This document shows, in pieces, positions 1 through 64,000 of a stretch of DNA of 64,000 nucleotides (position 1 is the first letter of the stretch; every line of letters starts with the position of its first letter). The notes under the pieces are model-generated. The model had not been told where the DNA came from. It made no database searches and saw only the letters and a list, made by a program, of their open reading frames with translations. The stretch is from Chiloscyllium plagiosum (taxonomy: Eukaryota). Location: positions 46,014,021-46,078,020 of the forward strand of contig NC_057719.1 of assembly GCF_004010195.1 (NCBI RefSeq). The letters are read 5' to 3'. A program made the translations under genes and the position numbers.

Positions 1-551
1 TTAGAACTTCAACTTTTAGATCTGGTCTATCCTTTTCCATCACTATTTTAAAACGAATAGAATTATGGTCGCTGGCCCCAAAGTGTTCCCCCACTGACAC
101 CTCAGTCACCTGCCCTGCCTTATTTCCCATGAGTAGGTCAAGTTTTGCACCTTCTCTAGTAGGTACATCCACATACTGAATCAGAAAACTGTCTTGTATG
201 CACTTAACAAATTCCTCTCCATCTAAACATTTAACACCATGGCAGTCCCAGTCAATGCTTGGAAAGTTAAAATCCCCTACCATAACTACCCTATTATTCT
301 TACAGATAGCTGAGATCTCCTTATAAGTTTGTTTCTCAATTTCCCTCTGACTATTGGGGGGTCTATAATACAATCCCAATAAGGTCTATAATATAATCCC
401 TTTCTCATTTCTCAGTTCCAACCAAATAACTTTCCTGGATGTATTTCCGGAAATATCCTCCCTCAGCACAGGTGTAATGCCATCCCTTGTCAAAAATGCC
501 ACTCCCCCTCCTCTCTTGCCTCCCTTTCTATCCTTCCTGTAGCATTTGTAT
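1..551 (-). mobile_element. CR1-clade LINE fragment (APE endonuclease region of ORF2), cut by window start
   Basis: Reverse complement closely matches the CR1 copy at ~24775-25320 (segments encoding KCYRKDRKGGKRGGGVAFL and DVPTREGAKPDLLLGN). Confidence 0.9.
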
Positions 552-1156
552 CGAATTTTAGAATTCGATATTGTATGGAATTTTAAAACTGAAAGCCTTT
601 AATATAACATAGATGCAGGTTCCATTGGATTATATTTGTTTATACAGCTTGATTTCCTTTAAAAAAGCAAATAGATACATTAGTCACAGCCAAACATTTA
701 CGAATCCAATCTGATTTTCTTGTGTGTTTTCAGTGTTTACTAATATATTGCTGCATCACAGACTCTAAACATTCATCAATAACTGGCATTCAACAACTGA
801 CTTAGTGTTCTAACATATTTATTTTCTATTTGTCTTTGTTATAATTTGTGTCTCCAAAGGGTTAGATAATTTAAAAATTATTGCCTGTGGACAATCTTCT
901 GTAATATCCCAGGAGCTGCATCCTCTTAATCTGGAATTTCTAGCATTGCCAGATGGAAACCATTGCATTCTGTATTCAGAAATGATATCCAGTGTAGAGC
1001 ATATAAGAGTGTCCTAGGCATGGAGGGGACAAGAGGATCATGTTAGAACATTAATCTGCATCAAGTTATCTGACAGCTGTGTGTACTATACTGTATAACA
1101 TTTTGAATTAGTGCTGATCAAAACAATTCCATTGTGGTACATGACAATAAAACCGT

Positions 1157-1462
1157 GGGTGGCACAGTGGCAGAGTGGTTAGCACTGCTGCCTCACAGCG
1201 CCAGAGACCCGGGTTCAATTCCCGACTCGGGCGACTGACTGTGTGGAGTTTGCACGTTCTCCCCGTGTCTGTGTGGGTTTCCTCCGGGTGCTCCGGTTTC
1301 CTCCCACAGTCCAAAGATGTGCAGGTTAGGTGAATTGGCCATACTAAATTGCCCGTAGTGTTAGGTAAGGGGTAAATGTAGGGGTATGGGTGGGTTTCGC
1401 TTCGGCGGGTCGGTGTGGACTTGTTGGGCGAAGGGCCTGTTTCCACACTGTAATCTAATCTA
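1157..1462 (+). mobile_element. HE1-type V-SINE (tRNA-derived), full length
   Basis: A-box-like TGGCAGAGTGG, B-box GGTTCAATTCC, V-domain (tgtggagtttgcacgttctccccgtg), CR1-like tail ending in taatctaatctaa; at least six further copies in the window. Confidence 0.9.
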
Positions 1463-2009
1463 AAAAAAAAACTAGAAGTTGTGTGTTCATTTTAAATTAG
1501 GTAGTAATCGACTAATAAACAGTCCATTTTCATTTGATTTGGGAAAGTGACAGTTTCAATTTATTTGTGAAATAAATATTATTAGTAATGTGGGAAAAAG
1601 ACCACAAGGAGGCAGCATGTATTAACAGCCCAGGAACTAAAACAAGCAACTTGACATGCTGACAATGTTCCAAGATTTCACTTAAATAATTGCACTGGCA
1701 GGATAAGAGGTAAATTTAAGTGATCTATTTCAGTGAACCTACACTGACTCCAAAAAAAATGCATGTCAGCATTAAACCTTTTCATTTACTACACAATTTA
1801 AACATCATACCTAGAAAAAAAACAGCTGGCTCATACCAAAACTGTAATGACACTGCCTGAGCTATATCACATGACAATAATACACATGAAAGGTTTGGAT
1901 AATCTGATAAATTACAGTGCTGGGGATTGGAAGCAAGTATACTTTTGGGTCAAAGACTACAAGAAAGCATCTTTCACAAGTTCAAGACATTTCACTAATT
2001 GTTTAGAGT

Positions 2010-2325
2010 CAATTATGTACAATATAATACAATACTGCATAGGAACATGACCTTCGGCCTACTAAGACTGTGCAAATTCCAAAGCCTTATCTAGACCCGC
2101 TACTTATTACCCATATGCAGTTCCTAACCCTTTGTTCACCTCCCGTTCATGTGTCTATCAAGAAATGCCTAAAACATTGCTAACATGCCTACATCCACCT
2201 GATCTCTCTGGATGTCAATGCCCTAAGGCTTCTGCCATTTATTGTATAATTTGTACCTGAATATGATCTTCTAAATTGCATCATCTCGCATTTGTCCAGA
2301 TTAAACTCCATCTGTTATTTCTCTA
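2010..2325 (-). mobile_element. Degenerate CR1 3' fragments
   Basis: Resembles the reverse complement of CR1 3' end/RT segments (cgcatttgtccagattaaactccatctg). Confidence 0.55.
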
Positions 2326-2552
2326 TTTGTACTTTTGAAATCTAGCCACTGTTATAGAAGGTACAGCAACCAGCAAACTCCCAAAAACAGCAAGTGATAA
2401 AACCAGATACTTTTTTTTGGATAATGTCAGTTAGGGGATGGCCAAGACAGCAAGATAACTCCCTCCTCCTTTGAAATAGTTGTCATAGGATCTTTTACAT
2501 GCACTTAGAGTCATAAGGTCTTACAGCATGGAAACAGACCCTTTGATCCAAC

Positions 2553-2947
2553 AAGGATTCATAAACCAGGATGTTGCCAGGCACGAAGGGTTTGAGACAT
2601 AAAACTAGGCGAGAAAAACTTGGTCATTTCTCAATGGAGCATAGGAATTTGAAAGCTGACTTTATTTAGGTTTATAAAATCATGAGGGGCATAGATAAAG
2701 TGAATGACAAGTGTCTTTCTCCGACCATGGATGAGTTCAAAACTGGGAGGCATATTTTTAAGTTGAGAGGAGAAAGATTTAAAAGGGACACGAGGGGCAA
2801 GTCTTTTTACACAGAGAGTGGGTCATGGGTGGAATCAACTTCCAGAGGAAGTGGTGAATGCAGGTACAGTTACAATATTTAAAAGACATTTCGATGAGTT
2901 TGTGAATGAGAAAGGTTTGGGGGTGTACTGGCCAAGCGAAGGTAGGG
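2553..2947 (+). mobile_element. CR1 LINE 3' fragment
   Basis: Encodes MRGIDKVN...GHIFKLRGERFKRD-like peptide homologous to the CR1 ORF2 C-termini at 50158 and 54488. Confidence 0.8.
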
Positions 2948-2961
2948 GCTTCAGTTTAACA

Positions 2962-3124
2962 AGGTAAAAACAATGACTGCAGATGCTGGAAACCAGATTC
3001 TGGATTAGTGGTGCTGGAAGAGCACAGCAATTATTCCTGATGAAGGGCTTTTGCCCGAAACGTCGATTTTGCCTGTCCTCGGATGCTGCCTGAATTGCTG
3101 TGCTCTTCCAGCACCACTAATCCA
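2962..3124. mobile_element. Short Penelope-like fold-back insertion with hammerhead motif
   Basis: Inverted arms ctggattagtggtgctggaagagcacagcaatt / aattgctgtgctcttccagcaccactaatccag; CTGATGA-A-GGGC-TTTT-GCCC-GAAAC-GTC at 3037-3064; direct repeat gcttcagtttaaca at 2948-2961 and 3125-3138. Confidence 0.85.
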
Positions 3125-3382
3125 GCTTCAGTTTAACAGTTTATCCCAGTGAAACTGTTCTGACAGTTCCGTACTATTCTTTCCGTACTGATCAGGACAT
3201 TGGCCTAGACTATTGTGTTCAAGTCTCTGGAACAACTCTTGAGGCAAAATATTAATATCTAAGCCACAGGTTACACTATCCCTCATCAGAATTCAGTGCT
3301 AATTTGTTTCTTTTCTCGTGATTGACAAATTCATGTGTCACTTATGTTTCTATTTTAAATTAATTTCCATTAGAACATTGAT

Positions 3383-3727
3383 GGGGAGGTGATGGCCTAG
3401 TGGTATTATTGTTGGACTGTTAATCCAGAGACCCAGATTATGTTCTGGGGACCTGGGTTTGAATCCTGCCACGGCAGATGGTGGAATTTGAATTCAGTCT
3501 GGAATTAAGAGTCTAATGATGACAAGGAGTGAATTTTTGGAAAAACGCATCTGATTCATTAATGCCCTTCAGAGAAGAAAACTGCCATCCTTACCTGGTC
3601 TGGCCTACATGTGACTCCAGACCCACAGCAATGTGGCTGTCTCTTAAATGCTATCTGGACAATTAGGGATGGGCAATAAATGTTGCCCAGCCAGTGACAC
3701 CCTCATCCCATAAATGAATAATAAAAA
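3383..3727 (+). mobile_element. tRNA-derived SINE whose 3' tail resembles the LINE end at 31250-31880
   Basis: tggcctagtgg A-box, ggtttgaatcc B-box, tail gggcaataaatg...aatgaataa; related copies at ~18100-18420 and ~45185-45597. Confidence 0.75.
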
Positions 3728-4344
3728 GTATAGCACTCATAAATATATTTATAAATTATAATGTATGTCCTTAATCCCACTTTACTGTTTGCAGTTTCTT
3801 TGGTTCTATTGTGTTATTTTGACAAATTTATTTTGTTACCTCTCAGTTTTCCATTAAGCAGGTTACAATCTATTTAACACTTTAATCACTCTCTGTGATT
3901 GGAGATGTCTGTTAGCCCCTGAGCATTCTTTTCTCTTTATCTTTCCAACCTTTCTCAAATCTAATGAATAGTATTTAAAACTGAAATCATCCTTTTGGCT
4001 TTACACTTATCGGTTTACACTTACCCTTTCCTACATTTTCAGAAACAACTGTATTTATTTTAAATCTCACCATTGATAAATTTGGCAAGGCCCATTGGCA
4101 ATCCTGATGCAATAATAATGATTAATTTTGATATCAAATCAAAGCGTAGGAAGTGGTTCAAAAGCAAAATCATGCAAATGTGTTCTCTGGGCTCAACTCA
4201 TCATTAATATAAATAGAATTTTGAATATAGACCATATAGAAGGGGGTCGGTAAGCTCAGTTGGCTGGATAGCTAGTTTGCAATGCAGAGTGATATTATTA
4301 AACTGAATCATAGTAACTGAGTTATAATAGTACCTATTATGGTG

Positions 4345-5320
4345 GTGCTGAAAGGATTGTTTATAGATTATCGCAAAGTCAACACAGTAACAAAGGCAGA
4401 TTCACAGCTGATTCCACAATTGGATGATTGTATTGAGAGGATTGGACGAGCATGAAAACTTTGTGACAAAAATAGACTTATTAGAAGAATATCAGCTGGA
4501 TTAATTCACTACTGATACAGCCAAAGAAATATCAGCTTTTGTAGTACGTGGTGGACTTTAGTAATATAATGTCATGCTGTTTGGAATGAAAAGGTGCCAG
4601 CAAATGTTTCAATGATTATTTAACAAGGTCATTGAAGGATTACACAATTGTTGTATATATTGACACATTAGTTGTGGTCAGTCAATCCTGAGAACCAATT
4701 ACATTGCTTGAATAATTGAGTGGTTACAAAGAGCCAATGTCAGTCACAAACTTGGCAAAATTGAAGGTGGTGAAGCAATGATATGACTTAATAGGGCAAC
4801 ACTAAACCAACTAGCACCTAGAGAAGCAAAAATAAGGGCTATTGTGGATTTTCCTGTGCTAAAGTCAAAACATGAAATTTTGTGATATATGACCATGAGT
4901 AGATTTTATTGGCTACTTGATCCAAATTTCAGCACTGCAGTAACTCTCTGGTCAAGTTTGTTAAAGAAAGACAAGAAATTTGAACAGAAAAAGAAACATC
5001 AAGGTGACTTTGACAACTTAAAATCTGTACTGACTATTAAACTGGTTTTAGCAGCCTCCAACTACTGTATGTCAATCCATTTAAACTGGCTGTTGATGGC
5101 AGCAGCTTGGTTAGTACAGTGTTAAGAAATGATGAGGATTGAATAGCCAGTCAGATATTTACTCTTACGCTAAATTTGTGTTAACATAATTTTTCAACAG
5201 TGAAAAAGAGACTTTGAGTTTAGTATTGGCTGTATGATACTTTGAAGTCAAACAGCTCTAACAACTCTGTAAAGACTTTTCTGTACATGGATCAGAATCC
5301 TCTACTTTTCTGAAAAGATA
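4345..5320 (+). pseudogene. Degenerate Ty3/Gypsy pol remnant (RT-RNase H)
   Basis: Translation from ~4356 gives LFIDYRKVNTVTKADSQLIPQLDDCIERIG and then FVTKIDLL, matching Gypsy RT motifs; many stops and frameshifts. Confidence 0.8.
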
Positions 5321-5332
5321 GCACAACTGAGT

Positions 5333-6210
5333 AGCCATTTACAAATTTGTTGATGACACCACTGTCATAGGATAGATATCAAACAATGATGAGGCAGAAT
5401 ACAGAAAGGAGAGAGGGCTTAGTGACATGGCGTATTGAGAACAATCTCTCTCTCAATGTCAGCAAAACTAAAGAACTGATCATTGACTTCAGAAAGAAAG
5501 GAAGAGAATATGCCCTCACCTACATCAACGGAGGGGAGGTGGAGAGGGTTGAGAGCATCAAGTTCCTAGGAGTGACGACAACCTGTTCCGGACTTCCCAA
5601 GTAGATGAAGAAGGCACAAAAACGTTTCTTCTTCCTTAGGCAGCTCAGGAAATTTGGCATGTCCATAAGGACCCTCACCAACCTTTACAGATGCACCACA
5701 AAGCATACTGTCTGAGTGCATAACAGCCTGGTACAACAACTGCTCTGCCGAGGACCGTAAGAAACTACAGAAGGTTGTGGACACAGCCCAGACCATCACG
5801 GAAACCAACCTCCTATCCATCGATTCCACCTACACCTCTCGTTGCTGAAGAAAGGCTGCCAACATCATCAAAGATCCATCCTACCCCAGTAATGCTATTC
5901 TACAACCTCTTCCATCAGGCAGAAGATACTGAAGCTTGATACACGCACCAGCAGATTCAAGAACAGCTTCTTCCCTGCCGTTATTATACTGATGAATGGA
6001 CTCTCTAACTTCAAATAATATTGATCTTGTTAATTGATCTTGCTCGCACATGTCCTGTATAGTGTAACCTGTGCGCCGCACTCTATCCAAGTTTGTTCTA
6101 CCCTAAGATCTGTCTCTCCTTGCTTACAATGATCTGCCTGTATTGCTCGCAAACAAAGCTTTTCATTTTCCTGGGTACATGTGACAATAAAGCAAATCAA
6201 ATCAATCAAC
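5333..6210 (+). mobile_element. Rex1/Babar LINE 3' portion
   Basis: KFVDDTT and NNLSLNVSKTKELIIDFRK peptides; 3' end gtacatgtgacaataaa followed by a (caaat)n-like tail. Confidence 0.85.
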
Positions 6211-6404
6211 CAGGACTTCATACTCTCCCTGGGTCTCTCTACTGGCCAAAGTGGAATATATAGCTTTTTTTTTAGCTCCAGCAATGGGATATCAGCCTGC
6301 ATGACAAGACATTAGTGTCAGATGTACCAGCTCCAATGTCACATAAATCATAAGAGAAACAGGGAAGAATAACAATTCCTGATTTTTATGGATAATCTTT
6401 TCAA

Positions 6405-6615
6405 TCTGGCAGCATCTGTGCAGAGAAATCAGAGCTAACGTTCTGGATCTAGTGATCCTTCTTCAGAACATGAGAACTTCAGAGCTTAAGTTCTGAAGAA
6501 GGGTCACTGGACCTGAAACATTAACTCTAATTTCTCTGCACAAATACTGCTAAACTTGCTGAGTTTTTCCAGCAATTTCTGTTTTTGTTTCTAATTTCAA
6601 GCATCCACAGGTTTT
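6405..6615. mobile_element. Penelope-like fold-back remnant (second family)
   Basis: Inverted arms around 6470-6490; CTGAAGA-A-GGGTC-ACTG-GACCT-GAAAC at ~6493-6519. Confidence 0.7.
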
Positions 6616-6821
6616 TTTTTTCTGTACTTCTCCTTTACACGTTGCTCATTCTCACAGCTGCTGGAAATAATTTTGCAAACTTCCCTGGAAATCTCTTTAA
6701 CTGTCCAGGGATTCACAGATCTTAAACACAAATAAAGTCCACTGGGTCTCAAAATTTTGGTTGAAGTACCTCTTTTCAATTAGATTAGTAATCATCAGTC
6801 TCTTACAGTCATCATAATTTG

Positions 6822-7010
6822 ACCAGACCATAGGGCTGATCTTTCATTAGAGAGAGAGATGACTGGTGGTGGTTTAACCTGAGGTTCAGGCAAAATGCGA
6901 GGTTCAGAAGGAGCAGAGAGTCCTTCATGGTAATCTCAGCCGGAGCAGGAATTCAATGCACACTGTCGGTGTTACTTTGCATTGCAAACCAGCTGTCCAG
7001 ACAACTGAGC
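6822..7010 (-). mobile_element. tRNA-derived SINE (family with ggttaaaccaccaccagtc body)
   Basis: Homologous to 59607-59807 and to the head fragment at 4243-4293 (gctcagttggctgg A-box-like). Confidence 0.7.
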
Positions 7011-7145
7011 CTGACATTTAGTTTCACATCTATATTTTGATGCTTAATTGCAAATTTAAATCTACTGATAAGAAACTTCTGAAATATTTAGTGAGAGGAA
7101 ATCTAAAAAGTTTAATTACCATTTGTCTTAATGATGTAAAATATG

Positions 7146-7371
7146 CTGAAAATGTGTTGCTGGAAAAGCGCAGCAGGTCATGCAGCATCCAAGGGACAGG
7201 AGAATCGACGTTTCGGGCATAAGCCCTTCTTCAGGAATGATTCCTGATGAAGGGCTTATGCCCGAAACGTTGATTCTCCTGTTCCCTGGATACTGCCTGA
7301 CCTGCTGCGCTTTTCCAGCAACACATTTTCAGCTCTGATCTCCAGCATCTGCAGCCCTCACTTTCTCCTCC
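7146..7371. mobile_element. Penelope-like (Neptune-type) pLTR fold-back with two opposed hammerhead motifs
   Basis: Near-perfect palindrome ~7146-7332 plus a ~39-nt unpaired extension; 14-bp TSD tgatgtaaaatatg at 7132-7145 and 7372-7385. Confidence 0.9.
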
Positions 7372-7421
7372 TGATGTAAAATATGGACAATTGACTTCTG
7401 AATTTCATCATCTGATTTAAT

Positions 7422-8172
7422 GGATGTAGATTTGCTCGCTGAGCTGGAAGGTTCATTTTCAGATGTTTTGTCACCATACTAGGTAACAGCTTCAGTGAGC
7501 CTCTGGACGAAGCACTGCTGATGTTTTCTGCTTTCTATTTATATGTTTGCGTTTCCTTAGGTTGATGATGTCATTTCCCGTGGTGATGTCATTTCCAGTT
7601 CTTTTTCTCAGGGGGTGGTAAATGGGGCCCAAGTCAATGTGTTTGTTGATAGAGGTCCGGTTAGAATGCCATGCTTCTAGGAATTCTCGTACATGTCTCT
7701 GTTTGGCTTGTCCTAGGATGGATGTATTGTCCCAGTCGAAGTGGTGTTCTTCCTTATCTGTATGCAAGGATACTAGTGAGAGAAGTTCATGTCGTTTTGT
7801 GGCTAGTTGATGTTCATGTATCCTGGTGGCTAGCCAGAGACATGCACAAGAATTCCTAGAAACATGGCATTCCAACCAGAATTCTATTAACAAACACAAT
7901 GACTTGGACCCCATTTACCACCCTCTGAGAAAAAGAACAGGAAATGATATCACCATAGGAAATGAAATCACCACAGCAAATGACATCACCAGCCTAAGGA
8001 AACACAAACATATAAATAGAAAGCAGGAAACATCAGCAGTGCTTTATCCAGAGGCTTATTGAAGACATTACCTAGTATGGTGATGAAACATCTGAAAATG
8101 AACCTTCCAGTTCAGCGAGCAATCCTACATCCAGAGCCTCAACCTGAGCTACAAATCATCTCAAAACCCGCT
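7422..8172. mobile_element. Penelope-like element 3' end (GIY-YIG C-terminus) as an inverted repeat
   Basis: LATRIHEHQLATKRH...HHFDWDNTSILGQAKQRHVREFLEAWHS on minus, mirrored on plus from 7826; 12-bp TSD atctgatttaat at 7410-7421 and 8173-8184. Confidence 0.85.
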
Positions 8173-8684
8173 ATCTGATTTAATACCAGGAACTGTCATG
8201 GACTGAAGTGTTTTGAAAGAGAAGCAAAAGTACTGCCTTAAAGTAGTTACCAGCATCATCTGACCACAATTGATCAGACTTCAATATGGATTACACAGTC
8301 AAACTGAAATTCATTTTTCATCCAAAAACAGGGAAGCAAGCCATTCTCTCTTTAGAGAGGTCCAAAGAAACCCTCATGTCCAATTCTTATTTTATACCCT
8401 GATGAGAATCTTTACACATTGGAGATGAAAAGAACACACGCAATTCTCAAGCTTGGAGACAATAGGTTTAGACATAGAAACACACAATCATGCTTGTATT
8501 TTAAGAAACTGTTTTTGGCAGAGTCTGTAGAAGCAAGCTCTGTTAGCACGCTCTTGCTTTAATCAACAAGAGAAGGTGCTTGCTAACAATATGGATTAAA
8601 CAGGAACATCAGAACATCAAGCATTAAAAACATAACTGAAATTTTCACTACTGCTGATGATCCAAGACACCAAATAAACAGCTC

Positions 8685-9688
8685 GGAGAAAGTGAGGACT
8701 GCAGATGCTGGAGAGTCAAGAGTCAAAAAGGGAGGCCATGGAAAAACACAGCAGGTCAGGCAGCATCCAAGGAGCAGGAGACTTGATGTTTTGGGCATAA
8801 GCCTTTCATCAGGAATGTAGGGGTGATGGGGACTGAGAGATAAATAGGAGGGTGGGGCTGGGGAGAAGGTAGCCAGAAAGGTGATAGGTAGATTTAGATG
8901 GAGGGTAATTGTGATAGGTCAATGGGGAAGATGGTGCGGATAGGTGGGAAGGAAGATGGACAGGTCAAGAGGGCAGTGCCAAGTTGGAGAGTTGGATCTG
9001 GAATGAGGTGGGGGGAGGGGAGATGAGGAAACTGGTGAAGTTGATGTTGATGGCATGTGGTTGAAGGGTCCCAACGTGGAAGATGAGGCATTCTTCGTCC
9101 AGACATCGGGTGACTTGGATCTGGAGGAGGTCCAGGACCTAAAAGTCCTTGGGGGAGTGGGAGGGGGAAGTTGAAGTGGTTGACCATGGGGCAATGGGGT
9201 TATTTGGTGTGTGTGTCCCAGAGATGTTCCCGGAAACGCTCCATAACTTGGCATCCAGACTCCCTGATGTAGACGAGACCACATCGAGAGCAATGGACAC
9301 AGTGAGTGAGGTGGGTGGATGTGCAGGAAAATTCCTGTCGGATATGAAAAGATCCTTTGGGGCCTTGGACAGAGATGAGGGGGGAACGTTCTACACCTCT
9401 TGCAGCGATTTCCAAATCTCTCCTGCACCCACCCCATCCCAGATCCAACCCTCCAATGCAGCACCGCTCTCTTGACCTGTCCTATCTGTCCATCTTCCTT
9501 CCCACCTTTCTCCATCACCCTCCCCACTGACCTATCACCATCATCTCCCACCTGCTTCGACCTATCACCTTCCCAGCTACCTTCCCCCCAGCCCCACCCC
9601 CACATTCCTGATAAAGGGCTCATGTCCGAAACATCGACTCTCCTGCTCCTCAGATGCTGCCTGACCTGCTGTGCTTTTCCAGCTACAC
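8685..9688 (-). mobile_element. Penelope-like (Neptune-type) 5'-truncated element with inverted pLTR
   Basis: Minus ORF CTSTHLTHCVHCSRCGLVYIRESG...RFREHL is a degenerate GIY-YIG; inverted copy ~9400-9688; flanking caaataaacag(g)ctc duplication. Confidence 0.85.
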
Positions 9689-10854
9689 CAAATAAACAGG
9701 CTCTGGTCACGGGTCCATCTCAAGGACCCACTAAGGACTTTGAATTGCAAACATCTTTCATCTTCCTTTTGTACAAGACACTATCCCTTTGTGTGTAGGC
9801 TTGATATATGTTACATCTTCTTTATTTTCTCAGGATTAGCAGATTATAAACTTGCTCTTTCATTCAAGAACACCTTATAATTGTTTGTTTTTACTGTGAC
9901 AGTAGAAATTAGTCAAATTCATATTTATTGGACAGAGGTATAGGCTTGTACTAAAAAAAGCATTAAGTTTAATTGTGGCCAACAAGTGAGATATAACAAG
10001 GGAGACAGTTCACCCCCCCCTCATCATATTTTAAGCAAAAGAAGCAATAGTGTAATTGGTACATTAACAAGATGGACTGTGAGCAGAGATATTAATAGTA
10101 AATGTCTGCTTTTACTGAGATGCATAAATTGAATACAGCAATGTGGCTGTAAAAGCAGATGCTGGATGTGTAGCGGAACTCGGTCAATAAACCTTTTATG
10201 AACAGTGTTTGGAAACAGCCTCGAGGTAGCAGCTCCCTCAGCAGCCCCAGAGAGAAATGGCAATGGTAGTGAAGACTGATGTGTGAACCAACAGTTTGTG
10301 GCCTGAAAAACACATTGCAGCTCCAGGGCTGGGAGGGTGAAGGGATTGTGCTGATTCTTATCAGTTTGAAGCCAGAACATTGAATAAAAGGCCTTCTGTT
10401 CACAGTGACCAGCTCATCTCCCATGTTCACAATCTGACACACTCCCACAACATCAGAGGTCAGTAGGCTTACACTTATCCAACTCCTGCAACATCCACAC
10501 AGCCCACTTTCAACAACTGGCTCCCATTACTCAGACATTTTTGCTCCACTTACAAAAATCATTGTAAGATTTGAAAGTGCAGTGCACAAGCATGAGTGAG
10601 GCCTAAAAATAGTGTCTCATACAAGGAATTTACAATGGTTGCCATGTATTGAACTCATTGTGAGGATTAAAACACACCTCCTAGTAACTGGAGGGGCATT
10701 TTAACAGTAGAAAAGAAGGGACAAATTGTAGTAACAGATGACCAAGGATTGAATTGTTCCACATAAGAGCATTTTCAGAAACCCAGGAGCTATCTTTGAA
10801 GACTCTGTTCTCAGTTATACTACAGATGCTGTCCAATTTGGATGAAAGAATATC

Positions 10855-11050
10855 AAGGTATTTTCTTGATGGTGTCAAGTTAATTGTGGATGTCCAAACA
10901 CTTTCGCGGGTTCAGGTACATAGATCTCTAAAATGCTACAAAATAATCAAGAAACCTAACGGGGCACTGGCCTTTATATATAGAGGAATAGAATAAAAGG
11001 ATGCAGAAGTTACGCTACAGTTTGGGTGCAACACCTTAGGAAGGATACAT
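10855..11050 (+). mobile_element. Degenerate CR1 fragment
   Basis: YFLDGVKL...IIKKPNGALAFIYRGIE resembles CR1 ORF2. Confidence 0.6.
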
Positions 11051-11427
11051 TCCGTTAGCTTGCTTGATTATTTTGGCTACTTCACAACCAATAAATTGGA
11101 TTTTCAGACTTAGTAGATGTTGTTATGGAGCAGCTAATTCATGCACAGCATTTTCCTAGAGACACCAATGTGATGATTTGTTTTGTGATGATGATTAAAA
11201 GTTAACCATTAGTCACTATTCACATGGACTTCAGAATTCTGATGTGGAAATGAGACATGAGAAATATCCTATTTAAATATAACAGCACGCAATGTCAGTT
11301 GTTCCTAAAGGGTGGTACATTTGGACACTTTCTAATACAACTGGGATAATGAGTAGTGCAATTGGAACTTTTAGATCTACTGAAGCAGGCAAATGGGGCC
11401 TTGATTTAATGTCTTAGCAGGAAGACA

Positions 11428-11640
11428 AAGTTAAAAATCACACAACACCAGGTTATAGTCCAACAGGTTTATTTAGAAACATTAGCTTTCGGATCACTGC
11501 TCCTTCATCAAGTGGTTGTGATGAAGGAGCAGTGCTCTGAAAGCTAGTACTTCCAAATAAACCTGTTGGACTATAACCTGGTGTTGTATGATTTTTAATT
11601 TTGCCCACCCTAATCCAACACAGGGACCTCCAAATCATGA
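11428..11640. mobile_element. Penelope-like fold-back (third family) inserted in a DeuSINE-like remnant
   Basis: Arms aaaaatcacacaacaccaggttatagtccaacaggtttattt / aaataaacctgttggactataacctggtgttgtatgattttt; TGATGA-A-GGAGC-AGT-GCTCT-GAAAGCT core; related copy at 60066-60222. Confidence 0.8.
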
Positions 11641-13585
11641 TTACCAGAAAGATGTACTTCTAATTGTGCAGTATTCCTTACCACTGCACTGGAGATACTG
11701 TCTAGAATTTTGTGGTCACGCCCTGGAGTGGGATTTAGATCTGGAGTCTTCTGATTCAGAAGTGACAACCGACTGAACTACAGCTGACACAGAAGGGAAC
11801 TGGGTTTAATCCTGATGTCTCTGTGCTTGCAGAGCTTACCCACCCTCCCTGTCTACACTCATCCATGAAGAATGTTCATTTGTGTAAAGTGGTGGAAAAT
11901 ACCTGAGACCACTAAGATCAACTCCAGCAATACAATGCCTTCAGGAAATAAGAGAAACAATTGGTGGAAAAATGACAACTTCCCCCTCTCAGCATATCAG
12001 CCCTTTTACTAGCCACATTCACATTACATCTAAAGACAAAATATAAAATAATTAAAAGATATCCCTTTTAGACATCATTCTCACAAATAAAACCGAATGG
12101 GATGCTTTCTGAAAATGCAGTTGATCAAATATACAACTCCTTATAGTAACTGACAGTAAATTATATTTAACTAGGATATCTTTCACATAACATCTCTACA
12201 TCTGAATTCAACTGGCCATGTTAATCGTGCCATTGCTCATTTGCACACTTTTAATTCTATTAAACAATTGTACACAAAATCTTCAAAACAGCATTGTTGC
12301 TTGTATTGTATTTTTTGTACAATGAGGTGCAGGAATAAAATAATGTTTGCAGGGACTGAATAGGTGCTGTGCTGTTCCTTTCATGCTTTGATTTGTCACA
12401 GTATTCATTCCTGTCACATCTCTGAGCTTTTATCTATGTCCACAAATATCAAATATGGCTTAAGGCAAAATGCTACTTTTGTAATTGCAGGCAGGTAGAC
12501 CATGACAGGCAGAGCTGTAGATAATGGGTTCAATTAGAAACCACATGTCAAGAAGGTAGTGCTGGGAGCATATAACAGGTTATACATTTGTGAATTGTGA
12601 GCATTCCTTTATTAATTTAAGATATAAATCAGGATTGAGTCAAACATCCAATATGTTAAAAGGAAATTATTAGTTTAAATGCTTCAGTTCAATGGGTTAC
12701 TCATCAGTACAACACTCTGCCAAGTTTTCTGCACCATATGCTAATTCCTCCTCTTTCTTACTGTGGCTATGGAAAAAAAGAACTCAATAGCACTCAGATT
12801 TCCCAGTAGGTGTGACACTTAAAAAGTATTTGGCTGCAAATGTTAATGGAACCAATGTGTAGTGAAACATTTCACCATAAAAACTAATTATCACAGGAGG
12901 CATCTGACTGAACAATATTGAAGAATCTGACAACATTTAAAACTGTTAAGTTGGAGTAAAAAGTTGACTTCTCTCAAATTACTATCTTCAAATTATTGAC
13001 TTGAAAGATGATTCCAAGGTTCCAGCCTTTCGGAAAGGTTGGGGTAACAACTTTCTGGGAACTGATTTTAAATCCAGGCCAGATTGTTAGGATGAAAAAT
13101 TAATCCCTTTGATGGATTTGTTGGATGCTGTACAAAATGAATTTGAGGCAGCCTCAATGTAATTCCTTAATAGCACAAAACTGTTGCTAATTTGGGAATG
13201 AGTTTGATACTATTATTTGCAAGCCAAATTGATATTTGGTGCGCAGGAAACTCAAAGTTGGATGTGCAGTATGGGGTATACTGCTAAAGGCAGAATTAGG
13301 TGAAGGTTATATTTTATATTTTACAGATGGCAACATGATTCTAATCTGAAAGCGCCTGATGCTGCCATTAAATGCTAAAGGTAACCCATTCATCCTTTCT
13401 TTGATGATCACAATTCCCTGCCCTTCAAAAGTCCAAACCATTTGTTACATTATCCATTTTATTTAAGATTCTAGGCTGGTCTTGAATCCAGGTTCATTCT
13501 TTCTAAAAACGATTACAATCTTCAGAGCAAAATATCTCTATAAATCTGGGCACAAAGGGAAAAGGCCAGACGAGAGCTTGTTTTT

Positions 13586-13922
13586 GAATCGTAGAATCCA
13601 TACAGTGTGGAAGCAGGCCATTCAGCCCATTGAGTCTAAGCCAGCCCTCTGCAGAGCATCCCAAGAACTCCCTACCCTATCCGTGTATTTCCCATGTCTA
13701 ATCCACCAAGTCTACACATCCCTGGGCACTATGGGCAATCTTGCATGGCCAATTCACTAACCTGCACATATTTGGACTGTGGGAGGAAACAGGAGTACCC
13801 GGAAGAAGCCAAGGCAGACACAGGGAGAACGTGCAAGCTCCACACAGATGGTCATCAAAGGGTGGAATCAAGCCCGGGAGCCTGATGCTGTGAGGCAGCA
13901 GTGCTAAGCACTGAGCCACCAT
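13586..13922 (-). mobile_element. HE1-type V-SINE
   Basis: Reverse complement of the 1157-1462 family. Confidence 0.85.
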
Positions 13923-14684
13923 CCAGTTTATGATTCAACATTGTTTATGAGCTGATTGTTTTCACACAGGATAGGAAGGAATTGATAGAGGAGAGGGAAA
14001 TAGTTTGCATTTGCATTTATAATTTGTATTTATATAGCCTCTTTTAAATGGTAAAACCTCTCAGAGAACTTCACAGGGGCATCATCAAACACATTTTGAC
14101 AACATGTCATTTAACAAAGATGTAGGGCAGTCGACAAAAGAATTGGATTAATAAATCAGCTTTAAGAAGCTCTTCAAGAGGGAATAGTGGCAGCTTGTCT
14201 TAAAGAAAGGATTCCAGAACTTAGAAGCCAGATATATGGGGCACAGAGAGGAGAGGAGGGTAGGAGTGCAGGAAATAAGATGAGCACAATCTGTGAACTC
14301 TTGCAGTGAAATCCTTTCAAGTTACAATACTTGTTGCAGTAGACCTTTGACTAACAATGATTTGGAAATAAGCAAAAGAAGTTATATTTTCGTCATTATG
14401 CTTTTATCACTATTCTCTTGGGAAGGAGGCAACGGTTCAAGAGAACACAGCACTTTTATCAGCTGGCCAAATTACAGAGTCTCATTGATGACACACACAG
14501 ATTTGTTAAGGCCCTGGACAATCATCAAATAGGCAAGGTTTTCATGATGATGCATACAGGTGATGTCACTGGATTAGGATATTGCAAGTTATAGATAATG
14601 CCCTGGCAAAAGCTTCCTCCTACTTGTATAAGTTTTACACCATCCATCTCAATAATTTGCATTGTGAGTTAATCATTTTGAGTG

Positions 14685-15589
14685 CTGAAAATGTGTTGCT
14701 GGAAAAGCGCAGCAGGTCAGGCAGCATCCAGGGAACAGGGGAATCGACGTTTCGGGCATAAGCCCTTCTTCAGGAATGAGGAAAGTTTGTCCAGCAGGCT
14801 AAGATAAAAGGTAGGGAGGAGGGACTTGGGACACCAGGACAGAACCCCACTGGTCCTCACCTACCACCCCACCAATCTCCATGTACAGCGCATCATCCGC
14901 CGTCATTTCCGCCACCTCCAAACGGACCCCACCACCAAGAATATATTTCCCTCCCCTCCCCTATCAGCTTTCCGTAAAGACCACTCCCTCTGTGACTCCC
15001 TCGTCAGATCCACACCCCCCACCAACCCAACCTCCACTCCCGGCACCTTCCCCTGCAAGTTTGTCCAGCAGGGTAAGATAAAAGGTAGGGAGGAGGGACT
15101 TGGGGGAGGGGCGTCGGAAATGTGATCGGTGGAAAGAGGTCAAGGTGAGGGTGATAGGCCAGACTGGGGTGGGGGCAGAGAGGTGGGGAAGAAGATTGCA
15201 GGTTAGGAAGGCGGTGCTGAGTTCGATGGATTTGACTGAGACAAGGTATTTCCCCTCCCCCCACCTTGTCTCAGTCAAATCCATCGAATTCAGCACCGCC
15301 TTCCTAACCTGCAATCTTCTTCCCGACCTCTCCGCCCCCACTCCCGTCTGACCTATCACCCTCACCTTGACCTCTTTCCACCTATCACATTTCCGACGCC
15401 CCTCCCCCAAGTCCCTCCTCCCTACCTTTTATCTTAGCCTGCTGGACAAACTTTCCTCATTCCTGAAGAAGGGCTTATGCCCGAAACGTGGATTCTCCTG
15501 TTCCTTGGATGCTGCCTGACCTGCTGCGCTTTTCCAGCAACACATTTTCAGCTCTGATCTCCAGCATCTGCAGACCTCACTTTCTCCTC
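14685..15589 (+). mobile_element. Penelope-like (Neptune-type) multiply rearranged insertion
   Basis: pLTR arms at both ends; internal ORF piece HQDRTPLVLTYHPTNL...PGTFPC; 14-bp TSD aatcattttgagtg at 14671-14684 and 15590-15603. Confidence 0.9.
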
Positions 15590-16689
15590 AATCATTTTGA
15601 GTGAGCTAATAGAGATTGGCAGGTCTGCCACCAGAGTGGTTTTATGTGGATGGCTTAATTCTTCTAAATCAGTCAAAACCAGTTCATTCAGCTTTAGAAC
15701 TCAACATATTAGTTGTGTTTCTGTAGATCTCAGTAACCAATCAACTTTCTAATCGACAAGAAAAAAAATGACTTGTGAGCTTTCAATAGTTTGGGGAATC
15801 AGAGGAATTTGTCAACAGAACATGCAAACATTTTGGGAGGTGAATAAATCTACCCTTGGCAATTGTTGAGCTTTATGGACATGGTTACATGATGTGATGT
15901 TTAAGGATTAGGCCAAAATTTCCCTAGCTGAGTTGCCCATGTGGCTTCATACCATGAGTTCAGTGTCTGACAAAGAATCAGGGCTTTCAGCCAAATTAGT
16001 TCATACCAGTGTATACCCTCTATGTGAGCAATTAAACCTAATCACATGTACCTACTCTGTTCCCACTTGATTCCCTTTCTTTCATCCATATGTACAATCC
16101 AAAATACAATGTTGATAGTTTCTGTCATTATTAAAACTGGATGTAAATTCCATAGATTTACAAATCTCTGGATGAACTCTGTCCTCAATTCTAAATCACT
16201 TTAACTATCTAAATATTGTATCTACACTCCTTTCATTTGAGACACCAACAACTTTAAAAAATCTGTTCCTATTGACCCTGCTCCATCCTTATATTGATGA
16301 TCATTTAAATACAATTATATCATTCTGAAAGCTGCATTGTCCTCCTTAGAAGTTGATTTGTGTGAGCAGCCTTCAGTCAACCTTTGAATCCCCAGGCTTT
16401 CTTTCTTAGACCAACAAGCATCTTTCATTCATTCCTGTGAGAGATTGCATTTTTGCAATTAGCTGTCCCCTTGCCACACTTGTTCTCCGTTCACTTTTGG
16501 AGGGGAGCATTTCCCTCAGTCCCTGAACCTCACAGGAGATCCAGATTTCAGCGACATTAACTGCCCTCACACTTGCTCTGTGGTGAGAATGGGGTGGGCA
16601 AAGTAGGTTGGGAGGTACCATGACTACTTAATACATTTAGTTTGGACCTCCATATCAGTTTCAGCTTTTTAACTTCTAGAACATAGGTA

Positions 16690-16870
16690 CAGAGTTGCCA
16701 AAGTGGTAGAGGCAGATGCAATTATAACATTTAAAAGACATTTGAACAAGTACATTGATAGGAAAGGTTTAGGCAGATATGGACCAAACGCTGACAAATG
16801 GGACTAGTTCAGTTTAGGAAACCTGATGGCATGATTAGTTGGATATTTTCATGCTGTCTAATACTATGAC
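16690..16870 (+). mobile_element. CR1 3' end fragment
   Basis: gtggtagaggcag...aacatttaaaagacatttg...gggactag matches the other CR1 3' ends. Confidence 0.7.
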
Positions 16871-17089
16871 CCAGCACTATTGAGAAGATTGTCAAAACAA
16901 AAATAGGGGGTATCAGCCAGCTCTTCACCATCCAAGGGGGTGGACCTTGTCATTATTGGACTAGTATTTTTATTCCAGATTTTTATTGAATTCAACCTTC
17001 ACCATCTGCCACAGTGGGATTCAAATCCATGTCCCCAGCACATGCAGCCTGAGGTTTTGGATTACAAGTCACAAATTCTGGCTCTTAGC

Positions 17090-19285
17090 TTCTGAAATTT
17101 GCCCCCAATATAAGACTTCAAGCAAAATGATCAATGGCTTTTAAAAGCTGCTATCATGACTCCAGCTGCACCCCTCAAATTTCACTGAACTATTGCTCTC
17201 TCAAGTTTTATTACCAAATGAACTTCACTACTTTTCTCCCACAGACTCTTCACCCAATGATTTCAATCTTCATCTCATCTTGCTCTTCATCTTCTGAATT
17301 CACTGACCTGTTATCCAGCCTAAGTCCCTCCATCCTGTGTTCACCTTTCAGATCAATGCTTGGCTTCCTTCAAATTCCCATGGCCACCCCCCCGACCTTG
17401 CCATCTCACAAGGCCTTACTAATTCTGTTAAATAAATTACAGAAAGAGCTAACTCTGATTACTTCATTATCACTGTCCTCTATCCACATCCATCTCAACG
17501 TGAAAGGATATGCTGGAGAGTTGGTTTCGGCAACCTGCACTAAACTACAAAAAAACCCCATCAGATCCTACTTCCTTCTGCTAAGCTGCTCATTACTTCA
17601 GCATCAACCTGGTATGTAAAGATAACTCTTGGCTTCTTTGCTCTATTTCAAACATTCTTCTTAAATCCCTTTTCCCTGTCCCTTCCATCACTAAGATTGA
17701 GATAATTTGATTTCTGTTGGGACACTTCAACAGACCCTCACCTTTTCATTTCTGTGATTTTCAGAAGCCCACTGGGTCAAGCTTCCTGTGAAGTTCTCTT
17801 CTGTATTAGTCCTGAACTCATACTTCCATAAATTCTCTCTTTTTCATTCCTGCTGGCTCACACTACCTCCCAATACCTTCACTGTCTTCCAGCTGGGATG
17901 ACAAATCTCACTTGGTTCCATTCTAATCATAGACAAAGTAAGATTGGTTTTTCATCCCATTCCATTCCTACACTTTTTAGCCTCTGTATTCTCCTCAGAT
18001 CTATGCTTGGTCTGCTCCTAATTCTCATCTTCATGTTGTTCCTTGGAGACATCATCCGAAAATACGGCATGAGATTTTACACGTGGTTTTCACTTATGCT
18101 GTAGTGTACTAATAATGTCACTGGCCTACTAATCCAAAACCTCAGGCTGCATGTGCTGGGGACATGGATTTGAATCCCACTGTGGCAGATGGTGAAGGTT
18201 GAATTCAATAAAAATCTGGAATAAAAATACTAGTCCAATAATAAGCATGTAATTTTTTTAAAAATCACCAGGTTCACTAACCTCCTTTAGGGCAGGAAAT
18301 CTGACATCCTTATATGTTTGGCCTACATGTGAGTTCAAACCCACATCAATATGGTAGACTTTTAAGGGCTCACTTGACAATTCTGCCCAGCCAATAATGC
18401 CCACATCATTTGAGTGAATTTTAAAAACTGTATGCTGATGATACAGACCTCGATCTCATCATTACCTTTTTTGACTCTTCTGTTCATGCTAAATTATCAG
18501 ACAGATTTGCCAACAGCTGGTACTGGATCACCAGAGATTTTCAGCATTTCAAAAATAGAAAGTTCGAAACCATTGTCCATTCTCCAGTCCAAATTCTGTT
18601 CCCGAGTGGCCGACTCCATTCCACTCCCTGTCAACATTTTGAGACTAAACCATTTTGTTTGTAATCTTGGTACTTTACTTGATCCCAAGATGACATGCCC
18701 ACCACATACTCCATAAGACCCCCTATTTCAAATTCTGTAATATTAACTGACTTCACCCCTGCCTCAGCTCATTTCCTCTTGAATCGCTCATCCATTTTTC
18801 TATTAGCTCTCAACCTAATTATTCCAATGCATTACTGACTGATTGCCCACATTCTGTTCTTCATAAACTTGGGGTCATCCAAAGATCTGCTGTGTGCTTT
18901 AACTCGTACCAAGTCCTGTTCCCATATCGCTCCCTGTGCTCATTAGCCAAGATTATACTGTGAAGGATAGTCTTAATTTGAAAATTCTCAACCTTTAAAT
19001 TTCAAATCCCTCTATAACCTCACTTATTCCTATCTTTGCAATTTTCTCCAGACCTTCTGAGATATCCAAGCTCATCTAATTCTGGCCACTTAAGCATCCT
19101 GGTTGTTATGGTTAACCTCTAGAGGCTGTGCTAGGTTCTAAACTTTAGAATTCCCTTAACTATACCTTCCCCTTTTCTATGTCACCTTCTTTCTTTCAGG
19201 CAAAATCTACCTTTGATTACAGCTGTAAAGTGTCTTGGACATTTTACTTGGTTAAAGAGATAAATATAGATGTTGTTGTAGTTCT
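17090..19285 (+). mobile_element. Old L2-clade LINE, interrupted by a SINE
   Basis: LGDIIRKYGMRFY before the SINE resumes as YADDT (~18432) after it; NLGTLLDP peptide; L2-like 3' tail at ~19225-19285. Confidence 0.7.
18100..18420 (+). mobile_element. tRNA-derived SINE (same family as 3383-3727)
   Basis: Shared gaatcc..ggcagatggtg..gaattcaa and tggcctacatgtga segments. Confidence 0.75.
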
Positions 19286-21661
19286 GGGAAATAAACAGGA
19301 AGCATATTTCAAGCATTTAAATTAGATTACTTGTTGCGTGTGCTTATGTGCAGGCAAGCAATGCAATTGTAACTGACTTCCCCTCACAATTACAGAATAA
19401 CTTTATGTCCATTGGTAACACAAATGCTGCTTGAAGTAAGTCTCTGTGCTGACCTACTACAAAATGATTGGCTTTTAACTGCTTGTTTATCCTGTATAAT
19501 ATATAGCCATTCTATATATTTGAATATAGTAGTGATTCACTGTGGAATATTTTAGGCATCAGAGTATTGGAAAGACTCATGCACCATTTCCAAGTTGATG
19601 TTATTATTCCCATAGCAAGTATAAAATTGAGTGATTAAAGTGTATAGAATTGCGGTTGGGCTTTCTACTGCTTGATTACATATTAGGTATATTTTTAATG
19701 AGTCATCCTCATGTGCCAGTTAAATTATCTGACATTATCTGCGACTAATAAGGATGTGCTGACAGTTTTGGCATTGCAACCCTCCCCATTGCCTACTGGG
19801 TCTAGCATGTTGTACATAGCCATACAAGGCAGAAATTGCCAGGTTCTTTCTGTTGGCAAGTGAGGCTGCACCACATCATGTGTGAGCACTGTGGGCAGCA
19901 AAGTTCCTTAACAGCTGTTTGTATTCTGGCTGCAGTAGACATGCAGCTGAACTCATTTTTTTAATGATCAGCCTTTCGTTTTATCCTTTGTGTTGAAAGA
20001 ACAGTAAGTAGGCAAATAAATCAAGCACAAAGAGTCATAGTCGGCTGTCTGGGATGAATGATAAAGGTTATGTGAGGGGTTCAGATAGCAGCATGCATCA
20101 ATGGAACCATATCCAAGTATGAGTCAACATCTCAGGAGACAACAGAATAATGGGGAAACAATTACATTTTAAAGCCTATGATAACAATGAATTCTGCAAT
20201 GAAGCAATCAGCATTTGAAAAGTAAAAAAGTGAAAGAGTGGAGACCCTTTATCAGAACAGAAACAGGAAGGCAAGAATGCACTTGATAAGACTGAATAGT
20301 AGGAGAGCGAAATAACAATAGGTGAAGAATGTGGAGCAGATAAACTGACAACTGTTATGAAGAGGATTAAGTTTCATTTTACCTGATTATTTTAAACCTG
20401 AAAGATTACCTCAATCTTTGTATGGAAATAGATTAGATAAAAAGTGAATGAAACAGTTTGAAAATAGAAGCAAGGTGGCTGTGCAGAAGAGAGGGTATTA
20501 GGATAATAGGCTGACATAGCTAAGGTCTGAAGAAGTTCAAACCACCTTTATGACTGGCTGTTTTCCTGTGATCCTTGTGTTTTGACCATTCCTATAAAAT
20601 TTATCATTTAAATCTTACAAAGGGTATCCATCTAGAAAATTGACTGATCTTCTTGTTTCAGATGTGTGTGCATTCACAGGAGATTTCATTTATTACAAAT
20701 TTCCAACATTCTCCAAATTTATTTCATTATCACTGTTTTAAACCTATTATTGTTTTGTCAGAGGAAGTAAGTTCATGATAGCTCAGAGTAAAAACTATTA
20801 TTTTACCCGATTGTAACTCATATAAAATATTAAATTCCATTGAAGAGCTCATATTGTTACAGCAAAATTTGGAACGGTGGTTTGAAATAAAGTTGCCTTT
20901 GAAACTTCTCAGTGCTTAAGGTGCTGTCAGTGTCAAATCATTTATTCCACTATTTACTATATTCGCCTAGGGTGCCCAGAAAGATAAACCTGTTAGAGAT
21001 TAGAACATTTATAAATGAAAATAGTTATGGAAGGCAAACATGGTGCTGATTGTATCATTACATATGTAAAATTGTAAAGTACAGAAGAACTACTGCTGTA
21101 TGAGTAGTTCTTCTGTTCTAAAAAAACAAGACTGGTGTGAGCCCATGGGTGAATCTTATTGTTATTTTTCCCTCTTCGATCAGCAGGAAATTTTCTATCG
21201 CCTTTCTATTTTGTATGTTTTCTACTTCAATTGACAACTCTCAGAGCCTCACTAGCTCTGTTGCTCTGCCTCCTCTCCTTTTCCTCTCTTTCTCAGGAAG
21301 ATCAAGTCCTCCCGTGCCACATAAGTGATGTCCTCTCTCCTTGGGAAACAAGGCAACCATTGTACTGTGCATGGAAAGTCAACTCAGACCCAAATTCTAT
21401 GACCTAGATTTTCTAGATTTTTCAAGAAGATTAGTCCCTGCTTGAAACAGGGACAGAGTGAGCAAGGAACAAAGACAGTGAGAAGGACTGGACCTCTATT
21501 AACTTTGGATACAAAGGAAAAGTTAAATATTCAAGGTATCCAGAGTAATTACAGACTTTTTTCCGATAGTGCCAGCTGTAGTTTGCTTGGTACCACTCAC
21601 AGAATCACACAACGGTTACGGCACAGAATGAGACCATTTGACCCACTGTGCCTGCAGCAGT

Positions 21662-21992
21662 TAGAATAAGAGAATCCCTACTGTACAGAAGCAGGGCATT
21701 CGGCACATTGAGTCCGCACCAACCCTGTGAAGAGCATTCCACCCAGAACCACCCCCTATCCTATCCTTGTAACGCTGCATTTCCCATGGCTAATCTACCT
21801 GCCATGCACACTATGGGCAATTTAGCATGGCCAATCCACCTAAGCTGCACATGTTTGGACTGTGGGAAGACACCAGAGCACACCCACACAGCCACAGGGA
21901 GAATGTGCAAACTCTACACAGGCCTGAGGGTGGAATTGAACCCCAGCTTCCTGGTGCTGGGAGGCAGCAGTGCTAACCACTGACCCACCATA
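21662..21992 (-). mobile_element. HE1-type V-SINE within a degenerate CR1 3' end (-) (~21598-22350)
   Basis: gggcaatttagcatggccaat and gaggcagcagtgctaaccact motifs. Confidence 0.8.
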
Positions 21993-22349
21993 CCTCTCCT
22001 ATTCTGTTACCTAGTGTCATTGTCCTGCCTTTCCCCCATATCTCTGCACACAATTTCTATCCAAATAATCATCCAATGCCCTATTGAATACTTCAACCAC
22101 ACTTCCAGGCCAGTGCATTTCATTCCCTAACCACTTGCTGTGTAAAAGTTTTTTTTTTCATATCATTCTTATTCTTTTGCACATCACTTTACATCAATGG
22201 TCTCTTGTTCTTTTTTTAACAAGCAAGAATAGGTGCTCCCTATCTCCAGCCACTTATGATTTTGAGAACTTCTATCAAATCTCCCCCCAGCGTTATTTCT
22301 CCAGGGGGACCAATCCCAATTTCTTCAATCTATCCTCACAACTGAAGTT

Positions 22350-22855
22350 TCACTTTTTCCGTCTGAGTCAAAAAGATTTCAGGTTCTCTCTCTAATCGTG
22401 GATTTGAGCACAGAATTCTAGGCTGACCCTTCCATGTAGTACCAAGGGTGCTGTACGTGATACTGGACAGGCTGCCTATCAGATGGAAGCAATAAACCAA
22501 GGCTCTGTCTGATCCCTCAAGTGAATATAAAAGATCCCATGATACTGTTTCAAAGAAAAGCAGGAAAATTATCCCCAGTATCCAATAAATATTTATCCCC
22601 GAAACAACATCACAAAAACAGATATCTGGTTATTATCAAAAGCTGTTCATAGGAGTTTGTTGTGTTTCCTACATTATGGGGAAAATGGAGTAATCAGATC
22701 AGCCATGATCTTATTGAATGGTGGAGTATACTCGGTGGGCTGAATGATCTATGTCGGAATGTCTTAGTACAACTGTGATCGCACTTCTAAGGTATATAAT
22801 TCATCGTGAAGCACTTTAGGGTTCAAAACATATTATACAAATGGAAGTCTTTGTT
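22350..22855 (+). mobile_element. DeuSINE (SacSINE1/AmnSINE1-like)
   Basis: Deu-domain-like text taaaagatcccatgatactgtttcaaagaaaagcagg...aatatttatccc...aacatcacaaaaacaga; related copies at 39095-39540(-), 55625-55960(+) and 2335-2505(-). Confidence 0.7.
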
Positions 22856-23994
22856 ATGAAATTGCAGTTGCCTCCAGGTCTACATGTGTTTTATCAAGTT
22901 CTAATAAGCATTAGGATGCACAGAAGGCAGATAGTGCACCTCATAACATAGGTTTCATTATGAATCATTCATAATGTAATGAATGATCGATTGCCAGTCA
23001 TTGTTGCGAAGGTTGTATTCAATAGTTCTATGGTGTATATACATACCTAGGAGTCTCCTCAGTATATCTTTCTGGCTCATTAACTCATTTACACAACTTT
23101 GCCTTGCTGACTGTGAGAAATCGCTAGTCTTGTTAAGGACATATATTGAAGGATATCATCCCCTATTTTTGTCTACATTTTTGTCTACTTCAAACAGATT
23201 TATGGTTTGTTGATATTTTAAAGTGATAGTTACAAAATCTTGCATTGAAAGCCTCAGTTTTCATAAGTTTAAGATTGTAACAACAGAGCAATTTCAATTA
23301 TGTCAGCTAATCAACAAAGAAAATCTCTTTGAAGATGAATCGGAGGTAGCATTTTGAACTGAAAAAATGACCACTATTGATATTGAACAGACTCAAGACA
23401 GGCAATGAATGAAACCCTGAGGATATGAATGAACTAACAAGGTGGGGTTGTGTGTTCTTTGAGCACAAGGAAGTAGTTTTAATTCACAATGTGTTCAGTT
23501 TCACTAATACCACTGACTATGGTAAAAGTTTATACTTCAGAACAATAGTAATGCTGAGTCAAAATCTAGTTTAATAGCAAATGCAAACATTGAAGCATTT
23601 CCTTGACAAATGATTGCTGCCAATTTGTTTCTTAAAATCTTTTCTTAAAAGTTTTATGTAAGGGTTGTTTTTCAAAGCAACTAATTTTTGTGCAAGAGTT
23701 GAGAGCAAGCAAGCTATTTAACTGTGATGTGTATCACAATCTCATGTGATGTGTAAACACAAGAACTTTTGCATAGGAAGCACTAGATAGCAATCAAAAG
23801 CAGCCCTATGCTGATCTTTTTGATGCATTATAACCGGATCAAATGCACCACCTGCACAGTTTTGGACAACTAGCCAATGTAATCTAAAATCTACATTGAA
23901 GACAACCTTTTACTAACTCCAAAGATGTTGCCTTTGCTCATCAATCCAGTACTTCATTTATACACTGAATACTCTTTGAATGAATAACAAAGAC

Positions 23995-26900
23995 ATTAGT
24001 CCCAGGAAGGGAAAAGGATGAGATTCTGAAGGGAGAACATAGAAAGTAAAGCAGGAATTTAAAAAAGAGGTCCTTAAAGGTAGTAATATTGGGATTGCTC
24101 CCGGTGCTATGAGCTAATGAGGGTAAGAATAGGAGGATAGAGCTGGTGTATGGGTGGCTGAGGAGTTGGTGAAGAGGAGAAGGGTTCACATTTATGGATC
24201 ATTGGAATCTCACCTGGGGTAGAAGTGACCTGTACAAGAATGGCAGATTGCACCTGAATTGGAAGTGGCCTAATACACTGGCAGGGAAATTTGCTAGAGC
24301 TGCACGGGAGGACTTAAACTAGAAAGGTGGTGATGGGGGAGTGGACCAGGGAAATAGTGAGGAAAAAGATCAATCTGAGACTGGATTGAACCCGGGTCTC
24401 TGGCGCTGTGAGGCAGCAGTGCTAACCACTGTGCCACCGTGCTGCCCACTACCACCGTGCTGCCCACGCTTTGCTAGAGCTGCACGGGAGGACTTAAATT
24501 AGAAAGGTGGTGATGGGGGAGTGGACCGGGGAAATAGTAAGGAAAAAGATCAATCTGAGACTGGTACAGTTGCGGAAAGGAGCGAGTCAAACAGTCAGGA
24601 ACAAAGCAGAGGACAAGATAGGACTGATAAACTAAACTGTATTTACTTCAATGCAAGGAGCCTAACAGGGGAGGCAGATGAACTCAGCGCATGGGAAGGA
24701 ACATGGGACTGGGATATCATGGCAATTACGGAAACATGGCTCAGGGATGGGCAGGACTGGCAGCTTAATGTTCCAGAATACAAATGCTACAGGAAAGATA
24801 GAAAGGGAGGCAAGAGAGGAGGGGGAGTGGCGTTTTTGATAAGGGATAGCATTACAGCTGTGCTGAGGGAGGATATTCCCAGAAATACATCCAGGGAAGT
24901 TATTTGGGTGGAACTGAGAAATAAGAAAGGGATGATCACCTAATTGGAATTGTAGTATAGACCTCCCAATAGTCAGAGGGAAATTGAGAAACAAATTTGT
25001 AAGGAGATTTAAGTTATTGGTAAGAAAAATAGGGTAGTTATGGTAGGGAATTTTAACTTTTCAAACATGGACTAGGATTGCCGTAGTGTTAAAGGTTTAG
25101 ATGGAGAGGAATTTGTTAAGTGTGTACAAGAAAAATTTCTGATTCAGTATGTGGATGTACCTACTAGAGAAGGTGCAAAACCTGACCTACTCTTGGGAAA
25201 TAAGGCAGGGCAGGTGACTGAGGTGTCAGTGGGTGAGCACTTTGGGGCCAGTGACCCTAATTCCATTAGTTTAAAAATAGTGATGGAAAAGGATAGACAA
25301 GATCTAAAAGTTGAAGTTCTAATTTGGAGGAAGGCTAATTTTGACGGTATTAGGCGAGAACTTTCAAAACCTGATTTGGGGGCAGATGTTCGCAGATAAA
25401 GGGATGGCTGGAAAATGGGAAGCCTTCAGAAATGAGATAACGAGAATCTAGAGACAGTATATTCCTGTTAGGGTGAAAGGAAAGGCTGTAACATGTAGGG
25501 AAAGCTGGATGACTAAAGAAATTGAGGTTTTGGATAAGAAGAAGAAAGAAACATATGTCAGATATAGACAGGATAGATCAAGTGAATCCTTAGAAGTGTA
25601 TAAAGGCAGTAGGAGTATACTTAAGAGGGAAATCAGAAGGGCAAAAAGGGGGCATGAGATAGCTTTGGCAAATAGAGTTGAGGAGAATCCAAAGGGATTT
25701 TATAAATACATAAAGGACAAAAGGGTAACTCAGGAGAGAAAAGGGCCCCTCAAAGATCATCAAAGTGGCCTATGTGTGGAGCTGCAGGAGATGGGGGAGA
25801 TACTAAACGAGTATTAGTGTTTACTATGGAGAAGGACATGGAAGATATGGAATGTGGAGAAATAGATGATGACATCTTGAAAAATGTCCATATTACTGAG
25901 GAGGTAGTGCTGGATGTCTTGAAAAGAATAAGTGTAAATAAATCCCCAGGACCCGATCAGGTGTATCCTAGAACTCTGTGGGATGTTAGGGAAGAGATTA
26001 TGGGCTCCTTGCTGAGATATTTGTATCATCGATAGTCACAGGTGAGGTGTGGAAGACTGGAGGTTGGCTAACGTGGTGCCACTGTTTATGAAAGATGGTA
26101 AGGACAAACCAGGGAACTATACACCGGTGAGCCTGATGTCAGTGTTGGGCAAGTTGTTGAAGCGAAACCTGGGGGACAGGATTTACATGTATTTAAAAAG
26201 GCAAGGACTGATTAGGGACAGTCAACTTGGCTTTGTGCTTGGGAAATCATGTTTCACGAACTTGATTGAGTTTTTGAAAGAAGTAACAAAGAGGATTGAT
26301 GAGGGCAGAGCGGTGGACATGATCTATATAGACTTCAGTAAAGCATTCAACAAGGTTCCCCATGGGAGACTGGTTAGCAAGGTTAGATCTCATGGAATAC
26401 AGGGAGAACTAGCCATTTGGGTATAGAGATGACTCAAAGGTAAAAGACAGAGGGTGGTGGTGGATGGTTGCTTTTCAGACTGGAGGCCTGTGACCAGTGG
26501 GGTGCCACAAGAATTAGTGCTGGGCCAATGCTTTTCATCATTTATACAAATGAGTTGGATATTAACATAGGAGGTATAATTAGTAAGTTTGCAGATAACA
26601 CCAAAATTGGAGGTGTAGTGGACAACAAAGAAGAGATGGAAATGTGTTGCTGGAAAAGCGCAGCAGGTCAGGCAGCATCCAGGGAACAGGAGAATCGACG
26701 TTTCGGGCATTAGCCCTTCTTCAGGAATGAGGAAAGTTGGTCCAGCAGGCTAAGATAAAAGATAGGGAGGAGGGACTTGGGGGAGGGGCGTCGGAAATGT
26801 GATAGGTGGAAAAAGGTCAAGGTGAGGGTGATAGGACAGATTGGGGTGGGGCCGGAGAGGTCGGGAAGAAGATTGCAGGTTAGGAAGGCGGTGCTGAATT

Positions 26901-28762
26901 TGATGGATTTGACTGAGACAGGCTGAGGGGAGGGGAAATGAGGAAACTGGTGAAATCCGAGTTCACCCCTTGTGGTTGGAGGGTTCCTAGCCGGAAGATG
27001 AGGCGTTCCTCCTCCAACCGTCGTTTCGCTGTGGTCTGACGATGGAGGAGTCCAAAGACCTGCATATCCTTGGTGGAGTGGGAGGGGGAATTGAAATGTT
27101 GAGCTACAGGGTGGTTGGGTTGGTCGTCGACCACGTCGGGGGGGAAATGGCGGTCCTTGAAGCAGGAGGCCATCTGGGTTGTGCGTTTTTGGAACTGGTC
27201 CTCTTGGGAGCAGATGCGGCGGAGTCGAAGGAATTGGGAGAATGGGATGGCGTTTTTACATGGGGCAGGATGGGAGGAGGTGTAGTCCAGGTAGCTGTGG
27301 GAGTCGGTTGGTTTGTAGTAGATGTCCGTGTTGATCTGGTCGCCTGAGATGGAAATAGAAAGGTCGAGGAAGGGGAGGGTGGAATCTGAGACTGTCCAGG
27401 TGAATTTGAGTTCGGGGTGGAAGGTGTTGGTGAAGTGATGAACTGTTCAACCTCCTCGTGGGAGCACGAGGCGGCGCCGATACAGTCATCGATGTAGCGG
27501 AGGAAAAGGTGGGGGGTGGGGCCAGTGTAGTTGCGGAAGATGGATTGTTCCACATATCCTACGAAGAGGCAGGCATAGCTGGGGCCCATGCGGGTGCCCA
27601 TGGCTACTCCTTTCGTTTGGAGGAAGTGGGAGGATTGGAAAGAGAAGTTGTTCAGGGTGAGGACCAGTTCAGTCAGTCGAAGGAGGGTGTCAGTGGAAGG
27701 GTACTCGGCGGTACGGCGGGAAAGAAAGAAGCGGAGGGCTTTGAGTCCTTCGTGATGGGAGATGGAGGCGTACAGGGACTGGTTGTCCATGGTGAAGATA
27801 AGGCGTTGGGGACCGGGGAAGCGAAAATCATGGAGCAGGTGGAGGGCATGGTTGGTGTCCCGAACGTAGGTGGGGAGTTCTTGGACTAAGGGGGACAGGA
27901 CGGTGTCAAGGTATGCGGAGATGAGTTCGGTGGGGCAGGAGCAGGCGGAGACAATGGGTCGGCCGGGGCAGTCAGATTTGTGGATTTTGGGCAGGAGGTA
28001 GAAGCGGGAGGTGCGGGTTTGTGGGACTCTGAGGTTGGAGGCGGTGGATGGGAGATCCCCCGAGGTGATGAGGTTATGGACGATCTGGGAGATGATGGTT
28101 TGGTGGTGGGGGGTGGGGTCATGGTCAAGGGGGCAGTAGGAGAGCAAAGAAGGTTACCTCAGTGTATAACGTGATCTTGATCAGATAGGCCAATGGGCTG
28201 GAAAGTGGGAAATGGAGTTTAATTTAGATAAATGCAAGGGGCTGTATTTTGGAAAAGCAAATCTTAGCAGGACTTATACACTTCATGGTAAGGTCCTAGG
28301 GAGTGTTGCTGAACAAAGAGACCTTGGAGTGCAGGTTCATAGCTCTTTGAAAGTAGAGTCACAGGTAGATAGGATAGTGAAGAAGGCGTTTGGTATAATT
28401 TCCTTTATTGGGGAGAGTATTGAGTACAGGAGTTGGGAGGTCATGTTGCGGCTGTGCAAGACATTGGTTTAGGCCACTGTTGGAATATTGCATGCAATTA
28501 TGGCCTCTTTCCTATCAGAAGGATGTTGTGAAACTTGAAAGGGTTCAGAAAAGATTTACAAGGATGTTGCCAGGGTTGGAGGATTTGAGCCATAGGGAGA
28601 GGCTGAATAGTTCTGGCCTATTTTCCCTGGAGCGTCAGAGGCTGAGGGGTGACCTTATAGAGGTTTATAAAATCATAAAGGTCATTGATAGGATAAATAG
28701 ACAAAGTCTTTTCCCTGGGGTCGGGGAGTCCAGAACTAGAGGGCATAGGTTTAGGGTGAGAG
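23995..28762 (+). mobile_element. Long CR1-clade LINE (ORF1 esterase C-terminus + ORF2 APE-RT), disrupted
   Basis: ORF1-like VVILGLLPV...LHLN; ORF2 CIYFNARSL, AITETWL, KSPGPD, WRLANVVPLF, YIDFSKAF, KFADNTK, ERQRLRGDLIEVYKI; stops and frameshifts; nested SINE head and Penelope. Confidence 0.92.
26634..28138 (-). mobile_element. Penelope-like (Neptune-type) element: RT, GIY-YIG C-terminus and pLTR, nested in CR1
   Basis: FYLLPKIHK, PGRPIVS, QTKGVAMGT, FLRYIDD (ORF 27104-28147); NHPVAQHFN...EEERLIFRLGTLQPQG; frameshift and internal deletion; degenerate 14-bp TSD ggacaacaaagaag / ggagagcaaagaag. Confidence 0.93.
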
Positions 28763-29119
28763 GTCCATCTCATTTGTTTGTTGCTCTTCACTTTTTGATT
28801 TGCACAATAAATATCCTTTTTAATGTCTAAATTAAACTAAATCATCTGTCAGCTAGCTGCACAAAACCTGCCTTAATATCAGCATGAGGGTAAAAGCAGC
28901 AGTGAAATAGTGCACTCACATTGTATAGCACTGATGTTATATACTGTATATCCATCCAGGAGGTTATGACATCCAAGCCATCTACATTCCACTGTCTCAC
29001 AAGAGCCATTAGCTTGCCACTAATCCTGGTCTTTTTGACCCTTCCTTCACCTACATTCTTTCAATCTGCTTTGAGACTGTTTCCAAATGTTTTACTGCCT
29101 ATTTCCAAGAGTCCTGGGA

Positions 29120-29449
29120 TGATCAAAAGACTAAATCGATCACATTGACTTACCGCCAAGATCCTCCTCATGAACCAATTATCGGAGATTCCCTTGAGCC
29201 ACCATATAGAAAGCTTGTAATTCCTTTACTGTTTGATCACACAGCATTGCCCTTTGGTGTGAAGGGTACTGCTTGTCACTGGCCACTTGGGTGATTTCTT
29301 TCTTCCTGGTGGTGAAAATTGAATAAAGATTTATACAACTTGTGTCTTTTGCTTTGTCTCACTCTGCACACACACAACATGGGTGCTGCGGAAAAATAAG
29401 CACTACTGCAGTTAGGCAGTAGTATATGAGAAAAAAATGAAAAAAAAAT
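29120..29449 (+). mobile_element. 3' end of an unclassified poly(A)-tailed retroelement ('family A')
   Basis: AATAAA, terminal hairpin actactgc/gcagtagt (29402-29423), A-rich tail; the last ~95 nt align to 46369-46462. 5' boundary uncertain. Confidence 0.65.
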
Positions 29450-29542
29450 CAGGAGTGTCAAAGGTTCTGAAGAAGCAAAAAGTAGGAGTGTTATGAGTTC
29501 TGTTCACTCTGAGAGCTGGCTCTGAGGGAGCTGGATCAGTGT
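29450..29542 (+). mobile_element. Probable fragment of an LTR (portion downstream of the TATA box)
   Basis: caggagtgtca..ggttctg..gagctggct is weakly similar to 47463-47525; family recognition is from memory and unverified. Confidence 0.45.
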
Positions 29543-29685
29543 GGAATGAAGGGCCCAGCCCTTTAAAGAGAAGAGGAGACTGATTTTTGTTGGTGTCTTT
29601 GCATTAAGGAGGAGTTTATTTTGAAGTTCTTTGTTTATTCTTTATTGTTTATTGAGCTTGTAAAAAAAGAAAGCTTGTAGTGCCA

Positions 29686-29960
29686 TCTGTCTACCAGCTT
29701 GTTATCTACCAGACTGCTGTCTGCCAGCTTCCTGTCTACCAGACTGCTGTCTGCCAGCTTCCTGTCTATCATCCTGCTGACTACCAGCTTCCTGTCTACC
29801 ATCCTGCTGACTACCAGCTTCCTGTCTACCAGACTGCTGTCTGCCAGCTTCCTGTCTACCAGTCTGCTGTCTGTCTGCCAGCCTGCTGTTTGCCTGTCTG
29901 TCTGTTGTCTGTCTGCCTTGCTGCCTTTCTCCCTGCTGCCTACCAGCCTGCATACCAGCC
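29686..29960 (+). repeat. 30-bp minisatellite (ccagcttcctgtctaccagactgctgtctg, ~6 units) decaying into (ctgy)n
   Basis: Exact 30-nt periodicity visible at 29694-29875. Confidence 0.9.
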
Positions 29961-31002
29961 AACTTCATTTAAATGACATGCTGTTGGTAGGTTTCAATTT
30001 CCCTTTTCCACCATGTCTAATCACAAAATTAATGTAAATCTAAAAGGAGCTTCTTCCCATTTCTTTTCGATGACTGAGGTACTTTAATGCTTAAAGTTTA
30101 TAAATAGATACACAAAGCAACTCCATGGCCTGAATCAGAATGACTTCAACTCCACTCCAGAAAGAAGAGGACAGACATTTTAAAAGGAAACTAATCAGAT
30201 TGGAGTGAGAATGGAGTTGAAAATTCCCTGCTCCATCTTAACTGTTTCCTGGCCTAGTTTTCACACGTACGAGAAGTTAAAATGGAGTGTCAGTGATCAT
30301 CTCCAGCAGCACCTTGATCTACTCTTTTTTGATCTGTTGCTGTGATAAGACTTTGAATTTCATCAGGACATTTGTATATTGCTCAAAGTATAACTTAATC
30401 TTTCAGTCATTTCACATTATGGGTTAGTTTTCTGTCAAACAACCATTTCTCTAGCAGCAACTAAGTATGATATTTAGAGGCAAGTGGAGAGTATAGGGAT
30501 CAACTGAAGAATGTAACACAATACATCAATTACTGAGAAAAAGAGGAGGAAATTGATCTCTTACATGTTGTCAGCTCATGGTCATCAGCATCGGAAATTT
30601 GGAAATTATAGTCACAGTCTCATATCATAAAACTTGGTGAAGAAGAAAGTAGAATTAAAAACGGACCTCAGTGAAGAGAAATAGGTTTTCATTGGTAAAC
30701 TAAATCTCAGCAAGATACACAGTGTGTTCTTCCACAGCATAACCATAAAATTCTTTGACAGGACAATCCAAGAGGAAGAGATAGCCTGAGGATTATCTGA
30801 AATGGTTGCCTGTGGATTGGGAGTACCTTGTAGAGAATGTTCAAAAAGACAAAGAAGTGAAGAAAGCTACAAAAAAATTATGCGAAAGAGTTAAAAACAG
30901 TAGGTCTGGTAATTTGTGCCTCAGATTACTGCAAGTCTAATAACAAAGGGACTGTATTAGTTCAAAGCACAAAGGGAAAATAGACAGGGATGGTGCAACG
31001 AT

Positions 31003-31090
31003 TCTGGATGAGTGGTGCTGGAAGAGCACAGTAGTTCAGGCAGCATCCAAGGAGCTTCGAAATCGACATTTCGGGCAAAAGCCCTTCAGG
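31003..31090 (-). mobile_element. Penelope-like pLTR fragment
   Basis: Matches the 2962-3124 family, including the tttcgggcaaaagccctt stem. Confidence 0.75.
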
Positions 31091-31249
31091 TTTGGGATAG
31101 GGTTTAGTCACATACAGATTATATTTAACAGGGGAAGCAATAAGGCTAATAAAGCTCAGTGGAAGTTTTCCATTTTGAGCAGACAGAATGGCAACAAATA
31201 AATTAAAATTAGAGTGGTACATAAACATGAATCATAATAATATGATTTC

Positions 31250-31880
31250 TGTTGACCAAGTCTTCTCTGACAGCACCTTCCAAACCCATGGCCTCTACCA
31301 TCTAGAAAGACAAGGGCAACAAATATATGGCAACATCACCACTTGCAAGTTCCCCTTCAAACCACTCACCATCCTGGCTTGAAAATATATCCCTTCGATT
31401 CCACCCTCAGGAGACTACCTGTGTGGAGTTTGCACATTCCACCCGCGTTTTCGTGGGTTTCCACTACGTGTTCCGGTTTCCTCCCGCAATCCAAAAATGT
31501 GCAGCTTAGGTGAATTGGCCATGCTAAATTGCCCATAGTGTCCAGGGATGTGTAGGTTAACTGCATTATTTAGGGGAAATGTAGAGTAATAGGACAGTGG
31601 AATGGGTCTGGGTGGGTTACTTTTCAGAGGGTCGGTGTGCACTTGTCGGGCCAAATGGCCTGTTTCCATACTGTAGGGATTCTATGATTCTATGTTCCTT
31701 CAGCGTCACTGGTCAAAATCCTGGAAATCTCTTCATAACAGCATTGTATGTGTTCTCAGACCACGGAGTCTGCAGCAGTTCAAGAAGGTAGCTCATCACC
31801 ACCTTCCCCAGGGCATGTAAGGTTAGACAATATTTGCAGGCCTAATCAATGATGGTTAAATCCTATGATTGAATAAATTG
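31250..31880 (+). mobile_element. LINE 3' end (CR1/L2 group) containing an HE1 SINE (~31400-31695, +)
   Basis: cagcaccttccaaaccc...ctgcagcagttcaagaaggtagctcatcacc, also present on minus at 39600-39932 and 41673-41780; V-domain SINE inside. Confidence 0.75.
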
Positions 31881-33399
31881 AAACATTTCTAACAACATCT
31901 GTATTTTCCTCTAGAATTATAGAACTATTACAGCACAGAAGGAGGTCACTGAGCCTGTTGTATTTATGTAAGCTCTCTGTAAGGGTAATTTACCTAGTCC
32001 CACTTTGCATTTTCTCCATAACACAAGGACAAGTTAAACACTGTTTAATCACATTGAAATATCATTTAACTACGATAGAGAATAATGAAATGTTAAAGTT
32101 AATACTTTATGCTTGCTTAAAATCAATTGTTAAATGCATAAAATTTCAGCAATACTTAGTACAACCTCAAGGCCTGTATGAATGGTCAGGGCAGGAATAA
32201 GGCACACAATCATTGATTTACCTCATGCATTTTCTCCTCGAGCTATTTATAAATCATGCTGTAAATTCTTTCATATGAGCTGCTTCTGATGTCAGTCTGT
32301 TGATGCCAGAAATGCAGAGGACTCAACACCACTTTTATTCCAATGTGGCAATACCATTGTGAAAATGTATTTATTAAATTATATTGTGATCATTTGACTG
32401 CAAGTTGTAGTGGCTATGTTTTTTTTCTCATTAGCCTTGAATTTACAATGTATTGTGTGGAGGAACTGTAACAAAGCTTACATTTAAAAGTAACCAAAAA
32501 TAGCAAATTTGGAAAAAGCATCTCAGATAACATCTGTGAAAGGAGAAACAAGAATTGATGTTCTATCTTTTAATGGTCTTTCATCAGATTGAATTTTGAT
32601 TTACTAAATCAAATATTTTGAGCTCATTGTCTCATTTCTGTCATTCAGTTTTTCCTTTAGTTGTGATATTGCAAAAAAACAAAGACAAGGCTGAGTGAAG
32701 GTTGATTCTGAATGCAGTGTCAAAAGTTAAGAAGAAAGTTGTCAGGCTGGAGAATACATTGAAAGCTATGGCGGTCAGCTAAATCTTGTGAGACACACAC
32801 AGCACAAAAAAACTATTTCCATCCGATTTACATGCAAGTTACTGGGCCAAGATGACACATAGAGATATTTATACACACACAAGAAAAAAGGCTGACCCAC
32901 CCAACTTTCTGCGTTGATGAGTAATGATGTGAATATGCATATTTTTTACAAGAGTTTGCCATAAATGTGCAAGTGAAAATAAGTATAACTATTGTGATAA
33001 ACTGAGACAGAAAATTGTTTGATGTGAATATGATTGTCAGCAGACATGCTGCACTTAAAATTTGTTCTGACAAACCAAGGCTTTCCTTCAGTACATGCAC
33101 TCCTCAATCAGTGGAATGCTCCCTTCATAACCTAATTCGTAAAAACAACAAAAAGTGTAAGCTTCCAATATTTGGTTCAATTCCTGCTATAAGCTGAGGT
33201 AGATGTTACAAGCAGGGTCAAGACTTCTTGATACCCTTTTCTACATAAACCTAGAGACAGCTGATCCTTCACCTTCAGTAATGTGATTTTAACAAAAGCA
33301 GTTAAACCTCTGCTGAACCACAATACAATTCAAGGTCATGAATTTTTTAATGAACCCGTTCTGGAGCATGTGGGGTTTGAAACCTAGCCTTCTGGCTTA

Positions 33400-34775
33400 A
33401 ATTGAATTGAATTTATTGTCACGTGAACAGAGGCACAGTGAAAAGCTTTGTCTTGCGAGCAATACAGGCAGATCACAGAGTTAAGTAGCATGGGAAAGTA
33501 AATAATAGATAAACAGCAGCAAAAACAAAAACACATGTACAGGTGAATGTTAAGGGTTTGAGAGTGCATTCAGTATTCTAATAGTAGGGTAGAAACTGTT
33601 GTGAAACAGGCCGGTGCGTGTGTTCAAGCTTCTGTATCTTCTCCCCGATAGTAAAGGTTGTAGATAAACATTGCCAGGGTGAGATTGATCTTTAAGAATG
33701 CTGGCGGCCTTTCCTTGACAGCAGGCCTGGTAGATGGATTCTATAGATGGGAGGTTGGCCTTCGTGATTGTCCGGGCTGAGTTCATCACTCTCTGTAACC
33801 ATCTCCGATCTTGAATGGTACAGTTGCCATACCAGGTAGTGATACATCCAGANNNNNNNNNNNNNNNNNNNNNNNNNNNNNNNNNNNNNNNNNNNNNNNN
33901 NNNNNNNNNNNNNNNNNNNNNNNNNNNNNNNNNNNNNNNNNNNNNNNNNNNNNNNNNNNNNNNNNNNNNNNNNNNNNNNNNNNNNNNNNNNNNNNNNNNN
34001 NNNNNNNNNNNNNNNNNNNNNNNNNNNNNNNNNNNNNNNNNNNNNNNNNNNNNNNNNNNNNNNNNNNNNNNNNNNNNNNNNNNNNNNNNNNNNNNNNNNN
34101 NNNNNNNNNNNNNNNNNNNNNNNNNNNNNNNNNNNNNNNNNNNNNNNNNNNNNNNNNNNNNNNNNNNNNNNNNNNNNNNNNNNNNNNNNNNNNNNNNNNN
34201 NNNNNNNNNNNNNNNNNNNNNNNNNNNNNNNNNNNNNNNNNNNNNNNNNNNNNNNNNNNNNNNNNNNNNNNNNNNNNNNNNNNNNNNNNNNNNNNNNNNN
34301 NNNNNNNNNNNNNNNNNNNNNNNNNNNNNNNNNNNNNNNNNNNNNNNNNNNNNNNNNNNNNNNNNNNNNNNNNNNNNNNNNNNNNNNNNNNNNNNNNNNN
34401 NNNNNNNNNNNNNNNNNNNNNNNCTTTCAAAGCACTTCATGACCACCAAAGTTACGGCCACTGGGTGGTAGTCATTGAGACATGCTGCATGAGCCTTCTT
34501 AGGCACAGGGATGATGTTGGCCCTCTTGAAACAGACAGGGACAGTGGCCTGCTGCAGGGAGAGGGTGAAGATGTCCGAAAAGACCTCTGCCATTGATCTA
34601 CGCATGCTCTGAGTGCACGGCCTGGTACTCCGTCTGGTCCCATCGCTTTCATTGGATTCACACGGAGGAAAACTGATCTGACCTCTGATGCAGTGACTGT
34701 TGGGATAGGTTCATCAGGACTTGTCGGAATTGGTGTTATCTCTCCACTGAAGTTCTGCTCAAAGCGAGCATAGAA
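33400..34775 (-). mobile_element. Rex1/Babar LINE spanning an assembly gap
   Basis: KAMGPDGVPGR, VPVCFKRANIIPVPKK, LNDYHPVAVT..MKCFE, CITTWYGNC; 3' end cacgtgacaataaattcaattcaa. Confidence 0.9.
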
Positions 34776-37059
34776 GGCTATCTTGCACTGTCTCTTTCCA
34801 TATAGGGACACTATCATTCTGCCGAAAGGGGACTATAAAAGTTGGTGTATAAGTTCAAACTCTTTATTTAAGTGGCCTAGACTACTAAGTCGAATTAATA
34901 TTTGCTAACCGTTTCTCTCTCCAACTTAAGGATGGAAAATTCATGCAGTAACAATGGTTTAAAATCCAATAACTGTGCAAGTGTGCAGCAACGTTTAGAT
35001 CAGACTGTGGCCAGGAGGACAGCTCCTCCATGGCTCAGTGCAACCTTATTCACTGAAGATGTGAGAAAAGTTTCACTCTGTGTGCTTTATGCATCACTTA
35101 ATTTCTTCCACCCATTTCTGATGGAAGTTTCATGTTCAGTAAGGAAAACATATTTAACATTTTTACACGTCCTTGATAATCATGATAAATACCATACTGT
35201 ATTTGGAAATGTTATTAATTCAAACTAGCCATAAATTTAATGAGGTTGGTTTGTGATGTATGAAAACATAACATAGGGAAGTACATACAACTTACACCAC
35301 AAAACTGTCTGTGATCATTTACTCTCTGTACAGATAAATCCTTTATCAGTCTTATTCCCAAATCCCTACAGAACTTTATCATTTATTCACTCATCAAATA
35401 CAGTCTTGAGAACTAACAGACATTAATTTTGAAATGAACTCCACAACCTCACAACTCTGACAGATATTTCTCCTGCCCCTGTTTTGCATATGATCTTGTT
35501 TGGTTCCTTGATCAAGACCCCTCAATTACTGAAAAAGGTCTGATTCTATCTACCTTTTTACAACAATCCTGCCTTGCTATAATGTTATTTTTGCCAAATC
35601 TTTATTCATTGCTAACATTTTCTCATATCTGATAGTATTTTAGTGACTGTACTGTATCCTTTTTATAGCCTCAATATTCTTCCTAGATATTTTATAACCA
35701 CCCCCTATTCAGAGATGTTATTACTTACCTCTGGAGCAGGTGGAACTTGAACATTGGGCAGCACACCATTCTTGATGCTTTCTACCATTTGGTGGGCTGT
35801 TTTCTTTCTGAACTGAGAGAAAAGGAAGGGGATTGAGAGATTTCAAAGTAGCTGGCACAACTGTTAGTGCTGGTGAAAATGGGGGAGAAATGGTTAGTTA
35901 TCTCAAGTGAGTAAGTAGGCAGCACAGACGGCATGCAGCTTTAGTGGTGTCAGGGGTTGGGGTGGATGAGAATAATTTCTTACTCAATGTCTTTTAACCT
36001 TCTTTATAATAATCTTCTGTGTAATTTTTTGCCCAGCAGCATTGGGGAGTAGACACACAATTAACTATAAATGGAGTATAAGTGAATGAGTACAAATGAA
36101 AGCCAAATAATTAAAAACTGTAAACGTAGAAATGAACAAAAAAATCAGAATAAAACCCCACTTATCAGGCAAAAATTTACAAATTAGTCAGAACTATATG
36201 CAAAACCTAACCACTGAAGAACTGAAAAAAACTATCAATGCACTTCAGAATAAGACCAAATTCCATCTGCCTTACTTCGCTGGCTAAACATTTAACTTCA
36301 GGAAGAGATCAGCGTATGCTCAAAATGTTATGCAACTGATATTTAATCTGTAATGTTCTTTCAGTCAACCGAATATATTCTTCTGTGTCAGGTACAAACA
36401 GCTGTGTTGGGAATATTGCATAACATTAAGCCTGATGACAGCTATGCGTGGTTCAAGGTTTATAAATACAGCTAACAAGATTACTGCTCAATGTAACAAA
36501 ACAAAGATAGATTGCCACGAGCTTTATCTGTTTATGTAGGCATAGCCTTGAGTTGGTTAGTGGACTGTCTTCGGAAAAATAGCTGACAATTGAAATCTTT
36601 CTTACTTATATTCTGGTGGTTTAAGAGCCTAAACTGTGTAGCACTGTGACTTCTGCAGTCACAACATTAACTTTGCCTAGTCCAGCCAAGGTGACCCACA
36701 GTTGCACACCTCCAAATCCTGTAATGAGATAGTTATTTAGTGTACCGGGTTGTTTGATCCCAGATCATTATTAGACTTATATGTTTGGATCATTGTAATT
36801 GGTGACTGTTCATGAGTCTCGTCTTATGGCATGGCGGTCGTGTCAGTCCTACTGGCTCAGAAAGCCTGGGTTCAGGTCCCACCTGTTCCACAAGTGCATC
36901 ATAACAAGTTGAACAAGTTGATTCGAAAGGTCAATGAGTTTGTTCTTCTTGGTTTCTGGAAACACTTGATTTTTGCACAGATGCACTGCACATATGTGCA
37001 CATGCATGGCACTGTCCTGGTGGCCTGCTACCATACAGTGAACGATCCCACCCCTCACA

Positions 37060-37430
37060 CAGAGTGGACAGGCCTTCTCCCCTACACAGAACAGATAGAT
37101 TCTCCCCCTTCCAGCCAGTGGGCAGCCTCTCCCAGACAGTGGACTGCCCTTTCCCTCACAGGAATTGAAAATCCTCTCCCATGCACAAAATGGACAGCCC
37201 CCTCCCTCCCAGACAGTGGACAGTCATCTCTCCCATCCCAGGAGGTGGACATCCCCACTGCCCCCCACACATGCAATCGACAGCCCCATCCCCTCCCAAA
37301 CAGTGGACAGTCCCCTCCCTACCAGAGGGGACAGTCCCGATCCCCCCCCTAGATAGTGGACAGTCCTCTCTTCCCCTCCCAGACAGTGGATTCCCTCCGC
37401 TCCCCGAAACAGTGGACAATCCCCTCTCGC
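37060..37430 (+). repeat. Degenerate ~29-32 bp minisatellite (cagtggacagtcccctccctccc-like)
   Basis: gtggac/agtgga core recurs about 11 times, separated by C-rich spacers. Confidence 0.8.
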
Positions 37431-37534
37431 TCCTCAGAGGCTGGATAGCTGGAGGTCCCTCCCACATTAATGCCAGTCCCTATATTTTGCAGGAAGAGGC
37501 AAACAGTGGCAGGATGTGGCTCACATGCCAGAGA

Positions 37535-37685
37535 AACAGTGGCTTAGTGGTTAGCACTGCTGCCTCCCAGTGCCAGGGACCTGAGTTTGAATCTAGCCTT
37601 CAGCAACTGTCTGTGTGGTGTTTGCACATTCTCCCCGTGTCTACCCCACTCCGTGTTGGAGGGTCAATGTGTTTTTGTTGGGCCG
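37535..37685 (+). mobile_element. Internally deleted HE1-type SINE
   Basis: gtggttagcactgctgcctc...tttgcacattctccccgtgtc. Confidence 0.75.
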
Positions 37686-39094
37686 AAGTTATTAAAAAAA
37701 TCAAAACTCAGTAGGGACATTTGAAAACATTGTTGAGTTCAAATGCTTTTTTTTTGGTACGTGGGCCCTATCCCACATTTGTGAGAGTTACATATTTTTA
37801 GAGTAACATAATTGTATTCTCAAGGTGCAAAGTTCTTTAATTCACTTATTCACTAAGTTTTGAAAAAAAAGCCTGCCTTTGTCTGAGCGTGGGCTATGCT
37901 TGTGTTTTCAATTAGTTGTTTATTAACATAATCCTATGTTCTATTTTAATAGAAGTATTGCTGCTTAACTCTCCACAATTTATCATATCACAATTTGATC
38001 GATAGCTCCAGAGAAATTTGTGTTTTTGTGGAATTAAGTACTAGGAAGAATTTAAATGTGCCGTATGGGCTTTTATGAATGTGATGTTGCATAGAGGGTA
38101 TTAGGACAAAAGGACGATACTGGTGAGGTACAGGTTTTTACTAAGTTGGCAAAGGGAATTTTAAAAGAGATTATGAAGGGCCACTAGGCTGGAACATCCA
38201 TGGATGGCTTATGGGAATCAGTGGTTGTAATAATGAGGACAAGAGAACTAATATTTAACAATACAATGGAGCAAGGACCCAGAGAACCAAAGCAGACCTT
38301 CTAACCTGTCCACCCCAGCAACCCATCTCCACCTGTGATCTGCATCCATGATGGACACATTTCCAATATGAACCTGCCTGCCCACAATGAGATCTTGTCA
38401 CTTGGGACATCTTACCTTCTGAGATGGATGTGGAAGCTAAGAAAGTTCCCACACTGTGCACGTGCCTTGGGTATAAAATCCCAATTGTTTCTCAATGTAA
38501 AATGACAGTGCTCACCCCCACTTGCAGATCTCATAGGAAATCTGCCTTCATTGAAAGGGACACTAACCAGTTAGGGAGTTGCAAGGTCACTTTGAGGCCT
38601 GCCTCACATTAATCTGATACCAGAGATATTTGTAAATGTATCCTGTATTGACAGATACCTCATTGAATTTGAAATTTATATTAATAAAGTACTTTATTTG
38701 AAGTACTTTTATGAATAAATATTTTCTTTATGTGCTGAGAGGAAATCAGTATAAAACTAGTATAGCCTTGGTGTGTATCACACACCGTAATATACATGTT
38801 GCATTTTAACTTCAATCTTAATTCTCATTACTTTCTCTGTTTTCCATCTTGACTGTATTCTTGCCTTTTTCTTTGGGCATCTCACTATTCTTGCTAATCA
38901 CAAGTCAGTCTGAAGCCCTAGCACTATTGAAGAAGAAGTGGTATTCACAAGTCCTTTGTTTAATTCCCCCCAACAACCCTAAAAAAAATTACACGTGTTC
39001 GAACTTGGAAACAAAGGTCAGGAAATGCTGGAAACGCTCTGAGTCAGGCACATTTATCTACGGAGAAAACAGATCAGTTAAGAACTCCAGGATA

Positions 39095-39540
39095 TCTCAA
39101 AGCACTTTACAGCCAGTTTCAAAGTATAGTCACTGTTCTAATAAATGAAGCACAAAGGCCAATTTGCATACAGCAAGCTCTCAAAAACAGGAATGTGATA
39201 GTGACCAGATAATCTATTTTTAGTGATGTTGATCGAGGGATAAATATTGGCAAGGAGAGTTTCCCTGCTATTCTTGCTATGTTCTTCCAGCCCCCTATTT
39301 GTCTACCTTGGATTCCAGCATCTGCAATTTTTTTGTCTTGAACCAATTCTTTAAAATAATGTCACCGGATCCATGTCATCTGCTAGAGAGCACAGATGCT
39401 GAGAGAAACGCAGTTTAAGATCTTATCTAAATGATATGGCATCCTTGACATCAGAGCCCATCTAGATTTTTAATGAGCACAAGTCTCAAGTAGGACCCAA
39501 ACGAAAAACCTTCCAACTCAGCGTGCTACCAACTGAGCTT
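39095..39540 (-). mobile_element. DeuSINE with a small PLE fragment inside
   Basis: Reverse complement of the 22350-22855 family. Confidence 0.65.
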
Positions 39541-39932
39541 CATTTATAGCTCCACTACAAACGCTAAATAGTTTGATTACTTATGATTAACTAAAAGATT
39601 TTTTTATGTACTCATGGAACATGGATGTCGATGGCCAGGCCAGCATTTATTGTCTGTCTCTAGTTTCCCTTGAGAAGGTTGTGGTGAGCTACCTTCTTGA
39701 ACTGCTGCAGTTCATGTCCTGTAAGTAGACTCAGGTAGGGAGTTCCAGGGTTTTGATCCAGTGACACTGAAGGAATGATAACATATTTCCAAATTGGGCT
39801 GTTAAGTGGGGCTTAGAGAAAAACTTGCAAGTTATGGCATTCCCATGTACCACTGCCTTTATCCTTCAAGATGATAATCAGATTTTAGATTAGATTCCCA
39901 ACAGTATTGAATGATCGTGGGTTTGGAAGGTG

Positions 39933-41672
39933 TTGTGGTTCTGTTCGCCAAGCTGGGAATTTGTGTACCCTGTCTAGGTGACATCCTCGGTGCTTGGGAG
40001 CATCCTGTGAAGCGCTTCTGTGATGTTTCCTCCAGCATTTATAGTGATTTGTATCTGCCGCTCCCGGTTGTCAGTTCCAGCTGTCCATTGCAGTGGTCGG
40101 TATATTGGGTCCAGGTCGATGTGCTTATTGATTGAATCTGTGGATGAGTGCCATGCCTCGAGGAATTCCCTGGCTGTTCTCTGTTTGGCTTGTCCTATAA
40201 TAGTAATGTTGTCCCAGTCGAATTCATGTTGCTTGTCATCTGCGTGTGTGGCTACTAAGATAGCTGGTCGTGTCGTTTCGTGGCGAGTTGGTGTTCATGG
40301 GTACGGATCATTAGCTGTCTTCATGTTTGTCCTATGTAGTGTTTTGTGCAGTCCTTGCATGGGATTTTGTACACTACATTAGTTTTGNNNNNNNNNNNNN
40401 NNNNNNNNNNNNNNNNNNNNNNNNNNNNNNNNNNNNNNNNNNNNNNNNNNNNNNNNNNNNNNNNNNNNNNNNNNNNNNNNNNNNNNNNNNNNNNNNNNNN
40501 NNNNNNNNNNNNNNNNNNNNNNNNNNNNNNNNNNNNNNNNNNNNNNNNNNNNNNNNNNNNNNNNNNNNNNNNNNNNNNNNNNNNNNNNNNNNNNNNNNNN
40601 NNNNNNNNNNNNNNNNNNNNNNNNNNNNNNNNNNNNNNNNNNNNNNNNNNNNNNNNNNNNNNNNNNNNNNNNNNNNNNNNNNNNNNNNNNNNNNNNNNNN
40701 NNNNNNNNNNNNNNNNNNNNNNNNNNNNNNNNNNNNNNNNNNNNNNNNNNNNNNNNNNNNNNNNNNNNNNNNNNNNNNNNNNNNNNNNNNNNNNNNNNNN
40801 NNNNNNNNNNNNNNNNNNNNNNNNNNNNNNNNNNNNNNNNNNNNNNNNNNNNNNNNNNNNATGGGTGTGCCGTTGATTTGTTCATATATTTGGTTGTTGA
40901 ATGTGAAGTGTGTTGTGAGGCACAGGTCCAATAGTTTGAGTATGCCATCTTTGTTGATAGGTTCACCGCCCTGTTGTCTGTTCTGTATGTCCAGCAGGTT
41001 GGCTATTGTTTCTCTGGCTAGGGTTTTGTCGATAGAGGTGAACAGTGCCTTACATCGAATGAGACCATAGTTTCTTCCTTGTCTATGTGTATATTTCTGA
41101 TGATTTCTGATGACCAAGAATTCCTGTGTTGACTGTATAGAGAGTCTGGATCCGCTGATCAAGTGTTTCAGTTTCTGCTGTAGTTCTTTAGCCAGTTTGT
41201 GTGATGGTGCCCCTGGTAGTGATACTATGGGTCTGAGTGGGATGTCTGGTTTGTGCACTTTCGGTAGTCCATAGAATCTGGGGGTGTTGTTGCTTTCAGG
41301 TTTCATTCTCTGTAGGTCAAACGTGGTTATCTGCCTGTTTTTTTGTAGGTTCCTCAGTGTGTTGTTTATCCTATTGGTGACCTGTGGGGTCGGGTCAAAC
41401 TCCCTCTTTTGGTAGGTGTTGGTATCTGCAAGTATATATATACCGGACCCAATATACCGGCCACTGCAGCGGACAGCTGGAACTGACAACCGGAAGCGGC
41501 AGATACAAATCACTATAAATGCCGGAGGAAACATCACAGAAGCGCTTCACAGGAGGCTCCCAAGCACTGAGGATGTCACCTAGACAAGGTACGAAACATC
41601 TGCAACACAAATTCCCAGCTCGGTGAACAGAACCACAACAACGAGCATCCGAGTTACAAATCTTCTCCCAAA
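39933..41672 (-). mobile_element. Penelope-like (Poseidon-like) element with RT, GIY-YIG and inverted pLTR, spanning a gap
   Basis: FYGLPKVHKPDIPLRPIVS and FTFNNQIYEQINGTP; inverted pLTR at 41445-41672; 12-bp TSD gtttggaaggtg at 39921-39932 and 41673-41684 within a host LINE. Confidence 0.9.
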
Positions 41673-42519
41673 GTTTGGAAGGTGCTGTCTTAGGAGCCTT
41701 GGTGAATTTCCGCAGTGCATCTTGTAGATAGCATCCACTATTGCGAGTAACCATTGGTGGTGGAGAAAGTGTTTGCAGTGTGTCCATCCTGAGTTTAAGC
41801 ATGGTATTTAAGATGAAAATATGATTCTGTTGTTTTTGTTAAAAATGAATTGCATGCCTTCACCTCGTAACATGTTGAAGGAGAGTTGAGGCAAATATAT
41901 GAGGAACCTTTTACATAGAATATACAAAGAAGACAGAAGAGAAAGAGACCAGCTGTTCCCCAGATCTGTCCCTTCCAGAAAGCACCAACAGAAATCTCAA
42001 ACATCCCTGTCCACCAACAGCCTCCCGGGGAAAGGAAAACAAATTAAAATCTTGAAGGCAATTTCAAAGGAAAACAACATTGGAAGATGACTAAAGATGA
42101 TTAAAAATGAGTTGATTCTTGCTCAAATGGCAATCATTCGACTTTTATGATTGCAGTTCAATTACGTTACTGATGCTTTTCTCAGTGTTGTTTTGAGCAT
42201 GAGTTGGGTTAGATGAATCCTAAGGAGTTTGCTCTTTTTTCAAACACCACAGTGAGGCATCTGAACAGGACTTCCAAAGAAGATAATCTCGTCTCAAGTC
42301 TCATAGGGGTATGTGCTCGATGTATGTCATCTTTTCAGATGTACATCTGATGGTAAACTATCATGCCAAGTTGATGTTGATCTAAAAAGGATGGACTGAG
42401 TAATCACATAAGAAAAGTTATGAAGTCACAAGGGCACAAATTGGCTGAGCTGGATTGGGAAATACATTAAAAGGCATGACTGTAATTAGGCAGTGAATAG
42501 TCTTTAAAGACCTGTTTCA

Positions 42520-43670
42520 TGGCTCACAATAAGTATCAAACTTGATAAAGGGGAGTCAGTGTGCATAGTATACATGGATTGTCCACAGGCTTTTGCTAAG
42601 GTCCCTGCTAAGGGGCTGGTTAACAAAGTTAAAGCACATGGTATAGGTGACAATGTACTGACATGAATTAAGGATTGGCTAACAGACAGAAAACAAAGAG
42701 TAGGAATAAAAGGAACCGTCTCACATTGGCATGCTGTGACTAGAGGGGTACCACAACAATCAGTACTTGGGTCCCAGCTGTTCACAACGTATATAGATTT
42801 GGAGGTGGAGACCAAACACAATGTTTACAAAATTGCAGACAGTACAAAAAGTAAGGGGGAATGGGTGTTGTGAGGAAGGTATAAAACAGTGTCAGAGAGA
42901 TTTGGACATGCTTAGTTCGTGGGCAAGAACATGGTAGATGGAATGCAATGTGAATACCCACTTTGGTACATGGAACAGATGTGCAGAGTACTTCTTAAAT
43001 GGTGAGAGATTGGAAAATGTAGATGTGCAAAAGCACCTAGTAGTCCTTGTCACTGAAGGCTAACATGCAGGTGCAGCAAATTATTAGGATGGTTAATATA
43101 ATTCAAGCCTTTATTGCAAGAGGATTTGAGAACAGGAGAACTGCTTCACTTGTCTGGGAGCTTGGTTAGATCACATTTGAAGTACTGTTTGAAGTTTTGG
43201 TCTCCTTATCTCAGGAAAGATATTATTGCCATAAAAGGAATGCAGCAAAGGCTCACCAGACTTGGACCCAGGATGGTAAGACTATCTTATAAACAGAGAT
43301 TGAGAAAACTGGGCTAGAGTTTCAAAGATTGAGATGTATTCTCATTGAAACCTACATAATACTTCAAGGGATAAATATTTCCCCTGATTGGAAGAACAGA
43401 ATCGGGGGATCAATTTATACATAAGGGGGATATCATTTAGGACCGAGTCAAGAATAAGCTTTACTCAGAAGGTAGTGAATCTGTCCAGACGGCTGTCAAA
43501 GCTCAGTCTTTGAATACATTTAAAGTAGAGTTAATAGTTTTCTGATGAGCACTGGCATGAACCATTATGGGGATAATATGGATTAAAGGCATTGGCATTT
43601 GATCAGCCATGATCTTATTAAATGACAGAACAGGTTTGATAGGCTGAATGACCTCCTCCTGCGTCTAAAA
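42520..43670 (+). mobile_element. Old CR1 LINE 3' portion
   Basis: AVTRGVPQQSVLGP and LVRSHLKYCLKFWSPYLRKDI peptides; 3' end gatcagccatgatc...ggctgaatgacctcctcctgc. Confidence 0.85.
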
Positions 43671-45184
43671 TGTTACAAAAGGTATTTTGTACTTTTAAAT
43701 AAGATAAATATTCAGAATAATTAACAAAAACACATTGCCACATAGAATGTGCAGTACAAAGCAGACCATTTATTCCAGTCAAACTATGCTTATATTTTTG
43801 CTCCACTTGAGCCTCTTTCAGAGCTGCATCTAACTCGATTAACAATAATCAGTATGGCTGCAAGACCAGCATTCTGAAGATTTTAAAATTTAATCTACTT
43901 AACTAGAAAAGCATTTATTTGTTTGTTACTTCCATGACTGTATAAACTGCCATTACAAATGTTGGATCTATAGTGGCTATGCAGAAAAGATAATTCATAC
44001 AAAAAAACTGCCCATCAGGCATGAGACACTGGAGCTAAACAGTATGACTTCATTAGCTCACCTAAATGAGCAGTGACTATGCACTAAAAATGATTTATGC
44101 AGCTATTGGCCTTACATGATTAACTTGCTTATGAAACTTATTTCACAATTTGAGTGGGTCCTTGGTATATGTATAGTGTTTTTTTTTGCTGCCTCACACA
44201 ACACCATTTTAGACAGTAAAATGATTCTTTTCCTGATGCCGTGAGTTTATGTGCATGCTCCTGCTGCAACCCCTGTTCGAAGCATGACACAAACTGGTAT
44301 TTATATTTTAGTTATTTATGGTGGAACTGAGATAATGCAGTTATTAATGCCGGGTGCACAGTGACTTTACTCATCTTTCTCAGAGATTTATTTCATAAAA
44401 CTCACTGCTCAGGAAAAGACTGAGAACAAATATACATACTGAGGTCAAGTAAGGGTATCATATTAAAAACTAATTATAGGTTTGTTCTGGTAATTTGATT
44501 CAATCGTGTTCAATTGAATGAGATCTCTCTATCTTGGTACTCTACAAGTATTTTGGCCTCAAAATTTATGAGAAGGTGGAGTGAGCAAGCTATACCAGGT
44601 CTCCAGGAGGGCCAGCCCAATTTATAAGCAGGATCTGATTTAAAACCTTAGTTATGTCTGCAGCCAGTCAGATCGAATGACTGTCCGGCAGGAAGCTGTA
44701 TGGCTCCAGACAGCAGCTGGAGAACAGAGAAGAGGGAAAGAGAAAAGGAGAGATCACAAGTTTGGGTACACAGACAAATTAGGGGAGACCTAAGACATGG
44801 CCATTGGCCAGTTAGATGACAGTGACGGACACATGGGTGGCTGAGAGTGGCAGTGGTTTGATCACAGGGAGTGGGAAACAAGCTAGCACCTGCTCATTTT
44901 TACCCACAGGCAGTGCTGGAAAACCATTTTCTATAGAACTGGGTATTCCCATCTGACTAGTTCAACTAACTGGTTTGTCATAAGGTCGAGAAAACTGGGC
45001 CCCAGGTGTTAATTTAAATCACAGCTAAAGTTTAGAGTAAGCAACCAGCATAAAATATTTACATTAGGAACCTGGAACTGGAGAGTAGGTTAGTCACCAA
45101 CCCCAAACCAGATTCTGCTCAAATGAAATATGGCTCCAATGATAGACAACTCAAGACCAACAAGTACATTAGACTCATTACAAG

Positions 45185-45597
45185 GGCTGGTGATAGATTA
45201 GTGGTACTATTGCTTGACTATTAGTCCAGACACCCAAATAATGTTCTGAGGACCTAAAAATCGAATCTTATCTTGGCAGATGGTTGAATGTGAATTCTGG
45301 AGTTTAATGATGACCATGAAACCACTGCTGTTGTTCAGTAAAAAACCTATTACAAGTTAAATTGACTGGAACCAATGTACCAACATCTTCCTGCCTATGT
45401 CCTTCAACCACATTCACAAACAGGAACCATCTGGTTCACTTACACCCTTCAAGGAAAGAAACTACCATCATTACTGACCTTGGCTACCTGTGACTCCAGA
45501 CCCACAGCAAGGTGGTTGACTCTTAACTGCTCTCTGGACAATTAGGGACGGGTAATAGGTCCTGCCAGTGACACCCACATCCCACGAATGAATAAAA
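45185..45597 (+). mobile_element. tRNA-derived SINE (3383 family) with ~70-bp internal insertion
   Basis: gtgactccagacccacagcaa...aatgaataaaa tail identical in type to the 3383 copy. Confidence 0.75.
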
Positions 45598-46368
45598 ACC
45601 AAAGGACCCTAAAGGAGTTCTTGGGGTAGGGGTGAGGACTGTGCCAGAAACAACACTAGGATCTGCAGTTCCTGTCCCTGAATTAGGGGAAAATTAGGGT
45701 AGGGATCAACATTTTTGAAATTTTCACTTGTCAAAAGATTTAGGAACAGAAGTAGGCCATTCAACTCATTGTGTCAGCTCTGCCATTCACTGGGACCATG
45801 GCTGGTCTGATAATCCTCTGCTCCAGTTTCCAACGATTTCCGATAACTTCTATTCCCTTACTGCTTAAAAACCTGTCTGTCACAGCCTTGACCAAACTTT
45901 ACAACCAGAGCCGCGACTGCCCTCTGCAGTAAAGAATCATTACCCTCTGTGAGAAGAAATTCCTGGTCTCTGTCCTAGCTGGGTGACCCCTTACTCTGGG
46001 ATTATGCCCTCTCATCCTAAACTCTCCCACAAGACCAGACAATGTCTCTGTATCTACCCTGTTGTCACCGCTAAGTATCTTATATGTTTCCATATCGTTG
46101 CCTTTCATTCTTATAAACTGCAATGAGCACAGACCCAACCTACTCAGCCTCTCCATAAAAGACAGTCCCTCCATATCTGGGGTCAGCCTACTCAGTCTTT
46201 GGTGGACTGCCAGTATATCTTTTCTTTAGATAAAGGGCCCAAAACTGTTCACCATTGCAGTGATAGGAACTATAGCCAGGTGGATCTCATTCACTATGAA
46301 ATTCTTGATTGGAGTTTTTAAACATGGGCTAATCAAGGATTCCTGGCTGACAGATATAAACTGGAAGT

Positions 46369-46462
46369 TTCACTGTGTCTCACACCTGCACACACACACC
46401 ATGGATGCTGGGGGGAAAAATAAGCACTACCGCACTTAGTGGTAGTGTGGGGGATAAAAAAA
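46369..46462 (+). mobile_element. 94-bp poly(A)-tailed retro-insert (family A 3' end)
   Basis: Flanked by ATAAACTGGAAGT on both sides; hairpin cactaccgc/gtggtagtg at 46425-46447; homologous to 29352-29449. Confidence 0.8.
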
Positions 46463-46475
46463 ATAAACTGGAAGT

Positions 46476-46967
46476 TAGCCAAATGGTATGGAGGAGCAGA
46501 CTAAGAGCTGGAAGGCAGATAGGCCATCCTCAGCACTGTCACCCTGGGCGGGTACTGGGGCGGGCTGTCCTAGAGGTGGTCGAAAGGTGTGTCAGGATGG
46601 ACCGAGAACTGGAAGAGGCATGGGGTGGACCGAGAGCAGGAAGGTGTGTAGGGGTGGGCTGCCTTAGAGTGGCTGGAAGGTGGGAGGGGTGGCAGGGGCT
46701 TGCTGGGTCCGAAATGTATGCACTTTTTTTTATGTAACAGGATTGTTTCATGTACAAATGTCATTGTTACTGTCTTGTAATGTTTGAAACTGGGATTTGA
46801 GGTCTGTTCTCATTTCCCTGTAAACTGGTTGAACGGTAGGGTTTGGGGCCTGTTTTGCTGCTCCTCTCCCTTGTAAAATTGCTGTTGTATACAGCTGTAA
46901 ATGTTAACTGTTTTTATAAACTGTTTTGAAAATTGTTTTGTAACTGTTTAATAAAATTAAAAAAAAA
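46476..46967 (+). mobile_element. Poly(A)-tailed retro-insert B1 (possible Tx1/L1-clade 3' end)
   Basis: AATAAA at 46950 plus A tail; T-rich 3' UTR; VWRSRLRA...VLEVVERCVRMDREL is reminiscent of Tx1 ORF2 C-termini (tentative). Confidence 0.65.
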
Positions 46968-46980
46968 ATAAACTGGAAGT

Positions 46981-47462
46981 TAGCCCAATTGTATGTAGGG
47001 GCAGACTGAGAGCTGGAAGGTGGGTAGGCCGTCCTGACCACTGTCACCTCGGGCGGGTACCGGGGCGGGCTGTCCTAGAGGTGGTCGAAAGATGTGTCAG
47101 GACGGACTGAGAACTGGAAGGGGCATGGGGTGGACCGAGAGCAGGAAGGTGTGTAGGGGCGGGCTGCCGAGAATGGCTGGAGGGAGGGACGGGGGCTTGC
47201 TGGGTCTGTATTGTATGCACGGTTTTTATGTAACTGGATTGCCTTTTTATGTACAAATGTCATTGTTGCTGTCTTGTAATGTTTGAAACTGGGATTTGAG
47301 GTTTGTCCTCATTTCTCATAAAACTGGTTGAACACCAGGGTTTGGGGCCTGGTTTTGCTGCTCCTCTCCCTTGTAAAATTACTGTCTCTTGTATACAGCT
47401 GTAAATGTTAACTGTTTGTTGTAAACTCTTTTGTAATTGTTTAATAAAATAAAACATAAAAA
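46981..47462 (+). mobile_element. Poly(A)-tailed retro-insert B2 (diverged copy of B1)
   Basis: Colinear with B1 with many substitutions and indels; AATAAA at 47443; followed by the fourth ATAAACTGGAAGT. Confidence 0.65.
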
Positions 47463-47625
47463 ATAAACTGGAAGTAGAGAAGGTCTCCTCTGGTTTAGGA
47501 ACTGACTTTGAGCTGGCTGGTCACAGCCTATGTACAGTGCCCATATAAATAAAGGGACGGGATACCTGTCTGTGTGCAGTTATTTCAACCATATTTTAGA
47601 TCTGGTCTGACTAGTGCCTTGTATA

Positions 47626-47929
47626 GATTAGATTAGATTAGATTACTTACAGTGTGGAAACAGGCCCTTCGGCCCAACAAGTCCACACCGACCCGCCGAA
47701 GCGCAACCCACCCATACTCCTACATCTACCCCTTACCTAACACTACGGGCAATTTAGCATGGCCAATTCACCTGACCTGCACATCTTTGGAGTGTGGGAG
47801 GAAACCGGAGCACCCGGAGGAAACCCACGCAGACACGGGGAGAATGTGCAAACTCCACACAGTCAGTCGCCTGAGGCGGGAATTGAACCCGGGTCTCTGG
47901 CGCTGTGAGGCAGCAGTGCTAACCACTGT
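47626..47929 (-). mobile_element. HE1-type V-SINE (young)
   Basis: Near-identical to the reverse complement of 1157-1462; (gatta)n tail. Confidence 0.9.
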
Positions 47930-48914
47930 ATAGTTTTAGCAAGACTTCCTCATTTTTATACTCCACTCCCCTGCCTTCCTTACTTCTTGCTTTACAAGAA
48001 TGCTAACTTTTTTGTAATTTNNNNNNNNNNNNNNNNNNNNNNNNNNNNNNNNNNNNNNNNNNNNNNNNNNNNNNNNNNNNNNNNNNNNNNNNNNNNNNNN
48101 NNNNNNNNNNNNNNNNNNNNNNNNNNNNNNNNNNNNNNNNNNNNNNNNNNNNNNNNNNNNNNNNNNNNNNNNNNNNNNNNNNNNNNNNNNNNNNNNNNNN
48201 NNNNNNNNNNNNNNNNNNNNNNNNNNNNNNNNNNNNNNNNNNNNNNNNNNNNNNNNNNNNNNNNNNNNNNNNNNNNNNNNNNNNNNNNNNNNNNNNNNNN
48301 NNNNNNNNNNNNNNNNNNNNNNNNNNNNNNNNNNNNNNNNNNNNNNNNNNNNNNNNNNNNNNNNNNNNNNNNNNNNNNNNNNNNNNNNNNNNNNNNNNNN
48401 NNNNNNNNNNNNNNNNNNNNNNNNNNNNNNNNNNNNNNNNNNNNNNNNNNNNNNNNNNNNNNNNNNNNNNNNNNNNNNNNNNNNNNNNNNNNNNNNNNNN
48501 NNNNNNNNNNNNNNNNNNNNAGATTTAAACAAAGAAAATTTATGAGCATAGCTAACACTGCAGAACTAGCACCATTTCTTTATTTGGAGAATCAAATAGA
48601 ACACATGTGCACTGTGTGACTGTACAGCATGAGTACAAGAGAAGACCAAGGGTAAACTGATAGCTCTCTTAAGATTGTGAAAGGACTTGGCACAGTAGAC
48701 AGAGACATTTCCATTTGCAGGGATGACCAGAAATAGTGAACATTGAAACAGGATGTTCACTGATAAATTTCTACGTTCATAAATATGGAACTCACCACCA
48801 CATAAAAACATATACCCCTTTAGCCTGCTTCACCATTCAATAAAATCATGGCTGATGTGATTATGGCCTTATTTCAGTTTTGTGCCAATGCTCCATAACC
48901 ATAATCAATAGGAA

Positions 48915-51900
48915 TTAGAGGAACAAATATGCAGGGAGATTGGGGAGACTTGCAGGAGCAATAGGGCTGTCATAGTTGTGGATTTTAATTTTCCTAATGT
49001 AAACTGGGACTGCCAGAGTGTTAAAGGCTTAAATGGGATGGAATTTGTTAAGTGCATTCAGGAAAGTTTCCTGAAACAGTATATTAGAGGGTCCTACTTG
49101 GGAAGGGGCAAAACTCGACCTACTCTTGGGAAATAGGGCAGGACAGGTGACAGTCAGGGAACACTTTGGGACCAGTGACCATAGTTCTACTAATTTTAAA
49201 ATAATTATGGAGAGGGACAAAACTGTCAACAGGTTCAAGTTCTAAATTGAGGCAAGGTGAATTTTGATGGATTTTAAAGGGAGGCCTTTAAAAGTGAGAT
49301 AGCTAGAGTTCAAGGTCTATATGTTCCTGACAGGGTGAAAGGCAAGGTTGGCAGGAATAGGGAACACTGAATAACAAGAGATATTGAGGCTTTGACCAGA
49401 AAAAAAGGAGGCATGGCTAAGGTACAGGCAGCTGGGATCAAGGGAATTCCTGGAGGTAAATAGGGGATACAGGGATTTACTGAAGAAGGAAATCAGGAGG
49501 ACGAAAAGAGGGCACGAGATAATCTTGGCTGAGGAGATTAGGGTGAATCCAATAAGATTCTTTGGAGTGTCACAAGGATCGGTGCTGGGTCCACTACTTT
49601 TCATCATTTACATAAATGATTTGGATGCGAGCATATGAGGTACAGTTAGTAAGTTTGCAGATGACACCAAAATTGGAGGTGTAGTGGATAGCGAAGAAAG
49701 TTACCTCAGATTACAACGGGATCTTGATCAGATGGGCCAAGAATGGCAGATTGGAGATGGAATGGCAGATGGAGTTTAATATAGATAAATGTGCGGTGCT
49801 GCATTTTGGGAAAGCAAATCTTAGCAGGACTTCAACGGGATCTTGATCAGATGGGCCAAGATGGAATGGCAGATGGAGTTTAATATAGATAAATGTGCGG
49901 TGCTGCATTTTGGGAAAGCAAATCTTAGCAGGACTTATACACTTTATGGTAAGGTACTCGGAAGTGTTGCTGAGCAAAGAGACCTTGGAATGCAGGTTCA
50001 TAGCTCCTTGAAAGTGGAGTCACAGATAGATAGGGGTAGTGAAGAAGGCATTTGGTATACTTTCCTTTATTGGTCAGAGTATTGAGTACAGGAGTTGGGA
50101 GGTCATGTTGCGGCTGTACCGGACATTGGTTAGGCCACTGTTGGAATACTGCATATCATGAGGGACATGGATAGGATAAACAGACAAAGTCTTTTCCCTG
50201 GAGTGGGGGAGTCCAGAACTAAAGGGCATAGGTTTAAGGTGAGAGGGGAAGGATATAAAAGAGAGCTAAGGGGCAACTTTTTCACGCAGAATGAGCTATG
50301 GAATGATCTGCTAGAGGAAGTGGTGGAGGCTAGTACAATTGCAGCATTTAAAAGACATCTGGATGGGTATATGAATAGGAAGTGTTTGGAGAGATGTGGG
50401 CCTGGTGCTGGCAGGTAGGTCTAGATTGGGTTGGGATATCTGGTCAGCATGGACAAGTTGGACCGAAGGGTCTGTTTCCGTTCTGTACATCTCTATGACT
50501 CTATAAATAGATTAAAAGAAAAATAATAACTAGAGAGAAAGAATAGGGCCTCTAAAGGAACAAAATGGACATGTATGTGTAGAACCACAGGAGATGGGCA
50601 AGGTCCTCAATGAATATTTCTCCTCTGTGTTACCATGGAGAAAGACATGAATACTTGGGAGCTTGGGGAAATTAGTGGTGATAGATTAGATTCAGATTAG
50701 ATCCCCTACAGTGTGGAAACAGGCCCTTCAGGCCAACAAATCCACACTGACCCTCCGAAGAGCAACCCACCCAGACCCATTTCTCTACATTTAGCCCGAC
50801 TAATGCATGTGCAATTTAACATGGCCAATTCACCTAACCTACACATCCTTGTACTGTGGGAGGAAACTGGAGCACCCAGAGGAAACCCACTCAGACACAG
50901 GGAGAATATGCAAACTCTACACTGACAGTCACCCAAGGCTGGAATTTAAACAGGGTCCCTGGTGCTGTGAGGCAGCAGTGCTAACCACTGAGCCACCGTG
51001 CCTCCCCATTTTGGGGACAGCCCATATCACAGTAGAGGAAGTGTTGGATGTATTAGAATCTATGAAGGTGGATAAATCTCCTTTCCTGAAGAAGGGCTTA
51101 TGCCCGAAATGTCAATTCTCCTGTTCCTTGGATGCTGCCTGACCTGCTGCGCTTTTCCAGCAACACATTTTCAGCTCAAATCTCCTGATCCTGACCAGAT
51201 ATATCCAAGAACACTGCAAGAGGTTAGAGAAGAAATTGCTGGGGACCTGGCTGATACTAATTCATCATTGTTAGCCACAGGTGAGGTCCCGGAAGACTGG
51301 AGGGTAGTGAATGTTGGGCCCTTATTCAAGAAGGGCTGCAAAGAAAAGCCTGGAGATCAGTAAGCCTAACATCTGTGCTAGGTAATATATTTGAAAAGAC
51401 TCTGAGATATGAGGTATGCATGCATTTAGAAAGACAGCGTTTGATTAGGAATAGTCAGCATGGCTTTGTGCAGAGGAGATGATGCCTCAGATTTGTTTGA
51501 GTTCTTGGAGTAAGGTTGATGAGGCCAGGGTGGTAGATGTAGTCTATATGGATTTCAGTAAGGCCTTTGATAAGATTCCACATGTTAGGCTGCTCTGGAA
51601 GGTTAGATCGCATGGAATCCAGGACAAGCTGGCAAATTGGTTACACAATTGGTTTGATAGTATGAAGCAGAGGGTAATAGTGGAAGGATGCTTGTCAGCC
51701 AGGAGGACTGTGACTAGTGGTGTACCTCAGGTGTTGGTGCTGGGCCTATTGCTGTTCGTTATCTATATCAGTGTTTTAGATGAGAATGTATAAGGCATGA
51801 TTCAAAAGTTTGCGATGACATTAAAACAGGTGGTATTGTGACAGTGAGGAAGGTTATCAGAAATTTAAGCAGGACCTGGATCACTGGGGAAGTGGGCCGA

Positions 51901-52720
51901 GAAAGGATAAATGGAATTTAATACAGATAAGTGTGAGGTCTTGCATTTGGAATGTCAAATCAAGGTAGGAGTTTCATGGTGAATGGTAGGGCCTTAAGGA
52001 GTGTAGTGGAACAGAGGGACCTTGGAGTACAGGTGCACAGGGTCTCTGAAAGTAGAGTCACAGGTAGACAGGGCAGTAAAAAAGACTTTTGGCACACTGG
52101 CTTTCATCAGTTAGGGCATTGAATATGAAGTTGGGAAGTTATGTTGCAGTTATACAGGACACTGGTGAGGCTGCACTTGGAGTATTGTGTTCAGTTTTGG
52201 TCACCTTGCTCTAGAAAGGATGTTATTAAACTGGAAAGAGTGCAGAGGAAATTTACAAGGATGTTGCCAGGACTCGACAGTCTGAATTATAGAGAGAGGC
52301 GGACAAGCTAGAACCTTTTTCTTTAGAATGTAGGAGACTGAGGGGGTTCTTATAGAAGTGTATAAGATTGTGAGAGGCATGGATAGGGTGAATGTACTCA
52401 GTCTTTATCCCAGCATTGGGAATCAAGGACTAGAGGACATCAGTTTAAACTTAGAGGGGAAAGAATGAAAGGAAACCTGAGAGGCAATGTTTTTACACAG
52501 AAGGTGGTACATATATGGAATGAGCTGCCAGTGGAAGTTGACCCAGGTACATTAACAACATTTAAAAGGCATTTGCACAAATACATGGAAAGAAAGGGTT
52601 TAAAAGGATATGGGCCAAGTGCAGGGAAATGGGGTTAGCATTGGTGGGCACTTTGGTTGGCATGGACCAGTTTGAGCCAAAGGGCTTGCCTCTGTGCTGT
52701 AGGACTCTGTGACTCTAACC
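48915..52720 (+). mobile_element. CR1 LINE ORF2 remnant with nested younger CR1 3' part (~49563-50503), HE1 SINE (50682-51005, -) and PLE pLTR fragment (51083-51176)
   Basis: EN remnants, VPEDWRVVNV, YMDFSKAFD, VTSGVPQ; two separate CR1 3' tails (ctatgactcta ~50493, ctgtgactcta ~52708). Confidence 0.85.
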
Positions 52721-54356
52721 CATGACCCCATTATGGATCAAACATCTAAGTTAATTTTGAAAATATTGAATACTATCCTCCACTGCTCATGAGGAAAAGA
52801 ATTCCAAATTCTAATGATACTCAGGTGAAAATTTTCCTCACCTCTGTCTTAAATGAGAGATCTCTTTAATCTGCACCCACGCACATAAATCTATCTATAT
52901 CTCTTTGCAGACTCTTTGTATGCTTTGAGCAATTTACAATCTTACCTATCTTTGCAGATTTGGCTAAAATACATTTGGTCTCTTGAATATAGTTCTTAAA
53001 TAGTTGAAGCCCTGGTATTGACCTCTGTGATATTCTGCTGGTCATAGTTTACAATCCTGAAAATGATCCATTGGTCCCAATTCTATTCCCATGAAGTAGC
53101 TGGTCTTTGTCACTGCTCCCTTGCGGAGTGTGTTGTCAGATTCAAGCTGCATTGCCATGTCAGTGTCAAACAGGCACCACACTGGCTTTGTATCAGTGCA
53201 GCATAGCGTGAGCAGATGGCCAACCCCAGTGACAGGAGGTTGTGTGAACAGAAGCCAAGGAGAATAATTGTAGAGGTTGGCATTCAGGAATCATAATGAC
53301 CCACTTTGTTCTGGTAATGTCCCATGGACTCCTGTTTCCCCTGACCTACAAAGTTTACTCTGTAGGTGCCTGTATCATGAGACAGTCCTCCATAGTCTCC
53401 CTACAAAATTACAAAATCAGATTCTATTATGCATTGTAGCACTCCCATGTGCACTCTGTAAGGATTTACCACTTGAAATGGACGAGCTCTCAGACACCCT
53501 GGGCAAGGCCTCTTTGAGAATGACATCTACATTGGCATAACTGTCATTGTTTTAGACCACTATCACTCCATTCAAACCAGGCAATCCAAGTTCAAGTCAA
53601 ACCCTTGATCTGTGCTGAATTATCTGTTCCCAAGCAAGGAATTGGTTGGCGTTAAATTTGTGGAGGGTAATTTGCCTGAGTGCCCCCTTTGACAAGAGGA
53701 ACTAAAACCAAGTCAATGCCCCCATCTCAATTATTATTCAACTATTCAACCATCCATATCACTTCCCATTCTTTGGCCAATTGCCAACAAGTGAATTCTG
53801 CCATTTTTTCCGGAATTAATGAACAGATATTATTAATCGGCATTTGATTGTACAGAATACAAGTATTGGTGGAAAAAAGACACATTTTGTTAAAGTTTTT
53901 CAACTTGCACTCAGCAAGGCATTTGCAATGGAAAAGGAATTTTTTTGTATTGTTTAAAAAAAGTGTTGATTGGTTCATAGATGGATTGGAAGAGCCATTG
54001 CCATGAAGAATGCACCGGCTACATGATGGCTACCATTTAAAAAAATTAAACCAGCATTTTGACCCTGATTGGTCAAGATATTGCCCTAAGAAATGGAGCA
54101 GAGAATGGTTGCCCAAATCCCTACTTTGTTAAGTTTAATACCTGTAAAGTGTGTCTATATTCTTTCTGTCTACAAAGAGCAGGGTCTTGCCTCTTAATAT
54201 AGGATAGAATATATACAAGATTGTTAATTGGGCATGCAGCATGGTGATCTTGCATCTGCGAGAAACTACATATAATTATACACGGGGCCTTATTCTTTGC
54301 AGACAGAAAGAACGTGTGCACACGTCCACCTGTTTCAACTTAACAAAATAGGTGAC

Positions 54357-54877
54357 AGCTATTGGAAAGATGTTGCAAAACTTCAAAGGGTTCAGAAAAG
54401 ATTTACAAGGATGTTGCCAGGGTTGGAGGATTTGAGCCAAAGGGTGAGATTGAATAGGCTGGGGCTGTTTCCCTGGAGCATCGGAGGTTGAGGGGTGACC
54501 TTATAGAGGGTTATAGAATCATGAGGGGCATGGATAGGATAAACAGACCAAGTCTTTTCCCTGGGGTTGGGGGATCCAGAATAGAGGGCATAGGTTTAGG
54601 GAGAGGGGAAAGATATAAAAGAGACCTAAGGGGCAACTTTTTCACACAGAGGGAGGTACGTGTATGGAATGAGCTGCCAGAGGATGTGATGGAGACTAGT
54701 CCAATTGCAACATTTAAGAGGCCTTTGGATGGGTATATGAATAGGAAGGGTTTGGAGGGAGGTGGGCCGGGAGCTGTCAGGTGGGACTAGATTGGGTTGG
54801 GATATCTGGTCGGCACGGACAAGTTGGACAGAAGGGTCTGTTTCCACGCTGTACATCTCTATGACGCTATGACTCTA
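54357..54877 (+). mobile_element. CR1 3' fragment
   Basis: RVQKRFTRMLPGLE, RGDLIEGYRIMRG; (ctatga)n tail. Confidence 0.9.
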
Positions 54878-55624
54878 TCCAATTGTTAATTCTTGCCATG
54901 TCTGAAATTTTATGGAAGTTACTTCTGGACTTTAGGGAGAAAGTCCTGTCAACACAAGAAAAAAAAGTGGCATTCTATTTCTTTCTTTGCAATCAGACAT
55001 TTATTGAAAGCTCAAAAAAATGTTGTGAAAGAACTTGCTTTTTTTGTTTTTCTGCCTCACAGTTGAGATTAGATTGAGAGTATTAAGTATTGACTGTGCA
55101 GTTTCTTTTAGAATACAACGCCAATCGAAAATTTCACAACGCAATTTAAAAGTAGAATTCCCCTTTCATTCTAGGTATATTCATTACAATTTCACTTAGT
55201 AGGTCTATTCTTAATTGAATCAGGGCAATGTAAATGGGAAGTATATTGAAGAACACAAATGATTAGTACTTATTTATTTCAATTAATCCTCACTTTTCGT
55301 TACACTTTCAGCGTAGAAAGGTCGAAAACAAACAATATGTACTTGTATTATTAAATTAGTATTTTTTCAATTCTCTGTTAAAAGTGAGAAGAGTTGTTGC
55401 CTATATAAACAAATTTCTGCAAGTCAATGTCTTTTATAACTTTCAAAAGTGCCCCAGAATGATAAGAAAGAATCTGAATGGATTATTAATCTCTGCAGTT
55501 GTAATGTACATGTAATTCCATGATCAACACTGAAAATATTTTGCTGTTCTTGCAATTGTTTATGTGAGATCTTTCATTTAAAGTATTCATCTGAAACACT
55601 CAATGACTTGGTAACTCTGCAACA

Positions 55625-55960
55625 AACTAATTGAGGCTGATACTCCAGTATAGTACAGTGTGTGCGTCACACTCTCAGATGCCATCTTTTGGATGAGGTG
55701 TAAAATGGAGGCCCCACCTGACTTGTGTGGGATGTAAAAGTTGCTGTGCTACTATTTTGAAGAGAGTAAGGGAGTTATTACTGGTAGTCTTTGCCAATAT
55801 TTCTCCCTCAGTCAGCATCACAACAAGCCATTGCTTTGTGTGATTCTGGTGAGCACACACTAGCTGCCGTGTTTCCTTCATCACATCACTGACGATAGTT
55901 CAAAAATGCTTGATTAAATCTCCAGTCCTTATTAGACATTCATAAGTCACAGAAAATTTA
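55625..55960 (+). mobile_element. DeuSINE remnant
   Basis: gatgccatcttttggatgaggtgtaaaatggaggcccc...gccaatatttctccctca. Confidence 0.6.
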
Positions 55961-58010
55961 AGTCTTTCTGTCAGAATGTACTTTTGATGCTAGCTCTCAG
56001 ATCCTGTTGTTGTTGGGACACAAGAAGGTATACTTGAGTAAACCTGGTTGAATCAATTGATACCATGTGAAATTTGCAGTTAGGAAACTATATTCTACTG
56101 CTTTAAAATGCAATAGACTCTGACAATGTCACTTCAAATGAACCATATAAAAACTCACAAGTTGGTGTTCATTTTTGTTGAAGAGCTATATGCAGCAGAT
56201 CCTTAAGGAACTTGTAATATTGTGAAAACACAGATAACCATGTTTGACATGAACTCTAATTCATTGTTGTGATTGCACTGAGAAAAATTGCTGTGTGCTA
56301 GTAATTCAAGGCACAATTTATATGTTCTTTTGGATTAGTTTCACGTTAGAATGTCAATATGCAGGTTTAACTGACTATTTCAAAAGCCATGATTAATGTG
56401 TCTCATCACTTAGCACAAAGATTTGAGTCTCAAGGTTCCAAAATATCAAACAACACAGGCCTCAAAACTGATGCATTATTTTGACAGTTTGCTGAATAAA
56501 CTATGAAAACCTGATAATTATGTTTCCATCATTCTTATACATTTGTCATTTTCACTGACTATGAGGAATTTATGTCCATTGTGCTGAATTGAGGGTAGTT
56601 TTGTGTTACGGTGATCTTTGCATTTGGAACTTGGTAGTAGCTGTTCAAATAAATTTTAGTTCAAGGGGGAGGGGGAGAGACAGCGATCTCATCTGTAAGG
56701 GATTAATTTGAACAAACATCCCAGATGTGGCAGGATGATGCTTGAATCAACTACACCACCCAATCTTTCAGAACAGCTATTCAGAAAAATGATTTTTGAC
56801 TGCAATCAAAGTAGAAATTTTGAATCAACTTCCTGTACACAATGCTTCCATGGAAACCATAACTAAAATTGCCAAATTTGGGACCCATTTACGTTGTGGA
56901 ATTTCATCCTATGGGGAGTAGATTAAAGTTGCCAAACCTCAATTCATCTGTAACCTATAACAGCTGTTAGGGAGCAAAGGCAGTTAACTCTGCTTATTAG
57001 AATGAATTCAGTATCCTGAAGCTACAGCACAAAATATACTCAGCAGAATTAAATACAATAATAAGGACATTGCTGTTCTTTTCTGATTAATTTACAAACA
57101 CGCCAACAATATATTTTCCAAAATAAATCTCAAAGTAGAAACCATTATAGAACATAATTTCATCTGTAGGAATTAATGCTACTTGGTTATATTATTGCAT
57201 AGAGTTAGAGTCACTTCAGCATGGGAAGTAACCAGTCTATCCAGACCACATTAGCTGTCTGTAGAGCAATGCAGTCCCAAATGTTGTGTCGGAACCTGTA
57301 TCTTGCAAATTTATTTCACTCCAAGAGTCCATCCAATTTATTTTAAAGTCATTTAATGCCTCTGCTTCCACCATCCTTGTGGGTAGTGTCTGTCATGACA
57401 TTACCACTTGCTATGTGATGCATGTTCACTTTCACTTTCTCCTGCATCTCTTTTATGATGCTTCAATGAGCCTCCCAGACTCCAGTATGATTATCTAGTT
57501 GAACTGTTTTCCCTTACTGATAATTCATCCATATCTATTATAGCATTGTACCCCCTGTTATAATTCTGGGTTAGATTCCTAAATTTGGTTATGGTCAATA
57601 ATGTTTTCTTCAAAGTAGATGAAGTTCAGAATTCCTACATCCTTATTAATAGAATAAAGCCACAAGATTCTATGGGGTTGAATAACCAAAGATAAGCTTT
57701 GCTACATAAAATCAAAAGAAAGAAAATAACTTGCAATATTAATCTTATACTCTAACATCCAAAATCAACATAAAGCAAACATGAACAAACAAATAGCATC
57801 AAGTAAAATATCCTAAACTTCAAAAGACAGAGGTGACCTGGACTTATCCCTTGTATTTGTTAGCAACCCACACAAATGTGTAAAATTAGAGAGTCACAAT
57901 GGTCTTGTTAACACTCAATCTTTCTCCACAGGGATTTCCACTCTTCATTGCTGAAGCTTTCACTCTGAATTCACTCCAATGTTGCACCAACATGAAGTGC
58001 CTGACATTCT

Positions 58011-58027
58011 GCTCACCCCCTGGTGGT
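58011..58027 (-). promoter_or_regulatory. Candidate CTCF motif
   Basis: Minus strand ACCACCAGGGGGTGAGC matches the CCACCAGGGGG core of the CTCF consensus. Confidence 0.35.
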
Positions 58028-58377
58028 TTAACGTCATCTTCTAAGATTATGTTACAACACTGATTCACTGGAGAACATTCAGTTCTCTTGAGCTCCCCAA
58101 AGTTATTCTCAGCTCTAATAATATGGAGCGAGGACACAGCATCACTTTGCTCCCTCAGACAGAAATAGCTTCTCTGGCCAGTCTGGGTGTGCAGGCAACC
58201 ATTTGTCATTCCTATTGCATACTTGCAATTCAGGTGAGGATAGATACCAATAAAGGTCAGGAAGAGCAGGGTGAGTTGCAGACTCGGCCTAGTTGACCAC
58301 ACCCTCCAACCCTTAATGCTCCTTTCTTCTTTGCACTCTCTGTTCATCCCGTCAGTTCTGAGTTTCATACATTTCCA

Positions 58378-58979
58378 GGAGAAAGTGAGGACTGCAGATG
58401 CTGGAGATCAGAGCTGAAAATGTGTTGCTGGAAAAGCGCAGCAGGTCAGGCAGCATCCAAGGAGCAGGAGAATCGACGTTTCGGGCACGAGCCCTTCTTC
58501 AGGAATGAGGAAAGTGTGCCAAGCAGGCTAAGGTAAAAGGTAAGGAGGAGGGACTTGGGGGAGGGGCGTTGGAAATGTGATAGGTGGAAGGAGGTTAAGG
58601 TGAGGGTGATAAGGTGAGGGTGATAGGCCGGAGTGGGGGTGGGGGGGCGGAGAGGTCAGGAAGAAGATTGCAGGTTAGGAAGGTGGTGCTGAGTTCGAGG
58701 GTTGGGACTGAGACAAGGTGGAGGGAGGGAAAATGAGGAAACTGGAGAAGTCTGAGTTCATCCCTTGTGGTTGGAGGGTTCCTATCACCCTCCCTTAACC
58801 TCCTTCCACCTATTGCATTTCCAACACCCCTCCCCCAAGTCCCTCCTCCCTATCTTTTATCTTAGCCTGTTTGGCACACTTTCCTCATTCCTGAAGAAGG
58901 GCTCATGCCCAAAACGTCGATTCTCCTGCTCCTTGGATGCTGCCTGACCTGCTGCGCTTTTCCAGCAACACATTTTCAG
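58378..58979 (-). mobile_element. Penelope-like (Neptune-type) 3' end with inverted pLTR
   Basis: Same pLTR as 7146, 14685 and 26634; 14-bp TSD ttcatacatttcca at 58364-58377 and 58980-58993. Confidence 0.9.
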
Positions 58980-59606
58980 TTCATACATTTCCACTCAACT
59001 CTTTTATTAAAATGCTCATCTCTCCACTTTACAGTAAGCACTAGGTTTGCAGCCTAGTTATAAACAATCATTGCGATACACTGCAACACTCCCCCCCCCC
59101 CCTCAATGGAAGCCAATGTGATGGTGACTGCCATTGACTCAATTCCTCCCAGAAACATAGTGTGAGCCTGTAAGTTCTGAATGAGGTGGCAATGCACCAA
59201 TAGATAATTGCTCTAAGATGCTGTAAGTTTGCACACAGTTAATGAGCTCTAAGAGAGTAAACTAAGACCCCTGAGAAGCATCCTGCTCTCTCCCCACACC
59301 TAGTGTTCTAGTGTCAGCATTGCAATGTAAGATGTTGGAATACTCCATACTCTAATATGTCACAATGATGTCGTGAGGTTGATGCATGTTCAAAGGCAAC
59401 CCCCACGGACTGGGGCTGCAAGTGGTTACTGCTCATGGATTGTGCACAGAGATGGTGAAGAATACTTTTAACATTGACGCCAATCAGGAGCAAGCAATGA
59501 TATGTGGCTGCTGTGTACCTGATTTGTCACATTAGGAATTTGTCACTGACTAGTTTCTCTCTATTGTGTGGGAGAATAGGTAAAAGTGAAATCACAACAG
59601 TGTTGC

Positions 59607-59807
59607 CAGACCAAAGGGCTGCTGTCTCATTCAGAGAGCGATGACTGATGGTGGTTTAACCTGAGGGTCACAATGCCTCAGGTGAGAAGAGAGATTGAGA
59701 TGGAAAGTCCTTCATGGTAACCTCAGTCTGTGCAGGGGCTGAACCCAAGCCGTTGACATCACTTGCCATCACAAACCAACTGTCTAGCCAACTGAGCTAA
59801 CCAACCC
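59607..59807 (-). mobile_element. tRNA-derived SINE (6822 family)
   Basis: gactgatggtggtttaacctgaggg...ccaactgagctaa. Confidence 0.7.
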
Positions 59808-60065
59808 CTCAAGGGAGAATAATAAACTGCATATAAACGAGGCCAGATATAAACATGTGCAAATTGACCACTGCTGCTGACAAGATCCTTGTCTTACCAT
59901 TCAAACCTTGGGTGGAAAATGAGATAATTTTTCTCTCCATGTTGAGCATCTAATTTTTCTGATCTCACCATATGTTCTTGATTGCCTCACCACATTGCCC
60001 ATGTTATTCAGGATCTGGGAGTATTCTGCCCAGTTTCTGTTCCTGATAGAAGTCTTTAAAATTAT

Positions 60066-60222
60066 AAAGTTAAAAATCACACAATACCAGGCTATATTCC
60101 AACAGATTTATTTGGAAGTACTAGTTTTCGGAGCATTGCTCTTTCATCAGGTAGCTAGCTCCGAAAGCTTGTCCTTCCAAATAAACCTGTTGGATTATAA
60201 CCTGATGTTGTGTGATTTTTTT
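60066..60222. mobile_element. Penelope-like fold-back (11428 family), cut by the L1 tail
   Basis: Inverted arms homologous to 11428-11600. Confidence 0.75.
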
Positions 60223-63200
60223 AATAGGTAATTTTATTGAATAAAAAAGAGAAAATTATTAAACATTTTTTACAAAATTACAAAGTAATACAAACAAGTA
60301 TAAAGACCAATATAAAATTAAATAGATAAGAAAAAAAATAATAACCAAAACACAAAAAAGGGAAAAATCCAATTAACTACTAATCTATCCTACAAACAAC
60401 CAAAATATAAAATAGAATATCTTACATTACTAGCGAAAAATAACAGAATAATTGAATAACTTAGTACATGCTTAAAATGGATTTACATTAAGTTGTAATA
60501 AAACCCGTATTTATAAGGGATTCCTCCTCCCAGCGGCCCCCGGACCAGCCAGAACAACTACCACACCCAGACAAAAGCCCTGGACAATATGGCCGAAATA
60601 TCTGTGTCGATATAGTTCAAAAAGGGCTGCCATATTTTATAGAATAATTTGGATTTTTGGTGCACCATATTTGTGAGGAAGTCAAAGGGAATATATTCCA
60701 TGATTAACCTGTGCCAATTCGAAATTCCTGGAGGAACCTCAGCTGCCCAATTCACTAAGATATTTTTCCTTGCACAAAAGGAGAGAATGGAAAATAGTTT
60801 CCTCCCATGCACCTCCAGGGAGGGTAAGTCTGAAAAACCCAGGAGAAGAGACACTGGATCCAATCTAATCTCCGTAGCTAAGATCTCTGTCCGGGCATTC
60901 GCTACTCTGTCCCAGTACCTACAGATCTTGTAACATGTCCATAAACAGTGTGTGAGAGTGCCTACTTCAATTTTGCATTTAGGACACATTGGTGATGTTC
61001 CTACATTAAATTTTGCGAGTTGTTCAGGTGCTATATGAGCCCCATGGAGTACCTTTAATTGAATAGCTTGAGTTCTATTGCAAATAGAGATCTTTCTGGA
61101 ATTTTTCCAGATGTCCTCCCACATTTCTAAAGAGATTTCTAACCCCAATTCCTGGTTCCATGTTTTAAATAGTCATTCCGTGGCTTTCGATACCTCTTTG
61201 TATAATGAGTGATAAAGAGTATTGACCGAGGGTGGCCCCTTGGCCATAGTACTCTTCTTTCCCTATCCGATTTGTAGGGACTGTCTATTAATGTGGTCTT
61301 CTTCTGTGTATAATCTCATATTTGGAAATACCGAAAAAGGTCCCTATTAGGCAGTCCAAACTTTTGGTGCACTGCTCAAAAGACATCATAACTTCACCAT
61401 CGAACAGGTCCGCCAAGCAAGAGATACCTCTGGACCTCGAGGTTTTAAATGTAGCGTCTGTCAGCCCTGGCTGAAAACCCGATGCCCCCACTATAGGAGT
61501 ATAAGAAGAGGTTTTCTGTAGGTTACCCTCATCTTGCCGTATTATCCTCCAGACTTTAATTGTAATTAATACAATAGGGTTTTTTTTACAATAGTCCATA
61601 ATAGTTCTCATCTTATCTAAAAATAAAAGATTGATGAGGAGACACTTTGCTTGGGAGGTCTCAATGTCTAACCAAATTGATTGTGGGTCACAAGAGACCC
61701 AATCAGCTACATATGATAATAAAGAGCTCAACTGATACCTCCTAAAGTCTGGGAAGTCCAGTCCTCCCCTTGCCCGTGGAAGCTGCAGCTTTTCTAATTT
61801 GATAAGGGGCTGTCCATGATTCCAGACAAAGGAACCAAGCCAGTTGTGTAGCTTATGCAATGCCAGTCTCGGCAACATCAGAGGGAGCATTCTCATAGGA
61901 AATAGGAGACGAGGTAGAATATTTTTAACTAGAGCTACTCTGCCTAAGCAGTATATTGGGAGATCTCCCCAGCGTTGTAGGTTCTGCCTTATTTTCTCTA
62001 ATAGGTGCACAAAATTGGCTTTATACAGCTGACCAAATACTGGGGTGATAAAAATACCTAAGTATAGAAAACCCTCCAGTGACCACCGGAAGGGAAAACA
62101 AGATCCGTCCGGTAAGTTAGGTATACAGGCGAGACCACCCAACGACATGGCCTCCGATTTCATAAAATTGACTTTATAGCTTGAGAACATACTAAATAGA
62201 TTAATCGCTTGAATTAGGCGGGGCATGGATATCCAAGGATTACTTAAGAAAAGGAGGACATCATCTGCATAGAGAGTGATTTTATGTTTACCCGAACCAA
62301 CCCTCGGAGCCGCTATGTTAGGGTCAGTACGTATAGCTTCCGCTAGTGTTTCGATTACTAGCGTGAATAGTAATGGTAATCCCTGATGACAGCCTCTCTT
62401 TTATGATGTATGGTAAGACCCTCTCCAGTCTTAATGCTAACATTTTAGAAAGGATTTTAAAATCCACATTTAGCAAGGATATTGGTCTATATGATGAACA
62501 ATCTTCTGGGGCCTTTCCTTTTTTAAGAATGAGAGAGATATTTGCTTCTCTCAACGAAGGCAGGAGGCAGCCCTGACTATGTGAATAATTATACATGTCC
62601 ATAAGTGGACCAGCCAGTTCCCCAATAAATTCTTTATAAAACTCAACCTGGAATCCATCTGGTCTAGGTGCTTTGCCTTTCTGAAACTGTCTAATTGCAT
62701 CGACTACTTCCTAGGTTGTCAGGGGAGCATTCAGGATTGACATCTACTCCGAGGTTAAGTCTGGACAGGCCAAGTTTTTAAAGAAGGACTCCATCTTCTT
62801 AGTTCTATCCTCACAGTCCTGTGATTTATACAGTTCAAAATAGAACTTTCTAAAGGCTGTATCGATCCTTTTACAATCACAAGTCAAAGTACCAGCACTT
62901 TCTCTAATGGATGTAATAGCTTAAGGGGCCTGTTTTTTCCTAGCAAGATACGCTAGGTATCTGCCTGGCTTGTCACCATATTCATATAGTCTTTGCTTTG
63001 CAAATTATATATCCCTCTTTGCTATTTGGGTGTGCGGTATTCAAGGCTGTCCTAAGGGCTGTGATCCTTTGTAGCTTAGTAATGGAGGGCCTATCAACAT
63101 ACGCTGACTCAGCTGCCTTCAAGTGAGCCTCGAGCAGGCACTGTTGTTCTCCCTTTTGTATTTTCTGGGTCATAGAATATAAGATGATCAAACCTCGTGC

Positions 63201-64000
63201 ATAAGCCTTAATGGTCTCCCACATCATCAAAGGGTTACTGGCCGTATCTGAATTAATTTCCAAAAAGGTTTTGAATTCCTGAGAAAAATATTTTATAAAT
63301 TTGCTATCCTTCATTAAGAACGAATCCATACGCCACTGTCCCATCATCCCTAGTCTTTACTTCCATATATACTGCAGCATGATCAGAAATTGCTATATTA
63401 CCTATTTTGCAGGACAATATGGAGTTCAAAAGGGTCGAGGGAGCAAAGAACATATCAATTCTAGTATGGCACTTTGTGGGTTAGAGTAGAAAGTAAAGTC
63501 TCTGTCCTGGGGGTGAAGACACCTCCACACATCTACTAGCCCTAGCTCCTTATTCAGATCTGCCAATTATCTAGATCTATGGGATATACCCATAGTACTC
63601 TTAGGTATCCTATCTGTCTCTGAGTCCATAATACAGTTAAAATCTCCTCCTATAATTGTATGGCGGGCCCCAAAAGCCATCAACATGGAGAATGCTTCCA
63701 TTACAAATTTGAAGGGGTGCGTCGAGGGCAATAAAGATTCAAAATTCCATACTCCTCTCCATATATTAGAGCTCTGATCAGTATATACCTCCCAGACTCA
63801 CCTTTTATCTGGCTTAAGATTTGGAAAGGAAGATTCTTCTGAATGAGAATGACTACTTGCCTACTTTTGGAACTGAAAGATGAGAAAAAAGCCTGACCGA
63901 ACCCACCCTGTTGCAACTTTAAGTGCTCTTTATCAGTAAATGTGTCTCCTGTAAAAGAGCTATGTCAACCCTTTCTTTTTTGAGATTTAATAATATCTTC
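60216..64000 (-). mobile_element. L1-clade LINE ORF2 (APE EN, RT, CCHC), 3' UTR and poly(A); continues beyond window
   Basis: EN: GRYILIRALIYGEEYGILNLYCP, IIGGDFN; RT: SYRPISLLNVDFKILSK, LYADD (~62260-62275); CPKC...HCLWTC; AATAAA and A-tail at ~60216-60237; frameshifts and an internal RT deletion near 62395. Confidence 0.93.

Follow-up and report, generated by a model that had tools for sequence, protein, structure and literature searches.

Tx1-clade LINEs have been described that insert into other mobile elements. Tx1L of Xenopus laevis inserts into the mobile element Tx1D, and two crocodilian Tx1 families, Tx1-8_Crp and Tx1-4_AMi, prefer LTR retrotransposons (Kojima 2015, PMC4494074). The same report describes passengers: SINEU and the LINE Tx1-Mar occupy one target in Mariner-N4_AMi, with tandem insertions, SINEU-1 has no 3′ tail in common with a Tx1 LINE, transcription from the flanking target was proposed, and one SINEU-2B extension resembles the target. 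SVA and Sadhu are presented there as non-coding, LINE-mobilised retroposons of 0.9-2 kb that are neither SINEs nor deleted LINEs (PMC4494074). In Drosophila, R1 forms arrays at its normal site whose units are set apart by a duplication of the target site (TSD), 14 bp long, with microhomology at the 5′ junctions, and its transcripts carry upstream target sequence (insertion site rearrangements); short-scale annealing is described for both R1 and R2 (Stage and Eickbush 2009, PMC2718515). As set out in the text of these two reports, LTR-preferring Tx1 families, passengers on a common target and TSD-separated arrays are already known.

The window analysed here, a stretch of 64,000 nucleotides of Chiloscyllium plagiosum DNA, contains a solo LTR split by three inserts, all on the forward strand (46251-47592). 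The outer element, a Gypsy-type LTR of the type-1 subfamily, opens with TG at 46256, closes with CA at 47587 and is flanked by the 5-bp target duplication ACCAT (46251-46255 and 47588-47592). Its left part (46256-46355) carries ATTGG, a reversed CCAAT, at 46308-46312 and ends at the first T of TATAAA (46355-46360), and its right part (47476-47587) carries AATAAA at 47548-47553; without the inserts, the LTR measures 113 + 112 = 225 nt. The first 48 nt of the right part are 0.76 identical to type-1 and 0.60 identical to type-2 empty LTRs. The 13-mer ATAAACTGGAAGT, the target word, occurs exactly at 46356-46368, overlapping the TATAAA, at 46463-46475, at 46968-46980 and at 47463-47475, where it has its original continuation into the LTR, and there is no further exact copy in the window. 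Allowing up to two mismatches yields 8 matches against 2.9 expected, so the signal within the window rests on the four exact copies. Between these lie insert A (46369-46462, 94 nt), the 5′-truncated 3′ end of a Tx1-clade LINE with a poly(A) tail, and inserts B1 (46476-46967, 492 nt) and B2 (46981-47462, 482 nt), both 5′-truncated copies of a non-coding retroposon B; each of the three ends in an A-rich tail. An earlier sequence-only reading had described the four words with their positions, the three tailed inserts, the ~225-bp TG...CA element, ACCAT, the reversed CCAAT, TATAAA and AATAAA, and all of these are confirmed.

The tail followed by the window's own word variant occurs once in the 3.56-Gb genome, where the window belongs to contig C10, which identifies the 13-mer as target and not as part of the element. 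Spread of filled LTRs through replication of the LTR element is opposed by the duplication of a different word variant at each locus, with truncation points of its own. An assembly artefact would fit the gap, a run of N, that opens at 48021 and lies some 430 nt beyond the solo LTR, but the pattern recurs more than 1,000 times in the genome. We therefore consider it extremely improbable that the word belongs to the elements, that filled LTRs were copied as such or that the array was misassembled.

Genome-wide, A and B are inserted at the TATA word of this Gypsy-type LTR family in the sense orientation of the LTR. Using element sequence only as the query, we read the flanks of 29 other copies of each insert (30 loci of the 40 scored, out of 1,252 candidates for A and 2,543 for B). 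A adjoined an LTR half in the same orientation at the TATA word in 21/29 copies; for four further copies, in arrays, the array ends were obscured by a gap or by the end of the contig, and another four were off target. B was on target at the LTR TATA word in 23/29 copies, three of them judged by eye, and off target in six. After shared or near-identical loci were merged, the on-target counts were 19/27 for A (one shared array, one near-identical pair) and 22/28 for B. The sequence-only reading had predicted that most copies of A and B would be followed by the word in an LTR context, and of the outcomes that it had named as speaking against it, neither random 3′ flanks nor a word belonging to the elements was observed. 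For A, the 21/29 loci exceed the one flank type in >20% of copies that serves as Kojima's criterion. Insert A matched its 39 other scored copies at 93-97%, B2 its 39 at 88-92%, and the left LTR part, in a search with 921 candidates, 40 scored and 30 loci read, its 39 at 80-88%.

Counts across the whole genome agree in direction. Seven A followed by ATAAACAGGAG was found 1,284 times, compared with 2 for the reversed control, and the left LTR end followed by the word at least 2,259 times, compared with 1; the word without A at two upstream places was found 921 times, compared with 281 in the control. All 30 of the tail-plus-word loci that were read are situated amid pieces of A, B or the LTR. 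Empty and filled LTRs, a comparison suggested by the sequence-only reading, both exist: filled copies accounted for 7/30, 10/29 and 9/22 readable LTRs in three samples, the last among 29 internal-region loci, and for 0/13 in a fourth sample of words without upstream A. Loci found via the Gypsy integrase region served as the unselected LTR sample, with L138-L148 used for typing the LTR element. The target is the TATA word of this LTR, as had been proposed, but the claim of an identical nick position does not hold to the base: judged by eye, the nick shifts by 2-3 nt inside the TATA box. Another abundant repeat (L314, L329 and similar loci) also carries a perfect target word, and two of its copies were read as empty; this repeat provides a natural control for targeting by the word alone. 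SINE-like inserts without poly(A) were seen at or beside the TATA word in L025 and L330.

The site might instead be set by its context: a loosely specific endonuclease would be brought to the core promoter of the LTR by tethering or because chromatin is open there, without reading the word. Perfect words outside LTRs were filled in 0/17 cases versus 7/43 inside LTRs, as such a context effect would have it, but the difference is not significant (Fisher p = 0.18). Off-target sites, which account for about one fifth of copies (A 4/29, B 6/29), are degenerate A-rich words with only a loose resemblance to the target word, and this too would suit a loosely specific enzyme. Against context stand the internal words that were reused in L224 and L231, where only poly(A) precedes them, and the small array that grew at a non-LTR site in L325. 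Moreover, because chance words (the 281 of the control) are far rarer than the LTR words, word recognition alone would yield roughly the on-target share observed. Targeting by context is thus an unlikely explanation, and we infer that the endonuclease of A itself reads the word.

Empty copies of the target LTR are about 240 bp long with the TATA word unbroken. Elsewhere, the family is joined to protease, reverse transcriptase and integrase sequence, with integrase last (the order being read from L143 and L144 together); the domain matches were RVT_1 at E 2.8e-10, Integrase_H2C2 at E 9.6e-9, rve at E 8e-5 and protease at E 0.016. The label Ty3/Gypsy-type is one that we assign from the TG...CA ends, the 5-bp duplication, the protease-RT-integrase order and, in part, motifs that we take to be Gypsy-like. 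Two LTR subfamilies diverge behind the word, with identities of 0.77 within type 1, 0.79 within type 2 and 0.66 between them. An initiator-like motif, YYANWYY, is present at +26-33 in 26/32 empty LTRs, with its A at +28-30 from the first T of TATAAA, and in those with the motif no other YYANWYY occurs in the 60 nt behind the TATA. Pol II promoters of the TATA-initiator type have this distance between their two elements.

Judged from best-match identity and motifs, family A is a Tx1-clade LINE. In L125, L231, L246 and L247, sequence for Tx1-like ORF1 and ORF2 is attached to its 3′ end, and the L125 copy extends over ~6.7 kb, an unrelated insert included. Over residues 1-1191, all in one frame, ORF2 of L247 has 50.4% identity to that of Xenopus Tx1, in keeping with the Tx1 clade to which the sequence-only reading had pointed. 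This ORF2 contains the endonuclease motifs LQETH, VYAP, GDFN, RID and DH. The reverse transcriptase matched PF00078 at E 5.5e-23, and in a protein search Tx1-like proteins of turtle, sturgeon and Xenopus came out first (42% and E 5e-117). A Pfam scan of three A fragments returned no endonuclease family; ORF1 had no Pfam match, and a CCHC zinc knuckle was read in its L124 copy, and zf-RVT at the C terminus of ORF2 (E 3e-4) lay under its curated cut-off. Copies of A have a poly(A) tail, variable 5′ truncation and a target duplication, and together with the flank counts these features mark A as an additional target-specific Tx1 LINE. Among the 30 A 5′ ends read, seven begin with type-2 LTR-right sequence, the sequence behind the TATA, and most others with part of the 3′ end of A itself, behind which comes a short stretch resembling the LTR. 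In the 3′ region of A (e.g. window 46422-46448 and L051) there are two hairpins that look perfect; the first immediately precedes the tail, and the second, ~200 nt upstream, is also reused in A's 5′ head.

Family B is different in kind. Its seven full-length copies measure 1.5-2.0 kb, with a longest ATG frame of 53-123 aa. Blastn of four B copies against three long A copies found no DNA match, in keeping with the earlier assignment of the inserts to two unrelated families; tblastx gave one pair at E 2e-4, and B has no 3′ tail in common with A. In L131 and L132, both of which hold full-length B, Rfam at the gathering score found no match, tRNA, 7SL, 5S and U snRNA included. Classification as SINE1/2/3 or SINEU was rejected, as the head of B matches the LTR and not a small RNA, and its 1.5-2.0 kb compares with less than about 500 bp. 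Derivation from A as an internally deleted LINE was likewise rejected, given 5′ and 3′ parts without blastn homology to A. The earlier claim that at least two elements use one site therefore stands for A and B as such, but B is a non-coding passenger and not an autonomous element.

The 5′ end of B is made of its target. Of 1,277 candidates for B 5′ ends, 40 were scored and 30 read; 25/30 carry a whole head of 50-53 nt directly behind the word (L167 by eye), three start within ~2 nt of the initiator, one crosses from host sequence at the initiator, and one is otherwise shortened. The head is type-1 LTR-right sequence, with 0.70-0.80 identity in 16/17 copies with both ends read, as against 0.77 among type-1 LTRs and 0.56 for shuffled sequence, and it keeps the initiator-like motif at +26-33 in 23/27 cases. 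In five copies, the head stays type 1 and type-2-like sequence follows, so the head belongs to B. The idea that the pre-initiator part of the head always derives from the host failed in 5/17 copies (L211, L214, L216, L218 and L223); this stretch is host-derived in L215, L219 and L226 and resident-derived in L221. Because the head is borne by the element in those five copies, many B template RNAs must have reached the word or beyond, and a start at the LTR's own initiator cannot be their sole origin. LTR-left sequence carried inside arrays (45 nt in L221, 32 nt in L110) likewise points to RNAs reaching the word or beyond. The four B ends at the initiator fit a transcription start there; they are few, were noted post hoc and are in part accounted for by microhomology. 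A tentative reading, somewhat less likely than not, is that B represents an undescribed, promoter-less type of retroposon, with LTR sequence as its head in place of a small RNA: the Pol II core promoter would be shared out, with CCAAT and TATA supplied by the host LTR and the correctly spaced initiator by B.

How B moves can be judged from what lies next to it. B might be an internal-deletion derivative of an autonomous LINE partner of its own, in which case two endonucleases would have converged on one site. The lack of a 3′ tail common to A would agree with this, as would the existence of a further LTR-headed family, D, and the greater age of B relative to the youngest A copies: B copies are ~88% identical pairwise, compared with 93-97% for the best A matches. 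Nevertheless, 0/29 B 3′-end loci ran into reverse transcriptase sequence within 1.5 kb upstream, and 30 B 5′ loci trace back to an LTR head, array units or off-target flank. Furthermore, the machinery at the site takes unrelated poly(A) RNAs, so no tail common to A and B is needed. A private LINE partner is hence improbable, and mobilisation of B by A-type proteins is the probable alternative; given this difference in age from the best A matches, B may have been driven by an older family related to A. Word-like sites within B have themselves received later inserts (L159; L058/L125), one of them an A in reverse orientation.

At the 5′ side, the beginning of the resident that lies downstream is often duplicated in a new unit, over 95-430 nt. 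In L237, ~200 nt of the resident with its private variants precede a long A, and in L238 ~430 nt of the resident do so; ~150 nt are doubled in L231, two short units and the LTR-right start included, and ~95 nt in L226, and in L224 a whole U6-A unit lies on each side of a full-length B. Annealing of the cDNA end to matching downstream sequence would explain these long 5′ duplications. A resident was expected behind the long A of L123, but it is absent in L137, where the 3′ end of the element is interrupted. Polar, CRISPR-like growth with the newest unit at one end was ruled out: the first A unit is less diverged than the last in 8/17 arrays and more diverged in 9/17 (Wilcoxon p = 0.75). Among 179 parsed units, 42 are ≤60 nt, with a broad spread and no sharp length peak (the parser misses degenerate words), and origin of these tiny units by cleavage 10-30 nt behind the AATAAA formed by tail and word accordingly found no support.

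Within the window, B1 and B2 start with the identical base, and a T lies directly behind each of words 1, 2 and 3. Aligned end to end, the two are identical in 435/515 columns; their overall identity of 89.1% compares with 87.7% among 41 other B copies, and at three markers variable within the family (36-62, 250-270 and a 4-nt indel at 398-412) they carry different states. Two separate RNAs are favoured by this near-average identity and by the three markers. Over positions 60-180, B1 and B2 agree at 113/121 sites (93%), more than all 31 comparable copies, and they have two rare bases in common, so that partial templating, partial duplication or conversion may have contributed. A single insert copied at the DNA level, by tandem duplication or unequal crossing-over, would also account for this stretch, the rare bases, the common start and the recurrence of starts in other arrays. 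However, in addition to the marker differences and the ordinary overall identity, units with equal starts have differing 3′ ends and tails, and copying of the resident is confined to the 5′ part of the unit in L237 and L238; we thus hold such an origin of the array, and of B1 and B2 above all, to be quite improbable. Separate insertions being preferred, the start of B1 was likely templated on the first bases of B2, which would account for their common start. The T behind words 1-3 suggests that B2 likely came first, then B1, and A last, an order that agrees with the younger age of A.

The products found at and away from the target indicate which RNAs are used. A U6 snRNA is fused to the A 3′ end at the target word in L224 (283-389 and 2357-2463), and tRNA sequence lies within a unit of the L136 array (2760-2832). 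The L106 insert, 368 nt with 86% identity to one other, source-like locus (L340) on contig C18, ends just behind an AATAAA and has no tail there, and is probably a retrocopy of an mRNA 3′ end at the target; a third family was rejected for it, as it has only two matches, one of them the likely source gene. Given the U6-A chimera, the tRNA and the mRNA end at the target site, any poly(A) RNA is likely accepted by this machinery. A second, off-target product on the forward strand of the window (29208-29679), bounded by a 12-bp duplication (29208-29219 and 29668-29679), contains the 3′ end of an A together with two target words that travelled along, a piece of LTR-right, a 5′ piece of family D and then poly(A), a composition that marks it as a 3′ transduction out of an LTR array. 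Short duplications also occur at off-target sites. The target word lies inside 3/10 off-target copies, in L325 and window 29208-29679, and the source copies of such inserts must therefore have sat in targets. Family D, with 107 candidates for its LTR-right-headed 5′ region (query window 29540-29661; L342-L360), is mostly represented within these arrays by 5′ pieces that are short and end in poly(A), and is perhaps an older relative of A. In L350 and L359, D continues into repeats like those of A's 5′ UTR. Tandem repeats occupy window 29687-29941 (15/30-nt units), starting directly behind the off-target insertion, and 37189-37390 (83-nt units).

Our main reading, to which we assign a probability of about 0.78, is that a Tx1 LINE, A, and its passenger B are aimed at the LTR TATA word, with heads that would let them be transcribed from this target. 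The endonuclease of A would nick the TATA word, and its reverse transcriptase would copy any nearby poly(A) RNA, that of B included; target-primed reverse transcription by a Tx1 LINE in this site-specific manner is the part of which we are most confident. Each insertion duplicates the word and thereby creates new targets, and any copy of it serves as a point of array growth, with no polarity. The new cDNA would anneal to matching sequence just downstream of the nick, and its 5′ end would be joined in this way. In the window, B2 would have entered first, B1, from another B RNA, would have joined on the first bases of B2, and A would have followed. Full-length A and B start with LTR sequence from just behind the word, with the initiator-like motif kept at +28-31; this LTR-derived head would allow a full-length copy to be expressed either by the LTR promoter or through transcripts that enter it from an upstream LTR or array. 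We infer transcription by one of these routes from the heads, and dependence of transcription on the target is slightly favoured.

Genome-wide, one mobile element parasitises the promoter of another, with about one quarter to two fifths of LTRs filled in three samples. If, on the tentative reading, B does supply the initiator of a divided promoter, its targeting, its precise 5′ joining and its transcription would be coupled in a single loop, and LTR promoters in their thousands would have become cassettes that record LINE, snRNA, tRNA and mRNA inserts. The many junctions with 95-430 nt copies of a known template are natural data on the way in which LINEs finish their 5′ junctions. For targeted insertion, interest would attach to a vertebrate endonuclease that prefers a defined ~13 bp and tolerates foreign poly(A) RNAs. 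Furthermore, target-dependent transcription of retroposons, left open in the text of PMC4494074, becomes testable.

Compared with the literature, novelty is lower than the sequence-only reading had proposed, as LTR-preferring Tx1 families are in print (PMC4494074), but a search of titles and abstracts, with most subscription papers and Repbase outside it, found no Tx1 aimed at an LTR TATA box and no LTR-headed passenger. The text of PMC3747384 that bears on the subject added nothing on an LTR-TATA-targeting system. On that footing, the combination of the TATA site with the LTR-headed passenger B is a new form of a known type of aimed insertion. Like A, Tx1-8_Crp and Tx1-4_AMi prefer LTR retrotransposons; the main text gives no position within the LTR element, which the supplementary figures may map (PMC4494074). 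Compared by description only, A is distinguished from these families by its TATA-word site, its sense orientation and its LTR-derived heads, and the head of Tx1-4_AMi is U1-derived, whereas those of A and B derive from the LTR (PMC4494074). Tx1L (UniRef YTX2, P0016), with its ORF2 50.4% identical to that of A over 1,191 aa, also inserts into another mobile element, but its target is a piggyBac-type DNA transposon and that of A an LTR promoter. R1 resembles the A/B arrays in its TSD-separated units, 5′ microhomology and upstream target sequence in transcripts; R1 targets 28S rDNA, with new copies inferred to enter the 5′ TSD (PMC2718515), whereas in A/B arrays internal words are used too, several RNAs are mixed and duplications reach hundreds of nucleotides. 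SVA and Sadhu are, like B, LINE-mobilised and non-coding at 0.9-2 kb, and unlike B they are not described in PMC4494074 as target-specific or headed by a target promoter. SINEU comes closest to B in being non-autonomous, in its target common with a Tx1 LINE, in its tandem insertions and, for SINEU-1, in the missing 3′ tail link; SINEU heads derive from U1/U2 snRNA and most copies are <500 bp, whereas B measures 1.5-2.0 kb and its head is the post-TATA sequence of the target LTR.
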